From positions 62,001 through 126,000 of the forward strand of contig JALMLS010000479.1 in NCBI GenBank assembly GCA_038496445.1: a stretch of 64,000 nucleotides of DNA, in the 5' to 3' direction. The translations under genes and the position numbers were made by a program. Under the pieces are notes generated by a model. The model was not told the origin of the DNA. It searched no databases and was given only the letters and a program-made list of their open reading frames with translations. Each line of letters opens with the position of its first letter. The stretch's first letter is position 1. This stretch comes from Trichosphaerium sp. ATCC 40318 (Eukaryota; Protista; Tubulinea). Shown here piece by piece: positions 1-64,000 of the stretch.

Positions 1-16
1 TTCTTTATTCCTTAGG

Positions 17-594
17 GTCAATGGGGAGGTGCTGGAAGCAAGAGAGATCGAAGGTTTGAAAACGCAATGGAAGCTAGAGAAAGAAAACGACAGAAAAAAC
101 TTGAGGATGCTGTTAAAGATCGTTTTGATGCAAAACTTAGTGCAGTTATAATTAATCAAGAAGCTCTTACACCGGTACGCCTTGTAGATTTCGATTTTTT
201 TGATAAAAGGACTCAGCTGAGAATCCAAACTTTTTTTTTTTTTTTGCACGTGGACGTTTTTTTTGACCTTTTTATAGAAAGCCAAGTATAATGTTCCAGA
301 GAAACCATATATGTATGATAATAAGGAAGCATATGAATTAAGCTTATTGCATCCTATTGGTAAAGAATGGAATGCAGTTGGTGCTTATAAAAAACGAATC
401 AGGCCAAGGGTATGTTATTCTTTTTGCTTGATTTTAATCATCTTCGTGCTTTGTGTTGTGCTTATATACGCTTATAGATTGTCAAAAGACGTGGTGTTGC
501 TATCAATCCATTATCACAAAAATATGAGAGGGATTTGGCAGAGAAAGATACGAAGAAACAACGTAGAAACTTGTTCTCAAACATCGTTATGTAA
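17..594 (+). CDS. UTP14: U3 snoRNA-associated protein 14, C-terminal exons (gene starts before the window)
   Basis: Spliced translation gives GQWGGAG...DAKLSAVIINQE...YELSLLHPIGKEWN...KKRIRPR|IVKRRGVAINPL, matching the Utp14 C-terminal motifs (WGSWGG; YERSL..PIG.EWN; PR...K.G..I.P). Two GT-AG introns; TAA at 592-594. Confidence 0.85.
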
Positions 595-726
595 AAAGGA
601 AAAAAAAAACCAGAAAAAAAAAAATATCCAAAGAAAAAAATAAATGTACTATATTTCCACACAAACTTGTTTTGTTGTGAAGCTTCTAAAGATATTGTAA
701 AAGAAGCAACTTAAGTTTATATTTAT

Positions 727-3656
727 TTATGGTTGTCCAAATCTTGCATTCCACATTCGTTGGTTCCGTTCTGTTCTCCTTTCGGTGCAGGTTGTTGTTA
801 TACTTGGTGCTTCTGTAGTTGGCGGTTCTGTAGACATTGGTGGTCCTGTAGTTGGCGGTTCTGTTGACATTGGTGGTTCTGTTGACATTGGTCCTAGGTT
901 TTGATATCAGCATGCTGATGCTAAGTAGTCTGTTGTTTAGTTACCGAAATCAATGATAATTGATGCTGGATCAACAGTAATAGATGCTGTCATTGGACAT
1001 GATGGACACATCACATTTCCTGGTACGTCTACAAACTGTCCCATTGTCATTGTATTTGTTGCAATAGTTACCTGTCCTGAGGGCATTATACCATCAGAGA
1101 GTACTATTTCAACATTGATAGTCCCAGCAAGATTCCATGCCTAAACATAACATTACTCATTGTTTCTATTGTTAGAGTGACACATACACCAACAACATTC
1201 AAAACACCTTGTATCATTCCCATTTCAAAGTGTAGTTGTATTGTACTAACACCACTAAACGAGTTGGTGAGATATAAGAATACAACAGTACAATAAAATA
1301 CTATTGTCACGTGCCTAAATGTAACGTCTCCATTGAAATCAAGATCAGACTCTAATGATAAATTCAAAGGTCCTGTTACTGGTGACGTTGTCTCTACAGT
1401 CCGTGTTGGAGCACTTGAAGTACTTGTAATCATAATCACGTTTGATAGAACCGTTTGGTCAATTGTTATCTGTCCTGCTTCAATAACAACTCTTGAACCA
1501 GTATCAAGGTTGGAAACTTGATGATTTCCTTGACGAATACGGAGAATACCTGGTCCCATCATATTTACTCTGTGTAACAGTCAACTATACAAGCGTGTTG
1601 AGTATTCACGTGCCCCATATTACCGTATGTTTGAGCGGTTGGAGTGTCGACTATCAGCTCATTTTGGTTTGTTGTAAAGGTAAGGCTAATCAGATTTTCA
1701 TTTGTGGTTGTAATTGTCAGCTATTAAACAGTTAGGAGGATACATAAAAACATATTACATACCTTGGAAGAACCATCAAGTACGAAGTTGTCGCCTTCAG
1801 CGGTACCTGTTGTAACATCAACATCTTCTACAGCAAGGTCCCCAGTTACTGGTCCTTTTAAGCTCACCTGTAATATGTATAAGTTGACATAGGATACGGC
1901 AACACACCAAGGTAAGAGCAAAAGTCGATAAAATGCGAGTTGGACTCTGTGCATCTATTGACAAGCCACTAATGTCATTTGTTTCGAAAGAAAGACGAGT
2001 TTCATCAACTCTGTTGTGCATCACAACAACTAGTTTACAGTCAATACAAGTTGTACGCCCATCATATTGATACCTTCCATGTCCGCGAATGTCACTGTAG
2101 AAACAAAAGACACCATAGGTGAAGACACAACAAGCTGTGTCATGGAGGCGTCTCCTTCATATGAACCTCTAAACTCGCATACCTAGATAATGTTAATTAT
2201 AAAGAAACTATAACGACGTTACTACTTACACCTTCGCCTGTAAGTTGAAGTGATCCTCCTGATCTAAACGTCCAGCTTCCGCCTATCATAGAGGATCCTG
2301 ACTGGATTATAATAACAGGACTACCATCTACAGTGGCAACAACTGCATCCTCTGCAATGAAAGAGAGTAGATTCATATTGGGAACTACTGGAAGTGCTAC
2401 AATTTCTGTAGGAAGAACTCCACTCTTTTCGAAGAACCCCTGTATTCTGAATTCGAAAGAATCTGATCCAACATCTAATGGAGTACCAAAGGTTATTTGG
2501 CGTTTCCCATTACCTCCTGGAACATCCATAGTGTCATCAATAACAAATCGACTTGAAAAAAAAGTTAAAGTTAAATATGTATGAGCTTGATGGTCAGGTT
2601 TTATGTATTGTACCGGAACGTATATACAGGTACGAGTAAAGGTCTGAGAACATCTTCCGTATACTCAAATCTCATTGGCACAGTGATAGGTCCAGCCAAA
2701 AACTCTTGAATGGTTGCTGCGGGAGAGGCGAGAGTGAGACCTCCTCTGGTAGCTTTGAGGTTTATTTGTTAGGATAATACTTCATTATGTATTGGATTGT
2801 ACCTTGTTCTATTGAAAGAACAAGTGCTGTGAAGATGTTATTTGAATATGAAATACGGCTTTGCTGGGTTCCAGCATACAAAAAGTTGTAATTCACGAGG
2901 TCGTCGTTTAAAAAAGTAGTGATAGTGACCTATAACCTCTGCAGTTATGCACAAGCTTTTGAACTGTTAAAAAGTAGCTCAAACTACGCACTACGGCTCC
3001 TGGTGTAAGTGTAAGGGTTACCTCAGCTAGACAGTAATGTATAAGCTCACTCGGATCGAAAGAGGTGCTAGATATTATTACCTGTTAAAGGTAGTCGAAA
3101 AAGGGGCGATGGATTGATTGGTCCATTTATAACTATATCAATTGGATCATTGCCGTCAAAAATCACAAGCTAATAAATAAAATAAATCGTTTTTGTAGAA
3201 ATTAGATAAGTATCACGTGATAAATTAGGAAAACCACGTGATAATTTTTGGAAGAGCACTTCTTTTTCTCCCTTTGTATTTACGTACGCCGCCAACTATA
3301 ACATTCCTGGGAGGGATAGACCCAGCGACAATACATACAGGCTTAGGCTCACAGTCCCTTTTCATTAATAAGGAATGCTTGAAAACTAGCGCAAAACGAA
3401 ATTTATAACGCAACTACCAGTTATCTGGATCATTCCAGTTATTAGACATAGCACTCGCCTATTTTAAAGCAAAAACGCTATTAGCTAACAGCGGTATTGA
3501 AATACACGTACTCCTGTCCATATAACCCTTAAAGATTGGCCATGGGTTATTGTCACGTGGAGAGCCACTATTGGCACATTAACATGATAAATACGATATA
3601 ATAGGTAAATCTGTACCTAACAATAAGGATAATCGGAATAAGGCAAGAGAATCCAT
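727..3656 (-). CDS. Secreted/surface protein family, paralog 1 (multi-exon; signal peptide, WTG...NW N-terminal motif, Pro/Thr-rich tail, no hydrophobic C-terminus)
   Basis: By-eye splicing gives MDSLALFRLSLLLVALHVTITHG/QSLRVIWTG..NNWNDPDNW at the start and PMSTEPP repeats then CTERRTERNQRMWNARFGQP* at the end. Exon ORFs 2197-2529 and 1104-1562 are homologous to paralogs 2 and 3. Confidence 0.7.
811..892 (-). repeat. Coding tandem repeat of about 15-18 bp units (PMSTEP/PTTEP mucin-like stalk)
   Basis: Repeated gttctgt(a/t)gacattggtg and ctgtagttggcg units. Confidence 0.85.
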
Positions 3657-4581
3657 TATCGAGATTTTTGAAGCAAAAAATAATTGTTAAAAAGCTTTTG
3701 AAAAATGTGTTTATTTATTCACGTTCACTAAACAACCAAGAGAATTTCTTTTTTTGAAGGCAATGAAGTTTTTTATTAAGGTATCGATAGCAGGCAAATG
3801 ACAATTGGTATAGAGGGAACAATTTTACTGGCGTTTGATAAGTGAGAGGTAGTTTAAGTACGGTAGTATCGTAAAACAACATCAGCAAGTAGCAGTTCTA
3901 TACAATTGCAGATTACGATTCAAAAAAAAGAGAGATCGTTAGATCTACAGTGCAGGTTATAAGCAATTTGGAGAAATCCAAGAAGTGCACGAAAGGTGAT
4001 CTGTAACTCCAATTTAAATGGGAAGGGTCTCTGGCTACGTGATCCAGGGGATCGAAGCTGAGTGAGACGTATTCTCTCCTCCAATCTGGTATTGTAGATC
4101 AACAAGAGCGCGTGAATCTAACTGCTCCAGAAGAATCCTTTTCAGCTGGCGTTAGGAGAACAATTTTTGAGTATCCACCAAGACTTACATCTCCCCGACA
4201 ACTCTACCACCAACAACAGATTCTTCAACATCAGGATCCAAACTTTGTTTGTTGTCTCTTCAGCACTTTTAACATTGTGTCATCAAATTCTCATTGTAGA
4301 GAAGACGTAAAGCCGGTTAATACTACACGAAGGAGTCTGGAAAACATGTGTCCGTCAAATGACTTCTTTAGAAGTTGTATCGTCTTATATAAAACGTTTT
4401 AGCTCCAAAAAGTATGGTGTCCGTGCAAAAGAGCTGCCACAGTACACTTGCAGCTGAAGCTTACCATTGTGATACATGAGCATGCTCACATATTTATTTA
4501 CATAGTTGGAGCTATGCACGCGCACAAAAATACTTTGATACTGATTTGTCAGTGGTACTACTTTTTATTTTTTGGAAAAAA

Positions 4582-5760
4582 TTAATCAACAATTTTTTTA
4601 ATACCTTTCTTTTCAAGTTCTTTAATGCCGGCTTTTGTAACTTTAGTACCACTCAGTTCTAGTAGCTCTATACTACCAGGTAATGATTTGATACCTTTAT
4701 CTGTAATATTACAATAGCCTAATAGTAATACCTTTACTTCAGATGATATGTCACTAATCCAATCATCCGCTGCCTTTGTAGATGCTAGATCAATTGAGTG
4801 AGTACTAGATAGACTCTTCATAAATACCCCAGTTTCCAATGATTCACAATAGTTAAGGTTGATCTCATGTACACCAACCAAAGCCGAAACACCTACATCA
4901 GTGACGTGTGTATGCTTCAAATTTATGGTATGTACACCAACTAATGCTGCTACACCTTTATCTGTTACATCCACACAATACGTTAAATCTATATCATGTA
5001 CACCTGCTAATGCTATAATAGAATCTGCTACATGTGTATAACTTAAATCTATGCTATATACACCAGCTAATGACGATACATCTGTTATTTTTGTTCCAGC
5101 TAATTTAATTGTATGTACACCTGCCAAAGAAGGTATACCCAAGTCAGTTATAAGTTCACAGTCGCTTAAATCTATTGTATGCACTCCAGATAAGACAAAC
5201 AAAACGTCATCTGTAGCTTTAGATCCAACTATACTTATCCATGGTACTCCAGAGAGAGCCATCAAACCTACTTCTGTAATATCTTCTGCTTTTTCCAAAC
5301 AAATGTCAAGGAGGTAAGGAGCAAGTTTTTCTAAGCATTCATCTGTTATTTCAGGACAACGCTTTAGTTCCAACTCTTCAACACCAATCAAATGATTCAA
5401 TCCTGTATCTGATATGCCGTCAAAGAAAAGGCTTATTGATTTAATACCAGAAAGAAGAGCAAGATCTTTATCCCTAGCTCTCTGAAAGTATCTTGTTGAT
5501 ACTGTAGTGTTCTGTAGAAGAGGGCTTCCTTCGAGATAAGAAAAACAATCGCGTGATTTAATATAGATTGTGCCATACCCAATATGAGTATGAATGATGT
5601 CTCTTAGTCGTCTACAGCTTTGGGAAATAGGAAACAGGAAGACGTACTCCAAAAATGCAAGTAAATGCGCTATTATCTCTGTAGGAATATCTAGAAGCTC
5701 GGTATTGCGAGGTTTTGTAATACGTGCGGTTCTGCGTCGTGTGAGCTTTGTTCGTTTCAT
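4582..5760 (-). CDS. F-box/LRR protein (intronless, divergent family member)
   Basis: F-box LLDIPTEIIAHLLAFL...ISQSCRRLRDII, followed by GVHxIxLxx(C/T)xxTD LRRs in a single 392-aa ORF. Confidence 0.9.
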   Translation of the reverse strand: MKRTKLTRRRTARITKPRNTELLDIPTEIIAHLLAFLEYVFLFPISQSCRRLRDIIHTHIGYGTIYIKSRDCFSYLEGSPLLQNTTVSTRYFQRARDKDLALLSGIKSISLFFDGISDTGLNHLIGVEELELKRCPEITDECLEKLAPYLLDICLEKAEDITEVGLMALSGVPWISIVGSKATDDVLFVLSGVHTIDLSDCELITDLGIPSLAGVHTIKLAGTKITDVSSLAGVYSIDLSYTHVADSIIALAGVHDIDLTYCVDVTDKGVAALVGVHTINLKHTHVTDVGVSALVGVHEINLNYCESLETGVFMKSLSSTHSIDLASTKAADDWISDISSEVKVLLLGYCNITDKGIKSLPGSIELLELSGTKVTKAGIKELEKKGIKKIVD

Positions 5761-6377
5761 GGTTGCGTTCGTAGTCTTTGTTGGGTTGTTATCAATACGT
5801 TGCGAGGTTTAAAAGCCGTGGATAAAGAAACGGCTTAATTTAGTTGACTGTTGGTTTTCCCGCGCAAAATTCGTGTCGATGTGAATGTTTCGCTAAATCA
5901 CAAACAATGCGACAATTTGGGATTTGACCTGAAATAGCGCTATTTTGGTTTAGCGCCTGATTTTTCGGGATGGTTTGTGAGCATAGGTAGCCGTATGCAA
6001 CTCTGCAAGCTATACCATTAGTGTATCCTTGTGAGTAATTCACGTGATCATAAAAGCAGAAAGTCATGTCCGTGCTAAAAAATCGGAGTATCCTTTTAAA
6101 AAGTAGCGCTACAATAAAATGGTGCTACTTCAAGTCAAATCCGCGCAATTTGACACATAGTCCAAAAGCCTAGTCAGTCTACTACCGTATTATTCCTAGA
6201 CTCAAAGCCTTACAATAAAACAACCAGCCATAATGGTCATAAACCAAAAAACACTGTAACTTTTTAACTAATAATTTATTTACTTTTTAGGAATTTCATC
6301 CAATAGGTTTAGTATTGTTAAGTTACAATCACAACGATGTTTTAGAGTATAAAAAGCTACTATTTCTAAATCTGTCA

Positions 6378-9300
6378 CTAACGTTTAACACGTGTTCCAT
6401 GTATTGCGACCCACATTCGTAGGTTCCTTTCTGCTCTCCTTTCAGAGCAGGTTGGTGGTGGCTCTGTCGGTGATATAGTAGTAGGTGGTTCTGTAGACAT
6501 TGGTGGTTCTGTAGACATTGGTGGTTCTGTAGACATTGGTGGTTCTGTTGACATTGATCCTAGATTTTGATATCAGCATACTGCTGCTAAGTAGCTGGTT
6601 GCGAAGTACCGAAATCAATGATAATTGATGCTGGATCAACAGTAATAGATGCTGTCATTGGACATGATGGACACATCACATTTCCTGGTACGTCTACAAA
6701 CTGTCCCATCGTCATTGTGTTTGTTGCAATAGTTACCTGTCCTGAGGGCATTATACCATCAGAGAGTACTATTTCAACATTGATAGTCCCAGCAAGATTC
6801 CATGCCTAAACATCACATTACTCATTGTTTCTATTGTTAGAGTAACACATACACCAACAACATTCAAAACACCTTGTATCATTCCCATTTCAAAGTGAAG
6901 TTGTATTGTACTAACACCACTAACCAATGGTGAGATATAAGAATACAACAGTAGAAATAAAATACTATTGTCACATGCCTAAATGTAACGTCGCCCGAGA
7001 AATCAAGATCAGACTCTACGTCCAGATTTAATGGCCCAATTAGTGGTAACGTCGCTACAACCTTCCTCATTGGAGCAGTTGATGTACTGGTAATCATGAC
7101 GTTGTTTGATAGAATCGACTGATCAATCGTTATCTGACCCGCTTCAATCACAACTCTAGAGCCAGCCTCAAGGTTGGAAACTTGATGATTCCCTTGACGA
7201 ATACGGAGAACGCCTGGTCCATTCATAGTAAGACTATCGTTACATATTAGTACACATAGACAATAACAAAGCTCAAAGTTAACATGGTTTGAAGCATCAC
7301 GTACCCCATGTTGCCATATGTTTGAGTGGTTGATGTGTCAACTATCAACTCAGTTTGGATTGTATTAAAAGTAATGCCATTCAGGTTTTCATTTGTATTT
7401 GTAATCGTGAGCTGTTAAACATTAGCGAACAATGAAAACGGCTATTAATACGCACTTTGGATCCATCAAGTACAATGCTATTTCCTTCAGCGATACCTGT
7501 TATGACATCGACATTATCCAGAGTAAGATCGCTGGAATCAGGTGCATTTAAGCACGCCTTCAAATGTGTAAGTCACAAAGTGTATTATTTGGAACGTACA
7601 AAGCTTAGATCAAGTGAAGACAAAATACGAGTTTGGCTTCTTGCATCAATTGACAAGCCATTGATGTTGTTTGTTTCAAAAGAAAGACGAGTTTCATCAT
7701 CAACTCTATCATGCATCACAACAACTAGTTTCGCAATTTGGTTAGCCATGAATAGATACACTGACATTTACAATACCTTCCATGTTTTGTAGTTGTGATG
7801 AAGCGGTGAATGTGACAACGGGCGATGATACAACAAGGTGTCCTTGAGCACCTGAAGACCGTTTTGTAGAGGAGCCTCCGATAAATATACCTTCAAAACT
7901 ACAGCTCTAAAGAGTTGTAAGAACAGGTAAGAATAACCCAAAGTGAAGCAAGTACTTACACCTTGACCAAGTAGTTGAAGTGATCCTCCTGATGTAAACA
8001 TCCAGTTTCCTCCAATCACAGATTCTCTTGACTGTTTGATAATAAAAGGACTGCCATCCACAGTGGCAACAAAACCAGATTCTGAAGTGAAAGAGAGTAA
8101 ATCTGTATCCTTTTCTGCATACACTTCAGTTGGATAGATTCCTGTTTTGTCCAAGCTTTCAGTCATACGAAAATCGAAAAACGCTGATACAAGGCCTGTT
8201 GATTCTGATTGAAACATGATCTGCCTCTTTTCAACAACAATGGAAGGTACAACAATACTATCATCAATGACTGTTCGCCTTGGAAAAAGAGTTAACACAA
8301 AATGACGCAATCGTTAGCGAAAAAAGGTTGGAGTACAATGAGGTACTTTAAGATGTATTCAGGTTCAAATGTAGGGATTTGAGTGTGACGGAAAAACATA
8401 GGAACCATGTAAGGTCCAGCCAAAAAATCAAGATTGACTCCACTTGCAGAGTTAAGGTGCAAACCACTTCCAGTTCCTGAAGGTTATTTGTTAACTATCT
8501 GAAATTGTACAAGTAGTACATTTGACAGAAGAAACATACCTCTTTCTAAAGATAAAGAGTCTGGATTGAATACAGATATCCCACTTATAAATTCAACAAC
8601 ACAAAACTGTGAACCACCATAGAAGAAGTTAAATCCAACCAAACGTATTCCACGGGAAGCTTCTATGCGGATCTACAAAAACAAAAAAAACAACTTAACA
8701 ATTGACAAACAACTTAACCATCAATCGACAAACTTGGTTTTTGTTTTTTCGATTTCGCTTTTGCTTTTTGTAAAAGTCATACCTGAGCTCCTTCTGTTAT
8801 TTCAATGTTTACATCACCTACGTCAGCATGAGTACGCAGGTGAAAAAGGTTAAGATTGTAGCCATTGTGTACTTGTTAAAGGTTCGCGGAATAGTGGTGG
8901 AGGGTCGATACCTGTTCTTATAGTTACATCAATGGGTTCAATGCCTTGAAATTTTACAATCTAAAACAATAAAACATAAATCAACTGTTGTGGCTTAATG
9001 TTGTTTATCATCCAAACAAATCAACTTGAGTTGCACGTACATCCAGACCATCAACGCCTGTGGCTGGAGGTATGACACTTTCACAAAATGGTAATGGTGT
9101 ACAATCCCTGAAACAGTTGTTAATGTATGTGAGAGCGAACAAACAGGGATTATGAACAAAACAAGGGAACAGATTTTGGGTAAAGTTTTTTTTCTCACGT
9201 TTGCACAACGAAGCGCAAGTGTAAGATTGTAATATTCCGTACCAGTTACCAACATCGAGGAAGAAATTGGTGTTTCCCTACATATTAGGCTTAATTATGT

Positions 9301-9747
9301 GCCACAGCAAAAGGTCGCGTATTAACACGTGTCGGTTTTAACAAATTAAGCTGACTAATTGTTGCGAGTTTTCTAAATGCTTGAAATCCTTAATTATGTA
9401 CATATCGTGATATAAAATCGGGTGCGCTTATTTAGAAGTGGCTTTGACAAGCAGAGTCACCAGAAATTTGCAAAAAAACCCAATTTGTTTTTCGCCTTAA
9501 AAACTCACCACTAGGACACTATACAACATAGTACAAGTACCCGAGCAAAATAAAGGGTTCATAAAATCGGGGATGATAATTTGAAAACCAACATTAATAC
9601 ACTAAACACGCACGTTTCCTGTCCAAATGAATTCGAATTGGCCTTGAACTACTGCCAGGTGGAAAACAGCTGGTACATCGTTTAGTCGACTATAAAGGGT
9701 ACAGGATAGACAATTTACGCACCCAAACATAATACTACAGCCTTCAT
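6378..9747 (-). CDS. Secreted/surface protein family, paralog 2 (mosaic of paralog 1-like and paralog 3-like sequence)
   Basis: MKAVVLCLAVFHLAVVQG/QFEFIWTGN signal peptide after splicing. Exons are near-identical to 18266-20420 at the 5' end and to 727-1330 at the 3' end. Ends CSERRAERNLRMWVAIHGTRVKR*. Confidence 0.75.
6485..6557 (-). repeat. 18-bp coding tandem repeat, about 4 copies (PMSTEP)
   Basis: ggtggttctgtagacatt repeated. Confidence 0.9.
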
Positions 9748-9865
9748 GTTGTTTAGAAAAAGTGTAATTACACTCTAAGTAGGTTCCAAAGTGTCTTCAG
9801 TGAATGATTAATTGTACGATATTACATCAAATTTGTAGTATATATTCCTCGCTGTATTAACCTCT
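7230..9865. repeat. Arm of a recent inverted segmental duplication (partner about 18155-20460)
   Basis: Exons, introns (e.g. 8700-8790 vs 18960-19060) and about 110 bp of upstream sequence (9780-9862 vs 18160-18230) are near-identical in reverse complement. Confidence 0.85.
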
Positions 9866-11610
9866 AACAGAGGATACCCTCCCTTGTAAGACATTCGGTT
9901 GCTAAGAGGAGATATAACACACCTTCATATGACGTCAGCCAAAAACTACAAAACTACATTGCACTTTTATGTGTTGCTGACTAGTGGCCTTTACAGCGAA
10001 TTTGAAACCATCTCTTTTAGCAGATTGTTTCTCTTCCTATTTTCATGTGCTCTTAGTATAACCACGCATAGTTTAAGAAGAATATGTGGAACCGCTGTAT
10101 GACAAACATAAAACACTTTCATCTATTCACGTGAATTTATCACGTGATACTTTTTTCTTTTTTGAGATTTTTGTTTATTTTGTTTACAAGATTGATTTAG
10201 GGTCACACGAAATCAAGTCGCCTGTTGCCCTCCTACTGATTATGTTTGGTCATAGTTTCAAATGAGAAATTGAGTGGACTAGAGATCATCTGGTAACAAA
10301 TGAAGATGTTCATGGCGAAAGACCCACGTGCGTATTTGTGATTCTGACACAGCTGATATTATCAAAGAATGTCTTGAGTGAATGCAGCCATCAACAGATC
10401 TATTAAGTTGTATCCACAAGAGGACATATAATCTTGATGATGTCAAACGTCAACCTTTACTTCATTTTTTCTTTGTTAAATTCAAAACCTGACTCAATGA
10501 CGTCTTATAATTGCGCTCTCTAAGTAGAATTATCAAAACACAAACCAGGCAAGGTACAAAAACAAACAGTGCTTAACAGAAAGCCGTTTTTTTTCTTGCA
10601 CTAATTTGAAAAAAAACCGAACAGTGTTTTGTTCATTGCTTAGTTCCTTCTTTCTAGGCTTACTTAGGTTATGAGGCAGGTATATGTATAGTTGATATTA
10701 CAAAACTATGATCGCAGGCTGTAATGTTGTAGACTCCTTGCATGAAATTAGTAATATCTTGTGACGATAAACACGTTTTTATGCTACTTCCAAACAATAT
10801 CAGTTTTGACACATCAACCAACCCTGTTCGCAAGTTATCTCTCAAATATAATGGCGCTCCTGTATATGTTACTGAAGGTGGTTGTGTATGCACTGATACC
10901 AACAATTGCGATGTATTCTACTGCAGGTGAGACCAAAGGTATTTTTAAGTGTACCTTAAATACATCTTCTTCATCGTCTCATTTCGAAGTTTGTTTCGTT
11001 GCTGAAAATCCTAATATTTGCGATGACCTTGCGGACAATGTGTTTGATACTCATTATATAGACAATGATAAAGTATATAAAATCGCGCTATGGTATGCCT
11101 GGAGGTGTTTGTTATACCTTAAAAGGTATCGCAAATGGAGTATCACAAACCGTCTTCCTCATCTTCTAAATATTGTTGCTATGGTGAGTTTGCTGTAGCA
11201 TCAAGAACGCCTAAATGCTATGGTGATGGAGAATCAAATATGGTGGTTGTATGAAGTCTTTCTAAGGGATTTTTTACTTTTTTTAAATTAGACATTGATG
11301 GTGAAAAGAAAATGAAAGATTTTCGTTTTAGAGATTTTTTACTTCTTTTAAATATTCAAACTATGGCTTGTTGGAATAACTCTATTTATTGTATTGTATG
11401 TTTTTCAAATCAGATTTATTTGCTATTTGTGTTTGTAGATTACATGAATCAATTGAACAATATATTTGTAACCCACTTGTACAACCATTCTATTAAATAC
11501 TATTTGTGTTTTTTTTTGTCTTTTAAACAATTTGCCTTGTCTTGATGTGTTTATGTTATTATACGGTCTGTGCCTACCAAGGCCTTTATACCATTATCTG
11601 ATATGTAGTT

Positions 11611-12567
11611 TCATAATTTTAATATGATAGTGTGTACTCCTACCAACGCCTTCAAACTGTCATCTGAAATATTTGTATCTGACAAGTTTATTTCATGTAC
11701 TCCAGCTAATGCTTTGACACCCTCATCTGTTATACTTGTACAATTACACAACCAAATAGTATGTACCCTTGCCAATGACTTCAAACCTTCATCTGTAACA
11801 TTTGTATCTTCCAAACTAATAGCATGTACTCCAGCTAATGCTTTGACACCCTCATCTGTAACCTTTGTACTTTGCAAATTTATTTCATATACACCAGCTA
11901 ACGCTTTGATACCCTCATCTGTAACATTTGTATACTCCAAATAAATAGTATGTACTCCAGCTAATGCTTTGACACCCTCATCTGTTATTATGCCAGAACT
12001 ATATAGATTGATAGTATGTACTCCTGCCAATGACTTCAAACCTTCATCTGTAACATTTGTATCTGACAAGTTAATATCATGTACTCCAGCTAATGCTTTG
12101 ATACCCTCATCTGTTATTTCACGGCAACACTTGAGGTTAATAGTATGTACCCCTGCCAACGCCTTCAAACCCTCATCTGTAACCTTTGTACATTGCAAAT
12201 TTATTTCATGTACTCCAGCTAATGCTTTGACACCCTCATCTGTTATTTCAAAGCAATAATTGAGGTCAACAGTGTGTACTCCTGCAAATAAATGCAAGTC
12301 ACTGTCGGTTGGCCTAAATCGTCCAAAACAAATTGGTGTATTTCGCAGTAACGGACTACCAGAAAGCAATGAAACTTCGTGGTCGCTATTAACAATGATT
12401 TCATTGTATCCAACATGGATATGAACGATATCATGGAGAAAGTGGCAAGTTTGGGCTGCAGGGAGTGTATATGTCCCTTGCCTTAGAATATGAACTATTA
12501 ATTCAACAGGAAGTGAAATAAGATCAAATACGCCTTGATCTCTCTTTTCTGTGTTGGCGCTTTTCAT
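11611..12567 (-). CDS. F-box/LRR protein (intronless, about 11 LRRs)
   Basis: Likely start MKSANTEK (ATG 12567, by comparison with paralogs). F-box FDLISLPVELIVHIL...AQTCHFLHDIV, then 21/22-aa LRRs GVHxIxLxx(C/T)..TDEG.KALA. Confidence 0.9.
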   Translation of the reverse strand: MKSANTEKRDQGVFDLISLPVELIVHILRQGTYTLPAAQTCHFLHDIVHIHVGYNEIIVNSDHEVSLLSGSPLLRNTPICFGRFRPTDSDLHLFAGVHTVDLNYCFEITDEGVKALAGVHEINLQCTKVTDEGLKALAGVHTINLKCCREITDEGIKALAGVHDINLSDTNVTDEGLKSLAGVHTINLYSSGIITDEGVKALAGVHTIYLEYTNVTDEGIKALAGVYEINLQSTKVTDEGVKALAGVHAISLEDTNVTDEGLKSLARVHTIWLCNCTSITDEGVKALAGVHEINLSDTNISDDSLKALVGVHTIILKL

Positions 12568-12974
12568 TTTGTTGTAATACTTGGCTTGGCGGTAGGCTGT
12601 AGCTTCGTTGTCAATAAAAATATCAGCAACTACAGTACTGTAGTACGGTAAACAGAGAAATACGTTGACAATGCTAGTGGTGACGTTTTCCATCACGTGA
12701 TTTTTTTTTTTACGTCTCAAAACCACTTTTTATTACTTTCCACGCGTAGAAATAGCCAGCGCTTCAGGTAAAACATTTTAACATAATTTTGTAGTTTTGA
12801 TATGTCGCTGTGACTGAAAATTGTCTCATACGTTGTGAGGATGTTAAAAAACGGTAGAAGGACAGTAATAAGGCCGTAATTTAGCCATATCCAAAAAAAC
12901 TGTAAATCTATCCTTTTGTAACAATCGCTATTAATAAACTCAACAAGAAAAAAATACGTTTCACTCAAATCTAA

Positions 12975-13355
12975 TGCTATTGTCGAGTCAGGTCAAGTTA
13001 ACGGTCTGGTTTTCTTAGTATAGTAATTTTTTTTACCACGTGGAAAGGCGTCATGCAAACCGCTCTCAACAGAGCTGATACCCTGTTAGACATGTACAAC
13101 ATACTGTTTGTTATGAGCGTGGCGTAAATGGGACAAATAACGTCCCTGTACCAGAGTTTGACATAAATCTGTAACTGTTCCTTACTCAACAAAAAAAAAA
13201 CTTTCCAAAAAAAACATGTGCAATGAGACCGTAGGGCGCTGTACTACAATTTTGAAAAAAAAAATGAAACGGATAAAGTCTGTTGCTGGGTTTCCTTTTT
13301 GAGAAAAGTAAAAAAAAAAACTGAAGCGTTAACTTGACCTGACTCGACAATAGCA
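12975..13355. mobile_element. MITE-like element, 381 bp, with perfect 29-bp terminal inverted repeats
   Basis: tgctattgtcgagtcaggtcaagttaacg (12975-13003) and its exact reverse complement (13327-13355). No credible coding capacity. The TSD is ambiguous (TA if the outer 5 bp are flank). Confidence 0.75.
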
Positions 13356-13751
13356 GATGAAATGCTACTTATTTTTTTTTTGCTTTTGCAAGCACTCTAT
13401 CACACCTGTACCACTCGATTTTTATCTGGCACAACTGTGAATTCTAGACTACAACTGTAGCTATGGTTCAAAGTCATTCTCTGTAGAGAATGAAAGTAAT
13501 TTAACAGTGCCTTGTTCGGTAAGTAAAGCGAGAATTCAAAGACATCAAAAAAAAAAGTTGTTATTATTAATCTTCCAAGTGATGACTTTGCAAATGTTGA
13601 TATTGATCCTGACATTTAATAAAAGTATTAGCAATGGCATAAATAAACGCACCTTAAATGATTTGCAGTACTTATAAACTGCACTACGGGGAAAGGTACA
13701 AAACAATATTGTCCAAACTTAGAACAATCAGAAATAAAAATCTAAGTATTT

Positions 13752-15959
13752 TTATTCAGATTTGGTTGCTATCAAACACGATTCTGGTAGCAATGGAATA
13801 GAAATATTACACATCCTTTCTATTTCTCTAATACTGTACGACTCTTCTCTGCGAACAAGGTTGATGGTGCGATGCTACAATGAAATAAATCAGCAACGTT
13901 TTTTCAGGGTAGGAAAAAAAAAGTTTGATTTACTCACCCCAGTACCCTTTGCTGTTCTATGGACGTAGTTACCGAATGCATGACACATGTCATAATTGAT
14001 AACATACTCAACCTAGATAAACGGTATTAGAGGTAAGTGAGCAAGGTAATTTTTTAGTTTGTTCACAGTTTTGTTATTTTTTTTTCGTTATGTACCTCCG
14101 GTATGTCTAGTTGCATGGCAACAGGAGCAGTCGCAATAAGAAATTTATATCGACCCAAAAGAAATTGCTAAAGAAAAATAGAAGTAAGTACCACGTGTTT
14201 AAACACGTCATCAACAACATACCGTCACCTTGGACTGAAGCTCATCACTTAACATCTTGTCTGTAACAATAGCAACCTTAATAAAACGTAAGAAGCTGTA
14301 ATAGCGTAACTATGCTTTGAAGGACATACTGACTTGTCATCAAAGCTTAGACTGTAAGCCAGGTTCATCGAACTCATTTGAGAGTTGCAGAATACGATAC
14401 TTTGTTGAATATCCCATGTACGCACTAAACGTGTGAAAGCACGTTTTTTCTCCTCTTCATCCTCAACTATCACGTGATAATGTGTAATATCCGACCTCCT
14501 TTTTTGAATAATCGGTGATGGAGGTGACATAGGTGGTGAGAAGAGAGAGCTCGCCTTTTCAACTGTATGAAAGAACAAAGGAGGAATTTTCTGTGGTTTC
14601 TCGGCAGCTGTTGTTGGTTGTGGGAGTGATCCTTTTCCTGTTGTCATAGCTGGTACTATCGAATCGTCGCTTGACCTCTCAGTTATATTGATAGATACCA
14701 TCTCGCCTTCAGATACAGTGAACACATCATCACAATGCGTAAGAATGAACTGTTTGACGTTTGTATCACGTGTTGCGAAATAATCTCCTCCATGTGTTCT
14801 ACGGAATGCAGCGTCAAGTACAGCGCAAGGAACTTGATCATTTTCTCCAAGAACAAGTATTTCGGATGTAATTATTGAGTAAAGCTTCTTCTTAGCCATA
14901 TCAAGTTTATTCTTAGGTACAACAGAAAAGTTCTAGGTAAAGTTTGAGGAACAGTAAGAAAAAAACGCGAACAAACACAAAAACCGTAAAAAAGTTGCTA
15001 ATTATCTTTACGTACCTTGATAGCGTTCGAATTTGCAATGTATATGTAGGAACGTGCACGTATTAATACATCGACACAGAAGTGCTCAATGAACTTGTAT
15101 TGAGATAGTCCAGTGTAATCGAAGAAAGATTGTCCAGCTTTTTGTTTAAATTTCTGGAATCCTTCAGAAGCCTTGAAGTAACGTATTTGAGGGAATAACG
15201 TCAGTAATCGAGATTTATAGGTTTCTATAGTATCAAGATCCATAGGAGGCATTTCGGGAGGTGCTTGCTGAAGATTCTGAAAACCAAACTTTGATCGCTT
15301 GCTTCCGCTTGAAACAGTGTGCCAACTAAACTGATCGCTTTTTGTCTGTTGAGGCTTAATGGCGTAGTTCATCATTGATTGTTCTCTTTCTTGTTTCTTA
15401 GTTATCATTCTCGAAGGTTTAGACCGTAGGGCGATGCAATGAGTAATGTGAAGGTGAGGGTAAGACTGCTTTATGAAAGTTCTTATACTCATTCCGTATT
15501 GATCTTTGAAACTTTTTCCGTAAGTTTTCATGAACACGTGTTTCACGTGACCAGGTGATGGGGGCGTTGTGACTTTCGGATCGTCTTCAATATCTTTTAC
15601 CAGTTTTCTTATAATATTAACGACTTCACGGTTAGCAACATCCTAAAAAAACCGTTAGAAAAAAAAAGTTGTAGTTTTGTCTTACTGTAACAGCTAGAGG
15701 TTCCTCTCTCGTTACTAGTACTTCACAAAGTTTTAATCTGTCCTATTGAAAAACTTAGCTGTATTAGTAAGCATTTATTTGGTTGTACCGAACAGTGTAA
15801 TTCTACAAACTTGGCAATAGATACACCCAGAGTTGATTTCAAATCTCTTTGATCGTTTTTCTGCTGAAAAAACCGATCAAGCTCAGAAATCTTCAAACAG
15901 TTTCCTGCACTCTCGGAGACTTGTATCACAAACAATGCTTTAGTTTGCGAAATGAGATC
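13752..15959 (-). CDS. Protein with about 4 LOTUS/OST-HTH-like repeats fused to an eIF4A-like helicase C-terminal (RecA2) domain; first exon not located
   Basis: Repeats such as VKHVFMKTYGKSFKDQYGMSIRTFIK, KISELDRFFQQK..LKSTLGVSIAKFVE and GFQKFKQKAGQSFFDYTGLSQYKFIE. C-terminal ITHYHVIVEDEEEK...IQQSIVFCN...FLIAT...LDIP..VINYD....NYVHR...TINLV....SIREIERMCNISI..LP resembles eIF4A domain 2. Confidence 0.65.
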
Positions 15960-17429
15960 CTAGCAAATTGTTAATCATATCTCCGAGAAGAAGAGCACAC
16001 AAAAGCTTCGAAAGAGAGCTCAAAACAACAACCAAAAATTTTCTCCCAATAAAAATTATAAATCGTTAAAACGGTTTTTTTTTCGGAGCACGTGATAAAC
16101 ATCACGAAACACGTTTTTTACGCTTGAACAAGTTGTTTTGATATTTTAACTACAACTTGAAACACTAGACAAAACAAAAAAAGTTTGGGCTAAGAAAGAT
16201 GCTTCGTACTTGCTCTGCCAATACGTTGGCGATATCCAAGGCCGCTTTTTGTTGTTCTGCACCTGCAGAGTTCCATAGCGCGTCTAGAACGGCTCTAGCT
16301 CGCATAGCATATTGCGAGCTGTTAGGTACTGTCGAGAGAGTCCTAAAACACTCTTATTTTCTGACGTTATTCAAAAACAAACTGTACCTAAAGGCCTCTG
16401 TCGCAGATTTGATAAAGTTCATTTATAATGTACAAATGTCGTTTTAAGACTGGTTGCGTTGAGGACAATCTTTGGGTTTTTTATGGAACACATATGTCTT
16501 AATCCGGTTAAGCCGGTATCCCAAAAAAATGAATCTGTTTTACAGTTACTTTTTTAATCGATTTCTTTAGGGACATTTGTTTGACAAGAGATTATAATTT
16601 TGAAATTTCTACGCCCTTGTAATCACTTAAATGCTTTGTTGCTCTAAGAAAGGGTACGTAATTTGCTGTTGTGTAATCAAATTGTTACAAAGAAAACTCA
16701 TAAAATTTTATACATGCATCCAACAATTTCTGTTGGCCAGTGTTTTCTTTACAGTTGCCTGTGGATATAAGGCATTCATTACAAAAGGCATTGGCCGTTA
16801 CAAAAAATAAAATCCGACAGGCATTATTGTCGCCAATTAATGGGCGTTGCGGTGTGCAGTAAAATGTGTATTCGCAATAAAAAGTGATACGGTTTTTTGT
16901 GTATGGCCTTAAATACTAAGCCCACGGTTAAATAAAACCATTAGGAACACAAACCAAGCTCCCCATACAGGAGATAAAACTCCTCTTTTGCTATAGCTGA
17001 GAAGATTCCTTGCTATCTCAACTTACGGTTTGCGAGACACGTGCATGTATAAACTCGCTAACTTCATTAATACAGAGAATTGAGCTTTCGGTGTAGGTGT
17101 GAAATAAAAGTTTGCACGTTTTAACACGATGATCTGCGCGATAAAAGTTGTCCACAAGCCCAAGATACATGTCTACCTTCAATGACTACACTAAATTTGT
17201 TGAGGGACGTTTTCATTGCCTTTAGTGCATCCAAGAGTGATTGGGCACTAGTCATTATCAATACACCAATAAAATGCAAAAATGCGTATGCGCATGGCTA
17301 CGAGTTTTAAACAGAGTATGCATTCCGTCCAGATCATTCCGCTCGCGCAAACATCAAATGAAAAAAAAAAAAATTAAAAAACAACATGTTGTATTGTAAG
17401 TGGTAAAGAGTTTACATGGCTTTATCACA

Positions 17430-17710
17430 ACTAACAAATTGTGAAACGTGTTGGTGTGATGCATGATAGAGCTGAAGACTTGCATACTAACACAACAGCT
17501 TTGTGCGTTTATAAATACCTTTGTGACTCTTTCACATTGAGGGCCTTCTTACTGGCACCTGATTACAGCGATCTACTGATGATGTTGATGTCACAACACG
17601 ATATCGCTGAAGGAAATAAGATTGTACTTGATGGATACACAGTGATATAAATAACCGTTTCACTGTCACTTCACTATTGTTAACAGTACACGTTGTTGTC
17701 AATAATAGCA
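17430..17710 (+). pseudogene. Decayed internal fragment of the surface-protein family
   Basis: Indel-ridden homology to about 19970-20310 (VVMHDR..., D.DVTT.IAEGN.IVLDG). Confidence 0.75.
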
Positions 17711-18265
17711 TGCAAATTTTAAAGCTTGTTTGGCTAAATGGTAATTTCTCGGAGCAATCAGTCCGAATTCGATTGCAACTACCCAAAATGGTGTTCGTTT
17801 GTTCGACAATATGTGTGACAGCAAATGCGAGCAACGTAGATAGCACTGTTCGCTTTTGGTTAGAATATCGGTTTGCTCGGGACAAGAACACGGCCAACGC
17901 TCACAAAATGTCAGCCCATTGGTGGTCCGAAAAAACACTTCCGAAACATAATTCTTGATTTGGAGTATTAATTTACTACCAAAAACTCTGATTGTAGGTT
18001 ATTGGTAGTTTTACAGCGTTACCTTTGTTGACGCAGTAACACCTATACGACCAGAATCTTAGCTTACATAAAAGTAGTTTTACTTATTATGAATTGGTGA
18101 GCTATCTCTCCTCATAGCAATAGAGTATCTGGTAGTGGTAAATAACCTCTTTGTGGGGTTAATACAGCGAGGAATATATACTACAAATGATGTAATATCT
18201 ACAATTAATCATTCACTGAAGACGTTTTGGTAAGTAAAGTAAAATTGTAGTTTTTTCTAAACACC

Positions 18266-21200
18266 ATGAAGGCTGTTGCGACTATTGCAGTTTTATTGTG
18301 TTTAAGTACGTAAATTATCTATTCTGTACCCTTTATAGTCGACTAAACGATGTACCAGCTGTTTTCCACCTGGCAGTAGTTCAAGGCCAATTCGAATTCA
18401 TTTGGACAGGAAACGTACGCGTTTCGCGTATTAACACGCTTTCGATTGCGTGTACCAGTAATTAAGCCTAAAATGTAGGGAAACACCGATTTCTTCCTCG
18501 ATGTCGGTAACTGGTACGGAATATTACAATCTTACACTTGCGCTTCGTTGTGAAACGTGAGAAAAAAAAACCTTGACCAAAATCTGTTCCCTTGTTTGTT
18601 CGCTCACATGTACGTTAACAACTATTTCAGGAACTGTACACCATCACCAATTTGTGAGAGTGTCATACCACCAGCCACAGGCGTTGATGGTCTGGATGTA
18701 CGTGCAACTCAAGTTGATTTGTTTGGATGATAAACAATATTAAGCCAAAACAGTTGATTTATGTTTTATTGTTTTAGACTGTAAACTTTCAAGGCACCGA
18801 ACCCATCAATGTAACTATAAGAACAAGTATCGACCCTCCACCACTATTCCGCGAACCTTTAACAAGTACACAATGGCTACAATCTTAACCTTATTCACGT
18901 GCATACTCATGCTGACGTAGGTGATGTAAACATTGAAATAACAGAAGGAGCTCAGGTATGACTTTTACAAAAAGCAAAAGCGAAATCGAAAAAACAAAAA
19001 CCAAGTTTGTCGATTGATTGTTAAGTTGTTTGTCGATTGTTAAGTTGTTTTTTTTTGTTTTTGTAGATCCGCATAGAAGCTTCCCGTGGAATACGTTTGA
19101 TTGGATTTAACTTCTTCTATGGTGGTTCACAGTTCTGTGTTGTTGAATTTATACGTGGGATATCTGTATTCAATCCAGACTCTTTATCTTTAGAAAGAGG
19201 TATGTTTCTTCTGTCAAATGTACTACTTGTACAATTTCAGATAGTTAACAAATAACCTTCAGGAACTGGAAGTGGTTTACGTCTTAACTCTGCAAGTGGA
19301 GTCAATCTTGATTTTTTGGCTGGACCTTACATGGTTCCTATGTTTTTCCGTCACACTCAAATCCCTACATTTGAACCTGAATACATCTTAAAGTACCTCA
19401 TTTTTACTCATCATTTTGTTAATTCTTTTTCCAAGGCGAACAGTCATTGATGATAGTATTGTTGTACCTTCCATTGGTGTTGAAAAGAGGCGCATCGTAT
19501 TTGAAACAAACTCAACAGGCCTTGTATCAGCGTTTTTCGATTTTCGTATGACTGAAAGCTTGGACAAAACAGGAATCTATCCAACTGAAGTGTATGCAGA
19601 AAAGGATACAGATTTACTCTCTTTCACTTCAGAATCTGGTCTTGTTGCCAATGTGGATGGCAGTCCTTTTATTATCAAACAGTCAAGACAATCTGTGATT
19701 GGCGGAAACTGGACATTCACATCAGGAGGATCACTTCAACTACTTGGTCAAGGTGTAAGTACATGCTTTACTTTGTTTTATTCGTACCTGTGCTTACAAC
19801 TCTTTAGAGCTGTAGTTTTGAAGGTATATTTGTTGGAGGCTTCTCTACAAAGCGGTCTTCAGGTGCTCAAGGACAACTTGTTGTATCATCTCCCATTGTC
19901 GTGTTTAACAGTTCATCACAACTACAAAACATGGAAGGTACTATCATTATATGTGTAGCTGGCAATGCTAATCAATTGTGAAACTAGTTGTTGTGATGCA
20001 TGATAGAGTTGATGATGAAACCCGTCTTTCTTTTGATACAAATAACACTAGCGGCTTGTCAATAGATGCAAGAAACCAAACTCGTGTTTTATCTTCACTT
20101 GATCTAACCTTTGTACGTTAACAAAATACATTCAACGACTTACACATTTGAAGGCGTGCTTAAAAGCACCTAATTCTAGCGATCTTACTCTGGATGATGT
20201 CGATGTCACAACAGGTATCGCTGAAGGAAATAGTATTGTACTCGATGGATCCAAAGTGCGTATAAATAGAGTTTTCATTGTTTGCTAATGTTTAACAGCT
20301 CACAATTACAAATACAAGTGAGAACTTGAATAGTATTACTTTTAATACAATCCAAAGCGAGTTGATAGTTGACACTTCAACCACTCAAACATATGGTAAC
20401 ATGGGGTACGTGATGGTTCAAACCGTGCTATTTGAGTTGTGTTATTAATGTTGTTACAATAGTGTTAAAGTGAATGGCTCAGGTATTCTCCGTATTCGTC
20501 AAGGAAATCATCAAGTATCTGACCTTGATGCTGGTTCAAGAGTTGTAATTGAAGCAGGTCAGATAACGATTGATCAGTCAATTCTATCAAATAACATCAT
20601 GATTACCACTACATCAAGTGTTGGAAAAGTGACAACACCGCCGAAGATAGGGCCATTAAATCTATCACTAGAATCTGGGCTTGATTTCTTTGGTGACATT
20701 ACATTTAGGCACGTGTTTAACAAACACGAAATCACAACTTTCTTAACCAGGAGCACTTTCACTGCTTTTTGCTGTTCCTACTTGTATTCCTAATCCTCAC
20801 CAAATTTATTTAGTGGCGATAGTACAATACGACTGTACTTCGAAATGGGAATGTTACAAGGCCTTTTGAGAATTGTTGGTGTACGTCACTCTAAAAATAG
20901 AAACAGTGAGTCACAAGGCGTTTAGGAATGGAATCTGGCTGTGCCTATAAATGTTGAAGTAGTGCTCTCTGATGGTATGCTACCCTCAGAACAGGTCACA
21001 TTTGCAACTGGACAATTCTCAGGTGTACCAGGAAACGTGGTATGCCTTGACTGTGCTGAGCGACCTCCATTTATACTTAATTCAAACGAACTTATCATTG
21101 ATTTCAGTACGCAGCCTTTTTACAGCATGTTTTCTAATAAGTGCTAGGATCAATTACAACTATAGCACCAACAAAATCACCTATAGATCAACCTACAATA

Positions 21201-21344
21201 CCAACAATTCCAACAGAACCAGTTGCTCCAACCAACACACCAAGCGGACAAAGTAGTTGTAAACAAATGAAAGGGCATCATAGTTTTGTGCTACTTCTTG
21301 CATTGTACTTTAGTTCTATCTACATGACTATAATGTTCGAATAG
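18266..21344 (+). CDS. Surface protein family, paralog 3, with a Pro/Thr stalk and a GPI-signal/TM-like hydrophobic C-terminus
   Basis: MKAVATIAVLLCLTVFHLAVVQG/QFEFIWTGN..GNTDFFLDVGNW at the start. Last exon PTIPTIPTEPVAPTNTPSGQSS...HSFVLLLALYFSSIYMTIMFE*. Confidence 0.75.
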
Positions 21345-21524
21345 CAACGCATTACAAACACACAAATATTTGCTTCAAATAAATAGCACATTGTAAAAAC
21401 AATAATCACTTATGTTTTGCCGAGCCGAAGAACTATTTGCCATGACTTTCTGAAAAAAACAAAAAAAAAATTTTACCGAGAGCGAGAAAAAAAATCTATA
21501 CTAGTAGCATGTTTGATATCTTCT

Positions 21525-23166
21525 TTATGTACTAACATATTTAGCTTGTGATGCTATGTTTTCTGCAACATTGCTTGGACTTAGTTTCTACATGAAGTAT
21601 AAACAAAGTTAAATAAATACAAAACAAGAATGTGGTTTTTTATTGCACCGGTAGAAACTCTTTTTTAATTTGCCACCCTAACATAGCATCCAAATGAACA
21701 TCTTCTTTGTCTCCTTATCACTTGGTTAATTAGATATAATAAGAGGGTTCATCACATACCTTCTGCAAATGCGTACGCCCAACCGTCATCATCGATGTGA
21801 ATTGCTTTAACTCCTGAATCTTTTAATTTAAGAACTTTCTCACATTTGACTTGGTCTCTAAATAAACAGAAACGTTCAACAACACGTGTCAGAGCATAAA
21901 TAAAATCGTACTTTCGTTTACGATTCCATATACTGAGCGCTAAATAACCTGTAAATACAATGGCAAGAGTACAAAAGAAGGATGGTAGTAACTGTTTTTT
22001 TTCAAGCGCAACTAACAAAAAGTACGTGCCATGTTGAGTCCCAACGTAAAGGTAATCTCCTAAAACTTCTAGTGTATGTGTTTTATGTATCACTTGCTGT
22101 AACAGTGACTCTGCATTTGCTACATTAACATCAAAATGTTAGAACACAATTCACAGCGTTTGATAGAGCAACATTTTACAAACAAACATAGACTAAAAAA
22201 AACTCTATTGTACCTGGAACCTGGATGATATTTACATTGTACAACTTTGTTCCATCAACTATTGAATACACTGATAGCTGTTTATTGATATCCCCCGTGA
22301 ATACTTTATCTCCAAGTATAGCCTTTGCAGTAATATCATAAGGTACTTTTATCTTCTTTTTCCCTTTTGTTGGTTTATTGTTAACACGTGATGAATAGAA
22401 TGTATCATTACGTACCATGTGATTTACTCCATACCCATAAATAATCTTGAGATATAGCAACAACTATATCTTTAATGACTTCATAAGACCTGATGAATAT
22501 TGTATCAACAACGCCTTCATTTTTGCCACCTCCTCCTGACTTCTTTTTCTTCTTCTTTGGCTTCATTACATCATCATGTAATACTAGTGTTAAGTTATTA
22601 TCTTTATCTATACTCCATAGCTCAAAGACTTGCACTGAGGCGATGAGAATTTGAGTTCCTAAAGAAAACTGTTATTTTTTTTTTAATTCAATGAAGCATG
22701 GTACCACAAGGAGTTAATTCGCTAAACTTCATTGATAATCGTAGTGGAATATTTCTCTTTTGAAGTGGCATGATTGGAATAACTTTATTGCTATCAAAAT
22801 CTACCAATAAGTCAAGCAAACAAAAAAGTATGAAAAGAATTACCGGCAATATAGAACTTGTTGAGAGTCACAATTAAACACTTCCCAGAACGCAATGTTA
22901 TCATTATCTGTGCTCTTGGGTACTCCCCGTCTTCTAGCTAAGTTTTATCAATAACAAAGTTGACTGCACAAGACGTACATCAGTCCACATCGGCAGTGTT
23001 TGTTTTTTTGAAGTGTGTATATTGTATCTTTGTAAAAGTGTATCTTTCTTCTCTTTGTTCACGTGCAAAGTGATAACATATGGATAGTTCACAGAAACAA
23101 ACCTAAGTACCATCTTACAGTCAACACGAATTGGCTAAAAAAAGAAACGTCAACAACCATCAACAT
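21525..23166 (-). CDS. Hypothetical multi-exon protein, possibly a beta-propeller (WD40-like); start uncertain
   Basis: Spliceable exons with beta-rich segments: ILGDKVFTGDINKQLSVYSI, LEVLGDYLYVGTQHG, GVKAIHIDDDGWAYAF. Confidence 0.4.
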
Positions 23167-24775
23167 CAGCAAGAGCAAAAAAAAGCGACTTTTTTTCTTG
23201 TTTTTTTCTTCCTTTTGCGTTTTCTGGCTTGTCTTTGCGTTTCTTATCGTACCTCTTCTCGTTTATGCCAACTATTGATAATATATGATCCACGTTCATC
23301 ATATGAAGCGAACATGTAACCCTTGCCGAAAACCCAAACCTGTTTTTTCGAAAAATTAATAATAATTCAATTTTGGGTGTATTGTGTTGTAAAACCGTTT
23401 ACGTAGTTGTTATTTTGTTTGTGACGGAAGTAGCATCGGCTATCGAGGTACGGAGGGAATAATTGATCAAGTCGTACTGTTTTTGGTTTATTTTTTGAAA
23501 ACTAACGCTTATTCAGCTCTAGTGCCAGTTTTAACGCGTTACGTACAGGTTTCATTATGTTTGGGTGTGAAACGTCTTATATCCAGTTAATATCAATTCG
23601 GAGTTATTAATCACGTAGTATGTTATGCTTGCAAGCCGTTTACTCAACAAAACGCAAATTCAACACATTAATTACAAAAAGTCAATACCGATCTTTACCC
23701 AGCCAAGTCTAGCGTCCTATTAGACCATGCCAAGCGCTTGAGTTAGCTGTGATTCTTTCTTAATTGCCTCATTCAAGTTTGTGACTGTTGGTTTCGTGGT
23801 TAGTCAGATCTGACACTGACAGTCTTGTCAGTTCTGGAAAAAACAAAATTTACGTCGTAAACAGGCGGTTATACGGTGGGCATTTGGATTATGTCTGTAT
23901 CTTGAGGCTTTGTCTCCGCATTTTTTGTCTGTGCTTGATTCTCTGTTCTAGTATTACACTACAACGTGAAAAAGTGTTGAAGCGAGTAATTACACACCAT
24001 AATAGCCGTACTACACTACAATCAACTTTTTAGTGTACATTAAAGCGTAAAAAAGGAATAATCGTTTAGTTGCACGTTTGGCGAAACAAAACATCGCCGA
24101 AACAGTTTTTACACGCGTAAACAGGTTGCCAAGGCTTTATGAGCATTTTAAAATGTGCATTATCCATATTTGAGTAGTTTGATTGGATATTTCAATGAAC
24201 TCTATCCCACAATTTTTTTTTTGGATAATATGTTGTGTATAAAAGTATTGTTGGATTATCCATATAGTGTGAAAGAGATTGAGGTTTCTTTCATAAAAAA
24301 ACAACGGCTGTACAATGAGTGATATAATAGAGTACACACAAGAAGGCAATTTTATCTTCCAACACATCGTGACTTGATGTAAGAGTTGGGTTACAAGGTC
24401 TAGTGCACAGTGTATCCTATGTATCCGTTCTCATTGAGGTGGGCTGCCATCGAATATTGGTTCAAGGCTTTGATGTAGAAGATCAAGCTTTGGCTGCCAT
24501 TGGACTTGGCCTCTAGGAGCTTTGCTTCCTAAGGGCCCTCAACTGCTATCTTCGGGTTCTACAACTGATGATTAAGGTAGTTGCGTTGTTTTTGCATGTT
24601 TGACATGCGGAAGTACTGCTAACATGGATACTGGTCGCTCATGTTTTATAGTAGTTGCAACTGCAGCTGTGGAGTTTCAGTAATTATGCCTTTGAATTCA
24701 AAAATCAACAAGACCTTTATCCACAAGAATAGGAGAAGCTATCAACCTTTTTATTTGTACAGTTGCTTGGTAAGT

Positions 24776-27157
24776 TTACAAAAAACGTGTGGATGTAAGC
24801 AGGTGTGACTTGGAAAATATTTTGGAGGTGCATGCCAGATAGTGCCCAAGTCGTAGCATACTTTGGCAGAGTGAGTTTTGTTCATATTCTTCAGGTTTCC
24901 AGCACTGTCTCCTTGACCAATATCCAGAGTTTGTATGAGAAAAAACGTGTTTTGAATACACGTGTTGTACTTTAGGAAAGTATTGTGGTGAAAGGCTTGA
25001 ACATTTGCATCCTAAACAAAACGAGCGATATGGAGTCAATATTCTCAAAGTAAATTACAAGCATGAAAAGCGTAGTAGAAGGATTGAAAACTAACGAACG
25101 TTTGGACACCTTTCGCCAACAAGTATTGTATGTTCACCATCCAAAACAAAGTTATACAAACCATCAGATACTCGAACAACAGCATCCTTCAATTCATCAG
25201 GCCTGTACCTATTTGTTTTGTTTAGTAATTGTTGTTTAAAGTGATATTTGTTTAAGAACATACCAGTCTCCTTTGATGAGTACAGGATGTCCTCTCGTTA
25301 TCCAAAAACTACCAAGCTTAACCATACGTTTCTTCACTTTTGTTCTAATAGCTTCAACATGAATAACAGTCTGCATGGTTCCTGATGAAGACAACACTTT
25401 GTCACCAATACAAATATCTTTAGCTTTCTTCATTTCACCGTCTTTTGACATTTTTATTCTTGCATTTCCATCGAAACAGCCTGGGTAAAACCCTTCATAT
25501 AGCAATTCTATTTGACATGTTTTGGTTAATAGCTTCTTTCCATTCTTTTCACAAACGATGTAGACTTCGAGAGTAAACACTACATAGCCTTGAAAGATTG
25601 TAACAGGAACAAACCTTCTTTTTCTTCATCGCATTTGTCACGAGATAAAACGATATCACGTGGTTCTTTGCAAGCCATTCCAAAGAACCTTTCATAGGAC
25701 ATGCACTATTTTTTTTATTTTTGCTCTGGATATTTTCAGCTTTTGACGGTTGTGTGTCGGAATTTTCCTTGTTTTTCCAGATAACGAGATGAATTATACT
25801 AAGGGCAATTGGTGTTTTTTCCTTGTTTGGTGAAAGCTGCTGGCAATATGGTGCACTCACCTTGCTTAGTGTCAAAGCTGTACCTAATGGCATTGATGTC
25901 AATGAGGTTGGGCGACTGGAAATTGCCTTACCTTAGAGAAACTTGGTACTTGAAAATTGAAGCATGTACCTTTGGTGGTGTAGATTGAAGGAGCTGTACA
26001 ATGTTTTCAATGCTCATTTGTTTCCACATTCTTTGAGCACACTTGTTTTATGGCTCGTAGGAACAGGAGGAAGTGTACTTATCTCCCTGTTTATGCAATT
26101 GACAATTGTTGACACCAAGTGTCAAGTGACACTTGCAATGTGTCAGTTTAAGGAACAATTGCTAATTGTACGCCAAAAGCAATCATAGGAATTAATATGT
26201 AAAAAGTAAACATGTCCATGCCGTGAAAATTGCATACTGAAATTACAAAACAGATAAAAAAATTTGACAATAGCAATTGGCAATTGCTTTGTACTTACAG
26301 ATTCGTTGCATTCCTCCAATGGTTTGTCGTTTGAATTAATCTTGTTGAGGGGATTATTACACCTCTGGGATCTGTATATTCTCTTTGTGGCAGTCTGTGC
26401 TGATTGTGTTGTTTCAATGATTCTGAAAACAAAGGTAGCAATTTACAATTGCAGAAGGATACCTTTTTTAGATGGAGCATGTACAGGCTGTGAACAGTAC
26501 ATAATGCCCCTCTGTTTCTGAAAGGGAGTGTACTCAAACTAAGATGAGCTAATGTTCATGCCATAACAATAAAGAAGTTGTGTTGAGCACCTCAATTGGT
26601 ACTCATTCGTACCATCTTCAAGGTACTGTTTCATGGAAGAGTGCAAGTTTCTCAAAGCTGTTTGTATGTCACTGAATGCATAAGCAATTTGTATTGTACG
26701 TCACATTAGGTACCCACCTGTAGGACCTTGGTCACATGACAACAGTGAACAGAGTATCCAGAAAAAAACGTGTAAAGTCGGCGATATCCGTCAAAATCCG
26801 AAAATATCCAGAGCGAAAGTAAAAAAAATAGTGCATGTCCCCATAGCTTTCTTCATATTCATTGGATAGACGGCTTATGTGAAGTGTGTAAGTTGTTGTT
26901 CTGTCGTAGGACATTTTAATGCGAAGGTTTTGGTCACCAACGCTACCTTCCCTCTGTATGCTTAATTCGTTCGGTAGTGACGGGTACCGCTGTTTTTCTA
27001 CTCTTACAAGTGCATTGAAGCGTATTGAAACTATTTGAACGCTTCCAAGCTCTTCAAATGTTAAATACAATAGGATTGATAGTATACCATCGTCTGTAAC
27101 GTCTAGTAGCGTTGTTTTCAAGGATAACGGCGAAATACTTGTTTTAATGGCTTCCAT
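24776..27157 (-). pseudogene. F-box + Hint (Vint-type) domain gene interrupted by a TIR element
   Basis: N-terminal F-box-like LLDVTDDGILSILLYLTFEELGSVQIVSIRFNAL. Removing 25697-26842 plus one TSD copy gives ...EESY-ERFFGMACK..., then a 33-bp intron, then GCFDGNARIKM...IGDKVL...WITRGHPV..W|YRP...LYNFVLDGEHTILVG (Hint blocks). The 3' exon boundary is uncertain. Confidence 0.75.
25697..26842. mobile_element. About 1.15-kb DNA transposon-like insertion with imperfect TIRs of 55-85 bp and a short TSD
   Basis: Left end ggacatgcactattttttttatttttgctctggatattttcagcttttgacgg; right end (reverse complement) ggggacatgcactattttttttactttcgctctggatattttcggattttgacgg. Flanking duplication ATA (up to CATAG). 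No recognisable transposase. Confidence 0.85.
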
Positions 27158-27222
27158 TTGTAGTTAAGAACAGTTGTTGTTGCAAAGGAACAAGAAAAAA
27201 TTTCAGGTAAGCATAACTTAAT

Positions 27223-27273
27223 GGACTTGCACTTTTTCTTTTATTTTTCACGCGGATTTTTGCATTTTTTTTC
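27223..27273 (+). repeat. Diverged solo copy of the TIR of the 25697-26842 element
   Basis: ggacttgcactttttcttttatttttcacgcggatttttgca resembles ggacatgcactattttttttatttttgctctggatattttca. No partner end was seen. Confidence 0.45.
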
Positions 27274-27532
27274 GGACCCACGTTTTTTCCGAATTTTTCG
27301 AAAGAAAAAATTCGAAAAAATAGAATTCAATATAAAAACCAAATGCCTATACCCACCATGGATCACTATATGTGAGCAAAGGTCGGGTTCTAGTTCCGAG
27401 CACAGCGAGGACCCGACCGTAAGTGAACCAGGCGCTTTCTAGTTTAGTGGACTGCCCTAGCTATGCATCTTTCTACGAATTCTATTTTTTCGAATTTTTG
27501 TTTTCAGAAAATTCAGAAAAAACTATGGACCC
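27274..27532. mobile_element. 259-bp MITE with about 55-bp imperfect TIRs and a 9-bp TSD (Mutator-like signature)
   Basis: TIR core aaaaattcgaaaaaatagaattc / gaattctattttttcgaattttt. ttttttttc occurs at 27265-27273 and 27533-27541. Internal 11-bp hairpin ggtcgggttct...aggacccgacc. Confidence 0.75.
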
Positions 27533-28017
27533 TTTTTTTTCCATAGTTTTGACTTTTAAATGAAGATGTGGAACATTTCAAGCGTTTGGTTGGACTGAAC
27601 AAGATTGTCAATAATGAAGGACACAATAGGCAACAACAACGACAATGGCGAGTGCAATCAAAACATCCCCTCACCCTCCCTAAAATCCTTTTTTCTTTTT
27701 TATGTTCAAATCATTTTTTATTTTTCCTTCAAACACATTTGCAATCACACGAGTGTTCTTAAATGTAGAATAAATCCGCTCGTGTGGCTACGCTAGAGCC
27801 ACCAAAGACTGACCATCTTTCCTCCCAAGCGCGTCTCCCTTATATTGACAATGTTGACCAATCTAATTGATTTCGCAGAAATACAGTGCTTAAAAAAAAC
27901 ACCCAGACCACGCATTAAGCCACCTTTTTTAGAAAATAAATTAACTTTTCTCGCAGTATACTTGTTCTCGCAACACTTGTACGCTATTTAGTACGATTAT
28001 TTGACAGTGATCACACA

Positions 28018-28644
28018 ATGGAAAAGAAAAAACAACAACAAGTATTCAACCTTGTTGGGCTACCAATTGAGTTAATAGTCCATATTCTCAAACAAGGGAC
28101 GTATACACTTCGTACAGCCCAAACGTGCCATTTTTTACGAGATATTGTTCACAACCACGTTGGGTATGGTCGTATCCATATTAAAAACACAAATGAAGTT
28201 CAGATGCTTTCTGGTAGCCCATTACTCCACAATACGACTATTGATCTCAGACACTGTGAGGTAACAAACGAAATTATTGCAGCATTGGCAGGTGTGCACA
28301 CTATCAACCTACATAGTTGTAAGTCAATAACAGACAATGGCATTGCAGCATTGGCAGGTGTACATGATATTGATTTATCATATACAAATGTAACAGATGA
28401 AGGTTTGAAGGCATTGGCAGGTGTACACACTATCAACCTATGTTATTGTAGATCAATAACAGACAATGGCATTGCGGCATTGGCAGGCGTACATAAGATT
28501 GATTTAGCATATACAAATGTAACACACGCAGGTTTAAAGGCAATTTCAGGTGTACATACCATCAGGTTGGAGTACTATAAAAATTTAGAGCTACCAGTTA
28601 TTAAAACGTTGACAGGTGCACTTAAAATACGTTTTTTCGGATAA
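28018..28644 (+). CDS. F-box/LRR protein (intronless, short, about 6 LRRs)
   Basis: FNLVGLPIELIVHILKQGTYTLRTAQTCHFLRDIV followed by GVHxIxL LRRs. Confidence 0.9.
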   Translation: MEKKKQQQVFNLVGLPIELIVHILKQGTYTLRTAQTCHFLRDIVHNHVGYGRIHIKNTNEVQMLSGSPLLHNTTIDLRHCEVTNEIIAALAGVHTINLHSCKSITDNGIAALAGVHDIDLSYTNVTDEGLKALAGVHTINLCYCRSITDNGIAALAGVHKIDLAYTNVTHAGLKAISGVHTIRLEYYKNLELPVIKTLTGALKIRFFG

Positions 28645-29689
28645 ACTGTGATAAACAAGCTCAAAATCAAGGCATTTATCGGTTTTATTGATAATCCTTA
28701 TTCAACTCCAGCATGAACATGTACAACTGTTACCTTACCAAAGGTTTCTGAAATGGGGACTGGGATTGTATTTTATATATGTCAACACTGAAGGGAACAA
28801 AACTAGTTAGGTGTCTTTCCACATGTACAAAAAATAAAATGACTTCCATATTTCACAATTCTGCAAACAACATTGTTCACGACAACTCAGTTGGCAACTT
28901 TGTTTGGGTGAAGGGCCCACATATGTACCAAACATATCACAATTATGGTAAGTCTTATTAGTAGCCATAACGTAGTACAAGGTAGTAGGTTTATACCAAG
29001 TTGGACGTTGACGTCAACACTAGCCCATTTTCTGACATGCTACAATACTGTTCGAGTTAAAGCGATTTATTTAAGACATTACAGCTTCTAGAAAGACACA
29101 CGTTTTTTCTAGGCTTCTCCATGTACTGCTAAGCGTTGTAGCTCTTTTCTACAAGAGACGACATAATAAAAGAGATAAAATGCTCATAAGCATAACCAAT
29201 ATAGTTGGACTTGTTTGAGAATGATCCTGACGTATATACAAATAATGTCCGGTAAAGGCCAGGTGCAAAATTTCCTCCTGTCATTGTAAACCAATGAATG
29301 AACCAGTAGTCACAGGTATTAATAATGATGTAGCATATTTTTTCCGAGACAAGATTGAGTTTTAAACATACACGACCTTAAACCAAGAGAAGCTTTTTAT
29401 GCATGTGAAGGAGGAATTGGTGGAGCTTTTATCTCTTGGTGGGTTAGGTAAGTTGGATGATACAAATATAAACCCTTGAATAAACATGTGAGAAAAGCAA
29501 AAAAAAAGCAAATCTCAGCGGTATGACGTGGTTTCTGAAATATCATGCTTCTCGACAATGCATGAGGGTTATAATTGAAGTAAAACAGTTGATTTATAGA
29601 AGTGTTGGATGTTTCCAATCCAATACGGAAAAGAAGCTGTCAAAACAGGAAAAAAACTACAGATTTTTGAAGTTCGGGTTTTGTGCAAC

Positions 29690-29993
29690 TCATAAAACTA
29701 CTAAAAAAAAATATGCTACATCATTATTAATACCTGTGACTACTGGTTCATCCATTGTACAATTCAGTATTCTATCTGGAGTAACCGCTGTGCCTACTTC
29801 CTTGTTTTCTACTTCGAAAACGACAAATTTTGAATCAACGTCTAATGTGAATGTGAGTACGCTACCAGCGCTATACTCTATAGCTGTATTGTTCACAACA
29901 AAGTCGGGGTTATTTGGTAATGAAGATGAGGAAAACTCATCAAAGCTACCATCATCAAGAAGCAACTTACAAGAGCCTCTATCACCCACACCT
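29690..29993 (-). CDS. Exon of a small hypothetical beta-rich (SPRY-like?) protein
   Basis: YSAGSVLTFTLDVDSKFVVFEVENKEVG resembles the SPRY 'GD.i...LD......F..N....G' segment. The gene model is incomplete. Confidence 0.35.
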
Positions 29994-30915
29994 ACATTAG
30001 TTTTAGTTTTAGTTTTATTTTCATCACAGCTAGCTTATAACTTTATCAGTCTTATTAATTGTGTCTCGTACTTATTGATAGCGCTATAGTGAATAGAATA
30101 AATGCAAAAAATATGGATTTCATCATTGTGTCTTGTAGTTGTGTTGGAAATGGAAAATGAACAAAAACGGAAGAAAAACTAAGAAAACTCCCGTGCTAGC
30201 AATAAAAAAAAACTAAAAACTACCATTGTTGGGGTTTATTCGCACTCAATTGTCAGGAAGAGTAACCACGTTTCGGGCACGACTTTACGATTTCGGCTTT
30301 TTTGTATTTAGCTGAGTCACCACATGCGTTTCTACTGTTCTAAATACTCGCAATCGATCAAAATCGAATTGATTCAAGGGTCTAAAGCCCTTTTAACTGC
30401 GTTTAAGCTTGGATGGCCTTTGGTAGTGCAAGCGGTTAAATAACGTGCTCTCAGCCTTTCTCTACGCGCACTCGCACTAAAACGAACATTTTCGTTGTTT
30501 TTGGAGGCAGAAACTTTGCACTAATATTTTCGGATACCAGAATAATACAGTATAAAAAGAAGTGTTAACAGTTGAGTACCTAGGTTGGACTGTCTAGGCC
30601 AGTTTTTTACAAAAAATAACCACGGACTCCATAGTCTTATCTTAGGCTGTTTGTACTGGCAACAGATTTCTGTCTCATCAATGACAGTAATGAGAATCTT
30701 TAAAACAATAGAACAAAGCTGTTTCATTAATCGTTCGTATACGAGTTTGGTTCCTTGCATCTATATTTCGGCTTTTAGCCTCTCGCTCACAACGCGCCTT
30801 AAACGCTTACTAATATTCGAAATCGCCTCTCTTACGCGAGTAAAGGCCGAGGCGGAACGTTTTAGTAGAAGTTTACAGCTTCAGAAACAAACTAGCATCC
30901 AGTACTTATTGTTAG

Positions 30916-31300
30916 GTCACTTATATAAATGGCCTTCTAGAAGGAGAATGTAAGTCATGGCATGATAACGGACACGACGGTGCATAATACTTATTTAAGC
31001 GGTAAGGATATTGGCGAATGTCTAATTTGGTATGAGAATGGACAACTTAGTTCTCAATGTGAGTACATTGATGGCAAGAAATGCGGCGAGTATTAGGAAT
31101 GGTATGAAATCAACTGCGAAAACAGTGTACCTACATACACGGTAAGCTTATTGGTATGTACAAGGAGTGGCATACAAAAGGGCAACTCAGTGTAGAAAAT
31201 ATTTATGTTGATGGTAAGTAACATGGACTGTAAAACGTAGAATGCAAAGGGAGAACTTTGGTCACAGTGGATTTATGTTCTAGGCAAAATAACAGGTGGA
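30916..31300 (+). pseudogene. Decayed MORN-variant (MORN_2/YwqK-like) repeat gene
   Basis: Frameshifted and stopped translation: TYINGLLEGECKSWHDNG / TYLSGKDIGECLIWYENGQLSSQCEYIDGKKCGEY*EWYE / QLRKQCTYIHGKLIGMYKEWHTKGQLSVENIYVDGK*HG. Confidence 0.8.
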
Positions 31301-33489
31301 TGGGCCAAATATACTAATCACGTACCAATGTACGAGTTCAACCTATTAATCTTGTTAAAGGCCCATAATGCAAGGATACAATAAACCTAGACAAACTACC
31401 TTAAACTAAGAGCTGGTGCCGTGCAAGTGAATTTTGTATAGCAAACAACATAGTTACAACTGAAACAAACGAATTTTGTTCCACTGTAATGGTTCAACAT
31501 TAAGTGACCTTGTACAAGCATTTGATGTCTTTTTTCTTTGCTTCACTTGTAGTATAGCGTACTTTGGTGGCAGCTACAACCGCACTGGGTAAGGTGCCGA
31601 TTGCGGTGTTTATTTCCAATATCATGTGCTGTGCAATCTTTGTTGTACAACGCAGGCGGTAATTACAACAGCAGTTTTACCGTTTCTGCCTGGCTAACAT
31701 GTTAATTGATATCCATTCAAACAGTCCACAATGAGCAGTAAGAGAACTATCCTCTTCTTGCCTTACAAACTTTTAGTATCCATTGTCCTTGTTCACACCA
31801 AGTGCCCAAGCGTGATACCTTGGAAGCCTCTACTACATCTACAAATGAATGGCATTTACTGTAGTAAATACAAGAACCTTCAAATATTGAACACTCAAGT
31901 GTATCAAAAGAAAATATTGTAAGGCTCTTGGCCTCATCAAAAACAGTAAAACGTATCCGGAATATTTGTCTGCTGATTCCGCTATCTGCTTGCAAGCAAG
32001 TTGATAGTTTTTTATTTGGAAGAACACCGTATGAATGGCGTCGACTAATCCCTTTTTACTGGATACATATAATTCATCGAAGGCTGAAACTTTAAAAGTC
32101 TTTTTAGGCTGATGATTAAATTTATTGTGGTTATTGTACAACACCCTCTAGCGTATAATAAGCATAATAGCAATACTAAATAACTAGTTTTTATGAAAAC
32201 CTGTAATTATTGACCTTGATTGCTATGCTAATGGAAGACCATCGCACTGGAGGCCACGTTTCTTTAAGCGATTCAAAAAAACCCGCCAACACTGTATTTA
32301 GTCGTTGTGGCTCAAGTTTGTTCTAATGCCCTTCCGTTATGAATGAATACTATATATATTCAAATCATTCGTTATTCATATATTATTTTGCCTGACAGCT
32401 TGCGAGTTGCCGTGTTGATTCTTACGCCCACAAATCCCACATACAACTTTGATAGAGTTGGTGGGTTGTTAAAAACAGCATTGGTAGTTCTCTAAGGTAG
32501 ACAATATGGCAGTACTACGCACACAAAGTGGTGTCTGTAGGTTTCTATGGTGTTTTACGAGCACGTGACATATATCGGGGTTTTTTGCCGCCAAAGTAAA
32601 CTGTCAGGTTTTGTGAGTGACCGTTTACAGTACCGCACAAAATAACCATTTTGTGTTAGAAAACTGTTGGCTTTGAAAGGTTGGTGTTGGAAATCACGTG
32701 GAGTGACATTGTCCTAAGCGTTACAAAGCTGCATCCAGTGAATGTGTATTCATGAAAGAATATAGTGATGTGGCACACAAGATAATGAATATGAATATTG
32801 CTTATATTCCTAACGGAAGGCATTAGTTTGTTCCTCAAAGGCTGCATAGTGACCAATAAACAGTAAGCCAAAAAAGTTGTGAAAACTACGCACAAACAAC
32901 GTAACCAACAATCTTCATAACAAAGCCATCGTATTCGAGTAGAAAAGGTGATGTAGCGAATGTACTAGTCGTATTTGAGTTACAAGAAAGTCATTTGCCT
33001 ATACCTTGCGATGCTTGAGCTTACACGCAAGGTAATATCATTCATTTTGTACCGTATAGTGTCACATGTCTACAATTCATTTGATGAAGAAAGGTATGTC
33101 ATTCAGTAGCATCTGCTGGTTTACGTTGTAGTTGACGAGTCTACCTTCCTATGAACAACACCTGCTTTGGAGCTTAGTGCTTGGCTGAACATGATGCAGT
33201 GGCATCTTAGAACACGTGAAATTAGATACCTTGTGCCTTGCCAAACAGTGGAATAATTGATTGATTATCTATTCTTGCCAACTTTTCTATGTATTGCTCT
33301 TAGGATTCGGAATCACGATTGAAGAAATGAAGGACAACAAGATAAACCCATTGGTACGCAGGGTAGAACCACAAGAATGCAAATTTAAGATAATTTAATG
33401 CTAGGCGAAGGGGTATCAAGGATATACAAGAAAAGAAAGCCCCTTTTGCCAAATATTTGTTCAAGTACAAAAAAAAAGCGAAATTCGAT

Positions 33490-35530
33490 TACTCTTGCTC
33501 CAAAGCATCTTTTAAGAAGTTATTCCAAGCTTGTAACACCATTTGATGCTCTTGAAAACGTTCACTGATATTATTCAATACAACACCTTGGTTAACAACC
33601 ATGTTTTCGAAGAAAACACTCAGCGTTGAAGTCAACTAAAAAGAAAGAAAAAATCAGAAAAAAAAACATAAAACTTTTGAAAAAACGAAGAAACTTATTG
33701 TTTGCTTCAAGAGACAATTCTTCGGTGCCAATATACGTACCGTCTCTATTTGTAGGTTTATATGATCTTGCATATCCTTAGCATCAACTTCTTGATTGTT
33801 ATCAACACGCTGAGTTTGTCTAGGACGACCAACACGCCTAGCTGGAGGAGCAGCTACTTTTTTCTTTGGTACAGGAGCTGGTTTTTCTGGTTGAAACTCA
33901 ACGTTATCTGCTTCGTCTCGGTACTCACTATCATCTTCCACATCATCCTCACCTTGGTAAAGAGGTAAATATCCCGTAAATGAGGAGAAAGAACAACTTA
34001 CTGGTCTCAGGAGCACTTGTAATCTGAGGAATAAATAATTGTTTCATACCAACAGGTTCTACCTGGCTTGTCTCTCCCTTTCTCTGTTCTGGGATGACTA
34101 CATCCTTTCCATAGTTGCTTGTATCATCTCCAACATGTTGAGATTCAATATCGTCCGCTGACATGACCTACAAACCAGGTAAAAATTATTTCTTGAAACA
34201 ACTTAATGCAAAATGGTTTACGCTTTGTTTAGCTATTTTTACCTTGAGTGTGTACGGATAAAAGTTTGGAGAATCTCCCCAATTAGGTGATTTACTGGCA
34301 TAAGAACGTAGGTATGTACCACCGTACTACATAAAGAGTTAGGAAAGTACCTTCATAGCGACAAAAAAGTAAAAAAAAAAAATTGAATTATCAACAAAAA
34401 CTTGCGTACTTGAGTACCTATCCACCCACTGTTTGTAATTATATCATAATTGGGATCTATAGAAAGTTTTCCTGTATCAACATCACAATCAGATAACATG
34501 GAACCAAGTTTAACCAAACTAAAGAATAAATCAATCAAAAATTGAAAAACAGTACAATTTAAAAAACTATTCCTTGACAGGCTGCACCAATAAAAAAAGG
34601 CGCTGAGCATCTACCATTATTACTATGACGTACTTTGGACGCTTTAAAAATATATACACGCGTTTTATACTGGTAGAGAAGGTATATGCTGGAACATGTC
34701 CTTTTCCGTCTCCTTCAGCTTTTTTATTCTTACAATCCCTCAAAGCAGTCTTTAGTTGTGCCAAGCACAAGTGTACTACAGTAAGTTCAGATGGAAGAAC
34801 GAAAATAACAACCGGTTGCGTGCGTACACACGCACAAAAATAAGGCACACGTGTGTGTAACCGCCGCAAAAATGAACTAAACTCACCTGTTAGTCCTTGT
34901 GTTGATATGATTCCTTTGATTAGCTGTAAGTTATTTCTGTTCGATGCAGTCATTGGCGTAACAGCTCTAGCACGTCTGGATACAATTGTAGCAGTGTTTG
35001 GGGTGCCAGGTGATACTCTAGGACGTTTTGAAATAGGAGACTGTTTTGGTGTTCCTTGTCGTTTTGTTTTCTTTGAAGCTTTAGGTGACTGTCTTGCCTT
35101 CTTAGGCTTTGGTGTCCGAGTAGAACGACGAACTCCACCACTTGAGTATTTTGCACTATCTAATACGAGTAAGAATGTAACCTAAATATGAAAAAACGGG
35201 CGCAAGGTAGAGACACCCAGGTTCAATACTAAGAACATTGGGAAACTGTCAAGAAAGTGGTAACGAGAAGTAAACCAAAAAGTGTAAAAAATGCACTTAT
35301 TTTTGCACGTAATAGTCACGTGATGTGATGAGAAAAATAACAATATAACTGCCACAGTATGAAATACGTATAAAACGTGATTCACAAGCGGTAAAACTAA
35401 TAAACCGCTTTTTTTTGCCTTAAAGACAAAAAAATCCGAAAAATTGAAAAAAAAAAAAAGAGACTCACCTGCTGACTCTGGAAGTGCCTCCTTTACAAAC
35501 TTTTTAGGTCCATCAATCCTACTACCATCA
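33490..35530 (-). CDS. Hypothetical multi-exon protein (basic SP/TP-rich N-terminal part, acidic linker, helical C-terminus); ends uncertain
   Basis: Chain of spliceable exons with canonical GT-AG boundaries. No recognisable domain. Confidence 0.35.
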
Positions 35531-37029
35531 GAAAAGAAAAAAGAAAAAAAATAGAAAAGTTTTTCGCTCCGAATGGTTGGTCCCTAAGGAAGATGTGTAC
35601 AAAAAGGTAAAAAGAACAAATAATTGATTTAGAAAAAGAGACATGAACCTTGTTTTGATCATTTTTTTTTTACTTTTTTCATGAAATTGTGCATGACGAA
35701 CGGAGCAAAATCAGATATTGTACCATTTTGATTCATCATTACTCGTGTTAGGAATTTCTTCTATAAGCCCTAGTAACCTTCTACGATGCTCTTCATACCC
35801 TTCTATCTTCCTAAAGAGAAAAAGTTAACGGGTTTCGCGCCAATTGTGTGTAACACATTGAAATAGCGTTATTTGTTGTATTTTATCGCGTGTGAACGCC
35901 CCCGACGTAGTTATACGCCGTAAATATCAATTTTTGAAGATAAACATGCCTATTCCATCCCGCTTCTTTGTTTCCTTCATCGTAGTTCCATATATGAGCG
36001 CATACGGGATTATTGTTCTTATGGCAAAAGCGCCAAGCCCCTTTCCAATAAATAGACCGTCTATTAGCTCTACAAGGCACATTCATGCATACAAACAGTG
36101 TATCACCCTCATAAGATTTGTGAAGCCTGTTCCAAGCCTATTAACAGTTAAATAGGTACAATAAAGGTACTTACACCCTCTGGCGGGTCCATTTTTCGCC
36201 GCCGTTACTTCACATTTTTTTTCCAGACTTAACACCAAAAGTTGTGTGCGCTTAAATTTGTGCATCAATGGAGCATTGATTTTGGGTTTCTCCTCCATAC
36301 CGCAGTATGTCACCTTAACGTACTCGTATGCAATAACTACGAGTTATTGAGCATGAGTACCAAACAAAGAAAAACACGTGACACACATAACTAGCGGTGT
36401 GCCAAACCAAAAAGTTTTCAAAAACGGGAACGGCAACCAATAAAGTAAAAGAACTTTCTGATGAAAATCACGTGTTGCGAAGAGAAAAGTCGGTCTGTAC
36501 TAAAAACGCGTTTATACAAAGGTTTAATGCAATTATAAGAACGTGATAACGAACTCGAGGTAGAATTAAATACAATACCATCACGTGCATGCGCTAGGTA
36601 CAAGCTACACATAGGGATATTAAACTGAAATGACGCTTTATGGAAATTTGCAATATTTTCAAAAGTAAGCCCACCTTATTATCGTCACGTGCTTCAATAT
36701 ACTCTTTGAATAATCCCTGTACTATATACAACACATTTGGATCATTTTCAGCGCAAACTTCCTTTTATTCGCGTGATTACAGTAAACAATTTTTTCTCTT
36801 TTCAAAATGATCTAAAACATCTATAATATGTAATAAAACGATACGGTACGTATATTTGAACATCGGGTTTTTTTGCGTTCCATGTTTAAGCCGTAACTCA
36901 GTTTTCGTTCAGTTTCTCATCAAACGCATCAAAACCTGGGAAGCAACAACTCACGTTAACATCCTAACCTATACAAGTATACAGATAATACAATCATACG
37001 TTGTTCTTTAATATCTATATTGCTTACAA

Positions 37030-37898
37030 ATGCCATCTTCAATGAGACTTCAGAAAACCAAAAAGCAACCAACAAAGTCTGTTCAAAAAACAAAAACTGC
37101 AGCGTGGCACCAAAAACAACAGCAACAGTTTCAATCACAGTTCAGCTATAAAATATCTAAACAAGTACCAGCCGATACTCCTATTGGTAGCGATGGATAC
37201 AAGTGGCGTAATATCGGACGTAGACGTACAAAAGGAAGCTACTTTAAGAGGTTTTACTATCGTTGTGCGGCCACTGGATGTCCTGCAAAAAAGTCTCTCC
37301 AGCTCAATACAGACAACGAAATGATAAGGTACGATATAACAATAACTAAAGGAACCGACATGGTCTAAATTTGAAACCCAAGCGCTTGTCAATCTACCAG
37401 TTTTTTCTAAAAACCTGAAAAAAACTTTTCTTGGAGCTTTTCTTGAAACAAAACTGAGTTTTCTGTACTCCCACTTTCATTCATTTTGCTTACAATCATC
37501 TAAAGGGACGTTGTATATACTGGAGAACACACTTGTCATAAGGTTATCGAAGAAGAAGAAGAAGAAAACGAAAATACTCTATCAGACAGCGAAAGTATTA
37601 TAACGTACGTACGCAACCCACGACTCTATAGAGCGCCACTCCGGGTACTTTTCCTTTTCTGACTAATTTGGTTTTAAGCGTACCAATTAAAGAAAAGCTA
37701 CTGCCAAGTCGATACGACCTACCACCGCTACTACCGACACATACACAACAAACGAACCGTGTTATAAAGCCTAGAAAAACAATGCTGTTTTCTGTCAGTT
37801 TTAAATCTTCAGGCACGTTTAAAAGGCCTGTAAGGAATACAACTACAAAGTACTTTAAACCCTTGGTAATTATTAAACCACCGGTTGAGTACGTTTGA
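37030..37898 (+). CDS. WRKY-like zinc-finger transcription factor (variant WRNIGRR)
   Basis: DGYKWRNIGRRRTKGSYFKRFYYRCAATGCPAKKSLQ...MIR|DVVYTGEHTCH after one intron, giving C-X4-C-X23-H-X-C. Confidence 0.8.
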
Positions 37899-38621
37899 CA
37901 GAAAAGGCAATTTTTGATCCAAAAACAAAAAAAAAAAGATCAGAGAAAGTTGCCAGGGCTGTTTTACTTCCCGCTCGTTTCTTTTGTACATATGTAACAC
38001 TAACGAATAAAGAACATCCTCTTTCATGTACTAATGCTATTCAAATACGTATTTGCGCCGTTTTTATGTAGTTTGTGTTGTCTTACAGTTCAAGAAAAAA
38101 GAAACGGACAAAACGCCCTGTCATTTGATAGATTCACAATATGATTGTTCTCATACGCATTCACTAGTATGATGCTATATGCACGGGCAAATAGACGGCC
38201 ATTTCTTGATTATTTTACAATTTTACAAGAGAATCACATTACACTTCACACGTTTACAGCAATACATAAGCAAAATGGCAACAATGGATGGTGGCATTCA
38301 AATAGACCCAGATATACGCGCCAAGGTAAGCATAAAGAGAGCAAAGCAAACACGAAATAAGGTTGACCTTTTTCATTGCGCATTTTTTGATATATTAATA
38401 CATAGAAACCCTTCGCAGCACGTGGAAACACGTTTTGGTAAAAAATATTTTCAGCAAGTTTTGTTTGGTTTTTTTTTTTGCTTTGCCTTTCAAAAAAACA
38501 GTTCGTTTTGTCCATCACCTTCACTTGTTCTCCACCGAAATTAACACTTGCGATTATTGCTTTTTTAAATTAAGCTCCCACAAGCCGATTTGCTTTTTAG
38601 TTCGCTGCAAAACTATACGCT

Positions 38622-39930
38622 ATGGACAATTCTAATGGTGCTGAATCATCAGAAAAATTACAAGGCTGGTTAAAGAAGGTACGGCAACTCACCCGTCTCC
38701 GGTTTACACCCACATATTCGGGTTATTCTTTTGTATTATGATTCATTATCAAATTATATATGTCGTGGATAGTTGTGACGTAGAAAAGAGTAATATGGCA
38801 GTGGCTAAATATGCTTTTTTGAAAAAAAAATAAAAAAAATTATCTAAAACTCAACAAAAACAAAGCATTAACAACGTCACTAGTCGTATACTCAAAAATT
38901 CGACATCCTCAACTCAATTCAAACTAACCAAAACGCTACAATAACGGTTCTTATTTTTTGGGCATCACGTGATTGAACAGAAAAAAACACGTTTTACCAA
39001 ACGAACCGTTTTTTTGAAGAACAAATGCTCAATACTCATCAACAAAGTAAAAAGTTTTTTTGCTGAACTCGCTACAGCGTTTCTTTTTAAACCCCCTTTC
39101 CTTAACACCGTCATCATTATACTTGTATCTTACGTCTTTGATTAACTAAATCTTTTTTAATAGAAAGGCGATAAAGGTCCTATCAAGACATGGAAAAACA
39201 GATGGTTCGATTACAATGAAGCAAAAAAAAGACTGTATTACTTTAAGGACAAGCACGAGGCTGAAATGGGTGCGTACTGCTACCGAGGATTTTTTGCTGT
39301 AAAGAGCCGTACTACACAATCAATATATACGCACTCTTACGGCCAGTACCGCGCTGTTTGTGGAAAAAAAAACTAATCGCGATAGCCAACAAAAAATCTT
39401 TTTATTTTGTCATACAGGAAGCATTAGTTGGTTTGTTATGGCTATCGCGGGTTGTGAACTTTATGAAATTTCATGGTTTGTTCGCTAGTTAGTATTTATT
39501 GATTTGTTTTTCCATTACGGAAAACTCAAAACACGTTTTTCGTTAATCGAAGTTTTTTTTTTTTTCTGTAATAATCAGCGGTTTTCGTTGTTTATGGTTT
39601 TCTTTAGGCTATATAGACTTATCTAGAATAAAAGCTGTTTACAAACTACCTAATGTGGCATTTGGATTTGCTTTTAGCGTACCAGGAAGAAATTATGTAC
39701 TTCAGGCGTTCAGGTAAGAAGAAAAACGTGTTTGCGATTTTTTTTTGTTTGTAAATTATAATTGCCTGACTTGTTTGTTCCTTTAGTGAGGCTGAGCGTG
39801 ATGAATGGTTGCAAGGTGATTAACGATTTATATTCTATGATGTCTGATTTAATATGTAGGTGTACTGTCAAGGACAGGATTGCAGTTAGCTCCACCAACC
39901 AAGCGAGAACGAAAAGATTCAATGGCGTAA
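38622..39930 (+). CDS. Small PH-domain protein
   Basis: LQGWLKK|KGDKGPIKTWKNRWF...LYYFK...G|YIDLS...F...PGRNYVLQA|SEAERDEWLQG across five exons. Confidence 0.85.
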
Positions 39931-40346
39931 AATCTCTTTTTTTGAAATTTTTTCTCTTTGCAAAAAAAAAAATGTAATGCCTCCCTTTGACACCGATTGG
40001 GTGGTAAAAAATCTGCGCAAAACAAAGACTGTAAAATAAAATCACTGGAAAAAAAAAAAAAAAAAAACATCTCAGAGGTCAAAAATTCTATGCAAGTCAA
40101 GGCTCATAAACTCAAAAATTTGACTTGACGTTCACATGTACATCCTACTACCTTGCTGTTTACCGTAAACAACAAACAAACGTATAGCAGGGACCCGAAA
40201 ATTCACGTTTACATGAAAGACTATAGTTGACAGATGGCTCCCAAGTTGAAGTTTTTCAGCCAAAAAGACTAAAAGTATACCCGACAGTTTTATCAATTTT
40301 AATTCGTAAAAAAACAGGGCACAAATAAGGGATTTTGGCAACATTG

Positions 40347-41898
40347 ATGTACCAAATGGACGGTAATAGAAGCAATTATCGCCCAGTAGAATTCGCAGTA
40401 CCAATAGGTTATTCTCCCGTCTACGTGGATGATAGAGTGGCTTATACACAACACAACCCACAAGGAGCGCCATTGCTGCATTATGCCGATATTCACGTTG
40501 AAGAAGGCGCTCAAGTAAACGACATTTCACCAGAATCAAACGAAAATATCGTTATGGTACCAACACGACTAAAAGAAAGGCTAACACAGGTACTAACTTC
40601 GCAACAAACCCCAAAAAAAAAAGTGAAAAAAAAAATCAAAAAAGTGTATTCCCGGTTTTTTGGCGTTTAAACTCACATATTTTAACTCTACAGATCGATG
40701 ATTACAAGGTAGCGTATAGGAGATGGCTATCAGAGGCTTGGTTGGTGTATAGAGACTATCCAATACATTTTATACTATTCGCGCTTATTTACATAGTAAG
40801 ACTACACATACTTAACACTATTTGATTTTAACGCGTCGTACAACTATTTTGTTGATGTTGACCTTTTTTAGAACAATTTTTTCCAAATTTCCAGAAAATT
40901 AAAAACGTGTTGCTTTTTTGGTCATGTACTGCCTTTGTATATATTTTATTACTTTTTTTATTGTTATATTATGTTTATTTGTTTTATTATCTAGGCTGTT
41001 GGATGGCTACCATACGTTGGAACTTTTTTAAACATGTTTTTAATCGCTGGCTTATATTATGTTGGATTTAACTTGATCCGACATGGTTCGACGTATCAGA
41101 TCAATTGGGCTCATTTATTTGTTGGTATACAGATAAGATTCTTTTTCCCATTATTATCTTTACTTCTAATAACGGTATGTGATCTCATGACATCGAAATG
41201 TCATGTCGTTAAAATGAGATATTTTGTAAAGAAAAAAAACTAATCTCTTTTTTTTTCTTCTCAGATGGTGTTGGTTGTTGTTGGCTTTCTTTTTCTTATA
41301 CTCCCTGGAATTTACTTGGCTGTTGCCTTGGCATTTGCTATGCCTTTGTATATAGAATATAGTGTTGAAGGCACGTTAAAAATAGACTGTCAAAGCGAAC
41401 AAGAACAATGTTCTTTGTCATTCATCTTTTTTTTATTTTTGACTTTGTGGGTATATTCAAATATACCAATTCAATACTTATCGTGTTGCTTTAGGACTTA
41501 CTATAATTGATGCATTGGTTGTATCCGCTCAGCAAGTCACTAAACGATTTTGGGGTATATTCGGATTCCTTCTTTTTAACACTTTGTTCATCCGTACGCT
41601 CTTTACTTTGTTGTATTTAAAACACCCTTTCTTATACTTTTATTTAGTTATTGGACAGCTTTTAGTTTTACCCGGACTTGTTACAGTGCCTGTAGGCCTT
41701 TTGACAGTTTGCTTTGCGACAAGGTAAACAACCACACCGAGTTGAACCATAAAAAGCCTCCAGTTTTTTTTTATAGCACTTTTTATCACAAAATTCTTGA
41801 ACTGACAATACTTTTACAGGGATATATTTACACTTCGTCCAGAGCCTCAAGATTTTAGCTCAAGTGAAGAAGACAGCGATAATGATATTATTGTGTGA
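40347..41898 (+). CDS. Polytopic membrane protein (YciC/GDPD-membrane-domain-like)
   Basis: Multiple hydrophobic exons: VVVGFLFLILPGIYLAVALAFAMPLYI, GLTIIDAL..S......RFWGIFG, GQLLVLPGLVTVPV. Confidence 0.6.
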
Positions 41899-42177
41899 TA
41901 GAGTTATTTTGATAAATCATTTGTAATTCTAGATCCAAAAAAAAAAATCCAAAATAAACAAAAATTCGAAATAAACAAAAACAGTCGCTTGAACACAAAC
42001 AAAGTCAAGAGAGGCGTTGTACATTAGAACCCAAGGCTCTCCGTCTGAATTGTACAAAGTACAGGAAAACCCTAAACCGAAGGGCGGCAGCTGGGAAGGC
42101 GAAAAAAGTGAAACCAATGCAAAGTAAGTTGGGTTTTTGAGCATGTATTTTGAGTTTGATTACTGCTTTATTGATAG

Positions 42178-43146
42178 CTAGTACTTTAGTATCTTATGTG
42201 CACCTGTCAATGTCTTAACAACATTGCAATTTGATGTTGCATCGCAACCATGCAAGTGGATAGTATGTACACCAACTAACGCTTTCAATCCTTCATCTGT
42301 TACATCTGTAAATGATAAATCAATTTCATGTACACCAGCCAACACCTTGATACCCTCATCTGTTATTGATATACAACCATACAAGTTGACGGTATGTGCA
42401 CCCGCCAATGCCTTGATTCCATCGTCTGTTATTGACATACAATCATACAGGTTGACAGTATGTGCACCCGCCAATGCCTTGATTCCCTCGTCTGTTATTG
42501 AGCTACAATAACCCAAATTGATGTTGTATACACCTGCCAATGCCTTGATGCCCTCATCTGTTATTGCTTCACAATTTCTCAATAGGATAGTGTGTACACC
42601 AACTAACGCTTTCAGTCCTTCATCTGTTACATTTGTAAGTGATAAATCAATTTTATGTACACCAGCCAACACCTTGATACCCTCATCTGTTATTGACGTA
42701 CAACCAAACAAGTTGACAGTATGTGCACCTGCCAATGCCTTGATTCCCTTATCTGTTATTGCTTCACAATGTCTCAAGTCGATAGTGTGTACACCTTTCA
42801 ATGACTCCAATCCTTTGTCTGATATGTTTTGAAAGACCAGATCGATTGAATGCACACCAGCCAACGCCATAATACCTTTGTCTGCTGTTGCTTCACAAAA
42901 ATACGCTCTAATAAGTGTATTCTGGAGCAATGGACTACCAGAAAGTGTCTGAGCTTCATTTACATTCTTAATACTGATACAACCATATCCAACGTGATTG
43001 TGAACAATTTCTCGCAACAAGTGGCACGTTTGGGCTGAACGAAGCGTATATGTCCCTTGTTTCAGTATATGAACTATTAACTCAGTAGGTAGCGCAATAA
43101 GGTTGAACACGTGCTGATTTGTATTTTCTGTGCCTTTTTCTTCCAT
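42178..43146 (-). CDS. F-box/LRR protein (intronless, about 11 LRRs)
   Basis: FNLIALPTELIVHILKQGTYTLRSAQTCHLLREIV followed by LRRs in a 322-aa ORF. Confidence 0.9.
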   Translation of the reverse strand: MEEKGTENTNQHVFNLIALPTELIVHILKQGTYTLRSAQTCHLLREIVHNHVGYGCISIKNVNEAQTLSGSPLLQNTLIRAYFCEATADKGIMALAGVHSIDLVFQNISDKGLESLKGVHTIDLRHCEAITDKGIKALAGAHTVNLFGCTSITDEGIKVLAGVHKIDLSLTNVTDEGLKALVGVHTILLRNCEAITDEGIKALAGVYNINLGYCSSITDEGIKALAGAHTVNLYDCMSITDDGIKALAGAHTVNLYGCISITDEGIKVLAGVHEIDLSFTDVTDEGLKALVGVHTIHLHGCDATSNCNVVKTLTGAHKILKY

Positions 43147-43934
43147 ATCGCTGCAATAATCTCTTCTCTAACAGTTGTAATAAAAACTACTTAAATTGAA
43201 CAAAGGGAAATCGGCAAAGAGAGTTGAGTTCTCTAAATGTGTTCTTCGTAAAAAGGAACACAATTGACCATAAAAGAAAACTTCACCTGGGAAAATAATA
43301 GCTACTGTTGTTCGTAAGAACAATAGTAATTAATGGCTCAAAGAAAACGAAGCTAATCAGGAAATAAACTGGCTTTTTTCAATCCTTTAGAATCTGGTGT
43401 TGGTGCACATACAACCGGTACTGTTCAAGGTATTTTAATGAAGAAGAAGTAGACGGTATAGAAAATAACAAGACTAAAAAAAATTGTCCTCCTCACACTA
43501 CCAGTTGAAGTATCAGTTCATACTGTTACCCAGATAAGAGCGAAAAACTTAGCAATATATATATTTGACCTTCTAGCTCTCCCTCCAGTAGCGATGATAA
43601 TTTATATGTTTGTTTAGCTACATATGTGAATACATTTGTATGACACACAAACAATAGGTGGTAGAACAGCATTGGTGCTATCATAAAGTAGCATCAGTTT
43701 GTCCCACACTCATTTCATTCTTTCTATGTATTTGTGTTAGTGAAGTTTGAGGTTCTGCATGTCTTGGCTATACATTTCATATCATAGTACATTCCATGTG
43801 CAGTGGTCCTCGTGTTATTGTACACAACCGGGAGTGTATCATTTCACGGGAATACTAAAAACGAAATTCAAGGTTGGTCATACAAGAATGGCAATAAGTA
43901 TCATTATCAAAGCCATTCTTTTTTATTTTGTATT

Positions 43935-45289
43935 TCAATTTCTGTGGTAAACATTAACATTTTCAAGTATTTTAATGCCTTCGTCTGTCACATTCTTACA
44001 TCCATAAAGAGTAAGTTTAAATACACCTTTGAGTGCTTTGACTCCTTCATCTGTGACTGCAGTATCTTCGAGGTTGATAGTATGGACGTTTTTGAGCACT
44101 TTGATACCGTCATCTGTAATGTGTTTACAGTTCATGAGATTGATGGTATGGACGTTTTTGAGAGCTTTTATGCCTTCATCTGTGACTGCAGTATACGCGA
44201 GATCGATAGTATGTACGTTTTTGAGCGCTTTGATACCTTCAGCTGTAAAACCTTCGCAATGACTAAGGTTGATTTCATGTACATCTTTCAGAGCTTTTAG
44301 GCTTTCATCTGTAACTCCAGTTTTACGCAGTACTATAGTATGTACACCCTTTAAATATTTTAGACCTTGATCTGTCACATTATGACAAAAGGAAAGATTG
44401 ATTGTATGAACATCTTTGAGTGCTTTTAGACCTTCATCTGTGACTTGAGTGCCCGTAACATCAATTTTATATGCACCCTTTAATGCTTTAATACCCTCAT
44501 CTGTCACTTTAGTACAACTAGCAATACGAACTTCATGTACACCTTTCAACGCTTTCATACCTTCATCTGAAACATGTTTGCAGTAAAACATATTTATTGT
44601 ATGGACTCCTGAAAGTGCTTTAAGATCACTATCATTGATTGTACTCACAGCCCCATGAGGTGTGATGATCTTGCGGCATCCAAATAGCATTGAATACAAC
44701 GTATTCTGTCTCATACCATACAAACCAACATAAGTATTATCCATAATTCCCTTGTACTCTCTTATCTTCAAGATATCTTGAACATTGTTTAAAAAAATAA
44801 GATCATATCCAACAATATCATGAATGATATCTGCCATCAACTGACATGTTTGAGCAACCTTGAACCTAACTTTTACATACTCAATGATACTTGAAATAAT
44901 CTCTGGAGGAAGATCAAGAATATTTGGTTCTTTGTCAATCACGTGATTATTTGTTCTAAGTTTTTTTGGTAAATAACAAAACGACATGAGGAAACGATAA
45001 ATAACAAAACGTTTTGGAAGACGTACTTTTGTATTTGTTTGTGTTTTGGTGAATTAAGCGTTGCAGGATGCCTTGCGTTTTGTTTGATTGTGTTTACGTC
45101 ATTATCTGCATGTTTAAACAAAATCTGATCCAATTGTTGTACCAGGCTTGTATTTGATGCGTTTAGTACTGTTTCAACCTGTTTTGTGAGTGTTGACTGT
45201 TTATTCGCAGTAAGTTTACTAAACGCTTCTAAATGATGATTGCGATAATACGTCAACACTTGTTCTATCGAAACACCTGCAAAGCTCAT
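43935..45289 (-). CDS. F-box/LRR protein with an extra N-terminal helical exon (one intron); intact member of the inverted pair
   Basis: MSFAGVSIEQV...QIQK|TNNHVIDKEPNILDLPPEIISSII...AQTCQLMADII followed by about 11 LRRs. GT-AG intron at about 44957-45026. Confidence 0.85.
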
Positions 45290-46026
45290 TGTAATTCGTT
45301 GGATACACCGAGATAATTAGATATTCTCATTTTTGAATTTGCCAGGCAAACCCTTTTTGCAAAAACAATTTCCTGTCGGATTTAAACTGCACCCTCAACT
45401 CAGCACATTCAATACTGTGAACCTGTAGGCTACATAGTTGGATCATTTTTGGTAGGTGTGAGAAAGGCAAGCACTATTACCACTTTCAACGATAGCCATA
45501 TATTGACATTAAAGATCAGTTCTTGTGCTAATTGCAGCCTCTCTTCCGAACACAAGAAACGTTAGATTTTCTCATGTGACACATATTGTCCTTTTCAATA
45601 TTGCTCGCCTTATTGGATGGCACTGGAGCTAATAACCGGCCTTGTACAAAGGGAATTGAAGATTCTCAGCACTGACAAAGGGGCGGAAAAAGTAGAAAAA
45701 GATGCAACTCACGCCGCTCTCTAAACTTGCTTGGTAAGTACATGACTATTGAATCAGGATGCTGTCACCAGGTGTGCCCTGGCAACCCTTCATCAAACCC
45801 AGGACGGAAATCCAACTGACTTAAATCAAAAGAAAACGATGCAAAAAGTATGGCTAGATAGACGTCATCTGCGTTTAAATTCTAGGTGAGGGGAAATTAT
45901 GGCGCAATACACAAGAAAATATGAGAGTTGTCGCTAAAATGGTAGCCTTAGCACATGTGCTATTTAGCTAAGTTCAGTGAACCAATCCGCCTGTTTGACC
46001 CTTTTACTAACGGTCACACAACCAAC

Positions 46027-48949
46027 ATGTCTACACAGGGTGATAGCAGCTATGTGGAGATGGATGACTCTAGTGGCACTACTCCTACGCAGATTTTGTT
46101 TTGTTAACAAGCTTGTAGATCAGCAGGATAGCGGTTCTGGCTCCAAATATTCTATTAACGCTGATCCAAACTCAAACGGAGCAAAAAGCTGTTTGTTGCG
46201 TTTAATCACCTACGGAATGCGTACGGACGCGTCAAAAACTTTGAGAGATACTACAGTAGCTCCCTCTAGTAGTAAAAGCTGGTCTAATCGGTTTCAGTTT
46301 CTTCTAGCATCTATAGGTAGGAGCATTACCCTACACACTTCATTCATCGCTTATACGTATTTTTAGGCTTTGCAGTTGGCATTGGGAACGTTTGGCGCTT
46401 TCCGTACATTGCTTATACCGTACGCGCTAAAAACGCGTTTTAAACCCAATAATTTAAAGTGTCAACTTAGTACGGCGGTGGAGCGTTTTTAATCCCTTAT
46501 ATATTGGCAATATGCTTCTTGGGTCTCCCTTTGTTCATGCTAGAGTTACTACTAGGGTAATGATTCTATATCACGCTTCAATCAGAGTTTTGTTTTTGTA
46601 CCCTTTTCGTTTCAAGCCAAATTCATTTCTTTGATAGGCAGTTAACACGCACTCACGCCACAGTACGTACCTCCTTGAGGATAAAAAAGGCTCTGAAGTT
46701 TGCTAAGACTATTTGATAAGGCGTCATGGCATAAAGTACATCATAGGCTAGCAGGGTTAGGGATGGCGACAGGTACTAGAGCAAAATGGAAGTGACATTT
46801 CAGCTAATTTACTTTTCAATAGGTGTGGTTTCTATCGTTGTAGGTTCTTACTATACTGTACTCCTTGGATGGTCTTTACTATACTTTGGACACTCTTTCA
46901 GGTACAGTGGATAGTGGGTTGACACGCATGTTGACTGGGTTTTTTTTCTAGATCTCCATTACCGTGGGCAGCTCCTTTTAATGTTACAACGAATGCGACA
47001 TATGCTCAATCATTTTTTGAGGATGATGTACTTCACTTGACATCATCCATTGGGAAAGTCACTATTCCCGACTGGCAACAAGTGCTCGCTTTATTGGCCG
47101 TAAGCATATTTGTTTTTGTCTGGTAAGAATTACAACAGGACACTAGTACAGGACAAGCAAACATTTGCGTTTGTTATGTTTTTTGTTTCATTTCTGTTTG
47201 CTTTTTTTTTTGTGAGTGCCAGTGCGCTTGGTGATTTCAAATATTGCTCATTTATTCCCCTCTAGTACAGTGAAAGGCACAAAAATACTTGGCAAGTAAG
47301 TTGCACGTGTTTGAATAGTACATTGTGGTAATTTTGCTGTTTGATAGGGTGGTACTTATTACAGTGATTACACCATATGTGCTCTTGGTACGGTGACTTT
47401 AGGTTTAGTTTGTTTATGCTTTTTTAGGTTGTATTGTTCTTTAGAGGTCAGATATCGTTTTTACCCAGCGGAATGCACTAACTTGAACAAATTAAGGTGT
47501 TACTTTGAAAGGCGCTGGGAATGGTATTCTTTTTTTTGTAAAACCTGATTTTTCGAAACTTGCAGACATAGAAGTATGGATACAGGCAACAACACAAGTA
47601 CTAAATTATTTCTTTGTTGTTGCGTATTGTGAAACAGTTGGTAGGTATTCTTTTCGCTTAGCCCTGGATTCGGTGTCATCACTCTCTATGGTAGTTGGAT
47701 GCCTGCTAAACAAAAATCAAAGATTGATATTTTTGTGATTGTCATCGTAAACTCCTTGACATCAATCTTTGCGGGCTTTGTTGTATTTGCAATATTAGGT
47801 CATTTAGCTCATGTCACTGGACGTCCAATTGACAGTGTAGCACAAGACGGACCTGGATTGGCTTTTATAGTATGTCACGTGAAAATTCACGTGTGTTTAT
47901 ACTAACTGTTTCCCTTTTGGGATGTAGGTTTATCCTGAAGCGCTAGCACTCATGCCTGGACGAAATTTCTTCGCTGTAGTGTTCTTCTTGATGTTGTTGA
48001 TGCTTGGCGTTGACAGCCAGTTTGGTTTTATGGAGAGTATAGTATACGCACTCACATCTGTGCCATTCCTCAAGGTAAGAATAAAATTGGAAAACCAAGT
48101 TGCTAAGTCTATTTTTGTTGAACTCACGTGATATATTTTTTTTAGAATTTAAAGGTGTATTGGGTGAGTCTTATAGTGACCTGTCTTTTATTCGTCGGTG
48201 GTATCATCTATACAACTGGTTCTGGGTTGTACTGGCTCGGTCTTTTTGATCACTTTGTACCTACTTTTGCTCTGATTGCTATGGGATTTTTAGAGTTCGT
48301 GGGTATTGCGTACGTGCCATAATTCCTTTTTAAGATGCGAACACGATATATTAACGCTGGCGTAGATGGATTTTCGGTGCAACCAATTTTTTCAATGAGG
48401 TAGAAAAGCAAACTGGTCAAAAGGCAAGTACACTCAACTCAATTAGTCTTTTTCAACATCATTCGCCAGCAAATATTCAATTTACTCTGTCGACCCACTA
48501 CTATGCGTCACTCGCAGAGCGGGTATTAAATAAGCTTTGAGTGCGCTTTGCGTTAACACTTTCAATACGTATGTATCTTAAAATAGCTAACCCTGTGTTC
48601 TGCAGTACTCGCGCGTATGGGCGTGGATTTGGATGTATATAGCTCCTGTAGTGCTATTAGTTCTAGGTGTAGCGACTGTGGTGAAAGAGATTCAAAAACC
48701 GTTTAAGGATATGCCTCAATGGGTACACAACCCTTTTTTATTATCAGTTTAACATTTTTTTGGAAGTACGCTAAATTGTTTTTCTCCTAGGCACTCGCTT
48801 TGGGCTGGATGGTTGCCATTATACCACTTGTAGTTATTTTCGTAGCTGCAGTAATGGGTAAACCATCATCCAAAGATAACTCTGATGGCGTACTCTCCAG
48901 AAATATTGCAAACGAATCAGACGAAGAAATACAACTTGAGGATATCTAA
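46027..48949 (+). CDS. Sodium:neurotransmitter symporter (NSS/SLC6) family transporter
   Basis: WSNRFQFLLASIG|FAVGIGNVWRFPY..|YGGGAFLIPY; NSLTSIFAGFVVFAILG; GPGLAFI|VYPEAL; FFLMLLMLGVDSQF. Start codon tentative. Confidence 0.92.
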
Positions 48950-49421
48950 GAAAAAAAAAGAACGCAAGCAGGCTTTTTTGTATTATTATAACGCTAGTGA
49001 ATCTACCGAAACACAATCTATTATTACATTCAAATATAGCATTATTTCATAGCACCTAACGCATTCCTTGAGCGGTTTTTTGTTATGTCAAGCGTTTTCA
49101 CATTTTCGTGTATTTTATTAAAAAACATCTTCTTGTTTGTGATTGTGTTGCCGCTAGTTTTTCTTTCTAAAGTTAAAATACAAATCTGGTAAATAGTTCT
49201 AATGACTACAAAACTAATCTATGGCTATTAATACAAAAGAGGCACGTGACGTAATATCAAAAGGGTTGTAAAAAAATAAATGAAAAAAAAATTTACAAGC
49301 TTCCACAACTGTGTTTATTGTAGTTGTGTATGTGCACTAAATTGAACCGGTTCTTACAATATTACAAAAAGTCGGTTATATTATGTACAAAAAAAGCAAC
49401 TTTTTTCTAGTATTACAAGCC

Positions 49422-50012
49422 TTACACTGTTGTTTTCGGTACTTCTCTTTTCTGGGGTGTCTTTTTTTTGCGGGTTTTATTGGTACAAAGACCCGCTAGC
49501 TCATTCTTACGTTTCTCTACTATCTTCATCTTCCTTTGTTCCATTTGTAACAGGCGGGAACACCATTACTACAAAGTGCTTTGTATAGTGGGTATAGTAC
49601 CGACTCCCATTGTACTCTCTAAAGCCAGTTTTGAGTTGATAAGGGCCATTTGATATCGCCGATTTTAGTATTGCCAGCTTCTTTGAGTCTTCAGCTCTCC
49701 CACGAGGTATTCTGCGTACGCTGAATCTTCCTTCTATGTTTAATATTACTATAACTCATCGCTTTTGCGTTTATCACGTGGGTACGTACCGAATCTTTTG
49801 AGTACTCCCTTCAAAGGAACATTGAAATTCGGTTTTGAAGTTTCGTGCAAATTGTTTTTCAAAGACGGACTCAGAAGATCACTAATGGATAGACCGTGCT
49901 TTCGTCGTTGTATCTTGGATACTTGATGATGCGTTTTATCAAGTTTAAACGTTGTTGGAGGAACTAAAGGGTCGAGCATGAGGAGCTGTTGGCTGTTTGG
50001 ATACCTTGTCAT
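49422..50012 (-). CDS. Hypothetical small basic protein (multi-exon)
   Basis: The ATG-initiated ORF has a GTACGT donor and downstream spliceable exons. No recognisable domain. Confidence 0.3.
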
Positions 50013-51485
50013 TTGTTGACTGAAAAAAGAAATTTCTGTTTCACTTGCTGAAACTTATTCTTTCACAGATGATGCGCTTGCTCTATAAAATATTCTCAAG
50101 GTACAAATATGTGCATTGCATAACGTGACAGAGCTATAGTTTGCCCTGATTTGCTCACACACTTTTTCAGATTTTCGAACAAAAAAAAATTTATTTCTCC
50201 GTATAATTTTTTGAAAACATGCTCATTTTCGTCATCTGGCGAGTTGCAGCAACTTTCGTAACTTCGAAACAGGACCGTAAATGAAACTTACGATTATACC
50301 ACGGCTCTTGATAAAACGTGATTCGCTATGGACCGTCACAGATTGATCTACTAAACTTGTACGTTTAAACTGTTTACAACGTTGTTGTATCTTCATTCTT
50401 AGCCGACTTAGGTCTACTGTAGACTCTATAGTGGGTCTATACTCCATTCCTGTGGCTAGCAAAAGTCACGTGGAATTATATTTTTAAGTTTACGGGTGTT
50501 TGTTCAAGATGTGAAAAAAGCAAAGTCGGTAAAGATCTATGCTTTTTTTACATTTTAGAACTTGTTTGAAACGGCGGATATTAAGAATGACCGAGTTCAC
50601 AACACAGGTTTTAGTGTATTGCGAAAATACAATATTTTTAGCCAAATTTCCTTTTGTAGATTCCAATACCTCAAATAGTGCGTCTGTTGGTTTTATCACG
50701 TGATAAAAGGCAAACTGCGGTAATTCGATATTCAAAACAATTAACTATGTCGCCATTAACGTCACCAATTGTTCATACTACTAACCCTGTTAGGCACTGT
50801 TGAAGAGTAAAATATCGAGCGGCTTTCGTGAAACAACCTCCAAAATAGTAAGTATTAGTAATGTGTAAACTAGCAGCGTTGTGGAAGTTTATTACATTTT
50901 TTCCTCACACCTGCTTTCGCTTCTTTGGCTACTAATGATTTATTCCATAAAAGTCAAAACAACGCAGTATGCCATGAATATCGAATTAATTGGGCGAACC
51001 GGAGTATTCTAAGCCACAAGCAAAGTGTAATTTTCGAAATAAACAGCTTACACATTTTGTTATCAACTTATACTAAACTATTCAATGGTAACAAACTAAG
51101 ATAAATGGTATCGCCCAAGTAGTGTTTCTTTTTGATGGAATAAATCAAAACCGCTGTAATAGTAATAGATAATCTCTCGCACGCGAAAAAGCTCCAATTT
51201 TCCGCGTTCAATTTTTGTTGAAACACATTTTACGTTGCAGTATGCAGGTCTATGAGCGTACCCTCTGTATCAATTGCACAAGTCAATTACAAGTTATTTC
51301 ACTACCACGTGTACACGTTGCCCCTGAGACTCATGTCAGCTGCTGCCTGTCTCTAGCCGGTTTTCAGACTCGCTCATTTATACTCAAGCCTAATTGATGG
51401 TGACGCTTCGGCTCAGGGTAGATTAATCGTGAGTAATTAAGTGTCATTTTCTACAGTCCTGCTGTAAAACTTTAACAATTACATC

Positions 51486-52339
51486 ATGAGCTTCTCTGGC
51501 TTTAAATTAGAACGAGCACTCGCGTAATACAGTAAGAACCACACAGATATATTCAACACAAGTACGAAATAACAAGATGACATTCTTAAAAGACCTCGAA
51601 AGTGTAGTGAAGCAAGCTAATACAAGCCTCGTAAATCATCTCGACCAACTTCTTTTGGAAGCCATCCAATGAACATAAATTAGAGTACATTCAAAATTAC
51701 ACGTGTGTTGTGGTTTCGTTTCTCTAATGCACAACAAGTACGCAACAAACGCATGGTAATGAGCTTAATATAATGAACTTGATTTTCCTCCAGAGATTAT
51801 TTCAAGTATATTTATCGTACTGGGGCTCGTGATAGATTCTCTATTGCTCAATCATGTCATGTGATGGCTGATATTATACATGATATTGTTGGATATAAAA
51901 AAGTTCATCACCATTCTGTACTACACATTTTAAAGATCAGGCAATACAAAGGTGTCATGAACAACACATCAATTCAAATACACGAAAGATAATAAGTACT
52001 CAAAGGTGTTCATACCATCAACCTTGGTGGTACACCAGTTACAGATAAAGGCATAAAAGCGCTCAAAAGTGTTCATACAATTTACCTTCCTAGAAAATCA
52101 GTAACAGATAAAGTATTAAAGTACTCAAAGGTGTCCATACCATTGACTTGTATGGCACATTAGTTACAGATAGAGGTATTAAAACACTTAAAGGTGTTCA
52201 TGCAATTGACCTTTATGGCACATCAGTTTCAGACGAGGGCATCAAAGCACTAAAAGGCGTTCACACTATTGGTGTCAAGAGTTGCTCAAATGTGACAAAT
52301 GAGTATATTAGAATCTCCCATGTAACTATAAAGCAATAA
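51486..52339 (+). pseudogene. Decayed F-box/LRR paralog (same subfamily as 43935-45289)
   Basis: MSFSGFKLERALA*YSKNH..., DFPPEIISSI, AQSCHVMADIIHDIVGY and several GVHTI.L LRRs, with stops and frameshifts. Confidence 0.85.
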
Positions 52340-52580
52340 CTCATGTAAATTGAGGTTAACTTTTAGATAAAGCACGTAACAGCATGTTGGCTTCCGTCAC
52401 AGCTGAAGCTAACTGGCGCTAGAATATTGTTTGATTTGTTGATAGTCTAGTGAGCCAAGTGCTAGTTGGACATTGAATTTCAGTGCATTGCCTATGTACA
52501 CTTGAGATACAATAATAACACGAATGTTGGGTATCACGTGATGTATCTTTGTTGAAGAAGAGTTCAGTTTTATTGAAGAC

Positions 52581-54272
52581 GTTTTGCAAAAAGGGTTTGC
52601 CTGGCAAATTCAAAAATGAGAATATCTCATTATCTCGGTGTATACAACGAATTACAATGAGCTTTGCAGGTGTTTCGATAGAACAAGTGTTGACGTATTA
52701 TCGCAATCATCATTTAGAAGCGTTTAGTAAACTTACTGCGAATAAGCAGTCAACACTCACAAAACAGGTTGAAACAGTACTAAACGCATCAAATACAAGC
52801 CTGGTACAACAATTGGATCAGATTTTGTTTAAACATGCAGATAATGACGTAAACACAATCAAACAAAACACAAGGCATCCTACAACGCTTAATTCACCAA
52901 AACACAAACAAATACAAAAGTACGTCTTCCAAAACGTTTTGTTATTTATCGTTTCCTCATGTCGTTTTGTTATTTACCAAAAAAAACTTAGAACAAATAA
53001 TCACGTGATTGACAAAGAACCAAATATTCTTGATCTTCCTCCAGAGATTATTTCAAGTATCATTGAGTATGTAAAAGATAGGTTCAAGGTTGCTCAAACA
53101 TGTCAGTTGATGGCAGATATCATTCATGATATTGTTGGATATGACCGTATCTTTTTAAACAATGTTCAAGATATCTTGAAGATAAGAGAGTACAAGGGAA
53201 TTATGGATAATACTTTGGTTGGTTTGTATGGTATGACACAGAATACGTTGTATTCAATGCTATTTGGATGCCGCAAGATCATCACACATCATGGGGCTGT
53301 GAGTACAATCAATGATAGTGATCTTAAAGCACTTTCAGGAGTCCATACAATAAGTATGCTTTACTGCAACATGTTTCAGATGAAGGTATAAAAGCGTTGA
53401 AAGGTGTACACGAAGTTCGTATTGCTGGTTGTCCTAAAGTGACAGATGAGGGCATTAAAGCATTAAAGGGTGCATATAAAATTGATGTTACGGACACTCA
53501 AGTCACAGATGAAGGTTTAAAAGCACTCAAAGGTGTTCATACAATTAATCTTCGCTTTTGTCATAATGTGACAGATCAAGGTATAAAATATTTAAAGGGT
53601 GTACATACTATAGCACTGTGTAAAACTGGAGTTACAGATGAAGGCCTACAAGCTCTGAAAGATGTACATGAAATCGTCCTGTGTAGTTGTGAAGGTTTTA
53701 CAGCTGAAGGTATCAAAGCAATCAAAAACGTACATACTATCCACCTCGCGGATACTGCAGTCACAGATGAAGGTTTAAAAGCGCTCAAAGGTGTTCATAC
53801 AATTAATCTTTCCTTTTGTCATAATGTGACAGATCAAGGTATAAAATATTTAAAGGGTGTACATAATATAGCACTGCGTAACAATGGAGTTACAGATGAA
53901 GGCCTAAAAGCTCTGAAAGATGTACATGAAATCAACCTTAGTCATTGTGAAGGTTTTACAGCTGAAGGTATCAAAGCACTCAAAAACGTACATACTATCG
54001 ACCTCGCAGATACTGCAGTTACAGATGAAGGCATAAAAGCTCTCAAAAACGTCCATACCATCAATCTCATGAACTGTAAACACATTACAGATGACGGTAT
54101 TAAAGCATTAAAAGGTGTTCATACCATTAACCTCAATAACACTTCAGTTACAGATGAAGGAGTCAAAGCACTCAAAGGTGTATTTGAGATTACTCTTTAT
54201 GCATGTAAGAATGTGACAATGTGACAGACGGAAGGCATCAAAGTACTTGAACATGTTAATGTTTACAACTGA
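52581..54272. repeat. Arm of an inverted duplication (partner 43935-45365) bracketing about 7.2 kb
   Basis: Near-identity in reverse complement, including about 75 bp upstream of the ATG and the intron. Confidence 0.9.
52657..54272 (+). pseudogene. F-box/LRR paralog with frameshifts (inverted near-copy of 43935-45289, with 4 extra LRRs)
   Basis: 1-bp loss at about 53368 (tgcaacatg vs tgcaaacatg) and an 8-bp duplication aatgtgac at 54210-54225. The first lesion could be a homopolymer sequencing error. Confidence 0.75.
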
Positions 54273-55603
54273 ACTTGAACTGACATCGTTCACTACAATG
54301 TCCATGGAAGCTCAATTAAGCATTGTAATTAAACTATGTTCTTTTTCCATTTGGATAAACTAATTATTTGATGGTTTTGTATTTAGGGTGTCTATTTGTC
54401 ATGCATGCATGAACAACAGAAGGTTGATCGATGTTGACTACTCCATCTACCATTTACAAACATGTAGAACTAAACACTTAAGTCAAATATAAACCACAAC
54501 TTTGAATGAGGAGCACAAAAACATGCATAGAAACAAAAACAAATCACAACTTGAGTACAACTACTGAAACTCTTGTAGTCATACAACGTTTAATGAAGAT
54601 TTTAGACTTTTCTATTTGATGCAAGTTCTTTGCAACAGAACGTGATTGTACAGCATCATTGTCATCCAGGTAATTTCTAAGGTGCAAGGACGTTAAAGTG
54701 GTTAGCAGTACTTTAAAACAAATACTACACGACAGTTTGTGTACGCAAAAAGCAGTACATGCTACAACCTTTCGTTGAATAGGTAAATGAAAACTGTCAT
54801 GCCTACAACTTATCTTTGCAGCTTTGTCACACACGTTGTGGTGTTTTAGTAAGAGCTACTTGTACATACTTACATTTCACAGCTTTAAAGACATCAATCA
54901 ATTTTGGAAGAAACTCAACCACGTGACCAAGTTTGTTTTTACTTACTGTCCTCCATTGCATTGAGTTAGGTTGTTATTTTTTTTACAATCGAAAAATGCA
55001 ACTGATGCTGGATATCTTAGTTCTCATCACTAACTTCAAGATACAAGTAGCAACTTCTTTTCGAACAATTTAATAATCAAACAACTGTAGTGACTGGTAG
55101 GACAATGATCTCAGGTGCTGACCCTGGCCACCAAGTAAGTATATTTTATGTTTTGAAAGAGCCCCTTGGTAGCGCCAAAGCGAGATTTTGGTATTGTTAC
55201 TGCAATTTTAGGCGTACACTCTACGCTGCACAGAACAAATCACAGCTTGTCAAACGCGTTTACCTTCGCTTCAATTGCGGCCATACAAACAAGTAATAAC
55301 GACTTTAAAAGAACGCGTTGCATTCATATTTAGTTATCGAAGTGTTACCAAGCGTTTGTACATTAAACTTGCACTAAAGTAACAAATATAGGTGTTCTGA
55401 GTGTAAAGTTGAGACGGTGGAACAACACATACTCGTTAATTAAGAAAAACGCGCCTATTGTAACCTTGAATATTCCCAAGTTTGCGCAAACAAAGTCGTG
55501 GCATATAAAAGCACGTGACCAAACAATTGAAATTTAAGCGTAGATTTGAGGTGAAAAGAAATTGCAAGGCAAAAACACTTGGCTTCATTTGTAACATTTT
55601 AAA

Positions 55604-57057
55604 ATGGTGTTTGGCATAGTTTTGGGCGTATTGGCTTGCGTTGGCGTAGCAGCTATCTTTGCATTCGCTTACCCTTGGTTGGCGGTAGCTATGAAAAAAG
55701 GATCCGGTGTTGGAAAATACTCTCGCAGTGATGCTTGGGCAGGTACTGAGCGAATTATATAACTTGAGAACATGAGCAAGAAATTTTTTTTTGTTTTCCC
55801 ATTTATCGTTTACCCACATATTATAGTCATCACCGGTGGCTCTGATGGTATTGGAAAAGAGTTTGCTTTCCAACTCGCCGCCAAAGGGTTTAACATCCTT
55901 TTGGTTAGTAGAACCATGAGTAAATTGCAAGCAGTTCAAGAGGAAGTCAGTACGTACCGCACAAAACGCGTTTCGAACGAAATTTTGGAAGTAGGCTGTA
56001 AAAACGCGTATTAACAACGCCATATAGTTTCTCGCTCAGGCGACGTCAGTTGCGAAGTGGTACAAATCGACCTCTCGTCTGCCGACAAATCTGACTACGA
56101 CCGCGTATCACGCGCCATGTCAGGCAAGGATATCGCTATCTTGAGTACGTAGAACGCTATTACCGCCTTTTACGAGTCGTTACTTACCAAAAAAACAGTT
56201 AACAACGCTGGATTGTCTTACAAATACCCTTGCACGATTGAAGAGTTGGATGAGAACCTAATGGATAACATTCTAAAGGTTAACGTACTAGCCCTCACAA
56301 AAATGTGCCGTATTGCTATGCCTCACATTCGCAGCCCTGGTTTGATCCTAAACATCAGTTCTGTACGCACTCGTTCATATTTTTTTGTTCTTCAAACGAA
56401 GATGCTTGTTTCTCTTCTTTATCGTTTCTGACAGCGTCGTTAGGGCAGTGGAATCTCTCCAGTACCTCTATTGAGTATGTTGCATCACCATAGAGTATTA
56501 GAGAAGTCTTGTTAACTTTTTTTTAAACAGATGTCTACGCTGCCTCCAAAACATACGTAAACTACTTCTCTCTTGCACTCAATGCTGAGTACGTCTAATT
56601 CAACGCCGTTAAAATACTCACTACGAAACACAGGTACAAACACAAAGGAATTAGAGTTGAATCTTTGACACCTATGTTTATCGTACGTAACAAATACTTT
56701 CCTCACACCAAGCTATTGATACTAACATTCATTCTTCTTGCAGGCCACAAAACTGTCTGGTATGAAGCCTAGACCACCAAAGGTACCTTCACCAGAAACC
56801 TTCGTAAAGAGTGCTTTGAGCAAGATTGGTGCTGCTCTTGTACACGCCGGCTACGACAACCACGACTCACAACTGTATCCTCCCTGAATTTTTTTTTCTT
56901 TGATTTCTTTGCACTAATTTTCTGAAATGTCACGCATTTTTCTTTGACACAAAAAAGTATCTTGGCAAACCACTCATTCATCCCTACCAGCGTAAAAGTA
57001 TCTCAGGGCCACAAGATCTCCAAAAAGATAAGAAAACGCTACGACCAAAAAAAATAG
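55604..57057 (+). CDS. Very-long-chain 3-oxoacyl-CoA reductase / 17-beta-HSD12-like SDR
   Basis: N-terminal TM; WA|[30 protein letters not shown]; L|VNNAG; ILNISS; YAASK catalytic motif. Confidence 0.88.
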
Positions 57058-57212
57058 AGTTAAATAAAAACAAAACAACTTTGTTTGCTCCCCCCACTAC
57101 AAACAATCGTTCACCTCGCATTAAACCAAACGTCAATGTACCAAGCAATTTTTGCTTTCTCTTTTTTTTTTTTATTTCTTGACCGCAATGGAGGTCAAGC
57201 AAAAGTACAATT

Positions 57213-57941
57213 CTAAGCCCCGTGTATCTTGATCTTGTCCTTTTTGCAAATGCCGTTTGAAGTGAAGAATTCAACGAGTTTGTCACGTTGATCACCAGTG
57301 AGCTGGATGACAGGTCCGACGCCAGTATCTTGCTTCACACAACCGTTGCAGGAGAACTTCTACAGACAAAGAGTGAGTATGTGATCGTCGTGTAAGAGGA
57401 GAAAAGAAACAACGCAATATGTGGTGAATTATCAGCGCTTCGCCCCCACAATGCGGTGTGCACTTCTATGGATGAAGGGAAGCGTAGTGTGAGGGTAACA
57501 CGCGTGTAGATTAAACAAATAACAAGCAGAAAATTGTTTTTAGACAAAGGGGATAGTGAGTCAATGCAATTTTTAGTCTAACGCCGATATAGAAAGTATT
57601 TTTTAGAAGGATCTACAGTACTACCTGCAAATCGCGTTCGAAGGCGTACAAAGGTGCCCCAGGGTACAAATCATGGTAAAGTGGTTTGTGTAGGCTTTTT
57701 TAAAAGCAAAAAGGAAAAGTAGAACGCGCAAAGCGAAGATACGTACTTTCTTCACAGCTTTAACTACTCTTTCAAGGTTAAGCTTCGCAGGGAGTCCTTC
57801 TACAGTAGTGACAGCTTTTCGCGTGGTTCTCTGCTTGATTCTTATGTGTACATAGCCTTCTTTCGAGGTGCTATTACCAAACTCTTCAGCGTCTGCAAAG
57901 GGATCTTTCTTATCGAGGTTTAGGATGTTACCTCCGCTCAT
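57213..57941 (-). CDS. SUI1: Translation initiation factor eIF1 (SUI1)
   Basis: DPFADA...YVHIRIKQRTTRKAVTTVEGL...KK|KFSCNG...VIQLTGDQRD...IKIHGA*; one intron at 57360-57746. Confidence 0.93.
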
Positions 57942-58296
57942 ACACTCCTGGATGTCTATGTGTTTTATTTTTTGATTAGCTGTTTTTGGTCCCGACCGAA
58001 AAATCAGCCTTCGTTGACCGAATTTGTTAAAAAGTTTTCTTCCATCTACGCGTACGCTACAAGTGGAGTTCAAAACGATAAAGGGTTCAACCGAAACGGG
58101 TTTTTTAATCAGTTTCTCATCGGTGAATAGGAAGCCTGCTCAATCTAACCTTGTTTTCGCCGTTATTACCATTTACTGTACGTTTTAAAGTGTCCAATTT
58201 TCTTTGCCTTTTCAAACAACCCAATTAACGAAATTGGTTGCTTTTTGTGTTGCTTGCGTTGTGTGTAGCATACTAATAGCCTGTAGAGTCGTTTGT

Positions 58297-60471
58297 ATGT
58301 CGGTTGAAATGACAGACGTCCCTGAAACTCAGCCTGAATACACAAAGGAAAGCCCAAGCAGATCTGAAGAGCCTATAGGCACTATAGCAGATTTTAATCC
58401 CGAGAGCGCCACCTCAGACTACAAAGAGCCTTCTTCTAACGGTGGCACTTCTCCAAAAGAGGAGCCAGGTGATGCAATGAACGTAGACGAGAAACAAGAA
58501 CAGGAAGCTCAACAAAATGAAACAGACGACAATGACGTGAGTCGTACACCGATTCGACATACAGAAGAAGAAGGAGAAAGAGTTCGCGACGATGGCAGGC
58601 GTGAAAGGCCGCCAAGTAGAGAACGATCAGATAGAGACTCACGCGACACGCGCAGTGCCAGCAGGGACAATGCATCATCTGATAGATACCGCGATGGTGA
58701 AAGAGGAGATCGCGACAACAGAAGCAGAGGAACTACAGATCGTAGAGACTCGGATAGAGATAGACCTAATTTCCGCGATGATCGACGAACTCAGGAACCT
58801 AGTGTTGCTGGCAAAGAAGAAATAGTATCTCTGTATATTGGTAACCTACTATTTGAGACTACAGAGCAAGACTTGAGGGTCCTCTTTAGCAAGCATGGAA
58901 AGGTTTACAGTGTCAAGTTTATTTATCATCCTACTACTGGTAGACCACGTGGTTTTGCTTTTGTAGAGATTGCTGCTAAAGACGCTGATAATGCATTAAA
59001 GAATGTCCATGGACTTAACTTTCAAGGCCGTATCTTAAAAGTAAACAGAGCAAAGTTTAACGGTACAGAAGCTGGTGAAGCAACGATTGCTTCACTTAAT
59101 AGAGAGCCACGAAGGAATTCTTATGCTGGTGGAGAGTATGGTCAACGATCTAGTCACCCTTATGGGGCAAGAAACTATAGCGGAGGAAGGCCTAGGATAG
59201 AGCGTGATAGAGACCGAGAAAGAGAAAAGGAATATCAAAGACGACCTCGAGAACGCTCAGCTGTTAGTAGTAGAGATGACCGGTATAGAGACCACCCTGC
59301 TGATTATAGAGCTCCTCCTTCAAGGTATTCAGATAGATCTAGACCTGGAGAGTACCCTCGCGATCGCCGTTCGGGTGCTACGCCTCCAGAACGAAGGCCA
59401 AGTACGTTTCATTTTTTTTTTTTGAGAATTTTTTTTTATTCGTTGTTTGGTATCACAGGAAGCTCATTTAGTTGTTATAGGTGATTACCGTGAACGTAGT
59501 TACGATAGACAACCTCAACCTAGATATCCTAGCGAGCGTTACCCAGAGTCAAGGTCTGAGCGGTATCCACCTTCCAGTGCTGATAGAGGCTACGCACCTC
59601 AACCGCCCTCAGACTACCGAGGATACGATAGACCTGCGCCTTCTCGCGGTTACTACGAAAGTAGCCGTAGTAGCAAACCTGTAAGTCACTCAAGCAGCTA
59701 TGGGCATGAAGGTTACTATGATAGGGAAAGGTACAAATCTATCAAAAACAAGTTCTATTCAAACAGATTAATGGAGAAAAGCTAAGACTAACCATCTGTT
59801 TGTAGTAGCGGTTATCCTCCTCATTCTACATCACATTCGCATGGAAGCAGTAGCTATAGACCATCAGAGTCTCGTGAACGTGGATATGATGGTGGACGTT
59901 CATATGATCGTAGAGCAAGCAGTTCATCGTCTTCTTATGATAGGCCTCGTGGTTATACCAGTTCTGCTGCACCTCAAAGTCATGGACAGTATAGCACGTC
60001 GTCAAGTTATGGGCATAGTGATTATCAAAGCAGAAGAAGTGGTGATTATGGTAGAGTATCAGGAACCAATGAATCAAGTGGTTATTCTCGTGGTTATGAT
60101 GATCATCGTGATGGCCGTCCTGCTTCTGCTTCATCTTCGTATAGTAGACCTACATACGGTAGTAGGTCAGGGGAATATAGACGTGATGTACCACATGATA
60201 GGAGAGACGTAGAAAGTGGTGGTAAGCAATATTCGAGTAATAAAAATCGTTTTTTTTTGGTTCCTGATTGTGGTCTAACAATGTATGTATAGGCTACAGT
60301 GATCCTGGTCGTGGTGTTAGGACGTCTTCTTATTCAAGTGGGAGACAAGGAAGCAGTTATTCTTCTTCACGGTCTAGTGACCGTGGAGGTGATCGTGGTG
60401 ATCGTGGAGGTGATCGTGGCGATCGTTACAGCAATCAACGTCCTCCTTCTTATTCTCGCGGCGGCTATTGA
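58297..60471 (+). CDS. RRM-domain RNA-binding protein with RD/RE, RS and SY/G low-complexity regions (SR-like)
   Basis: RNP2 LYIGNL and RNP1 RGFAFVEI; three introns; divergently oriented from eIF1. Confidence 0.85.
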
Positions 60472-61533
60472 TCACAATTTGTTTTTTTTTTCGTTCGTGC
60501 CTCTCTCGTCATCGACAAATATACTCCCTTGGTTATTGATCCACACGCGCCCTCTCTTTCTTTTTGGTTTAACCAATCTCATCCATTCATTACTCTCTCC
60601 CCGCTAGCTCCACCAGCCTTTCGCGTCAATTGATATTTTTGTTTAAATCACAGCGTATATTCGATTGCCTTTACTCGTAGCTCTTGTTGGCATTTTGTAT
60701 TTTATCCGAGGAGGGGTGTCTCTTCGCGTATTGTGTGTATTTCTCTCGCCTTTTGGAGGGGATTTGCTTTGATTGCTTGTTGCCTTATTGTAATTTGTCT
60801 CTTTCTATTGTTTTTGGTTTGAAACGCATACAAAGGAAGGTATTATTGCAAAGAGAAAGGATCATTGCATCTACACAAAAGGTGGTTTGGAGGGCACAAG
60901 CTTTTTTTACGTGAATTTTTTTCTGAAACGAATTCGGCTTTTTTTCGCCCAACTAGCTCTTTTGGTATCGTATGTTTTGTTCAAGGCTTTGCTTATATTG
61001 GTTGCTGGTTTATCCAAATGCAGTATTACTTGTTGTGCTGGCAATGATGGTGAGTACAAGTTAAGAAAAAGTTGATTTTATCTGTTTTTTTGTGAGTACT
61101 AGTAGCACGAGTTTAATTCTATGAAGGGACGTCGTGTTGAGAAATTCAATGTTGATATGCCGTCTACTCATAGAAAGTGTTTACGCTCAATTGCTAGTAC
61201 CAGTACTCAATGGGTTACATCACTTGAAGAAGCATGGCGGAGTCGGTTGGTGAAATGACAGGATTTTAAGCTCTGAAATTCTCGAGGAGTGTAACTAGCG
61301 CCTGCCATGTTGACGTGATAACGCGTATTTGTTTACTGTATTGTGAGTCACAAAATAATTATTGAAAGCACATAACTTACAAATTAAAGTGTTCATCCTA
61401 TGGTTTAGCAACAAAGAATGATAGCATAGAGTGGTTTTTCTTCTGTTATTCTAAACTAAAGAGTTGAGAAATATAAGCCATCTTCAGAAAATATCGGAGT
61501 TGTTGACCACTTTTTGACAGTCAAATAAACACT

Positions 61534-64000
61534 ATGGATACCAAAGCTAAAAGAAAAAAACGCCGTCGCAAGTCAAGAGCCTATATAAAGATGGAGAGAG
61601 GGATAAAGATTGAAACAGCTAATGAAATCATCGAGTTGGCTCGTGAGCAGTATCCAGATATGAAGAAGCTCAGAGGTGGTGTAGTAATAACAGGCACGTG
61701 CAAAAAAAAAAAAAAACTCAGTCAAATAATTAATAACTCTGATACTTAGATTGTAGACGAGATGATAATCCAATAGTGTTCGCCAACCGTACGGCATATT
61801 TTTTATTCAAAAAAACCTTAGACAACTCGAGTTTTTCATAAAATTATATTAATTGACTTGTCGATAGATGATTTCGAGTGTCTCACGCTTCATCCTGTAC
61901 AAGACGTTATTGGGAAGAATTGTAGGATGCTTCAAGGTTCAGGGACATCAAAAGAACATGTTGATAGTATTCGGGCCAGCCTCAGTACTCGGAAGAAGTG
62001 TAAAATAGTGCGGTTCTTTTTTTATATTTTCGATGCGCTTTATTTGGCTAATTATTTTGTTTTTGTTTTTTTTCGGCTTCCTACACGTTTATTTGATTAA
62101 CTAAACACGTGGTGGGAAAGTATTTATTATTATTAATACGTTATTAATAAAGTGGATCTTTGTAGGAAATTTTAAACTACAGACGAAACGGAGTTCCTTT
62201 TTGGAACAGGTTGTCCATTTGGGGCGTATGCGCTGACTTGAAGCATCCAACTGAGATAAGTCACTACTTGGCTTGTATGAAAGATGTCACTATCAAAAGA
62301 CAGTCTGTAACTATACCTAAACAATGGACATGTGAAGAAGTCGCCATGTGGGCTGGTACACGATACTTGAGACAAACGAGAATCCGAAAAAAAAAGCCTT
62401 TAGTTGTCTCTTTTTTTTTTGGTGTTCAGCTATTGTCGTTGACAAACTCTTTCATAGACCGGCATGATTTTCACCACTATTCAAAAAACTTCATAGATCA
62501 AAATATAGATGGCGCTGAGCTTTGCAGAATGGGTAATTGATCAATTAAAAACACTTAATTTTTTTTTTGAACATAGAAAAAAATCAAAAACATCTTGTAT
62601 TTTACCGCCAAGTCTTAAAAAACGTTTTAGGTATTCCTGAGATACGTAAAAAAATAGGAATGGATAAACTCTCAGCAAAGGACTTACATATGAGCTTAAG
62701 GAGGAAAAAGAAACGTGCGGTTAAATTCATTTTTTCAAAAAATCAAAAAAATCAAGTGACAATCTTTTCCCTCATTTCTCTTCTAGGAAAGGCATCATTA
62801 CCTTCTACAATGCAACGTATGTTATTATTTGAGGGTTGAAACGGGTTTTTAAAACAAATTTATGTTTGATCAAATGGAGATTGTCACGTGATTCAAAATT
62901 TTGTTTTAACCCATTTTTAGAGCGTTTCATTGTGAAGGTTGAATACGGAAAGGATGCAACCATGACAATATTATTTGCATTGGATACAAAGGAAGCACTA
63001 CTCAAACGGTTCGTTTTTTTTAATTTTTTTCGGGATCTAAATATAAAAATAAATAAAAATAAAACCTCTTTTTTTATCAAATCGTCTTCTTATTGCCCTA
63101 GGATACGCGCATCATGGCCAAAACAGATAAAAGCGAGACAAGTCGTTTTATTAGCAGTTGGACCTAACAAAGTGCCTATGGCTATAAATACAACGACAGA
63201 TATCAAGGGAGTAGTGTAAGCTTCATTTTCTTTTTTTTTTTTTGTAAACGAAAAATTTTTCGGTTTTTTTTTTGTGTTGATGCTCGTGAACTGTTATCTC
63301 TTTGAAAACCGCTCACGTGATTATTTAGAGATGAAATTAGAGCAGGAAAGGAATATCACTTTGTATTGACTACAAGCATAATGAAACAGGCTCTCGAGTT
63401 AGGGAAGGACTGTAAGATTGCTATAGCGGTTATTAACTCTAAAAACAAAATAACTTTTGTGAACAAAACGCTGTGCAAATTTTCCGGGTACGTCCGTTCA
63501 TCTCCTTAATTTTTTTTTTGCGCAACAATCAATGTGTACCGAAAAATTCGGAAGACACAACTTTTGACAAATAAAATCTCCTTCACTGGCATGTGTGTTA
63601 TAACCACTCACATTGATATTATCTATCTTTAGGTATGATGAATGTGACTTGATAGGCAAGCATTTTAATATTCTCTCCGACTCCACGTTATCAAAAAATA
63701 TGGAAGAATCAAGTGCGTTTCTCCCTTTTTTTTTGAAATCTTCAGAGACTGCAATGTCTGAAAAAACCTGTCTGCTCTGTGTCCTCTTTTTCCTGTTTTT
63801 TATTCGGTATTACAGAAGAAGAAATTGGTCTCAAAACTGCAAGCGGAGATACGTTACCTAATGTTATAGCAACAACGTCATGGATACCAAGAAGAGAAAT
63901 ATATCTTTGGACAGCAACAATGGCCGAAAAGGCTTCCATCCTCCTAGGGACTTTACACCGGCCTCAAAAACTTAAAACAAATAATGGTAGGCATCCCTGG
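61534..64000 (+). CDS. LOV-SAM-PB1-like-PAS protein (putative flavin blue-light sensor); runs off the window, with a possible extra 5' exon near 61121
   Basis: GVVIT|DCRRDDNPIVFAN|.DFECLT..PVQDVIGKNCRMLQG...|EILNYRRNGVPFWN...DVT; PKQWTCEEVAMWA|...YSKNFIDQNIDGAEL (SAM); FIVKVEYG...LLKR|I (PB1-like); IAVINSKNKITFVNKTLCKFSG|YDECDLIGKHFNIL (PAS). Confidence 0.85.

Follow-up and report, generated by a model that had tools for sequence, protein, structure and literature searches.

The LOV gene at the downstream edge of the window (the whole 64,000-nucleotide stretch of Trichosphaerium sp. ATCC 40318 DNA analysed here) is, judged by its sequence, a new divergent paralog in the known amoebozoan family of LOV–SAM–PB1–PAS proteins. 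The predicted product of this gene, C66, is a soluble protein of about 460 residues without an enzyme domain. Its best overall explanation, to which we assign a probability of about 65%, is a divergent light-responsive paralog with altered partner binding.

The borders of the gene were drawn from its reading frame, its splice signals and its resemblance to relatives, which places 12 exons in the window and one beyond it (Table 1). The gene lies on the plus strand and consists of short open stretches between AT-rich introns; the predicted coding sequence of 1380 nt in 13 exons encodes 460 residues. Eleven introns are GT–AG and one is GC–AG, their lengths are 56–158 nt and their phases are all consistent. 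The GC–AG intron is intron 1, and its donor, GCACGT, fits the local GTRCGK-like donor pattern. Donors of the form GT[AG]CG[GT] are found in six of the 12 introns (GTACGG, GTGCGG twice, GTACGT, GTGCGT and, counted as a T-to-C variant, GCACGT), and this form may be the donor consensus of the genome. If the last intron is retained, the frame stops at window-equivalent position 64061, and in either case the gene ends 61–139 nt beyond the window. The original prediction that the gene continues past the window edge thus holds for this short distance, but the extension adds no domain. The kinase or cyclase suspected downstream is absent: no kinase, cyclase or RasGAP was found in the gene, and ten plus-strand open stretches in the next 4 kb had no significant match to any Pfam domain. 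An MG-type first exon was also sought upstream; no upstream ATG opens one, and the nearest in-frame stop lies 27 nt before the ATG.

Table 1. Exons of the C66 gene and the protein features that they encode. Positions are those of the window; P0001 is the best full-length relative.
Exon	Position	Strand	Encoded features
E1	61534-61693	+	Start codon, polybasic stretch, N-terminal helical cap with the family Y-P motif, first LOV strand (VVIT), GC donor; residues 36-53 align to P0001 16-33
E2	61750-61788	+	LOV strand A/B region (DDNPIVFAN); family HMM positions 45-56, E 9e-5
E3	61868-62007	+	LOV helices; GKNCRMLQG 61912-61938, with adduct Cys codon 61921-61923 and Phe-to-Met codon 61927-61929
E4	62166-62355	+	LOV strands G-I (LNYRRNG, FWN), Gln-to-Met codon in strand I 62277-62279, DVT 62283-62291, linker 62292-62324, SAM start (EEVAMWA; Trp 62325-62327)
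E5	62458-62532	+	SAM continued
E6	62631-62714	+	SAM end; E5-E6 align to P0001 164-209
E7	62787-62816	+	Basic, Ser/Thr-containing link of 10 residues from SAM to PB1-like segment
E8	62921-63008	+	PB1-like segment; IVKVEYG 62929-62949, strand-1 Lys 62935-62937
E9	63102-63215	+	PB1-like segment continued; NTTTDIKG where relatives have the acidic OPCA motif
E10	63329-63487	+	Last PB1-like strand (to about 63374), then second PAS start (from about 63405); family HMM 349-383, E 5e-4; P0001 292-341
E11	63633-63712	+	Second PAS, GY..E.DLIGK motif; P0001 343-363, E 4e-5
E12	63816-63986	+	Second PAS C-terminal strands (to about 63916), tail start; P0001 370-423, E 6e-10
E13 (proposed)	contig 126087-126139 (window-equivalent 64087-64139)	+	Last exon, stop TGA

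Similarity searches used single exons or public full-length relatives, never the joined spliced protein. Taken one by one, the exons are collinear with residues 16–423 of the 452-residue relative P0001, with the exception of the PB1-like exons 8 and 9, and this ordered mapping upholds the predicted domain order LOV–SAM–(PB1-like)–PAS. By these sequence criteria the gene is real and apparently intact. The upstream neighbour, at 58204–60471 on the plus strand, encodes an RRM protein (RRM_1, E 4e-15) followed by a Ser/Gly/Arg/Tyr-rich tail with RGG-like repeats, and the local G+C content of this region is higher, at 0.41–0.44. Elsewhere in the window, at 42178–44987 on the minus strand and at 52549–54224 on the plus strand, lie several F-box-like and LRR_6 repeat genes that have no relation to the LOV gene.

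To place the gene among its relatives, exon 4 was searched against 1.8 billion cluster representatives, which gave 63 matches; many of these are proteins of 390–490 residues in which the whole exon is matched at the same relative position. The best relative, P0001, shows 56% identity. Among 24 full-length relatives, Pfam recognizes PAS_9 in all 24, SAM_1 in 22, a further PAS in 22 and PB1 in 10. The genome itself, of about 70 Mb with about 37% G+C, contains at least nine paralogous LOV loci. P0001 and P0064 are transcript-derived, and the exons of loci C36 and C296 are 100% identical to them; P0014 likewise matches locus C28. This identity of P0001 and P0064 to genome loci means that a transcriptome of the same species is public. 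No transcript-derived C66 protein was found among the 1.8 billion representatives, though those of two paralogs are present, and a search of metagenome contigs with exon 4 returned only LOV loci of 38–46% identity and no C66 transcript. An 8-residue repeat in the basic tail distinguishes the proteins P0001 and P0064. At locus C296 (40800–42762) lies a near-identical copy of the C36 LOV gene (193800–196800), cut off where its 42.8-kb contig ends; this copy stems either from a recent duplication or from a haplotype left uncollapsed.

Wherever the source of a full-length relative can be recognized, it is amoebozoan, except for one record labelled as a green alga, and this distribution agrees with the earlier guess that the DNA comes from a non-photosynthetic protist. 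Annotated or transcript-derived relatives come from Acanthamoeba, Balamuthia, Planoprotostelium (with a RasGAP), Filamoeba, Thecamoeba, Soliformovum and Protostelium. The exceptional record, P0019 (745 aa, MMETSP1310, labelled Chloroparvula japonica), is an amoebozoan-type LOV–RasGAP protein in the transcriptome of a green alga; it could be an amoeba contaminant in the culture or a true occurrence outside Amoebozoa.

The LOV domain with its photoactive Cys was correctly recognized in the original prediction. The exon carrying the adduct Cys in GKNCRMLQG matches phototropin LOV structures with an E value of 2e-6, exon 4 matches solved LOV domains with an E value of 5e-4, and exons 3 and 4 match positions 27–57 and 64–102 of Pfam PAS_9 below the threshold. 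The LOV part of the AlphaFold model of P0001 superposes on phototropin LOV at 1.2–1.6 Å, and Foldseek returned matches to LOV only. Aligned with PDB LOV domains and with its family, C66 retains every one of the polar flavin contacts: the Arg of NCR, the Gln of LQ, the Arg of I-R, the Asn of LNY and the Asn of FWN. Two other positions of the pocket are changed. The active-site Gln in strand I, aligned opposite the Gln of 9vf7 and 8qi8, is replaced by Met, a substitution that the original prediction had not mentioned, and the Phe of NCRFLQ is also replaced by Met. Both residues are retained in all eight other paralogs checked and are invariant among 24–30 relatives; in the 138 LOV cores parsed from retrieved proteins, the Phe is kept in 137 and the Gln in 135. 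Altogether C66 differs at 8 of 31 family-invariant positions, and the six further changes include the equivalent of AsLOV2 F494, which is Leu, and the residue before the Gln, where Ile is replaced by Cys. Such a number of changed positions could indicate relaxed constraint. Among the retrieved proteins, P0002 (735 aa, a JGI metagenome protein) is a multi-LOV protein in which two cores carry Asn or Thr at the active-site Gln.

The effect of the missing Gln can be judged from published work, in which about 350 natural glutamine-less LOV receptors are on record. The LOV–GGDEF–EAL protein of Mesorhizobium loti, with Met140 at the glutamine site, is responsive to blue light (PMC9098866). In AsLOV2, methionines near the flavin generally raise the reduction potential, Q513M among the most, and lower the efficiency of adduct formation; Q513M itself is a soluble holoprotein in which the reduction potential is higher and the adduct forms less efficiently (PMC11151830). 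We do not take the active-site Gln as defining a LOV domain, since it is nearly universal but has been shown to be dispensable. Based on these precedents, a working but retuned sensor is likelier for C66 than a light-blind copy.

The LOV domain is followed by the SAM domain after a short linker, as predicted, and exon 4 spans this junction; from DVT to the SAM Trp the linker comprises 11 residues, not about nine, and contains the P-x-x-W of the family. In the P0001 model, this linker forms only a four-residue helix; thus, there is no J-alpha helix of normal length. Exon 5 alone matches SAM_2 at positions 16–35 with 18.5 bits against a cut-off of 20.5, and the SAM region of P0001 scores 18.6–19.6 bits, also under the cut-off. 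The SAM_1 matches in the 22 relatives reach E 1e-9, and the AlphaFold model of P0001 shows a confident LOV domain and a five-helix-bundle SAM with pLDDT of 84–93, the SAM region itself reaching 85–93. The SAM identity of this domain is probable.

The segment encoded by exons 8 and 9 corresponds, by position and by eye, to residues 220–290 of P0001 and to the equivalent exons of C96 and C12. Pfam PB1 matches neither the exons nor P0001, and a family PB1 HMM from 35 relatives is not significant on either (E 0.5–1.4 on the exons and 0.02 on P0001). Single-sequence hhalign of P0001 212–305 against PB1 yields E 5e-4 with a probability of 31%, and exon-level alignments of the subgroup (C66, C96, C12 and C36) place the exon-8 type on PB1 columns 1–30 (E 9e-4) and the exon-9 type on columns 38–64 (E 0.01), collinear and in register. 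The language-model neighbours of this part of P0001 are all beta-grasp domains (GRHL1_C, PB1, TDP-43_N and CIDE-N) with scores below 0.9. The same position is recognized as Pfam PB1 in the 10 relatives mentioned above, some of them above the curated cut-off, for example P0008 (31.9 bits) and P0026 (27.6 bits). The AlphaFold model of P0001, built with a 24-row alignment, has pLDDT below 50 from residue 216 on, which includes the PB1-like and C-terminal parts, and a 30-row MAFFT alignment misplaced the same region.

Within this segment, the strand-1 Lys of IVKVEY falls on the Lys that is invariant when the PB1 domains of the family are aligned. The acidic OPCA motif is gone from C66, in which the stretch reads NTTTDIKG; C12 keeps DDD-L and several distant relatives keep D-x-D-G...DDD. 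From the weak profile matches, the retained Lys and the lost OPCA motif, the segment is called a diverged, basic-only PB1, which we consider probable. The tentative PB1/ubiquitin-like assignment of the original prediction, with its basic IVKVEYG and absent OPCA motif, is probable in view of the beta-grasp neighbours and the weak profile matches, but Pfam, the family HMM and the P0001 model do not confirm the fold. Type-B PB1 domains, which are basic-only (e.g. Par6 and p67phox), bind OPCA-bearing partners and do not self-polymerize. The C66 segment resembles them in its conserved strand-1 Lys and lack of an OPCA motif, whereas its homology to PB1 is drawn from family position and weak profile matches. 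Without the OPCA half, head-to-tail self-assembly through PB1 would have no acidic partner surface, and self-polymerization of C66 by this route is unlikely.

For the second PAS domain, Pfam gives no match when exons 10–12 are searched singly. These exons align to P0001 292–423, and relatives match PAS or PAS_8 over this region with E values from 1e-7 to 1e-9, in agreement with the PAS of the original prediction. Exon 11 contains no flavin-adduct Cys motif. At the other end, the protein begins with MD and has no Gly2, and 10 of the 12 residues at positions 4–15 are Lys or Arg (61534–61581). In most relatives, MG at the start and a small residue in position 6 fit a myristoylation signal. The polybasic N-terminus of C66 suggests nuclear import or acidic membrane binding.

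These features can be combined in one explanation, the light-responsive paralog with altered partner binding. The LOV domain would bind flavin, and blue light would produce the Cys–flavin adduct. From there the signal would travel through the conserved N-terminal cap and along a linker of very short length into the SAM, PB1-like and PAS modules, and the outcome would be a change in which partners the protein binds. Since the strand-1 Lys is kept and the OPCA half is missing, the PB1-like module could at most supply the basic side in a pairing with an OPCA-bearing PB1, such as that of a canonical paralog, and would not form a self-polymer. With Gln-to-Met combined with Phe-to-Met, Phe-to-Leu and Ile-to-Cys, the sensor is expected to be light-responsive, less sensitive and of higher flavin reduction potential. 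The polybasic N-terminus, which stands in place of the myristoyl anchor of most relatives, would direct the protein to nuclear import or to acidic membranes. A more specific proposal, in which C66 is a desensitized or redox-tuned subunit that pairs with OPCA-bearing paralogs through its PB1-like and SAM domains while its N-terminus guides the complex so formed into the nucleus or onto acidic membranes, is rather improbable as a whole; if true, the paralog set would be a graded, combinatorial blue-light sensing system.

Three other explanations were weighed against the light-responsive paralog. C66 may be a light-blind or decaying copy that has drifted, with a remodelled flavin pocket and no OPCA motif, and is either silent or acting without light as a constitutive scaffold or as a competitor of the canonical paralogs. 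The two Met substitutions at otherwise conserved pocket positions and the six further changes of invariant residues argue for this, as do the lower photoactivation efficiency that methionines near the flavin cause in AsLOV2 and the lack of a C66 protein among the public transcript-derived sequences. However, all 13 exons are open and have good splice sites, C66 retains the adduct Cys together with every polar flavin contact, and a natural receptor with Met at the glutamine site does signal in response to light; we regard a light-blind copy as unlikely, though it is the main rival. Far less probable still is a wrong gene model, with the LOV exons and the SAM, PB1 and PAS exons in separate transcripts. 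The C66 gene model is a prediction from sequence, but exon 4 runs in one open frame from the end of LOV through the linker into SAM, the exon order matches that of the paralog transcripts and most intron positions are common to both.

In the remaining alternative, head-to-tail contacts of SAM and PB1 would let blue light drive homopolymerization or clustering. Polymer-forming members occur in both domain families, and the PB1 of several distant relatives combines the Lys with an OPCA-like acidic motif. On the other hand, many SAM domains are monomeric or form heterodimers only, and C66, without the OPCA half, lacks an acidic partner surface, which makes homopolymerization very unlikely. Describing the two domains as polymerization modules for light-controlled assembly consequently exceeds the data, as the OPCA half is absent and the PB1-like exons have no Pfam match, and the suggested use as an optogenetic clustering part is unsupported for this copy. 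We retain the light-responsive paralog with altered partner binding as the preferred reading. The family is of interest because its LOV domains would have to signal with neither an enzyme nor a DNA-binding part, and with no J-alpha helix of the normal kind. To this, C66 adds a natural eukaryotic flavin pocket that is glutamine-less and lined with methionines, and the canonical paralogs in the same genome provide a ready comparison set for the tuning of LOV sensitivity by Gln and Met.

The combination of domains is not new in itself. The LOV–SAM–PB1 core was published in 2015 for LovA of Physarum polycephalum, described from sequence only as RasGAP–PB1–PAS_9–SAM–PB1 (Schaap et al. 2015, PMC4758236), and annotated relatives are present in public databases, so that the novelty left open in the original prediction does not extend to the architecture. 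Our literature search found no paper joining the LOV domain, the sterile alpha motif and PB1, and no bench test of any LOV–SAM–PB1–PAS family member in the searchable literature. C66 and LovA share an amoebozoan LOV domain (PAS_9 with an NCRFLQ-type Cys motif) followed by SAM and PB1, and both are known only as sequence predictions. In LovA, an N-terminal RasGAP and a first PB1 precede this core and no C-terminal PAS is reported, whereas C66 has neither the RasGAP nor the upstream PB1 and ends in a second PAS. A search for RasGAP gave no match on the contig of C66 and none at the nine LOV loci.

The closest known proteins are the amoebozoan LOV–SAM–PB1–PAS proteins of about 450 residues, which share with C66 the length class, the domain order, the N-terminal cap and the short linker from DVT to Trp. 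They include Acanthamoeba castellanii XP_004341578.1 (annotated as 'SAM domain containing protein'), Balamuthia mandrillaris KAL6078688.1 (annotated as 'Phototropin') and transcripts from Filamoeba, Thecamoeba and Soliformovum. These relatives keep NCRFLQ and the active-site Gln, and most have the MG start, all of which C66 lacks; many also have a Pfam-recognized PB1, several with an OPCA-like motif, and C66 has neither. Phototropin, the source of the best PDB and BLAST matches, has a LOV core about 40–50% identical to that of C66, but where phototropin has two LOV domains C66 has one, and it lacks both a Ser/Thr kinase and a J-alpha helix of normal length. Finally, the glutamine-less LOV protein of Mesorhizobium loti (Dietler et al. 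2022, PMC9098866) resembles C66 in that Met occupies the glutamine site while the rest of the LOV core is complete. The M. loti protein is a bacterial diguanylate cyclase, whereas C66 is eukaryotic, is predicted to carry no enzyme and has a second Met in the NCR-x-LQ motif.
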